A stretch of 64,000 bases of DNA, from contig NC_081374.1 in assembly GCF_030684315.1 (NCBI RefSeq), positions 5,393,937 to 5,457,936 on the forward strand. The letters run 5' to 3'. Origin of the DNA: Stegostoma tigrinum. Taxonomy: Eukaryota. Shown here piece by piece: positions 1 to 64,000 of the stretch (position 1 is its first letter; every line of letters starts with the position of its first letter). The position numbers and the translations under genes are program-made. The notes under the pieces are model-generated. The model made no database searches. It saw only the letters and a list, made by a program, of their open reading frames with translations, and was not told where the DNA came from.

Positions 1-1576
1 TCTCATCAGCATCACCTCAATTCAATCAAGGATCTAAGAACATTATTTGTAATTGAACTCTGACATTGACCAGAGTTTGGGCTCAAATTTGTCGCGGGTG
101 CATTTCCGATGTCCTAAATGCACTTTGACAGATAATACTGTGTCATACTAGCATTGTCCTTTTTATGATTTTCCAGGATGATGGAATTTCACTGCAATGA
201 TATTGAATATGTGGCTTTTTTTTGCCCTTTGCTTTGACAGCCTCATTCAATTTTGTAACATTCTCTAATTGTATCCGAGAAGGACTACTTGCTGACAAAC
301 AACTCTTGTTAAAAGAAATGTGTTGAGTGCTTACCCACTTAACTTGGATAGATGGCTTACTTCCTGTTCTTATCAAATTGTGTATATGTCAGTTGCGGGG
401 CAGAGGGTGAGTTGTATTTGGAAGCCAAACTTAAACACCTCACCTGGGTATTTGCATTTTGATGGTGGAGAAGTTTCATTTATTGTCAAGTTTGAACCTG
501 AACAGGGAACAGGGGATAGTCACCTCCCAAATTTCACAACCTTGTGAGGAAATGGGGGAGCCAAACACTAACTTATGCAAAGATATTGCTGCTGTACTGT
601 GAATTTAATTCTTTTCTCCTTCTGGTGAAGTTTGCATGCGACTTCATTTTATTTTCAGATCATTACCTAGTGCTTCCAGGCCAGCTGTAGCACAGCTTCA
701 TGCAAAATAATTCTTCCTCTATACTGCATTCTGCTAGAAGCTCTGGGGAATACTCACAATTGCATAAGAGTCATTTTTCAAACTATCTCACTGCTCTAGT
801 ATCCAGTGGTCTTTCTTGGTGGGGTTTCCATGAATTAGAGACAGGTCAGTGTTTGACGTGGGTGGTGCTCTCACTACAAAAAGTCCCCATACTCAATTTG
901 ATGAAGAAATTTTACAACCAGCAGATAAAAGGAATATTTTCTGATTAATTGCGGCAGTTTTCAAAGTCTGGCCCTAAAGGTGAGCTACCTGAATCTGAAA
1001 TAATGCACCATCCAGCCTGATTTCTCCTGTTGCGCCAGTGCCCACCCCCACCCTCGACATAGATTTTGAAATGACTTTTCTCTGTGTCTAAAAATGTGAC
1101 ATTTTTTTGGCCAGGATATGCTGTGTGGTTACTGCATGCTTCTCTTCGATTGGTTTCTGCTGATTAGTGATCTCTACCAACTTCCTCCCACTCCAGTCTT
1201 TCCAGAACATCTGCTTATTTGATATAAATATGAAAGAGAAAGATACAGAGAGAGGATGTTTGTCATTCAGCTTCTATCTCCATGATGTTATTCAAGGATC
1301 ACTGTCCCACACCATTTCAGTCTGACAGAAATCAACAGTCAGTTAACTCCCAATTCTCTCCATTTATTTTCTAAAGATTGTGACTGAGGTCTAGCTGTAG
1401 TTTCACAAATATTTACCTAACCTAAATTCGATTGCTATTGTGAGCCTGGAGACAGTGAATCAGGGTTCACGATATACATTTTATCCCCAGGGAAATCCTC
1501 AGAGTTTTCTCAAATTTTAGAGGCTTTTTTTTAGAATTGAGGACTCATTTTTCCATCTCACTAACTGCTACATTTA

Positions 1577-1760
1577 ATGATGCAGTCACTCATTAACAAT
1601 ATGTTCTTTATTTGTGCTGATCTGTTGGAGATTTGGACTCACACAGAAGCAGAATTAGAAGAATTCATCATTATCCCCACCAATCATCACTACTCTATTA
1701 AATGTAATGCCCGTACACATGAGGAAAACATTAATTTCCCAGATACCATTGTGAATGCCG
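1577..1760 (+). mobile_element. Ancient Penelope-like reverse transcriptase remnant
   Basis: ORF 1577..1786 reads IWTHTEAELEEFI...NHHYSIKCN...ENINFPDTIV, resembling the PLE RT stretch after YxDD (IW..L..F..LN..HP.IKFT..I.FLD). Heavily decayed. Confidence 0.55.
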
Positions 1761-1807
1761 CAGAGTTGTGTTATTTGTTATGTTAACGTGACATTTATTG
1801 TGAGGAA

Positions 1808-2115
1808 GGAATGCAGCAGTGGTAATGCCATTGACCTAGTAATCTCAAGGCCCAGGCTAGTGTTCTGGGAACATGAGTTCAAATCTCCCATCATGAAGGT
1901 GACTATCAATGGTGATCATGTTGCAAAAGCCCATCTGGTTCTTTAATGTCCTTTAGGGAAGAAAGTTTTATCTAAATGTGGCTCCAGACCCACAACATGT
2001 GAATGACTTTACCTGTCCTCTGAAATGGCCTTGAGAGCCAATTAGTTCACGAGAAATTGTGAATGGTTAACAATTGACTGCTTTCACAGTAATGCCCATG
2101 TCACTTATAAAGAGT
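1808..2115 (+). mobile_element. tRNA-headed SINE, decayed (family with GGTCTGGCCTACATGTGACTCCAGACCCACAG core)
   Basis: A/B-box-like head (CAGTGGTAATG...GAGTTCAAATC) and core shared with copies near 5.2, 19.0, 21.7, 35.1 and 39.9 kb. Confidence 0.65.
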
Positions 2116-2376
2116 AAACAACATCACAATGAGGCTGATCTTATCTGACAGCAACATTAAAGAAAAAGAAAAGCTTGATTTTTATGCACCTTTCATGGCC
2201 ACAAAGCGTCAAAAGGCATGATGCAGCCATGCTTAATGAAGCCACTGTTATAATGTAGGAAGTGAGGCAGCATGCTCACAGAAACAGAAATTCGGCAGTA
2301 TGTTTTGGTGATGTTGTTTGAAAGATAAATTTTGGCTCTGGATGTGAGTTTGCTCGCTGAGCTGGAAGGTTCATTT

Positions 2377-2416
2377 TCAGACGTTTCGTCACCATTCTAG
2401 GTAACATCATCAGTGA
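2377..2416 (-). ncRNA. Minimal hammerhead ribozyme motif (family B, minus copy)
   Basis: Reverse complement reads TCA CTGATGA T GTTACC TAGAAT GGTGAC GAAAC GTC TGA, identical to the + copy. Confidence 0.75.
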
Positions 2417-2548
2417 GCCTCCGGTGAAGGCTGGTGTTATGTCCCGCTTTCTATTTATCTGTTTAGGTTTCCTTGGGTTGGTGATGGTGATGGGTTGGTA
2501 AACAGATAAATAGAAAGCGGGACATAACACCAACGCTTCACCGGAGGC

Positions 2549-2588
2549 TCACTGATGATGTTACCTAGAATGGTGACGAAACGTCTGA
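2549..2588 (+). ncRNA. Minimal hammerhead ribozyme motif (family B)
   Basis: CTGATGA at 2552-2558; 6-bp stem II GTTACC/GGTGAC (one G-U); GAAAC; GTC triplet at 2583-2585; 3-bp stem I TCA/TGA. Confidence 0.8.
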
Positions 2589-2754
2589 AAACTAACCTTC
2601 CAGCTCAGCGAGCAAACTCACATCCAGAAGCTTAACCTGAGCTACAAATCTTCTCAAAACTTGCTAGATAAATTTTGGCCTTGCCACCGTCTCCTACTCT
2701 TTTTTCAAAATGTTGTCATATCATCTTTATATCACCAAAATGGACATAGTGATG

Positions 2755-2969
2755 GAGCTGGATGAACACAGCAGGCCAAGCAGCATCTTAGGAGCATAAA
2801 AGCTGACATTTCAGGCCTAGACCCTGTCCCCATCCCCCTTTTCTGATGAAGGGTCTAGGCCCGAAACGTCAGCTTTTGTGCTCCTAAGATGCTACTTGGC
2901 CTGCTGTGTTCATCCAGCTCCATACCTTGTTATCTCAGATTTTCCAGCATCTGCAGTTCCAATTATCTC
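2755..2969. mobile_element. Palindromic PLE terminal-repeat insertion, family A
   Basis: Inverted arms; perfect 14-bp TSD TGGACATAGTGATG at 2741-2754 and 2970-2983. Same repeat terminates the GIY-YIG-coding fragment at 42000-42702. Confidence 0.88.
2843..2872 (+). ncRNA. Minimal hammerhead ribozyme motif (family A)
   Basis: CTGATGA A GGG TCTAGG CCC GAAAC GTC AG: intact core with 3-bp stem II; stem I is very weak. Confidence 0.65.
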
Positions 2970-3799
2970 TGGACATAGTGATGCTTCAGTTAAATATCTG
3001 ATCCATGAGACACCACTTCCAATAATACAACCTTCCTTTAGTGTTGCACTGGAGTATTAACCTTGGAGTGCCATGCTTAATGTTCACACAGGGACTTGAA
3101 TCCACTGTCTTCTGACTCAGAGGTGAGAACACTATGGAATGGATAGGAATACAGGGACAAAATTAAGCCCTCAAGCCTGTTACCTACATGCAAAGCTATT
3201 AAAAGGACAAAAAGGAAAGACCTACTGGTGCATCTAAACTGTTCAATTTGGTTTTCTGCCCTATGCATTTTGATACAGAGAGACTCCATCCAAACGGAGA
3301 ACCATGTAATGCCCGAAGAGGTGGAATAAAAATTATCTCTGGGTCCTTTAGGTGATCAATATTATCTCAGGCGATACAATCTGAATCCCTGGTTGTTTTA
3401 GCTTTAGAGTAACAGTTAGTAATAGTCAACCTTGAGACAGTAATGCATTGTACCACATTCAGATCTCTCTTACTATTGGCTTCAATCAGTTCCCTGTGGA
3501 GTAGATATATTAGTCCATTCCAGGTCTGCAAATCTACACACATGTAACTTAACTATTACTTGTAATTCTGTCAATTTGATCATGGCTGACCAACATTGCA
3601 ATATTAAAGTCAAGGTGTAGCTGGACCAGATGGAGAATGTAGGGCTGAAAGCACTTGGTGTTGGCCTTGTTTCAAGTTAGGATACAGGCAATTAGAATTA
3701 CAGTTTTACAGATTAAGCAGGAATAGAACCATACCATTTCATAACAAAGGGTTAGGAATGAAGAAAAGGCAAAGATAGACAAGCCATGAGATTAGGAGC

Positions 3800-4290
3800 A
3801 TGGTAATTGTGACAGGTTGTATAATTAGGAGAATGCGTGGTCTATTCTAGCAGCTGAGGCTGGCAGTCTCAAATGATTTATTGTCTCCCAGGTGCCAGGT
3901 TAAAGAGACATAATGGTGCAGACAGCAAAATTTGAAGCTAGAAATTATGGTATAAAGTAATCAATGGCAGGAAGATGCAAGAAACAACTGTTGCAAAGGA
4001 AATTTGAGGATTTACATTCCAGGTTAAAGGATGAGACCTTGAGAGCAGTTAACTCTGAATAATGCCTGATACTAAAGACTCCATATGTTAGAGAGCAGCA
4101 AAGTACCAAGGCGTAGCTACGAGGATTCCTCAGACTTTGGGACATGTTCTGAGACTGGGGGCATTCTGCTGATGGGATGATTTCATCTGAACTGGATTTG
4201 GTATTAATGCACGGAAGCTGTATTCCGACTGATTTGTGTCACTGTACACTTGATCACAGAAAGCTAACAAGCAGATCCTCAACTAGGAAA
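3800..4290 (+). mobile_element. Old CR1 ORF1 (SGNH esterase-like) remnant
   Basis: TGTCTCCCAGGTGCCAGGTTAAAGAGACATA (~3881-3912) resembles CLPGARVxDI; a decayed DGxHLN-like stretch lies near 4175-4195. Confidence 0.45.
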
Positions 4291-5159
4291 GCAAATAATG
4301 TAAAAAAAAGTAAATGCTGCAAGTCCTCAGCTGGTTGTGTTGCACCTGTGGAGAGAGAAATGGCGAATGATAATCTGTTTTTGTTACAAAGGATTGAAAT
4401 GTAAAAATAATTTTTTTCACACAATTCCATTATGACACGCTCTGTGACAGGTGAGGCTTGAATCTAAATCTTCTGGTCTAGAGGTAAAGACATTACCACA
4501 TCACCAGATGAGGCCAAATTTAATACCTAAACAGTGACCTTACAAGACATTAAAATCCTACACTTGATAACTGAGTGTCTGGGCCCTAAGGAGTGGATGT
4601 GTATGAATAAAGTCATATTACTACAATTGTAAAGTATAGTAATGAGGCCACGCCAAGCATACAGTATACTCTACTTATTTGTCTGAAGGAAGAAACAAAA
4701 AATGCTGCATATGCTCAGCAGGTCAGGCAGCACTAGTGAAGAGACAAACAGGATTGACTGTGCAGTTCCGTGAACTTGCTTCAAAATCAGTCAGAATTAG
4801 AGGTATAATAAATTTTGAGATAGTTAGGGCTACGTAGGAAATGCCAGAAAGTGGACATGAAGAATATCAGATTAGCTATGATCTTATTGGATGGTAGAGC
4901 AGGCTCAAGGTTGCGAACAGCCTGCTCCTGTTCTTATTTCTTGGGATCTTAAGTGAAATGGCAAGGGTGTGGAAGAAAACAGAAGTGAAGATTTCTGATT
5001 GGATCGAGGGAAGAATAAATTAAGTTACAAAATATTTCATATGCAAGCTCCAATGAGACAAGTAAGAGAACAGAAAGTACATTCCAGGAAAAAATGTGAT
5101 TAGCAGAATCCTGAACTGCTGTCATCTTGGTACTAGAGACCATGCCAGTTTTCATTAAC

Positions 5160-5895
5160 TGCTGTAAAACTCCATCTGGCTCATTGTTGGAATTTCATGA
5201 GGAAATCTTCCATTCTCACTCAGTCTGGCCTACATGTGACTCCAAGCAGTGTGGTTGACCCCTCACTACCCTCTGAAATGGCCAAGGGAGCCATTCAGCT
5301 CAAGAATAATTTGGCATGGACAACAAATTCTTGCTGGTGAAGTCCAAATCTCATGAAAGAATTAGGGAAAAAAATGGATAATGGAATGCTTTCCATTTCA
5401 AGCAAGCACTGCTATCATCCAATTCAGTCAAAATATTTGTAATGTTAGTGGCCTTGAAATCAACAACCTAACTAAAGCTCCGTAAAACATGAATTCAAAT
5501 TCTAACATGGCAGATGAAGGGAATTCAAATTCAATTAATTAACTAGTCTGGGATAAAATAGCAGACTCATTAATGATGATCATCAATTTTCTGGTTTCAT
5601 GTACACTCTATTGAGTTCAACTTTGACATCTAATGAAGGAAATCTGCTGTTCTTACCTGGTCAGGACTACAGCTATGCGACTTATACTTGACTGATCTCT
5701 GACATGGTGGAGCCAGCAACCACTTGTATAAAAGTGCTGCAGGAAAATGCACCTATAAATATATCTGTATCTATAATGAATGGACTACAGTGGTTCAAGA
5801 TGCTGTTTCACCATAATTACCTCAAGGGTAATGAGAGATGGGCAATAAATGGTGACCCAGCCAATGTTGCCCACATTCCAAGAGTGAAGTAAAAA
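5160..5895 (+). mobile_element. Two decayed tRNA-headed SINE copies
   Basis: GTCTGGCCTACATGTGACTCC core at ~5223; second copy ~5440-5895 ends in the GATGGGCAATAAATG...CCCACATTCC tail. Confidence 0.55.
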
Positions 5896-5964
5896 TGAAA
5901 GATCGCCTAAAGCCCTTGGCAAGCATTTTTTTCATTGTGGCCACAGTTCTAAAATGACACTGAT

Positions 5965-6225
5965 ACAAGACCAAGATAGGAGTGAATTTCCTCTCTCAGA
6001 GGGTTGAAAGTCTTCATAAGCCTTTGCCACAGTGAGCTGTGGGGTAGATTACTTATGTGTATTTAAGGCTGAGACAGATAGATTCTTGATCAGTCGGGAA
6101 ATCAAGAGTTGCAGGGAAAGGCCAGGAAAGTAGACGCGAGGACTGTTGGATCAGCCATCATTCTATTGAATGGTGAAGCAGACTTGAGGGGCCGAATGGC
6201 CTACTCCTGTTCCTATTTCTTATAG
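5965..6225 (+). mobile_element. CR1 3' end fragment
   Basis: FSQRV-like coding end (CTCTCAGAGGGTTG) followed by 3'UTR GGGGCCGAATGGCCTACTCCTGTTCCTATTTCTTAT. Confidence 0.65.
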
Positions 6226-6765
6226 TCTTAAAATTTTGATGTAATGAACAGCAACATATTGTAGGTAGTAAGTCCACCAGAACAGTAAAAGAGACAAATA
6301 ACAATACTTTCTGATTTTATTAGTGTGAATAGTATTGTATATCCTTATCTTCCACCAGACAGAACAAATAAATGCAAAGTGGTCTACATGCACAATGCTC
6401 ACGTACTAATCTTTCAATCCTTCCACCTACAATCCCTTTCCAGGCTGATTATCTGTCTGTCACTATGTAAACTAGTTTAACATCAGGAGCCAGATCAATC
6501 ATGTAAGTGTGAACATGCTGTGCTGTTTTGGAGGCTGGTGATTGTGCAAAGTGTTGACTTAAAGTCAGCTCTCATCCCTGATATCAGCCGGTAGATGCAG
6601 TCAATCCAATTCAGTGTGTGCTTTTTGGTGGCCAAGCCTGAGCGATCCAGCAACATGCAGCAGGTTGAGGGCAGTGCAAGATATTTTATAAAGGGTTCTG
6701 TTGTCTTCAGTGTGTAACATAATGTGGGCATCCATCGGATGTACATCAGCATCACTGGGTGAATG

Positions 6766-6767
<2 letters not shown>

Positions 6768-6834
<67 letters not shown>
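6768..6834. repeat. (TG)33 microsatellite
   Basis: Uninterrupted TG run read directly. Confidence 0.98.
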
Positions 6835-6836
<2 letters not shown>

Positions 6837-7705
6837 TATTGCCTTTTATTGACTAATTTGCATGTTTCAGAATTAGGATGATTTCAGCGTTACAGGGTCT
6901 TTCAGTTGCAGTAGTGTAAGAGAATTGAGAGATGTATCATTGCTGACGGTATATCAGCATTGGAAATGTATTAGCGTTGAGTTGGCCCAGTGTTTTATGG
7001 TTTGGGGCATACCAGTGGGAAGGTTCATTCAGTGGGAAGATATATCATTGTTTGAGGTTTACCAGTGATATGGGGATTATCAGTGTTCTGGGGTGTCTCA
7101 GTGTTTTATTGCAGGGATGTATCAGTGTCTCAGACAGAATGGCAATGGATGGGGCTCAAGGCATAAGCAAGATGAAGATTCTGCTAGGACTAAGACTAAA
7201 TAAAAGCAAGTAACCATATTCTACTTGGTTAAGGTGAGTCTGGGAAGCTCAGGCCCATGATTTACACATCTCGCAATCTGTGCAAAATCCTACCTCCTCT
7301 TGGAGATCAGGATGACCTTGTGCAGAGGTCCCTCCAGCAGGAGCAACTCAAACTCTGAAGTTTGGAGCTTGTGCAGCTGCTGGGGCACAACGGTGTATTG
7401 ATGAAGGGCTGAGAGGTTGGTGGACAGCACAAACATCGCCAACCCACAGATTAAAGATACGTAGAGAATGGGAATGGGGAACTCCAGTCAGAAGCTCCAG
7501 GTAGGTTGTGAGGGAATCATCCAAGTACATTCTATTTGCAAAATGCTGTTCAGTCCTGCAAATTAGTGAGAATGACGGTTCCTCTGTTGAGGCCTGTCAG
7601 AGCCAAGGCGTGGGTGGGGTAGGGGAGGGTGGAGTGGGGAAAGGCAATAGTGGGAGGGGATTTATTAGTTTCATAAAGGATTTTAATGAACCAATTATTA
7701 AGTGG

Positions 7706-7848
7706 TAATGGGAACTGCAGATGCTGGAGAATCCAAGATAATAAAATGTGAGGCTGGATGAACACAGCAGGCCCAGCAGCATCTCAGGAGCACAAAAGCT
7801 TTTGTGCTCCTGAGATGCTGCTGGGCCTGCTGTGTTCATCCAGCCTCA
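7706..7848. mobile_element. Fold-back PLE terminal-repeat insertion, family A (no spacer)
   Basis: Perfect palindrome centred on AGCT 7797-7800; 14-bp TSD CAATTATTAAGTGG at 7692-7705 and 7849-7862. Confidence 0.9.
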
Positions 7849-8901
7849 CAATTATTAAGTGGGATAGTTTTAGTGTTCAAGGCAGAGAGGGAACAAAATT
7901 CTTAAATTGTATCAAGGGGCACTTTTTTTAAACTGGTGCAATGGAACCCAATAAGGAAAGGCCTTGATATCGTGGGCGCAGGTGGAAGGTGTATCAGTTA
8001 GGGGGATCTTTCAGAAATAGTGACCATAACTTAGTTACATGTAGGATGGTAATGGAAAAGGATAAGGATGGGCTAAGAAGGAAACCTATAACCTGGTTAA
8101 GGCTAAGTTTACTAAGATAAGACATAACTTGGCCCAAGTAGTCTCAGAACACCTACTTGCAGATAAATCTATCAAAGCAGTGGAAGATATTCAAGGGGGG
8201 AGCAGGAGTACGGGGAAAATATGTTTCTGTAAAGAGAAAGTGTAGGAGTAAAACAGCAGAGCTGTGGATGTGAGGAGTCATAAAGTTTAGGATTGAGAAG
8301 AAAGGAGAAGTTTATGTCAGATACCCAAGGCTCAGTACAGCAGAGTACCTAGACGATACAAAAAGTGCACGGGGTAATCTTCATCTTAAATGAGGACAGC
8401 AAGCAGAGTTAATGAGAAAATAGAATAAAGGAAAACCCAAATGATTAAAAAAAATATATATATAAAGAGCAAAAATAGGAGAATCTTGGGTAATTGGGAA
8501 AACACAAGGAAGTGCACCTGTGGAATGTTGGACTAATCAAGAGCTGTTTAAATTGTGGAGGAGGCCTGAGGGGCTGAATGGCCTATTCCTGTTCCTGTTT
8601 TTTATTGTATTATGGAAAGTAAATAGGTAAAGATATGGTCCATTAGGAATCATAGAGGAAATGTGTGTGTGGATCTGGGAGATATGGGCCCAGTTCTCAG
8701 TAAATGTTTTGCATCAGTCTTTACAGTGGAAAAGAATGATGCAGGTATAGACATCAAAGTGGACGATTATGAAATATTAGAAGAAATTAACATTTAGAGA
8801 AAGGAAGTACTGGTGGCTTTAGTAGCTTTACGAATAGATACATTCACAAACCTGTTTGAAACATATCCCAGGCTGTTAAGGGTTCAAAGGGAGCAGATAT
8901 C

Positions 8902-9033
8902 AGCTCACTGATGAAGGGTCTAGGCCCAAAACATCAGCTTTTGTGCTCCTGAGATGCTGCTTGGCCTGCTGTGTTCATCCAGCTCCACACTTTGTTATCT
9001 CGGATTCTCCAGCATCTGCAGCTCCCATTATCT
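8902..9033 (+). mobile_element. Solo PLE terminal repeat, family A
   Basis: 8-bp TSD CAGATATC at 8894-8901 and 9034-9041; hammerhead core decayed (GAAACGTC to AAAACATC); interrupts the CR1. Confidence 0.85.
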
Positions 9034-9972
9034 CAGATATCGGGAGCCCTGAGAGTAATTTTCAAATCCTTGCTGGCCATAGGTGAGGTGCCAGAGGACT
9101 GGAGCACTACGAACATTGTCCCGTTACAGAAAAGGGAGGAAAGGACAGATTAGGAAACTACAGGACAGTCAGTCTCACCTCAGTGGTGGGGAAGTTATTA
9201 GAAAGAATTGTGAGGGACAGAACAAATCCGCACTTAGACAGACATGGATTAATCAGGGATAGTCAACATGGATCCGTTAAGGGAACGTTATGTTTGACGA
9301 GTTTAATTGAATTTTTTGAGGTGATAACCATGAGGGTCGATGAGGGTAATGTATTTGATATGGTCTACTTGGACTTTTACAAGACTTTTGAAAAAGTCCC
9401 TCATGGGAAACATATCAAGAAAGTAAGACCCCATGGGATCCAAGCCAAAGTGACACATTGGGCTGAAAATCAGCCACAAATTAGGAAGCAGAGGGCAATG
9501 GTAGAGGGATGTTTCTCTGACTGTGACTTCCAGTGGGCTTCCACAGGATTTGATGCTGGGGCATTTGCTGTTTGTATATTAACAATTTGGATTAATGATC
9601 AAGAAGTTTTAAAATGAAAGTTATGAAGGTGGTAAACAGTTTAAGGTGAGAGGGGAAGGATCTAAACTGGACCTAAAGGACAACCTTTTTCACTCAGAGG
9701 GTGGATTTTGGCTCCCTTGTCCTTTGTATGAAATGAGCTGCCAGCAGAAGTTGTGGAGGTTTTTACAGTTACAGCATTTAAAGGACATCTGGCAGGTATA
9801 TGAATTAGAAGGGTTTAGAGGGATAGAGACCAAATGCTGGCAAATGGGCCTAGATTAATTTAGAAAAACTGGTCAGCATAGACAAATTGGACCAAAGGAT
9901 CTGTTTCAGTGCTGCACAACTCATGACTCTATGACTCATCTCCTCCAGGAAAATGGTATTAGTACAGTCGGA

Positions 9973-10135
9973 GACAATAGGAACTGCAGATGCTGGAGAA
10001 TCCGAGATAACATGGTGTAAGAGCTGGATGAACACATCAGGCCAGAATTTCTGATGAAAGGTCTAGGCCCAGCCTTCTGCTCCTATGATGCTGCTTGGCC
10101 TGCTGTGTTCATCCAGCTCTACACCTTGTTATCTC
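9973..10135. mobile_element. Older palindromic PLE terminal-repeat insertion, family A
   Basis: Inverted arms; imperfect 12-bp TSD AGTACAGTCGGA (9961-9972) / AGTGTAGTCGGA (10136-10147). Confidence 0.75.
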
Positions 10136-10149
10136 AGTGTAGTCGGATG

Positions 10150-11110
10150 TTTTTTGACGAGTGCAGACACGAGGGGCTGAACGGTCCTCTGTTTGTGAGT
10201 GTCTGGTGGTCTATAAGAGAGAGGTGTCTCAGTGTTTTGGGGGCCATCTGTCGGAGCGATTTCAGTATTTTGGGTGGTGCCGTGGCACTTCGGGGTGCCT
10301 CAACATCTGGCGGGGGCGGTCACATCGCAGCTTCTTTGGGATCCCTGGTACCTTCTGCTCTTCTCAGCATTACTTGCGCGGCGTGCGCCGGCGGTGGGTC
10401 CACAGTAGGGGTAGCCTGGGGGCGGGGGGGAGAAGAGCGGGTCGTTGCCGCTTTAAAAGGTGTTTCCCTTTTAAGGCGCTCAGAGCGAGGCTGCCGGTGA
10501 CGTTGTTGTGTTGTGTGTGCGTCTGCGCGCGCTGAGGTGGGTAGGAGCTCGAGCGGTTTCAGGCGGAGCGACAGCGGCGGAAGGGAGCGGGACGGAACCG
10601 AACCGGCAGCGGTGAGGGAGAAGACCGTCGTGTGGGGTGGGGATGGCGGGTAGAGGATTGAGGGAGGAGGGATGGGGGGGGGGGTAACTGAGGGGGTAGT
10701 GAGGGTGTGGGGCCCACTGGGAGGTTTTGAGTGAAGGGAGTTTGTGTTTATTTTATGGGGGGCGGAGATGACTGAGGCAATGGGGAGCGGCCGTTTCCAG
10801 GAGAGGCCGACGCCGCTCCTGGGCCCGTCCCTAGCCGCCGGCCCTTGCGGTTCAGGGCGGGAAGCAATGCGGAGCCTCCAAGTACCCTTCGCCACTCGGT
10901 AGTGGGTGCGTGCAGTTAGGGCTTCCTCTTTTCCCCCGCCCTGGGCCTGCCAACTAGGCCCCTCATCCCCCGGGGTGAGTATACCTCGGCTGGAGCTGAG
11001 GGCCCATCCCTGCTGCGGCTGTGTCAGGCGGCAGCACCAACAGCGTTACAGATCCCTGCGAAAACCTGTTCAATTTCCATATAGAGACTGAGTAATCAAA
11101 TGGTAAACCG
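10150..11110. promoter_or_regulatory. CpG island / promoter of an unidentified gene
   Basis: The only extended GC- and CpG-rich non-repeat segment in a CpG-depleted window. GC box GGGGCGGGG ~10418-10427, TGACG half-CRE ~10498, TGCGCGCGC ~10524. Confidence 0.88.
10500..10611 (+). other. Candidate non-coding first exon (start approximate)
   Basis: GC-rich with no ATG; ends at donor GCG|GTGAGG (GT 10612-10613), followed by G-run-rich sequence typical of intron starts. Alternative donor GGG|GTGAGT at 10975. Confidence 0.6.
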
Positions 11111-11567
11111 GTGTCACTTTTTCCCTTGTGCCTGCGTGAAATGTTTTTTAAAAAAAACCAAAGCTGTATACTGTCAGGATGGGGTAACATTGAGCCCAGT
11201 GGTGGGTGTTTGATTCCAGCTGATTTCACACTTATATGTTTGGTTGCGTTCAGCTGAAAAGTCAACCCCCCTCCCCCCCACCTTGCTATTTATGAGAAAT
11301 CCAACTCTCAACTGGGCAGCAGACTTGACAATCCAGTTTTCTTCTCCATTGTAGATCCACACTTCCAGCACTGAGTAGCGTAAATGATTCTTGCACACTA
11401 GTCACTGAGAATCCAGCCTGCATGGGTTTCAAAGCAACCTTGTGTAAATTGCCACAGCATGCAAATCTATTTTAGGTGTGACTGGCTGAATGAAGTTGAT
11501 GATTGACAGCAAATTGTGGAAGTGCATCTCAGTGACACAGTGGAACTTGAGTTAATGTTTGGGAGAT

Positions 11568-11657
11568 AACAAAATGTGAAGCTGTACAAACCCAGCAGGC
11601 TAAGCAGCGTCTCAGGAGCACAAAAGCTGATGTTTTGGGCCTAGACCCTCCTTCAGA
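11568..11657 (-). mobile_element. Solo PLE terminal repeat, family A
   Basis: 16-bp TSD with one mismatch, TTAAT(G/T)TTTGGGAGAT, at 11552-11567 and 11658-11673. Confidence 0.82.
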
Positions 11658-13120
11658 TTAATTTTTGGGAGATCCTGTTTATTGGAACTAATTACTATAA
11701 ATCTTTTGCATCCATCTGTATTCTCAAGGTTCAGTTCTGTTGCTTTTCACATTGTTTTTTGTCAGTATTTGTTTTTTTAATGTTTTATGCTTTTACACAT
11801 TCTTTTGAAGCATCTAAAGCACTGGTTTTAATTTCTTGATCGGATTTAGTTAATCTGATGGACCACTTGAATGCAAACCACTACCATTACTGCAGAAATG
11901 CATCCAGAGATGTATAGATCTTAACTACCTTTCTCATTATTTATGTAAAGGGAGTTGTGTCCTCAGTAAATTTTGAAGTCTGTATAATCAAATTTTGTTT
12001 ACTGCCCAGTGAATGTGATGGGAGGTTTCAACTTATATTTCTTGGCGATAGGACATAGACAAATATAAGGTATGAAAACCTGAAGTAGATGGAACCTACA
12101 AGGTTAGTAAAATACTGAATCCTTCAGAAATGAATTTGTGACTTGCAAGCATCTGCTTGGCTTGTGTTTTTTCCAAACCCTCCTTTTGATTTCTGATAAC
12201 CACTGCATTTGGTGCAAGAGTTCTATAAGCTGACTTTCTGACTGATATTCCCCATCGTGTTTATAATATAAAGACTTAGCATGACAGATTGCAGCATTAG
12301 ATCCTTTAAAGGTGTGGCTTGTCACGAACACTTTCTCTTACCTGTGATAGTTGTTTGATTGGGGAATGACTGAGGCAATGGGGCGTCTCCTTCCTTATTC
12401 TGTAATGTTTTTTGATAGAGCGTCTCTGTAGTCCTTTGGAGGACATAGCTTCATTCTTGAGGTGAACAGTGGAATTTTTGAATATTCAAAGGGGAGAGAA
12501 AACATGTTCTAACTCTTTTATATTTGGTTGTGTTGTGCAGTATTGTAGGATTTCAGTAAGTGTTATGATGTAAAACTTTTCATTTGGACTTGTGCTTGGA
12601 CATTATCTGACAACATAAAAATTTTGTCTTTGTGTTCAAGTAACATTGAAGTATTCCCCTTTAGGCTGAAGTACTGATATTGCTGTATTTAACAGCACAA
12701 TCAAACATTCACTTACATTGTTTTGTCATAATCAATTTTACCTTGCAATAGCGTGCAGGACTCTTGATGTTCTTGCTTTAGTGTTGAGGTCAAATAACTA
12801 ACAATTTCTGCTTTATGCTAAACTTGTAACGAGATTGAGCTTGTCTTAAGAGTCTGAGCGGAATGTTGGTTTCAAATCTGTTGGAGTTCAAAATTTGTCT
12901 TTAGTGGAGGTTAATCAGCACCAGCTCTTTAACTTTTGAAAGTCACCTGGTAATTTTTTTATAATGTTGGCAACACTGCACTGACTAATATAAAAAGATC
13001 AAACGTGGTTTGGAGTTGATTTGCTTTCAGCTTCTTAATGTGTAGAAAACTGGGTTGGTCTTGTAGAAGGCAGTCTAGCACTGATAAGTAGCAACTGCAA
13101 GGAGTGATGGCTTCTGGTAC

Positions 13121-13163
13121 CCTCCTCCTCCTCCTCCTCCTCCTTCCCCCCCCCCCACCCCCC
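13121..13163. repeat. (CCT)8 plus poly-C tract
   Basis: Read directly. Confidence 0.9.
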
Positions 13164-14209
13164 AAATAATTGAATATGTAAATAGTCACTCTATGAACCA
13201 GTCGCTTTTATGTAATTGAAGAGTGCTGTCGCCACACTAGAAGAGTAGCACAAGAAAAGATCTACGTCATGTGAAAAAATTCTCAAAAGAAATAGGAAAG
13301 CCTTTGACTGCCCTGTGGGAATGTGTGGTTAGACTGTAATCTGTATGTTTTTTAAATCAATTTCTTGCCAGAATTTCATTGCTTTTGCTTGAATTACATT
13401 ATACATGATATTTACAGTATTGGCAAATTGAGCATGGAACATGCTGGTTGGTGGATACTGGTATTAAACAGAACTGACAATTGTTGGAAGTAGTCCTAAT
13501 CTGAGAGATGTTTAACACAGAGGGTTTTGTCTTTCTTGTGAAGAGTGCGCACTTCCTGTGCTTGTTATCCAAGTATGGGGGGTGGTGGAAATGAAGCTTG
13601 AGTCTTAAAATGGGAATAAATGTACTGCTATTTGTCATCTGTATTGTATACTTTTTTGAAAAGGCCTCGTTTTCCCAATTCTTTTCTTTATAGTGCTTTC
13701 ACCACCTTCCACCTTATCTTTCTTTCCTTCTTTGTCAACAAAACCCTTATCCAGACCCCCTCGCTGTCAATTTCTTCTGTACTTTTTTCTTGAACACAAC
13801 CATGTGTGTCTCTCAGCGCCCTTGTCTAAGGTGCCGCACACCTGTTGTGTTCTATCCCAGTTTGGACCCCAGGTTGTTGAATTCAAAGTCCTTTACCTGG
13901 TTTACAGATCTCACTATAGCTTTTCTTGAATTTACCTCCTCAGCTTCCTGTCAACCAAGCTTGGTTGCCTGTGCCTTTTGCTTACTACCACTACACTAGT
14001 CAGAGCCATCAGTGCTAATTCTCCTGTCCTCAGTTTGTTTTAAATTGCCTGCATTGTTACTTCAGTCTTAATGTTTCCTCAATGTATTTCTTATGTAGTC
14101 CTTGCTGAGTAATGTTTGGGAGATTTTACATAATATCTTTTTAATTTTTAAATGATTTAGTGGTAACTAATGTGTTGCCTGAAAGTTAAGGTTTTCTTTT
14201 TTTATATAG

Positions 14210-14309
14210 AACATGATAAGATCCTCATGATTTAATGGAAAAATATAGTACAATGTTTGCAAACCTGAACTCATTGAGCCTAGATCAATTTAATCTTCCT
14301 GAAATCCCG
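14210..14309 (+). other. Candidate second exon containing ATG(s)
   Basis: Branch-like ACTAAT ~14166; pyrimidine tract TTTTCTTTTTTTATATAG (AG 14208-14209); donor CCG|GTGGGC (14310) or GGC|GTGAGA (14316). ATG 14235 opens MEKYSTMFANLNSLSLDQFNLPEIP to a phase-0 junction. Confidence 0.55.
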
Positions 14310-15266
14310 GTGGGCGTGAGAAACTGCTGGGCTTGTAGAAGTGACTGCATTTGCAGCAGTGTTGCATTTCTTGTTCAATTTGTTCCTGCATATGAAATAT
14401 ATTTATTTAATGCTACATTTGGCAGAATTCCATTTCCAGTTGCTGTTTTGATGCTTTAAGGACCTTCCACATTCTTGTGTTTTTAAAAAAAAAATCAAAA
14501 GCCCCAGATTTTATTCGTCGACTGTATTGAGTTAGTGGTCTTCAGCTGGAGTTGAATATCAGAACATGGGGCAGAGTTTGTAAGCAAGAAGTGGTGTCTA
14601 GGCCAGACTTTCTTCTTAATGTCTGTCTTTACTGAAAGTTTAATTTGGAGAGTGAGGGGAATTTAGTGAGTCAGTTTCTCTTGCCATAGTTGTGTAGTCC
14701 AGAGGTACTGATTACGGAAATGAGAACTTGCCAAAGAATGGTTATTTCTCACAGGGACTGGGTGAGATTTCAGAAGGTGTACCCTCTGATATTTATTCAC
14801 TATAGGGCAACAAGGAAAATTCCAAAACTCTGCATTTGCTTCAATTTGATAAGCCTCCGGACTATTGAAACTACTTTTGGTCAAGCTTAATCATCTGTAG
14901 TGTGAAATTTAAGGCTCTGATTCTTGAGCCCACCTTCTGTTGGAGGGATTAAGCTGCATATTTTGAGATTTGCAGACTAAATATGTATGTGTTGACGTGG
15001 AATGAGGATCAAAATTCCAGCTACTGAGGAATATGCCCCAAAAGATATGCATGGAATAAATGTAAAACCACATCATAGTGCACAAAGCAGATACCATGGG
15101 GTTGATGAGAGCAATGCTTCTGTTCTGCTTCTGATGTAATTTGTAGCCATCCATTTTAAGTCTGAGTTTAGCCCTATTTAAAAATAGTGTTGTTGTTTGT
15201 ATTTGATAACTGTTCCAGTTTGAGGTCTGTTATAATGGATGTGTTTCTGGTAATATTCCAATGTGT

Positions 15267-16495
15267 AGGGATAGTGAACATGGTTTTGTGAAGAGTAGCT
15301 TGTGCCTCACAAAACCTTTATTGAGTTCTTTTGAGAAGGTGACCAAAGAGGTGGATGAGGGTAGAGCGGTTGATGTGGTGTATATGGATTTCGGTAAAGC
15401 GTTTGACAAGGTTCCCCACGGTAGGCTATTGCAGAAGATACTAAGGCATGGGATTGAGGGTGATTTAGAAGATTGGATCAGAAATTGTCTTCTTCCAGCT
15501 AGCCAAAGGATGGTAGTTGATGAGAAATGTCCATCGTGGAGTTCTGTTACTAGTGGTGTACTGCACGGATCTGTTTTGAGGCCAGTGCTATTTATCATTT
15601 TTTTATAAATGACCTTGATGAGGGCGTAGAAGGATGGCTTAGTAAATTAGTGGATAACACAAGTTGGTGGAGATGTGGACAGTGGAAGGATTTTGCGGGT
15701 TACAGAGGGACACAGATAAGCTGCAGAGCTGGGCTGAGAGGTGGCAAATGGAGTTTAATGCAGACAAGTGTGAGGTGATGCACTTTGGAAAGAGTAACAG
15801 GAATAGAGAGTGCAGGGCTAATGGTAAGATTCTTGGTGGCGTGGATGAGCAGAGAGATCTCGGTGTCCATGTGCATAGATAACTGAAAGTTGCCACGCAG
15901 GTTGATAGGGTTGTCAGGTAGGTGTACGGTGTATTAGGTTTTATTGGTAGAGGGATTGAGTTTCAGAGCCATGCGGTCATGTTGCAGTTGTACAAAACTC
16001 TGCGGCCGCACTTGGAGTGTTGCGTACAGTTCTGGTTGCTGCATTATAGGAAGGATGTGGAAGCATTGGAAAGGGTGCAGAGGAAATTTACCGGGATGTT
16101 GTCTGGTATGGAGGGAAGGTCTTGAGAAAAGGCTGAGGGACTTGAGGCTGTTTTTGTTAGCGAGGAGAAGGTTAACAGGTGAATTATTAGAGACACACAA
16201 GATGATGAGAGGGTAGACAGTGAGAGCCTTTTTTCTTGGATGGTGCTGGCTAGCACGAGGGGACATAGCTTTAAATTGAGGGGCGATAGAGATCGGACAG
16301 ATGTCAGAGTATAAAGCACATGAATGCCCTGCCTGCAGCAGTAGTAGACTTGTCAACTTTAAGGGCATTTAAATAGTCATTGGATAAACATATGGATGAT
16401 AATGGAATAGTGTAGACAGGCTTCAGTTTGGTTTCACGGGTCGGCGCAACATCGAGGCCCGAAGGGTCTGTACTGCGCTGTAAATGTTCTGTTCT
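15267..16495 (+). mobile_element. 5'-truncated CR1 LINE (RT C-terminal half plus 3'UTR)
   Basis: [55 protein letters not shown]; ends in ATGTTCTGTTCT. Confidence 0.93.
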
Positions 16496-17389
16496 GTGTG
16501 TGCGTATGTTCAGAATGTATCATTCTAAATGAGAGCTCTTCTATGTTCATTGGATTTCATGCAAAACCAGTGGAATTTCAAGTTTGATATTGGTACAGCT
16601 GAAGACATTAGATCGACATTTTCTTTGCAGTGCAGTTGTGTGTAAAATGTTCTTCTCTCCCCCCCCCCCCCCCTCCCCCCCACCATAGTAATTTTCCTGT
16701 ACAAAATGTTTGCACACCATAAGCAAAGTTTTTTGCATATTTATAATTGTGACCTTAGAATTATGAAAAACTTCCAGGTGTCTTTCCAAAAAGAGAAATT
16801 TACATTTTTTTTTTGAAAAAATTTAGCCTTGATTTCCAGCATACAAAAACTAATGTTTCTCACAATTTGGTAAGTTCTGTCTGGCCAGTATTAAATAAGT
16901 TAGCTTGGCAAAGGTGCTACTAAGCTTCTAACTGTGAAGTTTGAGTTCCAGTGTTGATATGACTGTTGAATCGAGTGACTTTTTTTTCCTTTTTTTTAAC
17001 TTGTTACTTACTGAGAGTGTGCACCTCCTTGGAGAATCGTCACTCATAATTTTCAGGTGGCTGATCAAGATCTTGTGAAGCTTTTTGAATGTGTTATTTT
17101 GTGCTCAGTCCTTTTTACAACCAGTGCCACAGTTAGCTGGTTATTCATCTCATTTTTGTTTGTAGAGCTTTGTGGTGCAGCACAGCTGTGACTGCAGCAT
17201 GATTATCTAGAACATTTTGTTCATGGGCGATGAGATGTTGCATTGATGGGAATTGTTAATTTGAAGAGACCTAGAAAAATAACCTGTTGTCAGTGGGACT
17301 ATTAGGATTAGCTGTCACGTCATATTTTAGGAATACTGTGGTGAGTAATTCACTTCTTGGTAACTCACCAATGACATGGCAAGAGTCAG

Positions 17390-18030
17390 TCATACAACAT
17401 GGAAACAGACCTTTTGGTCCAACCAATCCATGCTGACCATGTTCCCAAACTCAGCTAGTTCCACCTACCTGCATTTGGCCCTTATCCCTCTGAACCTTTC
17501 CCATTCTTGAACTTGTCTTTTAAATGTTCCACTGTACCACTTTCTCTGGTAGTTCATTCCACATACAAACCATTGTTTAAAACAAAAAGTTGTCCCTCAT
17601 GTCTTTTTTAAATCTTTCTCCTCTCTTCTGCCCTCTAGTTTTGATTCTGCCATGCTTGGGCAAAGACCTTTGCCATCTTATATATGTCCCTCATGATTTT
17701 ATGAACCTAGGCGGCTGACCTTGTATGTTTAGTGAATGTCCCAGTATTTCCTGTCTACTTTTATATCTCAAACCCTCCATTCCTGGTAATATCCTGGTAA
17801 ATCTTTTTCTGAACCTTCTCCAGCTTAATAACCCTTCAATAACAGGACAATCAGAATTGAATACAGTATTCCAGAAGAGGCCTTACCATCCTCTTCAACC
17901 TGAACATGGCATCCTAACTGCTTTTAATCAATGATCTGAGCGATTGAAGGCAAATGTGCCAAATGCTGCCTTAACCACCTGTCTACCGGTGATGCAAATT
18001 TTAAAGAATTAAGTACTCCAACTCATAGGT
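17390..18030 (-). mobile_element. Decayed CR1 3' fragment
   Basis: Reverse-complement CR1 3'UTR and C-terminal coding similarity to the other CR1 copies (ATCCTGGTAAATCT, CAGAATTGAATACAGTATTCC). Confidence 0.75.
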
Positions 18031-18064
18031 CAGCTATGTGACAGACTGTTAGAAGCTCTGACAT

Positions 18065-18960
18065 TCTTTGTTCAAATGTAGCAAGACTTGGATAATATCC
18101 AGGTTTGGGCTGACATTGACAAATAGCATTAATGCCACGCAAGTACCAGGCAATGACCATCTTCGATAAGAGAATCTAACTAATGCCCCCGTGACATTGC
18201 CATTGCTGAAGCTTTATCCCCACTACACATATCCTGGGTGGATATTAACTAAAAATTGAACTACACTGGCCATAAGTGTGTGGCTACAAGAGTAGGTCAG
18301 AGGCTAGAAATGGCTGTGTAACTCTCTCTCTCCTCCAGAGATCTCTTTCCTAGTTGGGGGTGTGTCCCAAAACTAGAGGGCATAAGTTTTTGAGGGGGAA
18401 AGATTTAAAAAATGACCGGAGGGTGGTGTGTATGGAACAATCTGTCAGAGGAAGTGGTGGAGGCAGGTACAATTACATTTAAAAGGCATCTGGATGGGTG
18501 TATGAACAGGAAGGATTTAGTGCAATATGGGTCAAATGCTGGTGAATTGGACTAGTTCACATTGGGATGCCTGGTTAGTGCAGATAAATTGGACAGAGTG
18601 TCTATTTCTGTGCTGTATAACTCTTGACTCCCTAAAGCCTCTCTGTGATCCACAAGGCTTAAGTCAGGGGTGTGATGAGACACACCCAACTTTCTTGGGT
18701 TAGTACAGCTCCAGCAACATACAGGTAGTTTCATACCAACTGGACCAAGGCTGCTTGACTGGCTTCATGTTTGCAAACATTATTCTCTCACCATTGCTCA
18801 GCAGCAGTGTACACCATCTACAAGCATCACCTTAAATTCTCAGGCAGCACTTTCCAAACGCATGACCACTTCCATCTAGAAGGACAAGAGCAGCAGATAC
18901 ATGGGAACACCAGATGCAGTTTCTTTCCAAGCTGCTCACCATCCTGACTTGGAGATGTCT
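18065..18960 (+). mobile_element. Old CR1/L2-superfamily LINE of a distinct family, interrupted by a CR1 3' fragment (~18340-18630)
   Basis: Translates to QDLDNIQVWAD...PRKYQAMTI. Related pieces appear on the minus strand near 36.0-36.5, 54.1-54.4 and 55.6 kb. Confidence 0.55.
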
Positions 18961-19247
18961 CCTTCAGGCTAGGCCAGCGTTTATTGCCCATCCCTAATTG
19001 TCCACAGGGCAGTAATGAGTCACCCACATTGCTGTGGCTCTAGAATTGTGTTGGCTAGGGAAGGAAGGCAGTTTCCTTCCCTAAAAGCATGAGTGAACCA
19101 GATGGGTTTTCCAACAATCGGCAATGGATTCATGGTCATAGACTCTTTAGATATTTATTGAATTCAAGTACTGCCCCATGTTGTGTTGGGATTCGAACCT
19201 GGGTCTCTGGATTAACAGTCCCCTGGTCTAATCTTAACAGTCCAGTA
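18961..19247 (-). mobile_element. tRNA-headed SINE copy
   Basis: Reverse complement of the family tail (GCCAGCGTTTATTGCCCATCCCTAATTG) and B-box (GGGATTCGAACC). Confidence 0.7.
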
Positions 19248-20376
19248 AAGAATTATAGTTGGATTGTGACAAATGTTGGCTATCTTTTTGAGGATAACTT
19301 TTAAACTGGCTTGTGGCTCTCTGCTGTAAGTCATGATTTGAATAGGCCACTTCTCAACCTTTATCTTTGCACATGAAGTGAATGTCCCACATAACGGTCT
19401 GATCCAGACTGCAAGATTTGCTTCCTTTGCTTCTATGTCACCTCTTTGCTTGAATTCAATGCATGATTCTGCTTGATGGATAAGCTGCTATTTTGATTAT
19501 AGCAGGCTCCTCCCAATTGTTCATGAGTTGTTCTTGTACTGTGTACAGCTGAATTGTTCTTGGATCTGGAGATGTTGGCTGCCTGGCATCATTGGAAAAA
19601 AAATTCTTGATCTCCCACAGTGCTTTTCCCTGAAAAGAGCATGGATTCACCTTTCTTCCTTTTGGTTACTATGGAATCAAAATATTGCTTTCAGTGATAC
19701 AGCTTGCTAGCTTTTACCAGTTGGATGCTTGCCTTCTGTAACACTACTGCCTCATTTGTGTAATGCAGGAGAGTAAAACTTCATTACTTGGCTTGATTAG
19801 TGACTTTTCTGGATTTCATGGGTCATTGGATCACCTGGGCTATGTAGGAATGGTCAGATTCTATCCCCTGCCAATGAGAACTTTATGGGAGAATGAACAG
19901 TTTTGAATACTTCAAGTTTGTATTTAATGTGGAGAAATGTTAAATATTCAATTTAACCTGTGCTCCAATAGCGCCATACTTGAAATTGTATTTCTTATAG
20001 AATTCTTTGTGCTATCGTGCTCATGTTTGGGTTTTTAAAAGTTGACAAACTTGAGTGTAGCTGAAGTTCCGTGACTTTTCTATTGATGCCCTGGAGCTCC
20101 AGGATCATGAGATAAAACAGGTTCCTTTTTTTGTCATCTGATTACTGAAGAATTCCAGGGGCTTTCTAATTAGTTTGTAGTTTTGTTTTCCCCCCCGCCC
20201 TGTTTCCAGGAACTTGTTGGCTGTGGGCAGGTGGATTGAGTTTAAAAAATTGACACTACATTCACCTTCTCCATTTTGGTTTGGGGTGTCTAAAGGAGGG
20301 GATAAGCTCTAGGGAGTATTTTTCCATCTCATACGGAGAGTATCTTAATTACACAAGTTTAATTTGCAAACTGGAA

Positions 20377-20569
20377 TAGAACATAGAACATAGAACAGTA
20401 CAGCACAGAACAGGCCCTTCAGCCCACAATGTTGTGCCGACCATTGATCCTCATGGATGCACCCTCAAATTTCTGTGACCATATGCATGTCCAGCAGTCT
20501 CTTAAATGACCCCAATGACCTTGCTTCCACAACTGCTGCTGGCAACGCATTCCATGCTCTCACAACTCT
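20377..20569 (-). mobile_element. Young, short 5'-truncated CR1
   Basis: (AGAACAT)n tail; nearly identical to 32027-32215. Confidence 0.92.
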
Positions 20570-21649
20570 ATGAATATGTATGAATAGATGCACATGTTTT
20601 CCCCACTGTTTGAAATGAAGACTAGATTTGTCATGGCCACTGAGTAAATGAAAATATATTTTGTTACCTCATGGGAAGTAACCACATGACTCAAATTTTG
20701 AGTTTATTCTAAACTTTGTAGTTGAAAACCAGTTTGGGTGAAGACTACATGTTCGGGCAGGTTGGTATTTAGTTGCCTTTGACACATGTGCAATTGCTTA
20801 TTCTAGCATTTAATTGAAATGAAGATTTATTTCCCATTGCAGAGTGCAGTGTTGTGTTGGATGATGAAGTACAAGCATTTTTCCCCATGTACTAAACCTG
20901 GGAGAGATCTGATGCTCTTGCTGGTCAGGAAGAGAAATTACTTTTTTATTAATAATGACTTCCATGCTTTTTGAGTAGATGGATAATACTACAGACAAAA
21001 AGTAACAAGCACTTTAATTTGTCCAGTAGGGATGTGAGGCACTGGTGTAGTGGTGTCCTGCTCAAAATGTTTTGTATGGCTATCCTCTTTAGAAAAAGTA
21101 CATGGGCTGGATGGGGAAGGAAGGCTTCCCAAACTTTCTGACAATAATACCCTATTTTGTTACTTAAACTAATACAGTTGCAATGTCACAATGTGCTGAC
21201 AAAGCAGCATTGTAACATGCTGTACAATGAAACTTTAATTGTGCAGAGAAATATGTTACTTTCTAAACACCTTTACATTGCATGATGTAGTAGAACACTA
21301 TTTAGGTGCTGTCCATTCACCTGAACCAGTCCAGCTCCTGGACCTTTGCCAGGAAGTATTGGGTATGCAAGTTAAGCCCCATGATGTTAAGATAGTTGGA
21401 GCCTGTGTCATTCTATGGCTCTAGTTGTACCCCAACAGTGGGTAAAATGTTACCATGAGTCAGGAGATGGATCATGTGGGAAATGAACCAGCATAACAAT
21501 CGGCTAGTGAGGTTTCAGCCAATTCTTTACATTTCAATGGCCCATTTTTGGGGATGGGTGGGATGGAAGGTGTGGCATTGCGGGAAAGAACATGCAGATG
21601 AACTGAACAAGGGTAGTGCTGGTACATCCTGTCTTGGCATGACTTTTTT

Positions 21650-21960
21650 AAAAAAGTAACAACTCATGGGATCTGGGCATTTCTGGCTAGACTAGCATTT
21701 ATTGTCCAGAGGATAGTTTAGAATGTTACATGTAGGCCAGACTAAGGTAGGGATGGCTGTTTCCTTCTCTTAGGTCATTAGCGAATAGGATGGGTCTTTT
21801 CTGACAGTCGGCAATAACTTCCTGGTTATCGGTCTTCATCAGACTTTTAATTCCAGGTTTTTATTGAATTCAGATTCCACCATCTGCCATAGCAGAATTC
21901 AAACCCAGGCACCCAGAAAATTACTGAAGTCTTCAGGCTAGTAGAGTAATAATACCACTA
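21650..21960 (-). mobile_element. tRNA-headed SINE copy
   Basis: Same family as 18961-19247 (TTATTGAATTCAGATTCCACCATCTGCCAT; ACATGTAGGCCAGAC). Confidence 0.65.
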
Positions 21961-23119
21961 ATTAATGACTTCTCCTGTGTGACTACAGTCCAAGGACGCC
22001 CCTTTGGAGGAGGTGGACCTTGTGACCTCATTTGTTGTTACCCATGCTCTAGTTTAGGACCTGCTGTCATAAACTGTGACCTTTGTAAATTGTTTCTTGT
22101 GTAGTTACTGCTGCAAGATGGCAAAGCCAACGTGTACTATAAGATTCTGCAAATATCTATCTGAGGAACAACAATAACACTTCACTTTTTTGTTTAAAAG
22201 GATACTGGTTGAAGAGTAAATATTGCTCTTTGAATAGTTATAAAGGACATTCTTTTATACCCCAGTGTTTTTTTTAGGATATTGCTAAGCAAAGAAAATT
22301 TGCATAGATCTACTCAGGGCAGGTTAAGTCTTCCTTTTTTAGTGCTCAATTCATCAGATGTCAAGGGGCTAGGATTATCTGCTTTCGTAGAGTTGTAAAG
22401 ACACTTCAGTGCAGAAAGAATCCACTTGGTTTGTCATGTCTTTGGATTTTCAGCAGCAGCTCTGCTAATCTCATTCACCCATAGTTTCTTCAAACTTGTC
22501 AAACTTATCATTTGCAACTGTTTCTCATTGAGAAACAATCTCAGTTGAATCTGTCACTAGTCCCTCAGCAAGGACTTGGATTTAATGTCCACTCTGAAAG
22601 GCTACAGCATTCCTTAGTGTTGCTCTGGAATGACATCTCAGATAATATGGGGAGGTCTAAGGACCTTTTTACTTGGAGACTCTGTTAAATGTGAGTTAAA
22701 TAACCGTAAACAAAAAAAGTCTGAGTAGGAGGGTTGGAAATTCTTAAGGACCAAGTGGTCCTGTGTATTATGGTCTATCAAGTCTGCTCCACCATTCTTT
22801 AAAATCGTGCTGGCCTGCTATGCTTTAAACTAGAGGCCAAAGTGAATAAAGCCTCCTTAGATTTAAGCTGAGGAAATAATAATGAGAAACCAGGAAAAGA
22901 TAGCATTTCATTAAATATTCCGCATCAGCAGGAGTCGATCACTCGGTCTATTGAGCCTGTTCTACCATTCAGATCAGATCATGGCTGATCTGAGTATATC
23001 CCTTAAAACCTTTTGCTTAATAAAAAGTTGAATGAGAGAAATTTAACAATTGATCTTGCACTCACTGCCATTTATGGAAGTGTTCCAAACCCCCCTCATC
23101 CTTTGTGTATAAGACACTA

Positions 23120-23470
23120 ATGTTCCAAAAATGATACAATAATCAAAGGGCAAAAAAGTGGAGGAGGAAATAATGATCACTAGAGAGAAAATATTGGGGG
23201 AACTAATGGGACTAAAGGCTGTCAAGCCTCCTGGATCTGATGCATTGCATTTGAGGATATTAAAAGAAATAGTTACTCGGATGTAGTAGTAATGTGTCAA
23301 GGATCATTAGATTTTGGCAAAGTCCCAGAGCTTTGAAAAACTGCCGATGAAACATCCTTATTCAAAAAGGGAGGGGGGGACCAAAAAAGTACATGAAAGT
23401 TAACGTCTGTCATTTGGGGGCATTTTATTATATTCTATTATGAAGGTTGTGACAGAATGTTTAGCAGGAT
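23120..23470 (+). mobile_element. Old CR1 internal fragment
   Basis: Decayed K.PG.D..H..ILKE and P.FKKG motifs (AAGCCTCCTGGATCTGATGCATTGCAT; CCTTATTCAAAAAGGG). Confidence 0.6.
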
Positions 23471-24668
23471 ATAAGTAACCACTCTTCATTTTATGCTGAT
23501 ACTCCTGATCTGGCATGAACATTTTCTCTTCATTGTCATATCCTAGGTTACTCTGTGTCCTAATATTCTCAACGCTAGTCTACAACCATAATATTCCAAA
23601 TTCTTTACAGGACTACTGTAACATTCCAGAACACACTAACAGTCCTTGATCCCTTTGATTTGCGACCCAGCTTGAAACTGGTATAAATGAACAAAAGCCC
23701 ATTGGTGGTGCAAATAAAACATTCACTCAAGTTGGGTCTCAAAACACTTATTTTCTTAAATTACAGCAGTGGAAATTTGTTAATTAGTAGCCTCAGTTGT
23801 GCACACCCCACCACTGACTAACTTAACCAGAAACTCAAACTTGTCACAAATAGTATTAAATATTATGCACAAATTCCATAGCTTTCATCAAATCTTTGAA
23901 CTATTTTATCAAATGCCTTCTGAAAATCCATGTACTGTACATCCACTTTGTGGTAGATTGGTTAAATGTGATTTGCCTTACATGAAACCAAGTTGACTGC
24001 CTGATTAGTTTGAACTTATCCTGTTACTTCTGATCATCTTTTGTTTTTCTATGGTTCGCTGGGCTTTCTTGTTTTTGCTTACAACATTTTGTTGTATCCA
24101 GCTGCATGTTGAAACTGCATTCCTATTCTAGAAACTAACTTCTGTGCTTTTTAGGTACTCTATTTACAAGATTGAAAAGCCCCTTGGAAAAAAGTTGCTC
24201 TCTTTACTAAAGGATGTCTCAAATGTTTTTCTCATCTCCTAGATTAACTTCTTTAATTGAAAAGTAGTATGAGTCTTGCAAGCTACATGTCGTACAGCTT
24301 CATGCTTGCTTTTTCTTACTAGTGGAGCTTTTTGTGGATACTGATTTGTGTATATGAAGAATTTAATCTGGTGAAAGAGATTGCAATTAATTGAAGCTTT
24401 ATTTTAAACAGAAAGCTACTAACATCCAGAATGAACTTTACTCATGTGGGATAGTGAAAAATAAGGCCAACATAGTTTAAATTGCTAAACTCTGAAGATG
24501 CTGGCTGTGTTCAATTTTTGTGACTAGTTTAATAGATGCTTTTATTCAGGCTGGAGTTGCAGTCTTGTAACATCAAGATGACATGACATGATATAATGCC
24601 TATATGGTCTTAGCATATTGTGTGACTGCAATGTAGCCAGGCATTTGGTGATCAAGAAAGCAAATCAG

Positions 24669-24895
24669 ATAAATGGGAACTGCAGATGCTGGAGAATCCA
24701 AGATAATAAAGTGTGAAGCTGGATGAACACAGCAGGCCAGGCAGCATCTCAGGAGCACAAAAGCTGACGTTTCGGGCCTAGACCCTTCATCCGAGAGCAT
24801 CTCTGATGAAGGGTCTAGGCCTGAAACGTCAGCTTTTGTGCTCCTGAGATGCTGCTTGGCCTGCTGTGTTCACCCAGCTTCACACTTTATTATCT
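24669..24895. mobile_element. Palindromic PLE terminal-repeat insertion, family A
   Basis: Perfect 15-bp TSD AAGAAAGCAAATCAG at 24654-24668 and 24896-24910; + strand hammerhead core intact at 24803-24830. Confidence 0.9.
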
Positions 24896-25114
24896 AAGAA
24901 AGCAAATCAGCCTCATCTTTACTGTTAGTGGTACGTTTTGGGCATGTGGAAGAACAAATACAGTATTCTCTCTGATAAACCTATATGTTGGTACTTATCA
25001 AGTTGAAGTGACTTTTTGGTTTAGGGCACACTTACCTGATAGAAGATGGTTGTTTACCCAACAACTTGCTATATGATGTAGTTGGAACCAGAAGATCTTC
25101 TGGACTACTGTTCA

Positions 25115-25592
25115 CTTCTGGTTGCCCTGTCCTAGGAAGGATACAGTTAAGCTAGAGAGGGGTCAGAGGTGATTTACCTGGATGTTGCTGGATATGGAAA
25201 GTTTTTGAGTTAGAAGGAAAGGCTGTGACTTACAGTGCAGGTTGAGGGGTGACCTTTAAAGGTTTATGAAATGAAGGGTATGGATAGGGTTAATGGTAGG
25301 TGCCTTTTTTCCTAGGATGGGGAATTTCAAGACTAGTGGGCATATTTTAAAGATGAATGGAGAGAGAGATTTAAAAACAAGAGGTGCAGTTTTTACACAG
25401 GGTGGTTCACGTGTGGATTCGACATCCTGAGGAAGTGGTGGATGTGAGCACACTTGCAATGTTTCTAAGATATTTAGATAAGTACATGACTAGAAGAGGT
25501 TTGGAGGGATATAGGCTAGGAGCAGCGGGTAGGATTAGTTTAGTTGGGCTTTTTGTTTGGACTGAGGGGTGCTTCCATGTTCTTTGACTCTA
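25115..25592 (+). mobile_element. Decayed CR1 3' fragment
   Basis: Similar to [11 protein letters not shown] / RLRGDL / FTQRVV coding end and 3'UTR ending TGACTCTAT. Confidence 0.75.
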
Positions 25593-26889
25593 TCAGCCTA
25601 AAATTCCTCTTCAATGATGCTTGCAAGTTCCTAAGCACTTATTAGTAACTAGGAGGTGTGAACCACTGAGTTGAAAAAGTGACTTTGCCTACATGATTTG
25701 GCCTCTCAATAATAATGGAACCAACAATGTCAGATCAGCACTTCCTGCATGACACTTTTATGGCAGAACCTACATCTTAGATTGATCTGTTCAGCCTTCA
25801 GCAAAAGAAACTTCAAAGTAAATGGTACTTGTAATATGGCCCACCCCTTGGATGACCCATATTACAAGTAGCAGTTTTAAAGCTGGGAGTAGGTTTAACT
25901 CCAATTCATGTATTCACCATTTTTTGATTATCATTCCTGGCCCATGGTGGTACTTGCAGGATGTTAAGGATGTGTCACCTGTAAAGGAATGTAGTTAGAT
26001 GTGACCTTGGTTTCTTGTTTCTCTTCTCTCTCTGTCCCTCTTCTCTCTTCCCACCCCCCTCCCCCCTTTTTCAATAACACTGTATTTGGGCTGGGAGGAA
26101 TCATAATAAAGAGCAATGACCTCATATCTAATGATTAGAGTCAGATATTGCTTGTCTAATTCCTTCCTGAAGTTATGAAGCCCTGAACTGTAGGAGAATT
26201 GAGTTCTGTTCTATGCTATGAATTCTTCCAAATTTGATAGGAACCATACTGAAAATGCGGCAGTATCAATTGTGTGTTATCTGCAAAACTTCTGTCAGTA
26301 AAATTTATCAAGGTTTCCAAGCATTTATTTTCCAAAGTGCATTGGAAGTACGCACTGGATAGTATAATTGGACCTAAATAGTACCTTTTGGGACACTGGA
26401 AATGCAGTAAAAAGTAGGAATTGCCAACTTAATTATCTGCCCTCTGACAAGTGTGTTAAAGTATCAATTCTGCAGTATTAACAACTTTACGAAATTATCT
26501 CTTTAAGAAATGTTCTAAAATTCTGAATCTGAGATAGCCATATTTAATTTCCATTTTTGTCTTTGAAGGAATGCAGTAGTTTAGAAACAGTAACTTTGTT
26601 CTAACTTTCATGTATCGTGGGATGCTGTGGGGAATGTAGGTAGATAATAAATGGGTGGTAATGAGTTTTGATTGTTCAGATGTTAAACTGTAAATTATGA
26701 ATACCTCAGAATCTCACTAAGCCTTAAATTGCTAGGTGAGATGTACTGAGTATGGGGAGGGGGGTGGGAAGGCAGTAGAGTGTAACAGTTGAATATGTAT
26801 GGAATTGCAATGATTCTTACTAATGGAAGAAATGATCTAATAAAGTGACTGGGGGGGCTTGAGTTACAGCTTGGGGCTGACTTTTATCC

Positions 26890-27247
26890 CTAGAGCATGA
26901 GAGGCAGCGGGGCAACCTTTTTATAGAAGTTCAAAATCATGAGCATGAATAGCCAGGTCATTTTTTTTTCTTGGTGAGGAGAGTCCAAAACTACAGGACA
27001 TGTTTGAGGTGAGTCGGGATGATTTTAAACATCTGAGGGGTAATTTTTTCACAGATGGTGCCTGTACAGAGTGAGGTGGCAGAAGAAGTGGTGGAGACTT
27101 GTGCAATTACAACATTTTAAAGGTGTCTGGATGGGTATATGAATAGGAAGGGTTTAGCGAGATGAGGGCTAAATGCTGGCAAACGGGACAGTCAAATTGG
27201 GATGTTTGGTTGGATGAGTTTAACTGAAAGATCTGTGTTTATGACTG
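26890..27247 (+). mobile_element. Decayed CR1 3' fragment
   Basis: Same 3' region as 18340-18630 and 25115-25592. Confidence 0.7.
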
Positions 27248-29616
27248 ACTGTATAAGTGCATTTAGTTGAATTGCTGGTGTATTGTGCCTTCTGTTCTGT
27301 CTTCCCTTTCCTACCTCTATTCCTGATTTTTGTGTCTCTAGCTTCCATAGAAACCGAGCTCATCAGTGCTGGTTGGTGTAGTACCCTAAATATTGCAGTA
27401 GTGACGAGGTGGCTTTACTTTACGGAAGGGTAATAGCTTGTATCCCCTGAGTATTAGACTAAGTATGATTTGACTACTATTTTGAGGTTTAGATCTGATC
27501 TGAAAAAAGTCTATCTTTAAGTTCTCCTTACAGTCTTCCTGTGCTACTGTCACCTCATTCAAGTGATTCAACCACACATTCCAAGTTGGCAAAGGTTTTG
27601 TCGTTCTTTTGACAAGTAGAGAAGTGGATTAGAAGCCAGACATTGTTAAAGGTCTGACTCAATTTTGTGCTCATGCAACTACCTTGCTATTTTTAATATG
27701 TATCTGAGATTTATCATCTTGTATTATGAATGTTATGGCCAAATAGGGACAGAACCAAATGATCAATTTCTAGTTTAATTGCATTTTTACCTTTTCTAAA
27801 GGTGTCTTTACATTTAAATAACATGAAGGAATTATATCCATATCTAGTTTTCTTAAAACGCTGAAGCCTTCATATAGAACCTCTTAGAACATCACCTGTT
27901 GCACCTCTCTAATCATAGAGAAAACTCTTTATTCCTTTTTTGTTTTCCTTTCACAATTACCAGCTCAAGTAACCAAAGAGATTCCAGTTCTGTGCACCTT
28001 GTTTTTAATTGTGTGGGTAATCATTTCTCTGGAATTTCACATATATGACAATTTGTAAATACTTCTACATTTCCCTTCATTCTTGTGTCTACCTCAAAAG
28101 AATCCTTCATATAGTCACCCCATTTTACAGGCCTTCACAAACCAATGCTGTTTCCCTTTTGACCCACTGATCCAATTTCTCTTCTGGGTATACCAGTAGT
28201 TACCCTGCAGTTAGTTTTAAACTTGGTTTCTCCTGCGTTTCTCTGTTAAAAGAATGGAGTGACATTTACAAATTTCTTATCCAAAGGTGCAGTTCCTCAA
28301 TCTGGTGAGTTTTAGAAAGGTAGACTTTAAAAGTAATGTGAAGATGCTTTTAATATCCTAAATAGGAAACCATCCAATCTTTGTGGATGACCTTTCTTCC
28401 ATTATTTCCTCCATGACCAGTTCCTTTATCGTAAATCCACAGGGTTCCTCCCCTTTGTTTATTTTTGGGCTCTTTTATACCACTAATGTTTTATCCTGTT
28501 CCTCTACTGAAAAGTGGTGCAAGTGCATCATTTCCTAATTATCCATCATAGGCTTGCATATGTTATGTATGTTTTTAAGGCCAATACAGTATTTATAGAA
28601 AGTTCTGGTTTCAGGATAACCTGCGTACAAAATCCTAAAAGGAAGGTAGTACATAAAAGTAACACGTTTTGAAAGCAGTGCAGTAGACAACAGCAATACA
28701 CCTAAATATTAATACTACTGACTGGAACCAGCCCCTGGGGTGCACTTCAGCTTTTTATATAACGCTTAATACTTTATTTTGCTATATTATGAACACACTG
28801 TTGGCATGGCCTAGAAATCTGTGTGAGTGACTAGAACAGCAATGCAGCTTTCTTGAAAAACTTGCCTATTGGAATTTACCCTGAAAGCTCTGCTTCAGTC
28901 CCACTCCAGACCATGCAATCAACCCACTGTTAAGTTGTAGTGTATACTGAAGGATTGCTTGTAATGTGGTTTGTATTTTCTGTTGACAAAGTCTTAATCT
29001 GTCACTTACAAAATAGAAGCAATAGGTGGTCCATCTGTGGCTGGGGACACAGGTTGAACAGAAGTATAAATTTATCTGCTAATTTTGAGCTGCAGTAACC
29101 TGAATACCATTAGAAGAGAACTTGTATTTGAATATCTTTCGCATTCTTGGGAGAGCTTCACAGCTTAAACTGTTTCTGCAAGCAGTCTGTAGTAACTGAG
29201 TCAACAATATCCAAGATTTATTGGAAAATTACTCTTGCAAAATTTCTTGTCTTCTAACTAAACATATTTAATAAAATATGATTTAAGACAATGGTTGTAT
29301 TAAGAAATGAATTTTGTGCACTTCCAGCTAAAATTTCAAAGGCTGAATAGTTCTGTCTTGGGTTATTGTGTCCATGATCCAAATTGTGGCATGTTTACAA
29401 GTTTACTGTCATGGTGTTTTATAAATATTAGGATTTTGTAAGATTTTGTTTGTGTGTTTGTGATAAAAGATTATTTTCCTTGGGCATCAAGTGTTTTAGC
29501 TTTTGCAATTGCAGGTGTCCTGCTGGACAATTTTTTTAAGCAGCTTCAAATTGCTATAATGCAGGCAGCAGCTCTTCCAGTTAATTGCTAATCTGTTCAT
29601 AGATGAAAACTGAGAG

Positions 29617-29708
29617 GAACATAGAACATAGAACATAGAACAATACAGTGCAGAACAGGCCCTTCTGCCCTTGATGTTGCACCGACTTGTGAACTAATCT
29701 AAGCCCCA
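29617..29708 (-). mobile_element. CR1 extreme 3' end
   Basis: (AGAACAT)3 tail followed by ACAGTGCAGAACAGGCCCTTC. Confidence 0.85.
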
Positions 29709-31009
29709 AAGCTCAAGATGCCCTCAACATAGCCAGAGAGGTTCTCACAAAGGGTCCACCCCTATTGCTTGATATGGTGAGACATCCAGGTCTGTTCCTT
29801 TGTGTATCTTTGGAATGCGGTAGAAGTCCCTATGCAAGAAGTATGGGGGATGAGAGTGTTTAGGGTGCTCTGAAGGACTGGATTAAAAGTCTTGACCAGT
29901 CTGTTTAGCTGACAGATGTATTCTTTGGTTGGATGGAAGGGGTAGCTTTGTCAGGCAAAGTACTCCTAGAGAGAGAGAGAGAATCAAAGGATCTCTTAAC
30001 CAAGATGAGAACTATAGGCTAAATTGCATGACCAAGAATATCCAGTCGAGTGTTTCTGCTTGTGATGATAATGATGTGAACGTTAGACACTACATCTCTG
30101 TTTTTATTCATTAAATGGATGTGTGATCTTGTGAATGTGATTGCTAATGTATTACTTTAATATTGAGGGAGTCAGTTGGCTGGATATCTAGAGTGTAGTG
30201 AAAAAGGAGGCCTGGGTCAAATCCCTGTCCTGGCTATGGTGCTTGTTGGAGGGCCAGACTGTTCGCCTTGCTCCATGCTTATAGAGTGGTTACTCTCCAA
30301 CTGTACACAATATATTGTCTCTCTGAAATGAAGAGAGATTCCTACGGCCCTTTGTAGACAGTGCAGAGCAATTGATACTAGATCACTGGCCCACAGCCAA
30401 CAAAAATATCCAATTTTCACTTATTCATGAATAAGATATTGAATAAATTTTGGTGGATCAGAGACAACTAGCATGGATATGTAAAGAATAGGCTATGCCT
30501 GAAGAGCCTGATTGAATTTTTGAAGAGTCAAGTAATGGAGAGAGGAATGAATATTATTTATCTAACCTTCCAGAAGGCATTTGATAAAGTCCATCAAAAG
30601 TGGCTTTTAGCTAAAATTGAAGACAACTGAAGGCAAATTATTGAGTTAGGAAACTTATTGAAAGGTGAACCCAGGCCTCCTGGCTCAGAGGTAGGGACAC
30701 TACCACTGCACCACAAGAACCCCCAGCAGTAATTATCTGCTTTCCTTTGGCTATACCTGATATTTTAAAGCACCATGTTTTAGCTGTATTGAAGAGCCAC
30801 ATCTATCAGTTTTTGAGTTGGAGTATATGCTGTGCTTCTACCTGGTATCTAATATGGCAGCATGTGAGAACTCATGATTGGTTAATTGTCATTTACTGCG
30901 ATATAGTGAAAGGTGATGTTCTACATGCTTATACAAGCAGATCATGCCATATGAAGTGCTTTAGGGAAGCAGGATAGTGCGTAATAATGTTACAGCCGCA
31001 GAGGAGGTT

Positions 31010-31243
31010 TAGATTAGATTCCCTACAGTGGCAACAGCCCTTCGGCCCAACAAGTCCACACCGCCCCTTGAAGCATCCCACCCAAACCCATTCCCCATAT
31101 AACCCACATACCCCTGAACACTATCTGGGCAATTTAGCATGGCCAATCCACCTAGTCTGCACATCATTGGACTGTGGGAGGAAACCCACACAGACACAGG
31201 GAGAATGTCCAAATTCCACGCAGTCACCCAAGGCTGGAATTGA
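31010..31243 (-). mobile_element. HE1-like SINE (head truncated)
   Basis: Shares CCCAACAAGTCCACAC...GGCAATTTAGCATGGCCAATCCACCT...GGACTGTG with 47542-47852. Confidence 0.75.
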
Positions 31244-31469
31244 ACGGGTGCAGAGGAAAAAATCAGAATTAACATTTGTGGTCCGTTCAAAAGTCTGATG
31301 AACAGCAGGTAAGGAGCTGTTCTTGAATCTGTAGATGTATTCAGACTTTTCATATATTCTGCCTGATGGGAAGAGTATAACTGTGGTGGGAAGGAATCTT
31401 TTAGGTTAGTTGCAGACAGCAAGAAATACATAGAGACAATGGATGGAAGGTTGGTTTGTGTGATGGACA

Positions 31470-32005
31470 AGAATGTCGTAGAGACAGATGTACAGCACAG
31501 AAACAGACCCTTTTGTCCAATGTTGACTAGACAGCCTATATAAATCCAGGCCCACTTGATGCATATCCCTCAAATGCTTCCTTTTCATGTACCCATCCAG
31601 ATACCTTTTTTAAATGTTGTAACTGTACCAACCTCCTGCATGTCCTCTGGCAGCTCATTCCATATACGCACCACCCTCTGCATGAGAAAAGTTGCCCTTT
31701 AGGTCTCTCTTTACATCTTTCACCTCTCACCTTGAACCTTTGCCCTCTAGTTTGGGACACCCTCCCTCTGGGTCAAAGACTGTGTCTATTTACCCTGTCT
31801 GCGGCCCTCATGGCCTTTATAAATCTCCAAGGTCACCCCTCATCCTTTGCTTCAGGGAAAATAGCCCCAGCTTATTCAGCGCCTCCCTACAGCTCAATCC
31901 CTCCAACCCTAGCAACATGCTCACTTAATCTTGTCTGAATCCTTTCCAATTTTGCAACACTGTCTCCCCATTAGAAGGAGACGAGAACTGCGTGCAATAC
32001 TTCTC
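31470..32005 (-). mobile_element. Older CR1 3' fragment
   Basis: Minus ORF 31536..31760 SQTRGQRFKVRGER, plus CR1-type 3'UTR. Confidence 0.8.
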
Positions 32006-32026
32006 AGTCAGAGAGGCATTGGCCTA

Positions 32027-34939
32027 ATAGAACATAGAACAGTACAGCACAGAACAGGCCCTTCAGCCCACAATGTTGTGCCGACCATTGATCCTCATGT
32101 ATGCACCCTCAAATTTCTGTGACCATATACATGTCCAGCAGTCTCTTAAATGACCCCAATGACCTTGCTTCCACAACTGCTGCTGGCAACGCATTCCATG
32201 CTCTCTCAACTCTCTGCGTAAAGAACCTGCCTCTGACGTCCCCTCTATACTTTCCACCAACCAGCTTAAAACTATGACCCCTCGTGCTAGCCATTTCTGC
32301 CCTGGGAAATAGTCTCTAGCTATCAACTCTATATATGCCTCTCATTATCTTGTATACCTCAATTAGGTCCCCTCTCCTCCTCCTTTTCTCCAATGAAAAG
32401 AGACCGAGCTCAGTCAACCTCTCTTCATAAGATAAGCCCTCCAGTCCAGGCAGCATCCTGGTAAACCTCCTCTGAACCCTCTCCAAAGCATCCACATCTT
32501 TCCTATAATAGGGCGCCCAGAACTGGACGCAGTATTCCAAGTGCGGTCTAACCAAAGTTTTATAGAGCTGCAACAAGATCTCACGACTCATAAACTCAAT
32601 CCCCCCGTTTAATGAAGGCCAAAACACCATATGCTTTCTTAACAACCCTGTCCACTTGGGTGGCCATTTTAAGGGATCTATGTATCTGCACACCAAGATC
32701 CCTCTGTTCCTCCACACTGCCAAGAATCCTATCCTTAATCCTGTAGTCAGCTTTCAAATTCGACCTTCCAAAATGCATCACCTTGCATTTATCCAGGTTG
32801 AACTCCATCTGCCACCTCTCAGCCCATCTCTACATCCTGTCAATGTCCCGCTGCAGCCTACAACAGCCCTCTACACTGTCAACGACACCTCCGACCTTTG
32901 TGTCGTCTGCAAACTTGCTGACCCATCCTTCAATTCCCTCGTCCAAGTCATTAATAAAAATTACAAACAGTAGAGGCCCAAGGACAGAGCCCTGTGGAAC
33001 TCCACTCACCACTGACTTCCAGGCAGAATATTTTCCTTCTACTACCACGCGCTGTCTTCTGTTGGCCAGCCAATTCTGTATCCAAGCAGCTAAGTTCCCC
33101 TGTATCCCATTCCTCCTGACCTTCTGAATGAGCCTACCATGGGGAACCTTATCAAATGCCTTAATGAAGTCCATATACACCACATCCACAGCTCGACCCT
33201 CATCAACTTTTCTAGTCACATCCTCAAAAAACTCTAAGGTTTGTAAGGCATGACCTACCCCCCTCAAAGCCGTGTTGACTGTATTTGATCAAGCCATGCT
33301 CTTCCAGATGGTCATAAATCTTATCCCTCAGAATCCTTTCTAACACCTTGCAGACGACAGACGTGAGACTTACCGGTCTATAATTGCTGGGGATTTCCCT
33401 ATTTCCTTTCTTGGAGAGGAATTACATTTGCCTCTCTCCAGTCCTCAGGTACGACTCCAGTGGAGAGCGAGGATGCAAAGATCTTCGCAAGTGGCGAAGC
33501 AATTGCATTTCTCGCTTCCCAAAGCAGCCGAGGACAAATCTGATCCGGGCCTGGCGACTTGTCAATCTTAATGTTTGACAAAATTTTCAGCACATCAGCT
33601 TCGTCTATCTCTATCCATTCCAGCATGCACACCTGCTCTTCAAAGGTTTCATTCACTACAAAGTTCGTTTCTTTCGTAAAGACAGAAGCAAAAAACTCAT
33701 TTAGGGCTTCCCCTACCTCCTCAGGCTCCACACACAAGTTCCCTATGCTATCCCTGATCGGCCCTACTCTTTCTTTGATCATTCTCTTATTCCTCACGTA
33801 AGTGTAAAATGCCTTTGTGTTTTCCCGGATTCCTTCTGCCAAGCCTTTCTCGTGCCCCCTCCTGGCTGTCCTCAGACCATTTTTGAGCTCCTTCCTTGCC
33901 TGCATGTAATCCTCTCTAGCTGAACTTGACCCTAGCCTCCTCCACCTTATGTCAGCTACCTTCTTCCTTTTCACTAGAAGTTCCACCGCTCTCGTCATCC
34001 AAGGTTCCTTAATCTTACCCCTTCTTGCCTGTCTCAGAGGGACATATTTACTCATCACTCTCAACAACTGTTCCTTAAACCGTCTCCACATGTCTGTAGT
34101 TCCCTTACCATGGAACAACTGCTCCCAGTCCATGCTTCCTAACTCATGTCTAATCGCATCATAGTTTCCTCTTCCCCAATTAAATATCCTCCCATTTTGC
34201 CTAATCCTCTCCTTCTCCATAGCTATGTAGAATGTGAGGCAGTTATGGTCACTATCACCAAAATGCTCTCCCACCACAAGATCTGATACCTGCCCTGGCT
34301 CGTTTCCGAGCACCAAGTCTAGAATGGCCTCTCCCCTCGTCGGCCTGTCAACGTACTGCGTTAGGAAACCCTCCTGAACACACCTTACAAAAACAGCTCC
34401 ATTCAAATCTTCTGCTCGAAGGAGGTTCCAATCAATATTAGGAAAGTTAAAGTCACCCATTACAACAACCCTACTGCGTGCACACTTTTCCAAAATCAGT
34501 CGACCTATGCTTTCTTCAATCTCCCTGCTGCTATTGGGGGGCCTGTAGTAAACCCCTAACGAGGTGACTACTCCCTTGCTGTTCCTAATTTCCACCCATA
34601 CTGACTCAGTAGGCAGATCTTCCTCGACAAAGGAAGCTTCTGTAGCTGTGATACCCTCTCTGATTAGTAGTGCTACACCCCCTCCTCTTTTTCCCCCCTC
34701 CCTATTCTTTTTAAATGTTCTAAACCCTGGAAGATCCAGCAACCATTCCTGCCCATGAGAAACCCATGTCTCTGTTATGGCCACAACATCATAGCACCAG
34801 GTACTGATCCATGCTCTAAGTTCATCACTTTTATTCCTGATACTCCTTGCATTAAAGCAAACACACTTTAACCGATCCCTTGGTTCCTTCCCAGGAAAAT
34901 ACTTCCCACTCGCTGGTCTACCTCTTGCTACTGCCTCAT
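32027..34939 (-). mobile_element. Young CR1 LINE, near-complete ORF2 (APE endonuclease + RT), truncated before ORF1
   Basis: CFNARSIRNK, VAITETW, GVYYRPP, MGDFNFP, LDLVL, SDHN (endonuclease); [43 protein letters not shown] (RT). Stop near 32109 and (AGAACAT)n tail. Only a handful of small frameshifts; CpGs retained. Confidence 0.97.
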
Positions 34940-34949
34940 GATATGCCTT

Positions 34950-35283
34950 GCTAATGATATTGCTGGACTGAAAATCCAGTGACCAAGATAACATTCTGGC
35001 TATGAATCCGACCATGGCTGATGGAATTTAAATTCAATAAATGTGTGGAATTGAGAATCTAACAACCATGAATCCACTGCTGGTTGTTGGAAAAACCCAT
35101 CTCTGGCTCGCTTATATCCTTTTAGGGAAGGAAACTGCCATCCTTACCTGGTCTGGCCTACATGTGACTCCAGACCCACAGCATTGTGGTTGACCCTCAG
35201 CTGCCCTCTGGGAAGTTGGAGGATGGCAATAAATGCTGTTAAATGCAAAGCTCTCATCCTGTGAATGACTAAAGGAAAATAAA
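34950..35283 (+). mobile_element. tRNA-headed SINE copy
   Basis: Contains CCTTTAGGGAAGGAAACTGCCATCCTTACCTGGTCTGGCCTACATGTGACTCCAGACCCACAGC core and family tail. Confidence 0.75.
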
Positions 35284-36569
35284 ACGGCCAAGCCAATGTC
35301 CTGTACAGCCGCAACATGACCTCCCTCTATATTCCATTGACCAATAAAGACAAGCATGCCAAATGGCACCTTCACTATCCTATCTACCTGCAACTCCACT
35401 TTCAAGAAACTGACCTACACTCCCAAGGCTCCGTGTTCATGGCTCTAGTGTCTTCCGAAGGGTAGTTGCCAAGCAATGCTATGATACATCCAGATAAAAA
35501 TGGTGAATGAGTCACGAATGCTTACAGCTAGATTTGCCTAATTGTCTGAATGTGTGCTATATCATTTCTCAAGTACTGTAATTGGTAAAGCAAATTCCAG
35601 TAATTTGCACGTGCATTATTTAGTTACGCTAGTTGTACTGTTTACATCAAAGTGCAAATGGCGCTGCATAAAGCAAGAGATCTTGCTACAGCAGTTACTG
35701 GGCATAAAGATCGGACACATTGAGGATGATCTTTCAGCCTTTCTTCTGCAAATCTTAAAACAACCTGTCACATTTTGAATTATTGCCTGGATCCCATTCA
35801 CTGATTGCCCATGGGTGGGAATAACATTTACATGTGCTAAATGACACTAATACCTGAGGTTCATATTCTTTCATGTGCTGCTGGTGTTATTGACAAGGTA
35901 GCATTTATTAACAGTATCTAATTTCATTTGAGAAAGTGGTGTTGAGCTGTTACCTTGAAGCATTGCTGACTTGGGGGGGGGGTGGGGTATCTTAATTTTT
36001 AAGGGAATTCCAGGATTTTAACTCAAAGACAATGAGGGGTTGATTATATGCTTCCAAGTATGGACAGTGAGTGGTTTGGAGAGGAATGTGTAGGTTGTGG
36101 TGTTGTATCTGCTATCCTTGATCACCTTGGTAGTTAAAAGATCTGGCGTTGGTAAATCTGTTTAGAAGGAGCAGTTAAAGGAGGCTTTGAAATATAGTAT
36201 GATACTGTTGCCATTGTTGAAAGAGGCATCAATCAAGTAGTTTTTGTCCATGTTGCTGTCAAGCTTGAGTGGAGTTGCCCATCCTGGCAGTGGAGAGTAT
36301 TTCATCATGCCCCTAAGTTGACCTTTATGTATAAAAACAGGATTCAAAAGGTGAGTTATTGACTGAGAATCACACAGACTTACTCATGCAGCCATTGCAT
36401 TTGGTTGGACCCATTCCACTTCTGGTCAGTGGTTACCCCAAGGATGTCAGTTTTGTAACGTGAGTTTCAACGATTTGATACTGCTGTTGAATGTCAACTG
36501 GAGATGGCTGGGTGGACTTTATCTAATACATGGTTTGCAACATTGTACCTGTGAAATATAAACATGCAC

Positions 36570-37415
36570 AGAAAGAGAGGCATAGGAGCAGCAGTAGGCC
36601 TTTTGACCTGTTGTCGTTCAGTATGATGATCGCAGATCAATGAGCTCAGACCCTAATCCTGTTCTCGTCTTCCCCTCATGCCTCCATGTCCTGTGATCCT
36701 TTTAGCTAAAGAGCTATATCTACCTCAACCACTTTGTGTTGGTGAATTCCGCAGGCTAATCACTCCCTCGGTGATGAAACTTCTCATTTCCATCTTAAAA
36801 GGTTTACCCCTTCTTCCTAATGCTTAAATTATGACCCCTAGTTCTAGAATCTTCCACAATTGGAAACATCCATCCTCCATCTGACCTGCCTGGTCCTGTT
36901 AGAATTTTGTGGGTTTCTACAAGTACCCCGTTTTTCTAAACTCCAGTCAACCCATGCTCCTGCACAGTTATGCCACCCCAACGATTAATTTAGTAAACCT
37001 TCCTACAACAGGGATGTCTTGTTGCTGTACTTGAATCTTCTCACTACGAACACCCAATGGCACTAGCTTTGCCTTCATTACTGCCTGCTGCACCTGTGCT
37101 TATTTTCAGCAAATGGTGTCACTGAATGTTCCCCCCCTCAATTTAAAGTTGTTCAAAGAATCTGTCATCGTTTTTGTGCTACCAAAGTGGATATCTCATT
37201 AATCTATGTGAAATTATCTTTGCCATTCACTCTACTTGTTCTGGTCACGTTACAGCATCTGTGCTCTCCTCTCAGCTCACCTTTCCATCCAGTGTTGTCA
37301 CTTGCAAATTTCGATATTACATTTGGGTCTCTTGTTTAAATTATTAACATCGTGAATGGCTGGGGTGCCAGCACTGATCCCTGCAATACTCCTAGATACT
37401 GCCTAACATTCAGAC
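36570..37415 (-). mobile_element. Old CR1 3' portion
   Basis: ATAGGAGCAGCAGTAGGCC tail; reverse-complement GVxQGSVL-like (CAGCACTGATCCCTGC) and KFA-like (CTTGCAAATTT) motifs. Confidence 0.65.
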
Positions 37416-37420
37416 CTACG

Positions 37421-38520
37421 TAGAACATAGAACATAGAACATAACAGCACAGTACAGGCCCTTCGGCTGTCGATGTTGTGCCGACCTGTCACACCGATCT
37501 CAAGCCCATCTAACCTACACTATTCCATGTACGTCCATATGCTTGTCCAATGACAACTTAAATGTACCTAAAGCTGGTGAATCTACTACCATTGCAGGCA
37601 AAGCATTCCATTCCTTTAATACTCTGAGTAAAGAAACTGCCTCTGACATCTGTCCTATATCTTTCACCCCTCCTGCTCGCCGTCGTCATCCTAGGAAAAA
37701 GGCTCTCCCTATCCACCCTAGGGAACCCTCTGATTATTTTATGTTTCAATTAAGTCACCTTTCAACCTTCTTCTCTCTAATGAAAACAGCCTCAAGTCCC
37801 TCAGCCTTTCCTCGTAAGACCTTCCCTCCATACCAGGCAACATCCTAGTAAATCTCCTCTGCACCCTTTCCAAAGCTTCCACATCCTTCTTATAATGCGG
37901 TGACCAGAACTGGACACAATAGTCCAAGTGCGGCCGCACCAGAGTTTTGTACAGCTTCACCATAACCTCTTGGTTCAGGAACTCGATCCCTCTTAATAAA
38001 AGCTAAAACACTGTATGCCGCCTTAACAGCCATGTCAACCTGGGTGGCAGCTTTCAAGGATCTGTGTACATGGACACAGATCTCTCTGCTCATCTACACG
38101 ACTAAGAATCTTACGATTAGCCCTGTACTTTGCCTTCCGGTTACTCCTACCAAAGTGCATCACCTCACACTTGTCTGCATTAAACTCCATTTGCCACCTC
38201 TCGGCCCAGCTCTGCAGCTTATCTATGTCTCTCTGCAACCTACAGCATCCTTGGTCACTATCCACAACTCCACTGACCTTCGTGTCGTCTGCAAATTTAC
38301 TAACCCATCCTTCTACGCCCTCATCCAAGCCATTTATAAAAATGACAAACAGCAGTGGACCCAACACCGACCCTTGCGGTACACCACTAGTAACTGGTCT
38401 CCAGGATGAACATTTTCCCATCAACTACCATCCTCTGTCTTCTTTCAGCAAGCCAATTTCTGATCCAAACTGCTATATCTCCCACATTTCCATTCCTCTG
38501 GATTTTGTACAATAGCCTAT
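37421..38520 (-). mobile_element. 5'-truncated CR1 LINE
   Basis: [35 protein letters not shown]; (AGAACAT)n tail. Confidence 0.95.
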
Positions 38521-39087
38521 TGTCTTATTTCTCCTTCTTTCCCATCTTCAAATCAATTTTATATTTGTCTTCATACACTACTCCCAGTCCCATGCACTTC
38601 AGTTTTATGGATTACTCTTTTAATGGGACTTTGTCAGAATGCCTAAATAAATCACATCCTGTAGGCCTTTTGCCGCCTTCATGCCACTTGATTTTTATGG
38701 TAAAAGTTTAAAGCTGATTAATTTTGTACATGAGGGGGAAAAGCTTATTACTTTATTTAAAAATTGGACAACCTTCTAACAATACAATAAATGCCAATTA
38801 TTTTTAATAAGTTGTGAAAGATAAAGTTGCCTGCTTTTAGCTTTGCATTGTTTCTGCTTTAAAATGGAGTCTGGTAAGTAAATGTTGGTTATGTATGTAT
38901 ATTGCTAATAAATAAACACTTGTAAAGATGCTTATTTGCTTCTGAAATCATCAGTAGCTTGTAAGTGTCACACTTTTTAGACTTGGTCACTTTTTAACTG
39001 GCTCAAGCAAAATCATAAAGTCTGCCTTGGTTTTTTCAGTTAATTGGCTGATTAATGAAAGTGGCTTTCCATTATTGTCTTTCTCAG

Positions 39088-39190
39088 ATATGCTGGGATG
39101 ACATGAATGCCTTAGGCTTCTTTAAAGGAGCCTATCTGGAACCAATTTCTTGGGCCACTATAGCTTCATTTGGACTGACTTGAATTCAAG
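39088..39190 (+). other. Possible small internal exon
   Basis: Acceptor TTGTCTTTCTCAG| and donor AAG|GTCAGT in non-repetitive sequence; no recognisable peptide. Confidence 0.3.
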
Positions 39191-39669
39191 GTCAGTGGTA
39201 AATGCATCGCAGTCATATTTGGAATGTGCACTTTATTGGACAAATTGAAAGTTACATTTTGGGGCACTTGCTACATGTTTCTTAAATTTTTGGATCTGGC
39301 TTCTAGTTTTGTAGCATTTAATCTATACCCGTTGTGTAAAGAACATTTAACAGTGAGTTGACTTGCTTTGTAACTATCTTTATTGTCTACTTTGTAATTG
39401 TAATTGTTATCTAGCTTCAGATGGGAAAACCAGTACCTACTAAGTATCTTCCAGGTCCTTTTGATACAGTAAACTTATCAAATCAAGTAACTTGTTCAAA
39501 TTTCATGGCCAGGAGATGTTGAGAATCTTGCAGCATATACTCTGAAAATTAGATATGGCACAAAGGAGGCAAGTATTTTTCACTTTCTCTGCCTAGTCGT
39601 GAAGTGATCCTGATTCGTTATTACATGAAAGAAAAAGGAAACAGTTCTGGAACAGAGCTGTGCCGGTTG

Positions 39670-39995
39670 CGTGGCGATCGCTATACTATTAATCCAGACA
39701 CCCTGGTAATGCTCTGGATACTCAGATTTGAATCCTACCCAGGCAGATTGTGGAGATGAAATTCAGTAAATAATCTGGAATTAAGGCTCCAATGATGACC
39801 AGGAGGCCATTGATAGGTCTTATCCCTAACTGTCTGGTTCACTGATACTGCAAAGGCTGGTAGTTTTCTTGCCTGGCCTCCCATGTGACTCCAGACCCAA
39901 GTGCTGTGATTGACTTGACTGTCTTCCTTCTTCTGGTCAATTTTGTTAAATGCTGGCCTGGCCAGTGACACCCATTCCTGTGAGTGAACTTTAAA
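39670..39995 (+). mobile_element. tRNA-headed SINE copy
   Basis: CCTGGCCTCCCATGTGACTCCAGACCCA core and family tail. Confidence 0.65.
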
Positions 39996-40045
39996 AACTA
40001 AAATAGGACACTGTTTAACTCTGGATCAGTTAAATTCAGTGGGGA

Positions 40046-40280
40046 GAGAGATAATGGGAACTGCAGATGCTGGAGAATTCCAAGATAATAAAATGTGAGG
40101 CTGGATGAACACAGCAGGCCAAGCAGCATCTCGGGAGCACAAAAGCTGACGTTTCGGGCTTAGACCCTTCATCAGAGACTCTCCCCATCCCCCTCTCTGA
40201 TGAAGGGTCTAGGCCCGACACGTCAGCTTTTGTGCTCCTGAGATGCTGCTTGGCCTGCTGTGTTCATCCAGCCTCACATT
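40046..40280. mobile_element. Palindromic PLE terminal-repeat insertion, family A
   Basis: Perfect 16-bp TSD TTAAATTCAGTGGGGA at 40030-40045 and 40281-40296. Minus-strand hammerhead intact (40146-40177); plus-strand copy has GAAA to GACA. Confidence 0.92.
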
Positions 40281-41436
40281 TTAAATTCAGTGGGGATCAT
40301 GTTTTGCATTATAACATGACCATTAGGAACAATTCCACGGATCTGTAGCAGCATACGTTGCTCATCTTTTGCGTAAGGAAGGACCTGGAATAATTCTTAC
40401 AGATGTATATTGTCTCCAATATGCAGTAGACTTAATATTCAAAGTATGAGTACATTTCCCTTTCCAACATTTGATGTTGATGATCTACAGGGTGTGGATT
40501 TGCCAATATTGCATGTTGACTGAGATTTGATTGTCGTTCTCTGCTTGAAGTGTGTCTTTTATTTCATAAAAGCCATTATGTTGTAAAATCAGAGAAACTG
40601 CACCAAAATTCAAAGTATTTGAAAACCACTTGGCATTCCTCCAAAGCAGTTCGGGTGTCTTATCAGTTTTTAAAGAACTTAACCCTTGAATTTTTTGTAT
40701 ATTCTGAGCCTAACTGGAATTACTTGATGATCAGCCACCAAAGAAAATTCCCAAATTCTCCTTGATGAAATGTAGCTGGCTCTGCAAAACCTGCTGTTGG
40801 GGAACAACAATAACACCAAGATTGGTCTGTGTAAAACATCTACAGACTTTGAGAGCAATATACTGTGGATGCTGGAAATCTGAAACAAGCACAGAAAATG
40901 CTGAAGAAACTGAGTAGGTCTCGCAACATCTGTGGATAGTTTGTGTTTTAAGCATGACCCTTCAGAAGCTGCTGAGTTTCTCTAGCATTTGTTTTAGCTA
41001 CAGTTTTTAAATGGCTGTACACAAACTGAAATTTAAGACATCAGGATGGGCAACCTCCTGCAAGACTTCAAGCTCTTAATTTAATCTGGAAATCTGGAGC
41101 ATAGTGAAATATCCGGGCTGGGATACAGCTTTTGAGCTATATTTTGGGAATCTCCTCTTTTGTGTGTAATCATTTTTTCTTTGACATTGGCAAGGTTAGC
41201 ACAAGGAAAACCTTTCTGAGTGGGGAGGAAGAGGGAGTAAATAACTTAATTATTTCTAAACCTTCCTGTTGTACAATTTGAAAATTTGCATTGACTTCAA
41301 ATGCATTCTCAGTTTGAGATGAGTTTCTTTTGCACGTGGAAGCTTTGAGGTGTAAATGACCTACCTGTTTGAGGTACAGGATTATAATATAATAAACTTA
41401 TCACTGTACTTGGTACATATGACAATAAACCAAACT

Positions 41437-41993
41437 TTCTTTAAAGTGTAGGACCCTTCAACAAAAAGCAATGGGCATGCTACCTGATCTGGTGCAATTA
41501 CTCTTGTGCAGATATAAAATCTTTCCAAAAATTGTCTAAAATGGTCCAAGTACTGAAATAGTGTCCCCAGTACTAAATGGTAATTGCTACTCAAATAGTC
41601 CCACTTTAAATGTGCAATTCCAGATTGTTTCCCCATTTTAAAATGAATGAAGGTACCATGAATTTCAGATGCTGTAGTCAGACAACACAATGTGGAGCTG
41701 GAGAACTCAGCAGGTCAGGCAGCATCAGAGGAGTAGGATGAAGGGTCCCAACCTGAAATGTTGACTTTCCTACTCTGTTGCATGACCTGTGTTCCTGCAG
41801 CTCCACACTGACTTTAAAATGATCGAGTTGTGTTGTCTGTTAATATTGCCCCTTTAATACTAGGGATACTATTTCAGTACTTGGACCATTTTACAAAATC
41901 TTTCCAAAAATTGTCTATCTGCACAAGAGTAACTGCACCAGATCAGATAGCATTCCCATTGCTTTTTGTTGAAGGGTCCTACACTTTTTTAAA
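41437..41993. repeat. ~150-bp imperfect inverted repeat flanking an old PLE terminal-repeat palindrome (~41680-41812)
   Basis: AAAGTGTAGGACCCTTCAACAAAAAGCAATGGG... is the reverse complement of ...CCCATTGCTTTTTGTTGAAGGGTCCTACACTTT. Confidence 0.85.
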
Positions 41994-41999
41994 AAAAAA

Positions 42000-42510
42000 C
42001 GACCTCCCAGTCGCAAACCATTTCCATTTCCACTCCCCCTCCCATTCTTTAGATGACATGTCCATCATGGGCCTCCTGCAGTGCCACAATGATGCCACCC
42101 GAAGGTTGCAGGAACAGCAACTTATATTCCGCTTGGGAACCCTGCAGCCCAATGGTATCAATGTGGACTTCACCAGCTTCAAAATCTCCCCTTCCCCCAC
42201 CGCATCCCAAAACCAGCCCAGTTCGACCCCCCCCCCCCCCCCCCCACTGCAACACACAACCAGCCCAGCTCTTCCCCTTCACCCACTGCATCCCAAAACC
42301 AGTCCAACCTGTCTCTGCCTCCCTAACCTGTTCTTCCTCTCACCCATCCCTTCCTCTCACCCCAAGCCGCACCTCCATCTCCTACCTACTAACCTCATCC
42401 CACCTCCTTGACCTGTCCGTCTTCCCTGGACTGACCTATCCCCTCACTACCTCCCCACCTATACTCTCCTCTCCACCTATCTTCTTTTTTCTCTCCATCT
42501 TCGGTCCGCC

Positions 42511-42544
<34 letters not shown>

Positions 42545-42702
42545 CTATTTATTCCAGAACCCTCACCCCATCCCCTTCTCTGATGGGTCTAGGCCCGAAA
42601 CGTCAGCTTTTGTGCTCCTGAGATGCTGCTGGGCCTGCTGTGTTCATCCAGCCTCACATTTTATTATCTTGGATTCTCCAGCATCTGCAGTTCCCATTAT
42701 CA
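42000..42702 (+). mobile_element. Young 5'-truncated Penelope-like element (GIY-YIG C-terminus, C-rich 3'UTR, family A terminal repeat)
   Basis: DLPVANHF..SPSHSLDDMSIMGLLQC..RRLQEQQLIFRLGTLQPNGIN matches PLE endonuclease ends; the terminal repeat follows at ~42578-42702. Confidence 0.92.
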
Positions 42703-42886
42703 CAGTGAAAAGTTTATTGCTTGGAGTGTGATGCAAGCAGGTTATAGCAAACAAAACATACGGATCATAGTGTGTTTAAACAGTGAGGTTACAACATTAC
42801 TTTGCACAGGAGGCACACAAAAGCAAGATCAACATTAGATTTTAAATTAGAGGTCCATTCAGCAGTCTAATAATGGCAGGGAAGAA

Positions 42887-43003
42887 TATAACAAGTGTGG
42901 ACCTGGATGAACACAGCAGTATCTTGGGAGCACAAAAGCTGACGTTTCGGGCCAAGACCCTTCTTCAGAAAAGAGGGAGGGGGAGAGGGTTCTGAAATAG
43001 GGA
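42887..43003 (-). mobile_element. Solo PLE 3' end, family A
   Basis: 11-bp TSD GCAGGGAAGAA at 42876-42886 and 43004-43014; intact minus-strand core CTGAAGA A GGG TCTTGG CCC GAAAC GTC. Confidence 0.85.
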
Positions 43004-43456
43004 GCAGGGAAGAAGCTGCTTTTGAACCTGTTAGTACATGTGTTTAAATCTTTGTACCTTTTTTGTCTGATGGAAGAGATTGGAAGAGTTTAATCAGGGT
43101 GGGAGGCAGAAAAGCAGCCAATGAGATGTGTAGATAGAGCTCATGGGTCAGAGGTTGGCTTGTGTGGTAGCCTGGGCTGTGTTCATGACTTTCTGTATTT
43201 TCTTACAGTCCTGGGCAGAGCAGTTGCCATACCAAGCTGTGATGCATCCAGTTAGAATGCTTTCAATGGCACATCTGTAAAAGTTAGTGCGGGACCTTAT
43301 GGACATACCAAAATTACTTAGATATGAGGAAGAGGCGTTGTGCCGCCTTGACCATCTCATCCAAATGAGAGAGTCGGACGGATTGTTGGTTATCGTCACT
43401 GCTGGACCGGTGTTGAACATGATGTGCTCCGCGCACGCACACACCTGCCACCACTG

Positions 43457-43491
<35 letters not shown>

Positions 43492-44199
43492 GATGTCAGT
43501 GGGGTCACACCCTGCTCCTTTCTTCATGCGATTGATGATTGGCTCTTTAGTTTGAGGGAGCGTTATCCTTACACCATGACACCAAGCATTGAGTTGTTTG
43601 ATATCTAGTCTACACTCGTGGTGGCAATGAACATGTAGATGGTGTTTAGGTGAAATTTGGCCATAATCATGTGTACAAGGAGTACAGTAGGGAACAGAGT
43701 ACGTATCCTTGCAGGGTGTCAGTGTTGTGCGTTCATGGCTGAGGATAGTGTTGTCTATCTTCAGTGCAGTCTGTGGGTTAGGAAGCTGAGGATCCAGTTG
43801 CAGATGGTGAGGCCAAGACTTGGGTCTAGGTTTGGAGATTAGCTTGTTTGGCATTTTGGTGTTTGAGGGTGGAGCTGCAGTCAATAAGCAGAAGCCTGAC
43901 GTAGATATTTTTATTCAGATGTTCCAGGGCTGAATGTAGGGCTAGGCAAACGGCAATTGCTGTGGACCTGTTGTACTAGTAAGCAAATTACAGGGAATTG
44001 AGACAGGTGGTGAGGCTAGAATTAACGTGAGCCATGGCTAACCCCTCAAGGCACTTCGTAGTTATAGATGAGAGCCATTGGGTGATAGACATTGAGGCGC
44101 GTTGTATGTGTTTTCTCTGGTTCCGGTATGATTATCTTGAAGCAGATGGGGTCTTCAGATTGTAGCAAGGAGAGGTTAAAGATGTCAGCAAATACTCCT

Positions 44200-44419
44200 A
44201 GATAATAAAATGTGAGGCTGGATGAACACAGCAGGCCAAGCAGCATCTCAGGAGCACAAAAGCTGACGTTTCGGGCCTAGACCCTTCATCAGAGAAATCG
44301 TGCAACTGTGTTGGGCAGTGCAGCCCAGCCAACATAAGAGGAAACCACACTTCAACCACCTTGAAAAACAAACTTAACACTGGGTTTCAAACAGGAAGTG
44401 CTGAACACTAATTCCCGAG
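44200..44419 (-). mobile_element. PLE terminal repeat fused to an inverted copy of local DNA
   Basis: 10-bp TSD AAATACTCCT at 44190-44199 and 44420-44429; 44200-44294 is the family A repeat; 44292-44424 is the reverse complement of 44548-44680. Confidence 0.9.
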
Positions 44420-45246
44420 AAATACTCCTTCCAGCTGGTCTGCATCGGGTCTGAGTGCACTTCTACTGTAGTTGTATGTGATGTTCAGCACTGATGTAGT
44501 TGAGATTTTTTTGTATTTATTCACTTCCTCATTGGCTACCCAAGCATTATTTCTCAGGAATTAGTGTTCAGCACTTCCTGTTTGAAACCCAGTGTTAAGT
44601 TTGTTTTTCAAGGTGGTTGAAGTGTGGTTTCCTCTTATGTTGGCTGGGCTGCACTGCCCAACACAGTTGCACGATTTCTCACTAGCTAAGCCTTGAGCAA
44701 TAACATACTGTGATTAGAGTGTGATAAAAGTTATGCAATGTTTCCTTTTAATCATCTTGCAAACAGATTAAGTTGCATAGACTTTGGAGTCTTGTCTATT
44801 TTAAGTTTCAGTAGTAAATCTGCTGTAGTTTTTGTCGATCAGTGTCATTAAAATGCTAATAGTAGGACTATGAAATAATAGTTTGAAGGGTGTGAAAAGT
44901 GCTGAGCAATAGAATTAGCCGAGGTGGGAGTAGGTGGAAATGCAAACTTAGACTCGTGTCATAGATTAGTCGTCATCATCTTTGGTGTAGCAGACATGGG
45001 CTGGTAAACTGCCACTCTAGGGTCTTGTGCTTATAATCCCACAAAGGCATCCTCAATTTCTATTGTTTCCTTGTCAGTTGGGAAGAAAAATGGATCACGT
45101 CTTTCAGTGACTTAAGTTTTTGTGCTGATGATAAGGAAAAGAGTCAAGGTCAGATTTACAAACTTTGTAACACTGCAATGGCACTTGCATTGCTCATGTG
45201 CCAAATGTACACAATATATCATGAAACTGGCTCTTCAGGTTATTTG

Positions 45247-45447
45247 TGATAATGGGAACTGCAGATGCTGGAGAATCCAAGATAATAATAAAATGTGAGG
45301 CTGGATGAACCCAGCAGCATCTCAGGAGCACAAAAGCTGATGTTTCGGGCCTAGACCCTGATGAAGGGTCGAGGCCCGACACGTCAGCTTTTGTGCTCCT
45401 GAGATGCTGCTGGGCCTGCTGTGTTCATCCAGTGCCTCATTTTATTA
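45247..45447. mobile_element. Palindromic PLE terminal-repeat insertion, family A
   Basis: Perfect 15-bp TSD TCTTCAGGTTATTTG at 45232-45246 and 45448-45462. Confidence 0.9.
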
Positions 45448-45536
45448 TCTTCAGGTTATTTGGATCACTAGGGAAAGGAAACTCTCTCTTGCTCAATAAG
45501 GAAAGTGCCTGTAGGAAGTGGGAGGAAATGAAAGAG

Positions 45537-47266
45537 ACAAAGGGGGTGGCTATGGGTACCTGCATGGGCTCCAAGTTATGCCTGCCTCTTTGTAGGATAC
45601 GTAGAACAATCCCTTTTCCAAAGCTACACTGGCCCTATCCCCTTTCTCTCGCTCTGTTACGTTGACTGTTTTGGCACCGCCTCCTGTTCCCACGAGGTGC
45701 CTGAACAATTCACCCACTTCACCAACACCTTCCACCCCAACCTCAAGTTCACCTGGACCATTTCTGATACCCCTCTCTCCTTTCTGGACCCCTCTGTCTC
45801 CATTTCTGGCATCCACCTGGAAACGGATATTGATTTTAAGCCTATCGACTCCCTCAGCTACCTAGAATACATCTCCTCTCACCCACCTTCCTGCAAAAAG
45901 GCCTTCCCCTATTCCCAATTCCTTTGCCTCCGCTGCATCTGCTCCTGAGATGAGGCATTCCACTCCCACACATCCCCAGATGTCATCTCCTCCTCTGCCC
46001 GCCTGCCCCCCCCCCCCAAGTAATTGAGAATACCCTAGACCGTGTCTCCCGCAACTCATCCCTCACCCCCTCTCCGCAATAATGACAAACGATCCCCCTC
46101 ATTCTCACGTACCACCCCACCAACCTCCAAATCCAACGCATCACCCTCCGACATTGCAGATGGTGGAAATCTGACCCCACTGCTAAAGACAATTTTCTCC
46201 CTCCCCACTCTTTTTTTTGTGCTTTCCGGAGGGACCACTTTCTCTGTGACTCCTTTGTCTGCTCTACACCCCTCCACCCCCACCACCTGTTACTTTTCCC
46301 TGCAACCAAAGTATTTACTACACNNNNNNNNNNNNNNNNNNNNNNNNNNNNNNNNNNNNNNNNNNNNNNNNNNNNNNNNNNNNNNNNNNNNNNNNNNNNN
46401 NNNNNNNNNNNNNNNNNNNNNNNNNNNNNNNNNNNNNNNNNNNNNNNNNNNNNNNNNNNNNNNNNNNNNNNNNNNNNNNNNNNNNNNNNNNNNNNNNNNN
46501 NNNNNNNNNNNNNNNNNNNNNNNNNNNNNNNNNNNNNNNNNNNNNNNNNNNNNNNNNNNNNNNNNNNNNNNNNNNNNNNNNNNNGCACGTCTGCCAATGT
46601 GGTATAAGGTATCCACTGCCCCTGCCTGTAGCCTCCTCTACATTGGGGAAAACCAAGTGGTGGCTTGGACAGCTTTACAGAACACCTATGCTCAGTTCGC
46701 AACAACCAACTACACCTCCCAGTTGTGAACCATTCCTCTCTCTGCACCCCCCCGCCCTGACTCCAGGCAACATGTCCATCCTGGGCCTCCTGCATTGCCA
46801 CAATGATGCCACCCCACAGATGCTGGAACAGCAACTCATTTCACTTTGATACACTAGGGCTGCGGAGTTGCCATGTAGACTTCATAAGCTTCAAAATCTC
46901 CCCTCCCACGTCTGCATCCCAAAACCCAGCTCAGTTAGTCCCTGCCTCCCCAACCATTCTTCCCACCTCAAGCCCGACCCACTAACCTCATCCTGCCTCC
47001 CTGGACCGACCTATCCCTCCCCAACTCCCCACCTGCATTCACATTCACTGGCTGTAAGCCTGCATCCTTTGACATGTCTGTCTCCTTTCACCCTATCTTC
47101 TTTTTTATCCATCTTCTATCCGCCTCCCCCTGTCTCCCTATTTTTCAGAATCCCCTTCCCCTCCTGCATTTTTTGTTGAAGAATGGTCTCACCCAGAACC
47201 GTCAACTTTACTGCTCCTCTGCAGCTTGGCCTACTGTGTTCCTCCACCTTCACACCTTGTTATCTC
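45537..47266 (+). mobile_element. Decayed Penelope-like element (RT + GIY-YIG + terminal repeat)
   Basis: KGVAMGTCMG, FTNTFHPNLKFTW..LSFLD, YLEYISSHPPSCKKAFPYSQF, LLYIGE, MSILGLLHCHNDAT; diverged terminal repeat at ~47175-47266. Confidence 0.9.
46324..46584. other. Assembly gap (261 N)
   Basis: Run of N inside the PLE. Confidence 1.
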
Positions 47267-47541
47267 TTGTTTAGGTGCATTTTTTCTATTCTGCTTTTTT
47301 AGCTTGAGCTAGAGGCTTTAATTGTTAGAGGTATCACTCTGTTCTTGTCGTTGGATGCAAATAGAGCATACAGTTTAATTTTTAATGTAGCTTTTTTGTA
47401 TTTTTCAGCTGTTTTGTAGAGGAGTCCCATAATTGAGGTTCCATGGAGAATTATGTAAATTGGGAGAAGACAACACTGGACAAAACTTTGTATTTATATA
47501 CTAACCACTGATAAAAAGGACTAGTAATTTAAGCATTCATT

Positions 47542-47852
47542 AGATTGTGAAATCCCTACGGTGTGGAAACAGGCTCTTTTTGCCCAACAAGTCCACACAA
47601 CCCTTCGAAGAACATCCCACCCAGACCCATTCCCTGTAACGTGTCAGTTCCTGTGGCTCTCACCTAATTTGTACATCCCTAGACACTATGGACAATTTAG
47701 CATAGCCAATCCACCTAACCTGCACATGCCTGGACTGTGAGATGAAACCATGAGCACAGCAGAGACTAAAGGAAAATGTGCAGTCACTGGTGGAATCAAA
47801 TCCAGGTCCTTGCCGTTGTGAGGCTGCAGTGCTAACTACTGAGCCACTGTTG
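47542..47852 (-). mobile_element. HE1-like tRNA-derived SINE
   Basis: Minus strand starts CAGTGGCTCAGTAGTTAGCACTGCAGCCTCACAACGGCAAGGACCTGGATTTGATTCC (A and B boxes), with a CR1-like tail. Confidence 0.8.
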
Positions 47853-47956
47853 TTGGACATGATTTGACACTACGTGTAAATGTTGGAAGAAGTGATCGAA
47901 GACATAACTGACAATCAAAAGGATTTTCAAGGAGTATGTTAATAGGCTGCAGACCT

Positions 47957-48121
47957 ATTTGGAGATAATAGATACTGCACATGCTGGAGAATCTGAAATA
48001 TGGTGTGGAGCTGGATGAACACAGCAGGCCAAGCAACATCCAAGAGCCTGAAACACTCACTTTCCTGCTCCTAAGATGCTGCTTGGCCTGCTATGTTCAT
48101 CCAGCTCCACACCTTGTCATC
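47957..48121. mobile_element. Older palindromic PLE terminal-repeat insertion
   Basis: Inverted arms; 14-bp TSD with two mismatches, TAGGCTGCAGACCT (47943-47956) / TAGGCTCGAGACCT (48122-48135). Confidence 0.75.
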
Positions 48122-49399
48122 TAGGCTCGAGACCTGGTTGGGTTTAAGGATTTAAAAAGCTTGCAGATAAGGCAACAGACCCGGTTAATATTTATGCACT
48201 GGCTTAGTTAAAAAGCTTTTCTTGATAGTGAGGGATCAGTTGTTGAATTGGGATTCCAGTGGATTCCATAAATCTCAATGACAAATATTTGAATTTTCAG
48301 TAATGTCCACTAACCTTAAAACATCTGTCTGCATGTTGATTTGTTGTGTTGAAAGGTTTTTTGGTCTTCAGTTGAGTAGTTTTGATTACATAACATGCTA
48401 CACAACATGATGTTATTAGCAAATAATTCTAATTAAAATTTAGTTTTTTATAACTCTTGCATTGTAAATGAAGTTTAGTAACTTTTTAATGGTGTCACTT
48501 GGCTTATGCATTAAAAGATGGCATACAAAAGCAGAACTGAAGGAGGGTCACAAGACCTGAAAGGTTAACTGCTTTCTGTCTGTAGATGCTGCTGGACTTG
48601 GTACTTTTTTTTCTAGCAATTGATTTTTGCAGCTTTTTTAAAAATGATATTCTTTTAGTTTAAAGGAAACATTCAAATAAAATTTGTGTAGCTGAAGCTG
48701 ATCTTAGCACATGACTTCTTTTAGTCTCCAATCCTTGTTCAACCTCCCCCCCCCCCCACCCCCCAACTTAAACCTCAGTTCACTTTTACATGTATGAAAC
48801 TATTTGCTTTGTGCTCAGCTGTCTAGACTGTCCACTGTTTTTTCTCTGTTCTGTGATGGACTACTAAATGGTGGAGTCAGTTTAGGAGAATACACTGACT
48901 ATCAATGTGATTAGTTATAAAGCAGCAATCACTTTAATTGTCACAGTGTAAAGTAGAAATGAGTGTTGTTCAGTGTCCCGTTCCTCTTTCTTTACACTGA
49001 CACTGCTCATAACTCTGTACGGTATAACTTTTTGTATGGCCCTCTTTGTAGCTCAAATTATGTCCACTATATTTAAATGTTGTTTTTCACTTACTGCCCT
49101 AAGTTTGTGACTAGTTGAGTGGTTGGGGCAGAGCACTGATTTTAAAAAAAAGCCTCTGCAGACACTGAATCATCACTTGGATCTTTTAACAAGCTATAGA
49201 TAACTAGTGCGGTATTAATTGGAAGGTAGCCCTTTTAGCATTTGTATACCTTGCTGATGTATAACTTTTTTAAAGGAATATCTTTCAGGATGGAAAATTG
49301 GCATTGATTGTAGAGTTCTCTCTAACTGCTAGCCACTTACATTTTTATCTGTGTCATTTTCTAGTAATGAGCAAATGTTGATTTGAGTGACATGGTGAC

Positions 49400-50960
49400 T
49401 ACAGCACCTCCTTTTTCATGCGGTATTGGAACAAGGAAATTGCATCAATGGGAGGGGCTGCACTGAACCAAAATGAGACCAGTGTTCTTTATGGAATAGT
49501 CACATGAGGTGGCAAAGTTTGTAATACTAATACAAGGCTGAGTGAAAAAGGAAGGAGCATGAGACTAGTTATAGAGCAGCAGTATGAAAAGATGGTTAAA
49601 AATAAACTGCAAGGAAGTGCTATGAACTTTTTAATCTGCTTATTATGGACATAGCATGCGTTGTGCAAAAATGAACTGGAGGCAATAATATGCTGCAAGT
49701 TGCAAGATGAAGTAAAAACGGCTAAGACATTTTTACCAAAAAAATTATGTAAGAGTTACATGGGTTGATGTGATTTTGCTTTTTTTTTTGCCATAAACCA
49801 CAGCTATCAGTAAGAAGTAGGATCTCAGAGGTACCACATAATTAGGGATCAGTCACCCTAGTAAGGATAGCCTCCAGAGCATCAAAAGGAAGAAATGGGG
49901 GAAATGAGTAATCCACAGAACTGATGTATTTCAGTTGCCCAAACAGGAGGAGAGGGAATATACTTCCCAAAGTATATTGAGAATTTGAGATTCTAAATGT
50001 TGGCTTTGTAAAATATACTGTTTCACAATTGAAGCATTGCATATGTTGGAAACCTGAAAGTAAGAGCTGGAAGTACTCATCAGTCAGCATCTTTTGGAGT
50101 GTGTTAATGTTTTAGGTTGTGATTATTCCCCCTCACATAACTAACTGCTGGATCTAGTAATAGAGATATAGATAACTATATTGCCTCAGTGATTCAGTTC
50201 TTATCATAATATACGGCTTGTGTTGTAGAGGACTTAAATATGACTAAGAACAATGTAATAAATTGCAACTGATTTTTGATAATGCAACTCCAGGAAAAAA
50301 GGCTTGTGCACAACAGTGATGCAAGGCATTCACTTCAAATTAAGTATTTGACCCAGACCAAGGAAAATATTTTGCTTTTCCAAGAACAAACAGTCTAACC
50401 ACAGATGCTGTGTGCAGTTAGAGGATGTTAAAACATTAGCAGAAAGTAACAGCACAAGGAGGGAGATTGGAGAGCTAAAAGAGAAATTTTGAAGCTAAAT
50501 TATTGAAACATAAAATAGATATTCTACAAGTTTAAATGTAAAGAGGAAGACCATACTGGAAATGTGGCCATTGGGATATTTTGAAATAAAATCTTGGTGA
50601 TAATGACATGACAAATATTAATTACTTTGGTTTAAATATTTATCACAGGCAAGATGTGAGACTAATAGAGATTAGAAATGATCTGCTGTCTCAAAGGATA
50701 AATTTTAAATGAACTAAAAATATCTTGGCATAAGAGCACTGGCTGGATGGATTGTATCCCTTTAAGGACAAACTGGGGATGAGAGCAAAAAAAATTAGTT
50801 GGAAAAGTGTGTAGTGCAAAGGCCTGGTGGATATTAATGTAAAACATGATTGACATGACCAGGGATCTTGTTTAGATCAGTCAGCTTACTGTTCAGTGAT
50901 GGGTAAATTCATGGAATCTCTGAAGTAAAATAGGGAAAAAAAAAACACTTTAGAAACATT
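49400..50960 (+). mobile_element. Very old CR1 remnant (ORF1 end to mid ORF2)
   Basis: Purine-rich; decayed GLHxN-like (49451-49470), NELEA-like (49670) and GLDGLYP-like (50740-50760) motifs. Confidence 0.45.
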
Positions 50961-51217
50961 ATGGGTATGTTGGTCCCACCCTCTTCTCCCTTCCACCCAC
51001 CTGCGGCATCCCCTTCCCTGGTCCCAGATAAAACAAAGTTTTCTCTCTTTTTTTAAGGAAAAGCAAGCCTAGAAATCATTAATACCAGATGGTAACCAAA
51101 TCGGAGTGCAAATAACCTTCAAGTGAAGATTAATAGGAATACTAAAAATGCTATCAAAATTGTTGTGGTGAATAGTATAGGATTTTAACAGTGAACTAAA
51201 AGGGAGAAAGGGTTTGT

Positions 51218-52070
51218 CAATACAGTGTGGAGCTGGAGGAAGACAGCTGGACAAGCAGCATCGGGGAGCAGGAAAGTCGACGTTTCAGGTTTACACCCTT
51301 CAGGACTGGGGAGGGAGAATGGAGCTCAGAAATAAAGGGATGTGGTGGGGCTAGGGAAGGTAGGTGGGATGGTGATAGGTGGATGCAAGTAGGGGTTTGT
51401 GGCGATTGGTCAGTGGGAAAGGTGGGGTTGTGGAAAAAGATGAACAGGTTGTGTCAGGTGGAGGAGGTGGGAATGAGAGGGAGGGTTGGACATGGGAAGA
51501 GGCCAGGCTTGGAGACTTTGAAAATGCTGAATTTTATGTTGAGGCCATGGGGCTGTTTAAGCTCCTATGGTGGAATATGAGGTGTTGTTTGCCTCGCAAA
51601 CTGGGGATTGTTGTGACACTGGAGGTGGCCCCATATCGAGACACACAAAGGGAGTGGGAGGGAGTGTTAAAATGGTTGCCAGCCGGAAAGTAGTATTGAT
51701 TACAGCGTACAAAGCACGGATGCTCTGAATCAGTCACTGAGTCTGCACTTGGTCTCACCAACATAGAGAAGGCCACATTGGGAGCAATAGATACAGTAGA
51801 CCAAGTTGGAGGATGTTTAGGTGAATCCTTTTTGGATTTGGAAAGATTGTTTTGGGCCCAGGGTGGAGGTGTAGCGGCAAGTGTAACACCTGTGGTTGCA
51901 GGGAAAGGTGTCGGGTGTGGTGTGGGGAGTGGATGAGGGACCCGCGGAGTGAGTGGTCCCTACAGAAGGCAGATGGAATGGGGAGGGAATTATCTCTTTG
52001 GGGTTGAATTGCACTTGGCGGAAGTGACAGAGGATGACTCACTGGATGCTGAGGTTGGGGCGGTATGTGA
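51218..52070 (-). mobile_element. Decayed Penelope-like element 3' part
   Basis: Minus ORFs give TFPCNHRCYTC and PAGNHFNTPSHS...QHLIF; diverged terminal repeat at 51218-51305. Confidence 0.85.
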
Positions 52071-54411
52071 AAGGGTTTATGTTAAGTATTGTATGAAGGA
52101 TTTTCGAAGGTGGCTTGAGTGCTAGTATAGATAATGTAAATAGCCTGATTTTTATGCTTTGTTCGGTAGCTTAGCGTGACCATTTTGCATAGAAAGTAGC
52201 AATGACTGTTTCCTCTGTCCTTGTGGCATTCTATTTGTAGGCAAGTTTCTCTTCGATTATTTCCTTTCTATCTTTCATAAAGCAACTTCTATGCGAGTTC
52301 TGTGCAAAGTAAACTCTTAAAATGAGTGAAGTTGCGGCTGGATATTTGACAGCTCATCTATTATAAAACTTCAAAACTGCTAATTTTGTGAACTAAATGA
52401 CCTCTAGCTAAATTTCTAAGTTAGCCACCTGAAGTTTTACTTGTATTTGCATGCAACATCCAAAAATCTCATTTTGGCTCTCATTTTCTCGTGTTAAATA
52501 CAGGAAGCTGTATTCCTGTCCTGTCTGGTTATCGTAACAATTCCTCGGATGAATTAGATTTCTGTGCAACAGGTTGTATGTTTCACTCTAAATGCACACT
52601 TTAGTGTACAGTTGTGATATACTTTAAAGTTATCTCAGATGGAATGCATTTTTAAAATATTTACTTTGGGATATTGGTAAACCAGCTCAGCGCTATAATT
52701 ATTGGCCCAAAACTTGAGCCTAGTCAAAGGGAATATGTTGGGAATTCTGGGCATCTAGAATCAAGATGATGGCAGAGAAGGACTCATCAGCCAGAGCTCG
52801 TTTGCCCTGACTGATTCTTTACTTTCTCTTTCACTCTTGTTTTTGCCTACCTCCCCGTCCTTGAGCCTCAAAGTTAGCGTGGGTCCCTAGCCTGTCTGCA
52901 GTCGGAGTGGAAGGGCTGTCATTCTGAATTTTTACTTTTCTAATTTATTCCTTTTTTTGGTTTTGTACTTAAAGATGGCACAAAGGCCTGCAGTGCTAGA
53001 TGACTTTCTTTTCTAACTTTTTCGAAGAATTTGCAGTTAAACATCTGTACCTAGGCATCTTTAGCTCCTAGGGTGATTTTTTTTAAACTTTTTGCTGTAC
53101 TCATGAATACGTGTGACAGTAATACTTGCTGGATGAATGATTTTTGAAATGCTCAGGTCAGGTAGTATCTGTGGAGTGAAGTGCTTGGGATCTGCTCCTC
53201 TTGCTTAGCTTTGTTACTTCCCTCCCCAATTCTGTGATAATTGTTACATATAGCTGTTTACCGTCTCTTTTGCATGACGACAAAAGGTGTGCAGATAGCA
53301 GAAGTTGTATTCCCTATCCCTTGCATGTTTTGTGCATCTTGTGTGATCCTAGATTGCTGTTTTAATAGAATGCAACAAAATTGCACAACAAATGTATGAA
53401 ATGGCAAGCAACTGTCTAGTTGAAAGTTGTACGTCATGTAGTTGAATAATTAAAGCAAGTGTATTTTCTAGTTTAAAAATGCAGATGTCTCCAGAAAGAA
53501 AGTCACCTGACAGTTTGTGTATTGATGCTGTCAATCATGCCAGGAATTGCACAAGAAATGTTGTCATTTTTATAAATTGGCATTGCTCTTGACAATGTTT
53601 TGAGTCAGTTTGGCTGGTTTGTTGGAATTACTGACTTTACCTGAATTGGTGATCCCAAGCCAGGAATCTATTCAGTGAAAATTGGCTTACTTTCCTTCAT
53701 TCTTTACACTACGCTCTAAAAATGTTACAAAGATATTTTATTATAATTGTTACGTCTTGATTGAAATGAGCATGTTTTTACTAGAAACAAAGACGTTTTA
53801 GTTTTTTCTTTTAGGTAAATGCACACTATTACTTGCACAACCTAGTTGACAAAACAGAAAGCTAGGCTTGATAGAAATTGATGTTACTTTTCTGACGTTA
53901 TGTTGCTCATACTGAGGAGCCTGAAGAACCAACAGTCCATTGTAACAATGGCTTGTTTAGCTGTGCTGTGGAATATGCTGAATTGGAACTCCAGTAACAC
54001 AATATTTAGAGACTTGAGGCACTCAAAGCATCTGAGTTCTTTTTTCCCCAAGCAGGCTTATTCATGAGACGGTGGAATAAAATCTAACACTTCTGGAACC
54101 TTTAATGGCCTGGAACCTTATATACTGTTAAGATGTAGCTCTATGTATTGGATGGGGTCAAGGTGGCGTTGGAGCTGCACTCGTCGAGGCAAGTGGGGAG
54201 TATTGCATCGTGTTCTTGATTATGCCTTTCAGATGTTAGACTTTGGGCACCAAGTGAACTTGCTGCAGAATTCCCAGCTTCTGAATTGCTGTTGTAGCCA
54301 CATGACTTATGGCTAATTCAGTCTCTGCTCAATGGTAACCACAACCTTTTATATTTGTGGGATTCAATGATGTCAATGCTACTGAACATCATGGGGTGAT
54401 TAGATTCTCTT

Positions 54412-55564
54412 GAACATAGAACATAGAACATAGAACAGTACAGCACAGTACAGGCCCTTCGGCCCACAATGTTGTGCCAAACTGTTACCCTAAACCTAGG
54501 GTCTATCCAACCTCCACCCCCACCTTACACTATCATCCATACGCCTATCTATTAGCCACTTTAATGCCCCTAATGAGGCCAACTCTACTACCCTCTCCAG
54601 CAATGCATTTCATGCCCCTACCACTCTCTGAGAAAAGAACTTACCCCTGTGTCTCCCTGAAATCTACCTCCTTTCAATTTAAAACTATATCCCCTCATAA
54701 AAGCTACCTCCACCCTAGGAAAAAGTCTCTGGCTGCCTATCTATACCTCTGATCAGTTTGTACCCCTCTGTCAAGTCACCTCTCATCCTTCATCGTTCTA
54801 AAGAGAAAAGCCATAACACTCTTAACCTTTCCTCGTAAGACCTTCCCTCCATTCCAGGCAACATCCTGGTAAATCTCCTCTGCACCTTTTCCAACACTTC
54901 CACATCTTTCCTGTAACGAGGTGACCAGAACTGGAGACAATACTTCAGATGTGGCCGAACCAGGCTTTTGTATAGCTGGAGCATAACTTCATGTCTCTTG
55001 AACTCAATCCCTCTATGAATGAAAGCTAACACACCATACGCCTTCTTAACAACTCTATCCACCTGGGTGGCAGCTTTCAAGGAACTGTGGACATGAACCC
55101 CAAGATCCCTCTACTCCTCCACACTGCCAAGAATCTTTCCGTTAACCCTGTATTCTGCTTTCAAATTTGTCCTTCCAAAATGAATCACCTCAGACTTTAC
55201 AGGGTTAAACTCCATCTGCCACTTCTCAGCCCAGCTCTGCATTCTATCAATGTCTGTTTGTAACCTAGAACAGCCCTTCGCACTGTCCACAATGTGATCC
55301 ACCTTCGTATCATCCGCGAACTTGCTAATCCACCCTTCCACTCCTTCATCCAAATCATTCACAAAAATCACAAACAGAAGAGGACCCAGAACAGATCCTT
55401 GTGGTACACCACTCGTGGCTGAGCACCATGTTGAATATTTTCCGTCCACTGCCACCTTTGGTCTTCTAAAGGTCAGCCAATTCTGAATCCAATCTGCCAC
55501 ATTTTCCCCGATCCCATGCCTCCTTACCTTCTGCATGAGCCTACCATGGGGAACCTTATCAAAC
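54412..55564 (-). mobile_element. 5'-truncated CR1 LINE
   Basis: [36 protein letters not shown]; (AGAACAT)n tail. Confidence 0.95.
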
Positions 55565-57143
55565 TCCTGTTGCCTGGTACTTATGAATATTATTTGCCAT
55601 TTGTCGACCCAAACCTGGGTAGTGATTAAGCCTTGCTGCATTTGATTCTTGACTACTTTGCCTAACTTGGGGGTTGTATATGGTTCTAAACATAATACAA
55701 CCACCAGTGAACATTCCAATTTCAGACATTGTAAAAAGTGTTCAATGTTTTGGCTTCAGCCATTTTCTGTGGAAGAGAATTTCACAGGCCCATCACTCTG
55801 GGTGAAAGTATTTCTCCTGTTCTCAGTCCTTTTGAAGACTTATCCCATATCCTTAAAGTATGACTCCTGGTTGTGGACTGCCTGATCACTGGGAACATCC
55901 TTCCTGAATTTACTTTGTCCAGTCCTGTTAAGACTTTATAGGTTTCTGAAACCTTTCATTCTTAATGCTAGTGAAATAATCCTAACTAATTCAGTGTCCC
56001 TTTGTATGTCAATCATGCATACCAGGAATTTCCCTGGTAAATCTTAGTTGCCCTCCCTCCATAGTGCAAATCTCCATCTTTAAATAAGGAGACCAGTACT
56101 GCACACACTGCTCCAGGTGTAATCTCACCAAGGCCTTGCACAGCAGGATATCCCTGTATTTGTAGTTGGTAGTATCGTTTTCCACAGCCTGATTGCAGTC
56201 TTCAGGTCCTGGGTGAACATGGATGCTGACTAGATACTAGTTCATCTGTATAATGGTGTAGATAAGCACCAGTGAAGTAACCTCCTCCCTCCGGACCTCA
56301 CTGTGAAGTAAGTTAGTCTGAAGCTAGATAAATATCTAAAGGTGCTTGGTGTATTTGGTATTTTGTTTTCATTTTGTTTTTTTAAATTTAATTTATTTAG
56401 CAAGCAGTGAGATTGTATTTGCCAATCAACTTGCCTGAGTTGTAAAGTCTGTCCTTGGCTTTTTAATACACTTTGCTTTATTACAAAACAAAAAGTTTCT
56501 GGGAGCCCTTGATTACCTTCTTGAGAAGTGAGACTATCTAAGGGCTCATCTTTGTCCTATTCCACTCTTAAAAAAGCTTATTCTAGTCTTTTTTTTGACT
56601 GTTTGTGTAGTCATGTTTCTATCCCAGTTATTTTAAGGAGTATTTTCCCTGGAAGGGAAAATCCTCACTAAGAACATGTATTACTTTGGATATTTCCACT
56701 TGTTGAGTGATGTACTTTTTGTCAGTGTTGTTTTTTCATCTTTTGAACCCAACACCTGAAGTACTTTACTGAGGTGGCTTAGTTGAAATACTTTACCAGA
56801 TGAGCCTATGGAGAATCTATCTCTGCTCTCTTGCCTAAGCTAAATTTGGGATCCCTGCCAGAAACATGGACTTTGCATGGCGTAGATGCAAAAGTATTTG
56901 GCATAACTATACTCTCTCCCTATTTACTGAATTCCAATATAAAACCACTGCCTGCTGGACGAGCTGAGTGCAGTGTCTGGCGGTCAGTGACTGGAATTTT
57001 GAGTAGGGTAAGGTTAGGAAGGTGTAGTTGTTGTGCTTTGTGCCCTTGCAATGGTGTTGTATATCAACTCAACAGTGGGAAGTTATGCCCAAAGGTAGGT
57101 AGGAAGATGCAGTGGAGGGCCTTCTGGAAGCCTCTAATTCTAT

Positions 57144-57354
57144 CAGAGATAGTAGGAACTGCCAATGTTGGCGTCTGAGGTAACAAGGTGTGGAACTGGA
57201 GGAATGTAACAGGCCAGGCAGCATCAGAGGAGAAGGAAAGCTGATGTTTCAGGTTGGACTTTCTGAAGAAGGGCCCTGACCTGAAATGTTAACTTTCCCA
57301 CTCCTCTGCTGCCTGGCGTGCTGTGTTCCTCCAGCTCCGCACCTTTGTTATCTG
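57144..57354. mobile_element. Older palindromic PLE terminal-repeat insertion
   Basis: Diverged inverted arms with CTGAAGAAGGG...CCTGAAATGTT core; no clear TSD. Confidence 0.7.
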
Positions 57355-57585
57355 TAATGCTTTGTTTAGGCACTTCTCTTGTAGATAAACAATGATATTA
57401 TGGTACTGCAGGGAGGGGAGAGCCCTGAATGCTCATAAATGTGAGACCATAATACCCACAATTCAAATTACAATTACTTAATACATGTATTTGTCAGTTG
57501 ATACTTGAATGTTCCATTTAAGTGTTTTTTTAAAAAAATGCAGTTCCACAATTTTGACATACTTTTTTGCTTTCTTTAATTATAG

Positions 57586-57669
57586 AATTCTACCTTTTAA
57601 AATTAAGTGGAACTATTTTTTAAAGAATTTGCTGACATCTGAACTTTCCCATCCTTTGCAACCAAAGAG
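57586..57669 (+). other. Candidate internal exon (84 nt)
   Basis: Branch-like TTTGAC ~57553; tract CTTTTTTGCTTTCTTTAATTATAG; consensus donor GAG|GTAAGT (57670). One frame is open (ILPFKIKWNYFLKNLLTSELSHPLQPK) but I do not recognise it, so it may be 5'UTR. Confidence 0.62.
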
Positions 57670-58154
57670 GTAAGTAACCTCGCGGTAAACCAAGAATTTA
57701 CTCGCCACTTGTTATTTATTGTTGATGAATGAATAGCTTTGACATTCAGCTGTGTGGATTGCTTGGTTCCATTTGACCCCTGATTGGGCACAATTGGCTT
57801 TCACCTGTGCAGTTTGTTAACCTTTGGAAGCTGTTAGATGTGGGATGTCCCACCTTTGGTGAGGAGGCCTGGGTTGAAGTCTTATGATGTGGAGATGTGT
57901 AATATTGCTGAATAGGTTGTTTAAATAATGTAAAACTTGCAGTTTGGCTGATTTTGTGCTTTGAGTAAAGCAAGATATAGAATCATACTTGTATTGGTGT
58001 AATATTTGTAAAATGTCTTAGTTTGGAACTTAACGACTTTCCTTTCAACATGGCATTCACCAGTTTAGTTTCTTGCTTGGAGCAAGCTTTTGTGCTTTTG
58101 AGCTTTTGAGCAGGATTATTCTCAATAATTATTATATTCTGAGCCTTAACAGTT

Positions 58155-59645
58155 TATAGATTCAGATTCATACAGCGCAGGGAGGCCATTAAGTCTGCAC
58201 TGACACAACTACCACCAAAAGTGCATGAATCCCAATTTGCTGCATTTGACTCAAGTTTTTTTTTTAAAAAGGTTCTAAGCTTACAAGTCTCCACTACCCT
58301 CCCAGGCAGTGCATTCCAGATTGCCACCACCTGTTGAGTGAAAAGGCTTTTCTCCAGGTTCCATCTGAATCTCTTGCCTTTTCCGTAAAAACCATGCGCT
58401 CTTGTGATTTGATCTTTAAACCAAGAGGAACTGCTCTCTTCACCCTGACCATACCCATCCTAATCTTATGCACCTTAATCATGTTTCTCCCCCATCCCCA
58501 CCTCAGTCTTCACTGCTGTAAAGAAAACAATCCAATCCTATCTAGTCTCTCCTTTTTTATCACTGAATTTCTTCGTCCCAGGCAACATCCTGGTGAACTT
58601 ACTTTGTACCCCTATTGGTCTATCACATTCTTTCTGCAGTGAAATGACCAGAACTGAACACAGTGCTCCAGTTGTGGCCTAACCAGCGTTCAGTACAACT
58701 CTAACATTACCTTCTTGCTCTTATACTCTGCCACGACTGAAAGCAAGTGTCCCATATGACACATTAACTGTCCTATTCACGTACTGTGCTGACTTTGGGA
58801 TCTGAGTAATTATTACAAGATTCCTCTTTTAAGCTACTTCGCGTTCTCCATGCATTGAATACTCTCATCTTGTTTTTTCCAAACTGCATCACCTCATACC
58901 TACCAGTCTAATAGCGTCAGCACATCTGACTAACCCACCTGTCTTCCTGTAACCTACAACACTTTTTTTTTCTTTAACCACTCTACCAATCTTTGTGTCA
59001 CCTGCAAATTTGCTTAACGTTACTCCCACACTTCCATCTAATCACTTATGGTACAAGAAGCAAGGGTCCCAGTACTGATCCTTGTGGTATACTGCTAGCC
59101 ACCAGCCACTGAAACAGCTTTCTACCACTAACCTCTGCCCTATTTCTAAGCCAGTTTCTGATCCATCTTGCTGAGTTTTCCTTCATTCTGTGAGATTTTA
59201 CCTTCAGTCTCATGTGGGATGTTGTCAAAACCTTTCTAAAAATCCATAGAAACCATATCAGCAGAACTTTCCTCATCCACACACTTGATCACATTTTCAA
59301 AAATCTAACAGATTTGTTAAGCATGATCTCCCTTTCACAGAGCCATGCTGACTATCCTTAAATAACCCATGCCTTTCCAAGTTAATATTAATTTGCTTCG
59401 GAATCTCCTCCAATACTTTCCCTACCATTAGCATGAGACTCACCAGTCTGTAATTTCCTGGTTCATCCCTACCACCCCACATCAGCTGCCCTCTGGTCCT
59501 TTGGCACTTCCTCTGTGGCCAGACAGGAATTAAAAATTTGTGCAATCCCCTGCAATTTCCACCCTCCCCCTCCACAGCATTCTGGGATGCAGTTCACCTG
59601 AATCAGGTGATTTGTCTGTTTCTAAGCCTGAAAGATCCTCCAATT
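58155..59645 (-). mobile_element. Decayed CR1 LINE (RT region to 3' end)
   Basis: [43 protein letters not shown] in minus ORFs 59297 and 59046. Confidence 0.88.
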
Positions 59646-59907
59646 TCCCTTTTCCTATGTAAAACTAAGCCTCAGTCCCTTCTATCTTGGAGAATGTAGG
59701 TACAGAATTCTTTTTTCCAGAGTGAAGGTCGTCTGATTTATTTGCCATTGTTGGTTTTTAAGTTGAATTTATGCTGGCAAAGGACATTTGGCTGTTAAAT
59801 TGCACTGCAATCGCAACGTGCCATGATAATGACCAACATTCCCTTACATTTCTTTTGAGCATATGGTCCCTCTATTCCTTGGCACACTTATGTGCTGTAG
59901 GCTTAAA

Positions 59908-60261
59908 AGGAGCAATTCTGAGAGAAGACATTTGGATCCTGCATCAGTTTAGAGAGATGCTACTGTGAAGCCTTTCACAAACTGGATACTGTTGTGAATG
60001 TGAAATTTCCCATTGAGGTCTTTTTAACCTTCCATCAAGCACAATGAATACACTTTTTTTTGGCATTTTATTTGGTCGACACCAAAGAGAGTCCAGAACC
60101 AGTGGTCATGGTGGGAGGAGGAGGAGCAATTCTGAGAAGACATTTGGATTCTGCTTCACTTTAGAGGGATGTTACTGCTAAGCCTTTCTCAAACCTGGGT
60201 ACTGTTGTGAATGTGAAATTTCCCATGAGATCTGTCTACTTTTTCATCTAGCCCATTGAAT
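59908..60261 (+). repeat. Two diverged direct copies of a ~140-bp unit
   Basis: 59908-60049 vs 60122-60261; both begin AGGAGCAATTCTGAGA and share TACTGTTGTGAATGTGAAATTTCCCAT. Confidence 0.88.
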
Positions 60262-60349
60262 TCGCTGGGAAACCTCATGCCTGGCAGCATCTGTGGAGAG
60301 AAAGCGGTTAACATTTCAGGTCCAGTGACCCTTCAGAATTTAGATCCTC

Positions 60350-61470
60350 TGTCATATCATAAGGTCATGTCTTGCACTTTCAAACTCCAATGAATGCAAA
60401 TTCAAGCTAATTAGCCTGTCCTTTTCTTCAAATTTCAAAAAAAAACTTCATACTTGGGATCAACTCAGTGAACCTTTCTTCTGGACTGTCTCCCGTGCCA
60501 GTACTTGGATCTGAGATCTCCAAATCACTGCAGCTTGCTTGTTTTATTAACCTTGGTTTTTCTAATCAACCTGTTCAGAGATGTTATTTAATGCCTTTTG
60601 GAGCAGATGGGATTTGAACCTGGGCATCCTGGTCCAGGGATGGGGTCACTGCCACTACTCTACAAGAGAGCCTTTCTGCAGCTTTCATCCATTTTTTCCC
60701 AGTTTTAAATCCATTTTTCTGTTATTGCCAAAGTGCATGATCTCATTTACCATTCTTTTCACCTGCCTGTATCCATCTATAGGTGCTTTGTCATCCTCAC
60801 TATTTGTTGTCCCAGCAATTTTGCCACATGCAAACCTGATTAACTTTTGCTTCCGCTATACAAATCAAGATTTATAGCAAATACTTATGGTTCCAGCCTT
60901 GATTGTATTGGCACTACTAGTTACAAGTTGCCATTCTGAAACTGCTCCCTTTACTCCAACTGTTAATTTTTTTCAGTGTGAATATACTGTGTTCAACATT
61001 GTAGGCCCTTAAGTAGCCTCATGCACAGGCACCTTCTATTGAATGCCTTTTGGAAATCAACCTAGCATTTTGGCTGGTGTCCCTTCATCTACCCTACTTA
61101 TTACCCCCAGAATTCTAATAAATTTGTCAGACATGACTTCACGAAGCTATGTCGTCTCTGCTTGCTCGTTTTTATATATTTCTAATGTTCTGCCTACTTT
61201 TATAATAGACTCAGCACTTTCTCAATGACAGAAGTTAAGCTAAGTGGTCTATAAGTACAGTTTTTGTCTTTTTTTTGAATAGGACAGTTTCTCAGCCTAT
61301 TGAGATTGAGACCCTGGATGAGACTTTGGATGATTACTACCAGTGTATCCATTATTTCTGTAGCAACTTCCATAAATGACCTAGGATATATTTTATCAGG
61401 CCTGGGCATAATTGGTCTTCAGCCCAACTAGATTCCCAAACACTTCCCCAGTGATAGTTGGTAAGTTTAT
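60350..61470 (-). mobile_element. Old CR1 fragments
   Basis: Minus ORF 61200 PRPDKIYPR...YRPLSLTSVIEKVL; reverse complement of DFQKAF (GAATGCCTTTTGGAAATC). Confidence 0.7.
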
Positions 61471-63563
61471 CCCTTTTTTAAGATCTGAATAAAAATCAAT
61501 TTTTTTGATTAACTTCCCAAGCAACCAACTGATTAAAAGACAATGTTTTAAAACTGTAGGTTGCTTTGTAAAAAGGCAAAGCAACTAAGACATTTTAAAC
61601 AAAAAAGTACTTTTGCAGTGACTAGCACTATCAAAATGTGCCTTAACCTCTTACTGTGTCCTACATTTCAGGCGGTTGTGGCATTAAAAAAAAAATTCCA
61701 ATGTCCTTGGCTCACTTCACGTTGTCCTAGGTTGCAATTTCAAGTGTCCTTCCACTTGGCCTGAGTCTCCTAGGTTATAATCATGAGAAAGGCCTCCCTT
61801 AGTATACCTTTAGTCCTTGAATCCTCAGTAGTCCCACTTCTTTGTTCTGTCCTCTTCTGAAGGAAAAAACATTCCTGCAAACACTCTGGTTCATCACAAT
61901 ATCATCTACATTGTCTCAAAAGTAACAGTGCCTTCTACAACGCTCCTGATTTCTCCATCAGTTTTTAAATTCATGACCACCTTCTGAGTTTATACACCAA
62001 AGAAAGTGGTGATTCCTTCATCCCTCTGCCTTCGAAGCTTCTTTCAAATGGCAGATTTTTTTAAAAATCGCAAAATGCTTTCAAGTTTTACTATCCGTCA
62101 CTAAATCTTGTGGTCTTTGTTTTAATGGAGGTGGTGGGGGAGAGACTCTAGATACTAAGACTACGGGGATTTTCCCATCCTTGGTTAACCAGTCCAATTC
62201 AGTGCTTGTCTCTTGCATTGGAGTCCCTACAGCTGTGTACTGCAGTCCTTTTGACCTTGTTCTGTACATAGTGGTCATCACACCTTTACATTAAACACTC
62301 CTATTTAAAAATCACCAGATTTTGTTGTCTTTTCTGTGGTTTTAACTACTGTATTCCCTACAGATTTACTCCCACTGGTTATTTTCACGCATTTCCTTAT
62401 CTTTCCACTGAGTGTCTTCCCATTCTGGCAAGAATAATGAAATGCTAATAGCCTAGAAGAGTGGAGACCACTCATACTCTTGAGTATTAACCTGGCTTCT
62501 GTTGACTGACTAGTATTTGGTCTTATGCACATGAGTATATTAATTCCAAAACCTTAGCCTGTTGTCCAAATGACCTTTTGCAAAGATTCTGCTTTTAAAA
62601 TTACTATCAAACAAATGTTAAAACATTTATGCAATGCTTCTATGAAGTGGTGTCCTGGTAGCAATTTCTTCAGAGTTCCTGTGTAGTGGAACATGGAGTA
62701 ATGCCATTGCATTCATAAAGCTGTTTTTTAAAAAAAAATGCTTGTTCAGTGCCACAGCCATTGTAATGATCATGTTCACAGCTTTTCCCCATTTCCTTTG
62801 AACAGTCATTGGCTGGTTCAGCAACAGTGTACACCAGTGCATTACTCTTGCAAATGTAGTGTCCCTTCCTTTTTGAAAAAGATATTAGCTCATGCTCAGC
62901 TGTGCTGTCATGTCCAGATTACCCAGAGTAAGTCAGCCATTTCACTTCTTAGCATGTTTGCTGGTTTTATTTCCCTTGTGAAAACTGCAAATCAGTGACC
63001 TTGCTGATACTAAAATTCCTTTTTTCTAATACGAATATGACTTGAGACAGTTGGGCATTTTTTTACAAAATGTCCTGTGATATTTTTGTTTAAGAAAGGA
63101 AATTACTAAATAGTTCCAGTATGAACAGTACATAGAGGATGTTAAATAGTATCTTCAAGTCAGTGACTGTATGCTGTTAAAACCCTTTTTTAATATGGTT
63201 CTGTTGCATATTCACAAATCCAGAATAATGGAGGAACTCTGGGTCTGGCAGCACATGTGGAGAGAAATAGTTGGCATTTCAAGTGTGGTATGACTTCAGT
63301 TCTTCGCAATGAGCAGTGGGGACTGAAGTATACTTTTGCCAAGCCCATTTTAGCTGCCTAAACTATTTTCCAAGTTCAGGTGTAGAAATCTACCAGTGCA
63401 ACTAGTTCTGCCATGATCCATCTATACATGTAACAATTTTTCATCTTTCAAGAGATGAAGACATGGCCAAGCATACATTTGCCTTTGTTTCTGTAATTTA
63501 GAGCCTTATTCAGATTTACAGATTCCATTGTTTTTAACACTTGAGCCATTGGTATTTGTAAAT

Positions 63564-63722
63564 GAGATAATGGGAACTGCAGATGCTGGAGAATCCAAGA
63601 CAACAAAGTGTGAAGCTGGATGAACACAGCAGGCCAAGCAGCATCTCAGGAGCACAAAAGCTTTTGTGCTCCTGAGATGCTGCTTGGCCTGCTGTGTTCA
63701 TCCAGCTTCATACTTTGTTGTC
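63564..63722. mobile_element. Fold-back PLE terminal-repeat insertion, family A (no spacer)
   Basis: Palindrome centred on AGCT 63659-63662; perfect 15-bp TSD TTGGTATTTGTAAAT at 63549-63563 and 63723-63737. Confidence 0.92.
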
Positions 63723-64000
63723 TTGGTATTTGTAAATAGCCAGTTGAGCTGACACTTTTCTTTGGACCTTACCAGAAATAAACACCCATTCTTGTTCCTC
63801 TTCCTTTTTAATTGTGGAAGGTATAGAAGTTCGTTGTACATCAAATCTGAAGCAATATTCCAAGAATGTGTTGCTGTACCAAGTGGTAGAATTGGCAGGC
63901 CTAAGTTGACATTGTCACATGAAAACAGGCTATTTAGCCCACCTGTTTTGAACCAATATTTATGCTGCAATTTGGTCTCCTCTCCTCCTTCATTGTCATA

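Follow-up and report, generated by a model that had tools for sequence, protein, structure and literature searches.

The class of element considered here, the inverted shape of its copies, and its ribozyme motif are already known, as is the reading of a ribozyme cut from genomic junctions, a case made for R2 (PMC3774820). As described for metazoan Penelope-like elements (PLEs), minimal hammerhead ribozymes have the same CUGANGA and GAAA boxes and the same location in the pLTR as the motif analyzed below; also as here, they lack loop 3, with a palindromic ACGU, and have a short helix I (Cervera and De la Pena 2014; PMC4209133). In the D. virilis PLE hammerhead, helix I is also 2 bp long (PMC4209133). 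In these accounts, the minimal hammerheads of PLEs cleave poorly in vitro, and evidence for activity in vivo is not described (PMC4209133, PMC11167929). The protein of the Poseidon element PAc from Anolis carolinensis nicks both strands of the target and extends each, begins at two internal sites, and helps the element's hammerhead in vitro; the same account describes no RNA-seq reads ending at the cut and finds cleavage dispensable in vitro (PMC11167929).

Structure of the insert and identity of the element

The window, a stretch of 64 kb, contains a 143-base insert at 7706-7848 composed of the pLTR end of a Neptune-type PLE joined head to head. We numbered the element so that the A of AGCT, directly after the predicted hammerhead cut (marked by a slash below), is position 0. 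The arms (7744-7798 and 7799-7853) are 98% complementary with no spacer, and the symmetry axis lies between 7798 and 7799, inside CACAAAAGCTTTTGTG (7791-7806). The initial annotation placed the fold-back axis at the AGCT of the predicted cut, with the ribozyme core absent, and pointed to an insert at 63564 with the same axis; both observations were borne out (Table 1). In the window, intact copies have the sequence CTGATGA-AGGGTCTAGGCCC-GAAACGTC/AGCTTTTGTG, and the CTGATGA..GAAAC core is absent from both palindromic inserts. A family A arm that keeps the core served as the reference for what the palindromes are missing, and family B, in which the site is TGAA, as the nonpalindromic control.

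Table 1. Positions of the palindromic insertions and reference arms in the window
Feature	Positions	Strand	Remark
Left target-site duplication copy, 14 bp, CAATTATTAAGTGG	7692-7705	+	Empty site in relative
Long arm, pLTR position 0 to ~+94, including one-sided tail (~7706-7743)	7706-7800	-	
AGCT common to both arms, first four bases past the predicted GUC cut	7797-7800	.	
Short arm, pLTR position 0 to ~+51 (inner reverse-transcription start zone)	7797-7848	+	
Right target-site duplication copy, 14 bp, CAATTATTAAGTGG	7849-7862	+	Empty site in relative
Second, independent insertion, same axis (AGCT 63659-63662)	63564-63722	.	
15-bp duplication TTGGTATTTGTAAAT around the second insertion	63549-63563 / 63723-63737		
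Family A arm keeping the minimal hammerhead core (CTGATGA, stem II, GAAACGTC/AGCT), predicted cut before 24831	24801-24895	+	
Family B arm with minimal hammerhead (GAAACGTC/TGAA), predicted cut before 2586	2536-2628	+	

Both inserts have the marks of insertion events. At the first locus, a contig of a related organism runs from 7691 straight into 7849. Direct repeats of at least 8 nt flank the outer ends of 13 of the 17 palindromes checked, with duplications of 8 to 21 nt. The arms are unequal: the short ones stop between about +46 and +65, the long ones between about +93 and +104. Over 48 bases at 16 loci, the two arms of one palindrome differ by a mean of 1.1 positions, vs 2.3 between loci, and subfamily and rare variants are common to both arms, suggesting a common origin in a single RNA or source locus, or later homogenization. 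Intramolecular snap-back, which the initial annotation had offered, was rejected as unlikely: AGCT without a loop cannot form a hairpin, and the second arm stops in the inner start zone. Since the arms end in two zones, mostly with target duplications, they fit two separate priming events.

Long copies, found in a 1.19-Mb genome sample, reach more than 2 kb upstream and encode pieces of a reverse transcriptase (RT) and a GIY-YIG endonuclease. Two of three open reading frame pieces matched Pfam RVT_1 (E = 0.0037) and GIY-YIG (E = 0.0025), both matches being weak, under Pfam's curated cutoffs. Translations contain QTKGVAMG, RYIDD, VVYCIHCTRCGFLYIGET, and two later His residues, as in a CCHH-type endonuclease. 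An RT followed by a C-terminal GIY-YIG endonuclease with CCHH is the arrangement of endonuclease-bearing PLEs, and the pLTR, inverted 5'-truncated copy, tail of 30 to 40 nt, and target duplication are likewise those of PLEs. A CX2-5CxxC linker between RT and endonuclease defines the Neptune/Nematis clade (PMC8557442), and one long copy (L073) has CNRRKCYTC, a CX4CxxC linker, at this place; by motif, the element is thus a Neptune-type (or Nematis) PLE. The 3.2-Gb genome has 192,405 exact matches to a 20-mer from the end of the element. The 3' ends of the arms form two clusters ~40 nt apart, in agreement with the tail and the pair of reverse-transcription starts reported for Anolis PAc (PMC11167929).

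The candidate ribozyme has the sequence features of a minimal type I hammerhead: CUGANGA, stem II, GAAA, palindromic 15.2-16.2, and a UH triplet. In a 1.25-Mb sample, 68 intact copies (CTGATGA-AGGGTCTAGGCCC-GAAACGTC) have AGCTTTTG after the triplet. The predicted helix I is 2 bp long in family A (CU/AG) and reaches 3 bp in family B; in family A subfamilies with U at -30, it contains a G-U pair. Helix III of the minimal hammerhead needs a dimer. An Rfam scan of the 64-kb window gave 0 matches, hammerhead included, and in single-strand folding of the family A monomer, the hammerhead was not the minimum-energy fold; folding also placed an AGC-N6-GCU hairpin that starts exactly at position 0. A random sample contained at least two further, older hammerhead families, one with a GTT triplet followed by AACTCTG and a CTGCAA family related to family B.

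The window holds other repeats. Four head-to-head family A insertions (45310-45414, 24701-24895, 40089-40283, and 2752-2923) keep the core on both arms and join near -32 or further upstream. A 139-base inverted repeat (44292-44430 and 44542-44680; 98% complementary), with no match to the family A end, directly follows a family A arm with its end near -31, and a 138-base inverted repeat (41443-41580 and 41850-41987; 89% complementary) encloses an old family A stub. Positions 46324-46584 are a run of 261 N.

Junctions at the predicted cut

The insert at 7706-7848 is one of about a thousand mirror-image stubs that meet at the predicted cut base. In the 3.2-Gb genome, there are 709 exact matches to a 24-mer centered on AGCT and 0 to the reversed control pattern; a 24-mer centered on ACGT, four bases upstream, occurs 50 times with CpG decay allowed. 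In gapped searches, AGCT palindromes numbered 11 and ACGT palindromes 2 among the matches listed (50 of 5140), CTAG and upstream GGCC axes 1 each (50 of 6590 listed), and the downstream GGCC axis 1 (50 of 2189 listed). AGCT thus exceeds other palindromic 4-mers ~6- to 14-fold or more. These class tallies were made mostly by eye from the first 50 to 100 matches listed, mainly on the largest contigs. By a rough comparison of two different patterns (709 loci with two arms each vs 192,405 arms with the 20-mer), the palindromic mark is present on ~1% of arms, which makes uncut RNA the likely main template.

Assemblies are known to be prone to error at perfect palindromes. No raw read across the locus at 7706-7848 itself was seen, and none of the Logan contigs bridges it. 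However, assembly collapse or a read chimera has a negligible chance of being the explanation: the arms are unequal, 13 of 17 palindromes have target duplications, the empty site in the relative has matching ends, and neighboring palindromes with long centers were assembled normally. Unitigs from three short-read runs (X1, X2, and X3) of two samples also span the axis; with 5 to 7 differences, they represent sister loci rather than 7706-7848. A search of sequencing runs listed no RNA run with the sequence, a result that has no bearing on expression.

AGCT could also be mere 4-nt microhomology that joined two cDNAs, or the center could have been deleted by slippage between AGCT copies. Many head-to-head junctions of the family use 2 to 4 nt of microhomology, perfect palindromes exist at ACGT, CTAG, GGCC, and TA axes as well, and the history of any single locus, 7706-7848 included, is unreadable from the data. 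Yet the excess of AGCT over other palindromic 4-mers remains, and it is absent from the older TTTCC subfamily, where GTCAGCTTT is identical and slippage has had more time to act: among the matches listed (50 of 228), AGCT palindromes numbered 2 and ACGT-type palindromes 3 to 4. The difference between young copies (11/50) and the TTTCC subfamily (2/50) has a p value of 0.015 among the matches listed. Because other axes are rare and the older subfamily has no excess, neither slippage nor plain microhomology explains the excess at AGCT.

Head-to-tail junctions bear on the same point. A search for arm ends that run directly into the outer start of a further copy with the same orientation found 126 places; 100 of the 126 were listed and, by eye and with arrays collapsed, gave 79 loci. 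Of these listed loci, 35 end exactly at 0 with at most 1 base of microhomology, 9 are ambiguous between 0 and -3, 14 end at -16/-17 via short microhomology, 10 end at +6/+7, one each ends at +3, +2, +1, -6, -8, and -11, and 5 are complex. No AGCT lies across the junction in the class that ends at 0. In family B, three of six head-to-tail junctions end exactly at GTC/TGA, where the site is TGAA (p = 0.0013 against 24 equal positions); the outer-start search in this family gave one match, at +4. With ends at 0 that have no AGCT opposite, and with family B behaving likewise at TGAA, microhomology or slippage is largely refuted as a general cause and, as the origin of the insert, improbable. Thus, the two alternatives raised in the initial annotation, slippage and assembly collapse, both fail as general explanations.

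Older family A subfamilies with a complete core provide a further control. Among 100 listed head-to-tail rows, 3 clear cases (at most 6) stop at 0, while roughly half stop at -16/-17 via 3- to 4-nt microhomology, showing that sharp peaks can form without a cut. The -16/-17 hot spot, the main class in these subfamilies, lies inside stem II and uses TAGA/AGA microhomology (e.g., L286). Helix I strength (C at -30 in young copies, U in old ones) was considered as the cause of the contrast between young and old copies but does not account for it cleanly: 6 of 7 copies in the CTAA subfamily have U at -30, yet that subfamily accounts for 5 of the 35 listed loci at 0.

Many of these insertions are arrays; in 20 head-to-tail loci examined, single insertions hold 3 to 9 units. 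The first unit often begins at about +53 to +66 and later units at ~+103, +70, or +45. In some arrays (L275, L276, L278, and L283), the 5' end is nearly constant at 0 and the restart differs from unit to unit; in others (such as L279, L281, and L282), an identical restart is repeated, and in L279 and L280, the units are accompanied by an AGCT palindrome. A host duplication of 11 to 15 nt surrounds the whole array at 10 of the 20 loci (L277, L281-L285, and L291-L294). An RNA circle was rejected as the source only for arrays in which the restart changes from unit to unit. Insertion of new copies into old ones at 0 was rejected for the arrays checked, which have no upstream remainder beside ends at 0.

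Probable capped and uncapped ends, and solitary ends

Copying of a cap usually shows as a nontemplated G at a full-length 5' end. In a random sample, such a G precedes 12 of 14 arms that start at -32, ~30 bases below a TATTTAT box. Perfect -32/-32 palindromes, also AGCT centered, numbered 12 among the matches listed (50 of 4110). Head-to-tail junctions at -32/-30 (32 rows) are fewer than those at 0, and several carry a cap-derived C. The extra G and the palindromes at -32 indicate that RNA 5' ends leave a genomic record and that symmetric junctions mark them. The probable capped transcription start at -32/-30 lies four bases before the core; examples in the window are 8906-8912 and 40190-40200. 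The sample behind the -32 counts, 119 segments of 10 kb, was used for this start only, being too sparse at the cut (4/233 arms at 0); private variants of its reference copy gave false piles at -28 and -20, which were ignored.

Host-flanked ends at 0 differ in this respect. On the cDNA, they carry a C in 1 of 19 rows, with T in 10 and A in 8, so a cap-derived base occurs in 1/19 rows at 0 vs 12/14 at -32 (p = 3e-6). Lacking a cap base, ends at 0 point to an uncapped RNA end, such as hammerhead cleavage would leave. Position 0 could instead be a second transcription start, or a start at +2 could recreate the palindrome through its cap G. The TCAG that spans position 0 is similar to the initiator consensus, and the -32 start yields the same kind of AGCT-centered perfect palindrome, which shows that transcription starts do leave such marks. 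But the near absence of the cap-derived C at 0, a peak at 0 rather than +1, and the lack of a peak in the older subfamily, which has the same TCAGCT, make a start there very improbable; an uncapped start at 0 is possible.

With the same filter, 722 nonpalindromic ends fall at 0 vs 276 at +1 (~77% and ~79% genuine by eye), an enrichment of ~2.5-fold at the cut once intact arms with an indel or substitution and mutated AGCT palindromes are dropped; these counts are incomplete, as the filters exclude the junction classes AAAAGCT/CCTGAG and AAAAGCT/CTCTGATG (slash, junction). A profile made by eye has 15 ends at 0 vs 0 to 12 elsewhere, with CpG positions pooled at -3 and the filter edge at -9. In the AGCC subfamily, whose site is not palindromic, 11 of 100 listed rows end at 0, with 6 at +1, 2 at -1, 1 at -2, 5 to 6 at -3, and ~11 each at +2 and +3, half of the latter belonging to one microhomology class. 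The end is blurred in 5 of 6 solo ends with a target duplication, where the duplication overlaps the last 1 to 2 arm bases, and 6 of 100 listed rows ending at 0 are better accounted for by the partner's end. In one case (C2:74980726-74980775), three telomere-like TAACCC units connect an arm that ends at the cut with its partner.

The initial annotation proposed that solo copies would peak at AGCT and, in family B, at GTC/TGA. The former is present, modest and blurred; the latter did not materialize. Among the family B matches listed (100 of 380), 4 to 5 ordinary ends fall at 0, with 0 to 8 at neighboring positions, and there is no fold-back at 0. This tally left out a recurrent form of ~17 rows (e.g., L194, L196, and L206) in which homology ends near -13 and is followed by a T run and ATTTGAAAA, possibly a nonautonomous subfamily with its own 5' end.

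A sharp uncapped end can also be envisaged on uncut RNA, if the RT stops at A0 at the boundary of a folded or protein-bound ribozyme or if a 5'-3' exonuclease trims the RNA to a footprint. In telomerase, a boundary element limits template copying. A stop or trimming of this kind predicts uncapped sharp ends and repeated copying equally well, the AGC-N6-GCU hairpin begins at 0, and the -16/-17 hot spot in stem II represents stops unrelated to the cut. We nevertheless consider it rather unlikely: two families that differ in sequence downstream of the site both stop at precisely the scissile bond; because helix I takes in 0 and +1, a block would more simply sit at +2; and the older subfamily can form the same hairpin, yet has no excess.

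A proposed mechanism and its relation to known systems

We consider it likely, on the strength of the junction sequences, that the predicted hammerhead cuts in the animal and that the genomic junctions are its record. That cleavage is recorded in the genome had been put forward in the initial annotation; it draws support from the head-to-tail junctions and from the cap-G and older-subfamily controls, and less from the tests named there, which gave weak results. Against it count the missing peak of ordinary ends in family B, the -16/-17 hot spot, and the 0 matches in Rfam. The structure of the insert at 7706-7848, its target duplication and empty site, the identity of the element, and the excess of ends at 0 in three kinds of junction are shown by the sequences. 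For the origin of this insert, we think it probable that two cDNAs, each primed at the target, reached the end of a self-cleaved RNA and paired through AGCT.

In this mechanism, most transcripts would start capped at -32 or -30, just ahead of the ribozyme core, and a minority would be cut after GUC, leaving an uncapped end at A0. Both nicked target strands would prime on the RNA, one at ~+60 and one at ~+100, and both cDNAs would extend to the end of the template. Palindromes would arise when AGCT cDNA ends anneal and are filled in; arrays would arise when the enzyme reprimes at +45, +70, or ~+103 and copies the stretch anew, giving up to 9 units. Whether germ-line cutting by the hammerhead fixes a hard boundary on the template, so that the RT copies a stretch of ~100 bases repeatedly as in telomerase-like repeat addition, is to our minds an evenly balanced question. 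The arrays suggest that one template was copied again and again by an RT from the group closest to telomerase. If true, a retrotransposon would be adding repeats up to a boundary set by a ribozyme, with the record in about a thousand palindromes and in dozens of arrays. The ~190,000 young arms give base-level statistics of template ends, with the capped -32 start as a built-in control.

A literature search limited to main texts found no description of PLE insertion ends or arrays at a hammerhead cut, and a prior description is possible. The closest likeness in shape is to the inverted pLTRs described for PLEs, which have the same inverted 5'-truncated copy, one-sided tail of 30 to 40 bp, duplication, and junction palindrome (PMC8557442, PMC3846280). 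In those accounts, unlike here, the junction is not linked to a ribozyme cut, and one proposes self-priming on an antisense template (PMC3846280), whereas our data fit two target-primed cDNAs from sense RNA. PAc resembles the element here in its two internal RT starts bounding a tail, the extension of both target strands, and a protein-assisted hammerhead; it is a Poseidon element, in contrast to the Neptune/Nematis-type CX4CxxC linker found here, and the study, as far as its account goes, reports no genomic ends at the cut (PMC11167929).

Animal non-LTR retrozymes are alike in forming tandem repeats from PLE pLTRs, but each of their units, as described, holds a whole hammerhead, whereas units here start at the cut without the core (10.64898/2026.07.22.740005). 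The palindromes and arrays, which begin at 0, therefore fall outside that class. In R2, as here, genomic 5' junctions record a ribozyme cut (HDV-like in that case), run-off adds nontemplated bases, and template jumping is cited. The ribozyme and the element class are different, and the cut is the normal 5' end of R2 (PMC3774820), whereas in the element described here it marks a small minority of stubs.
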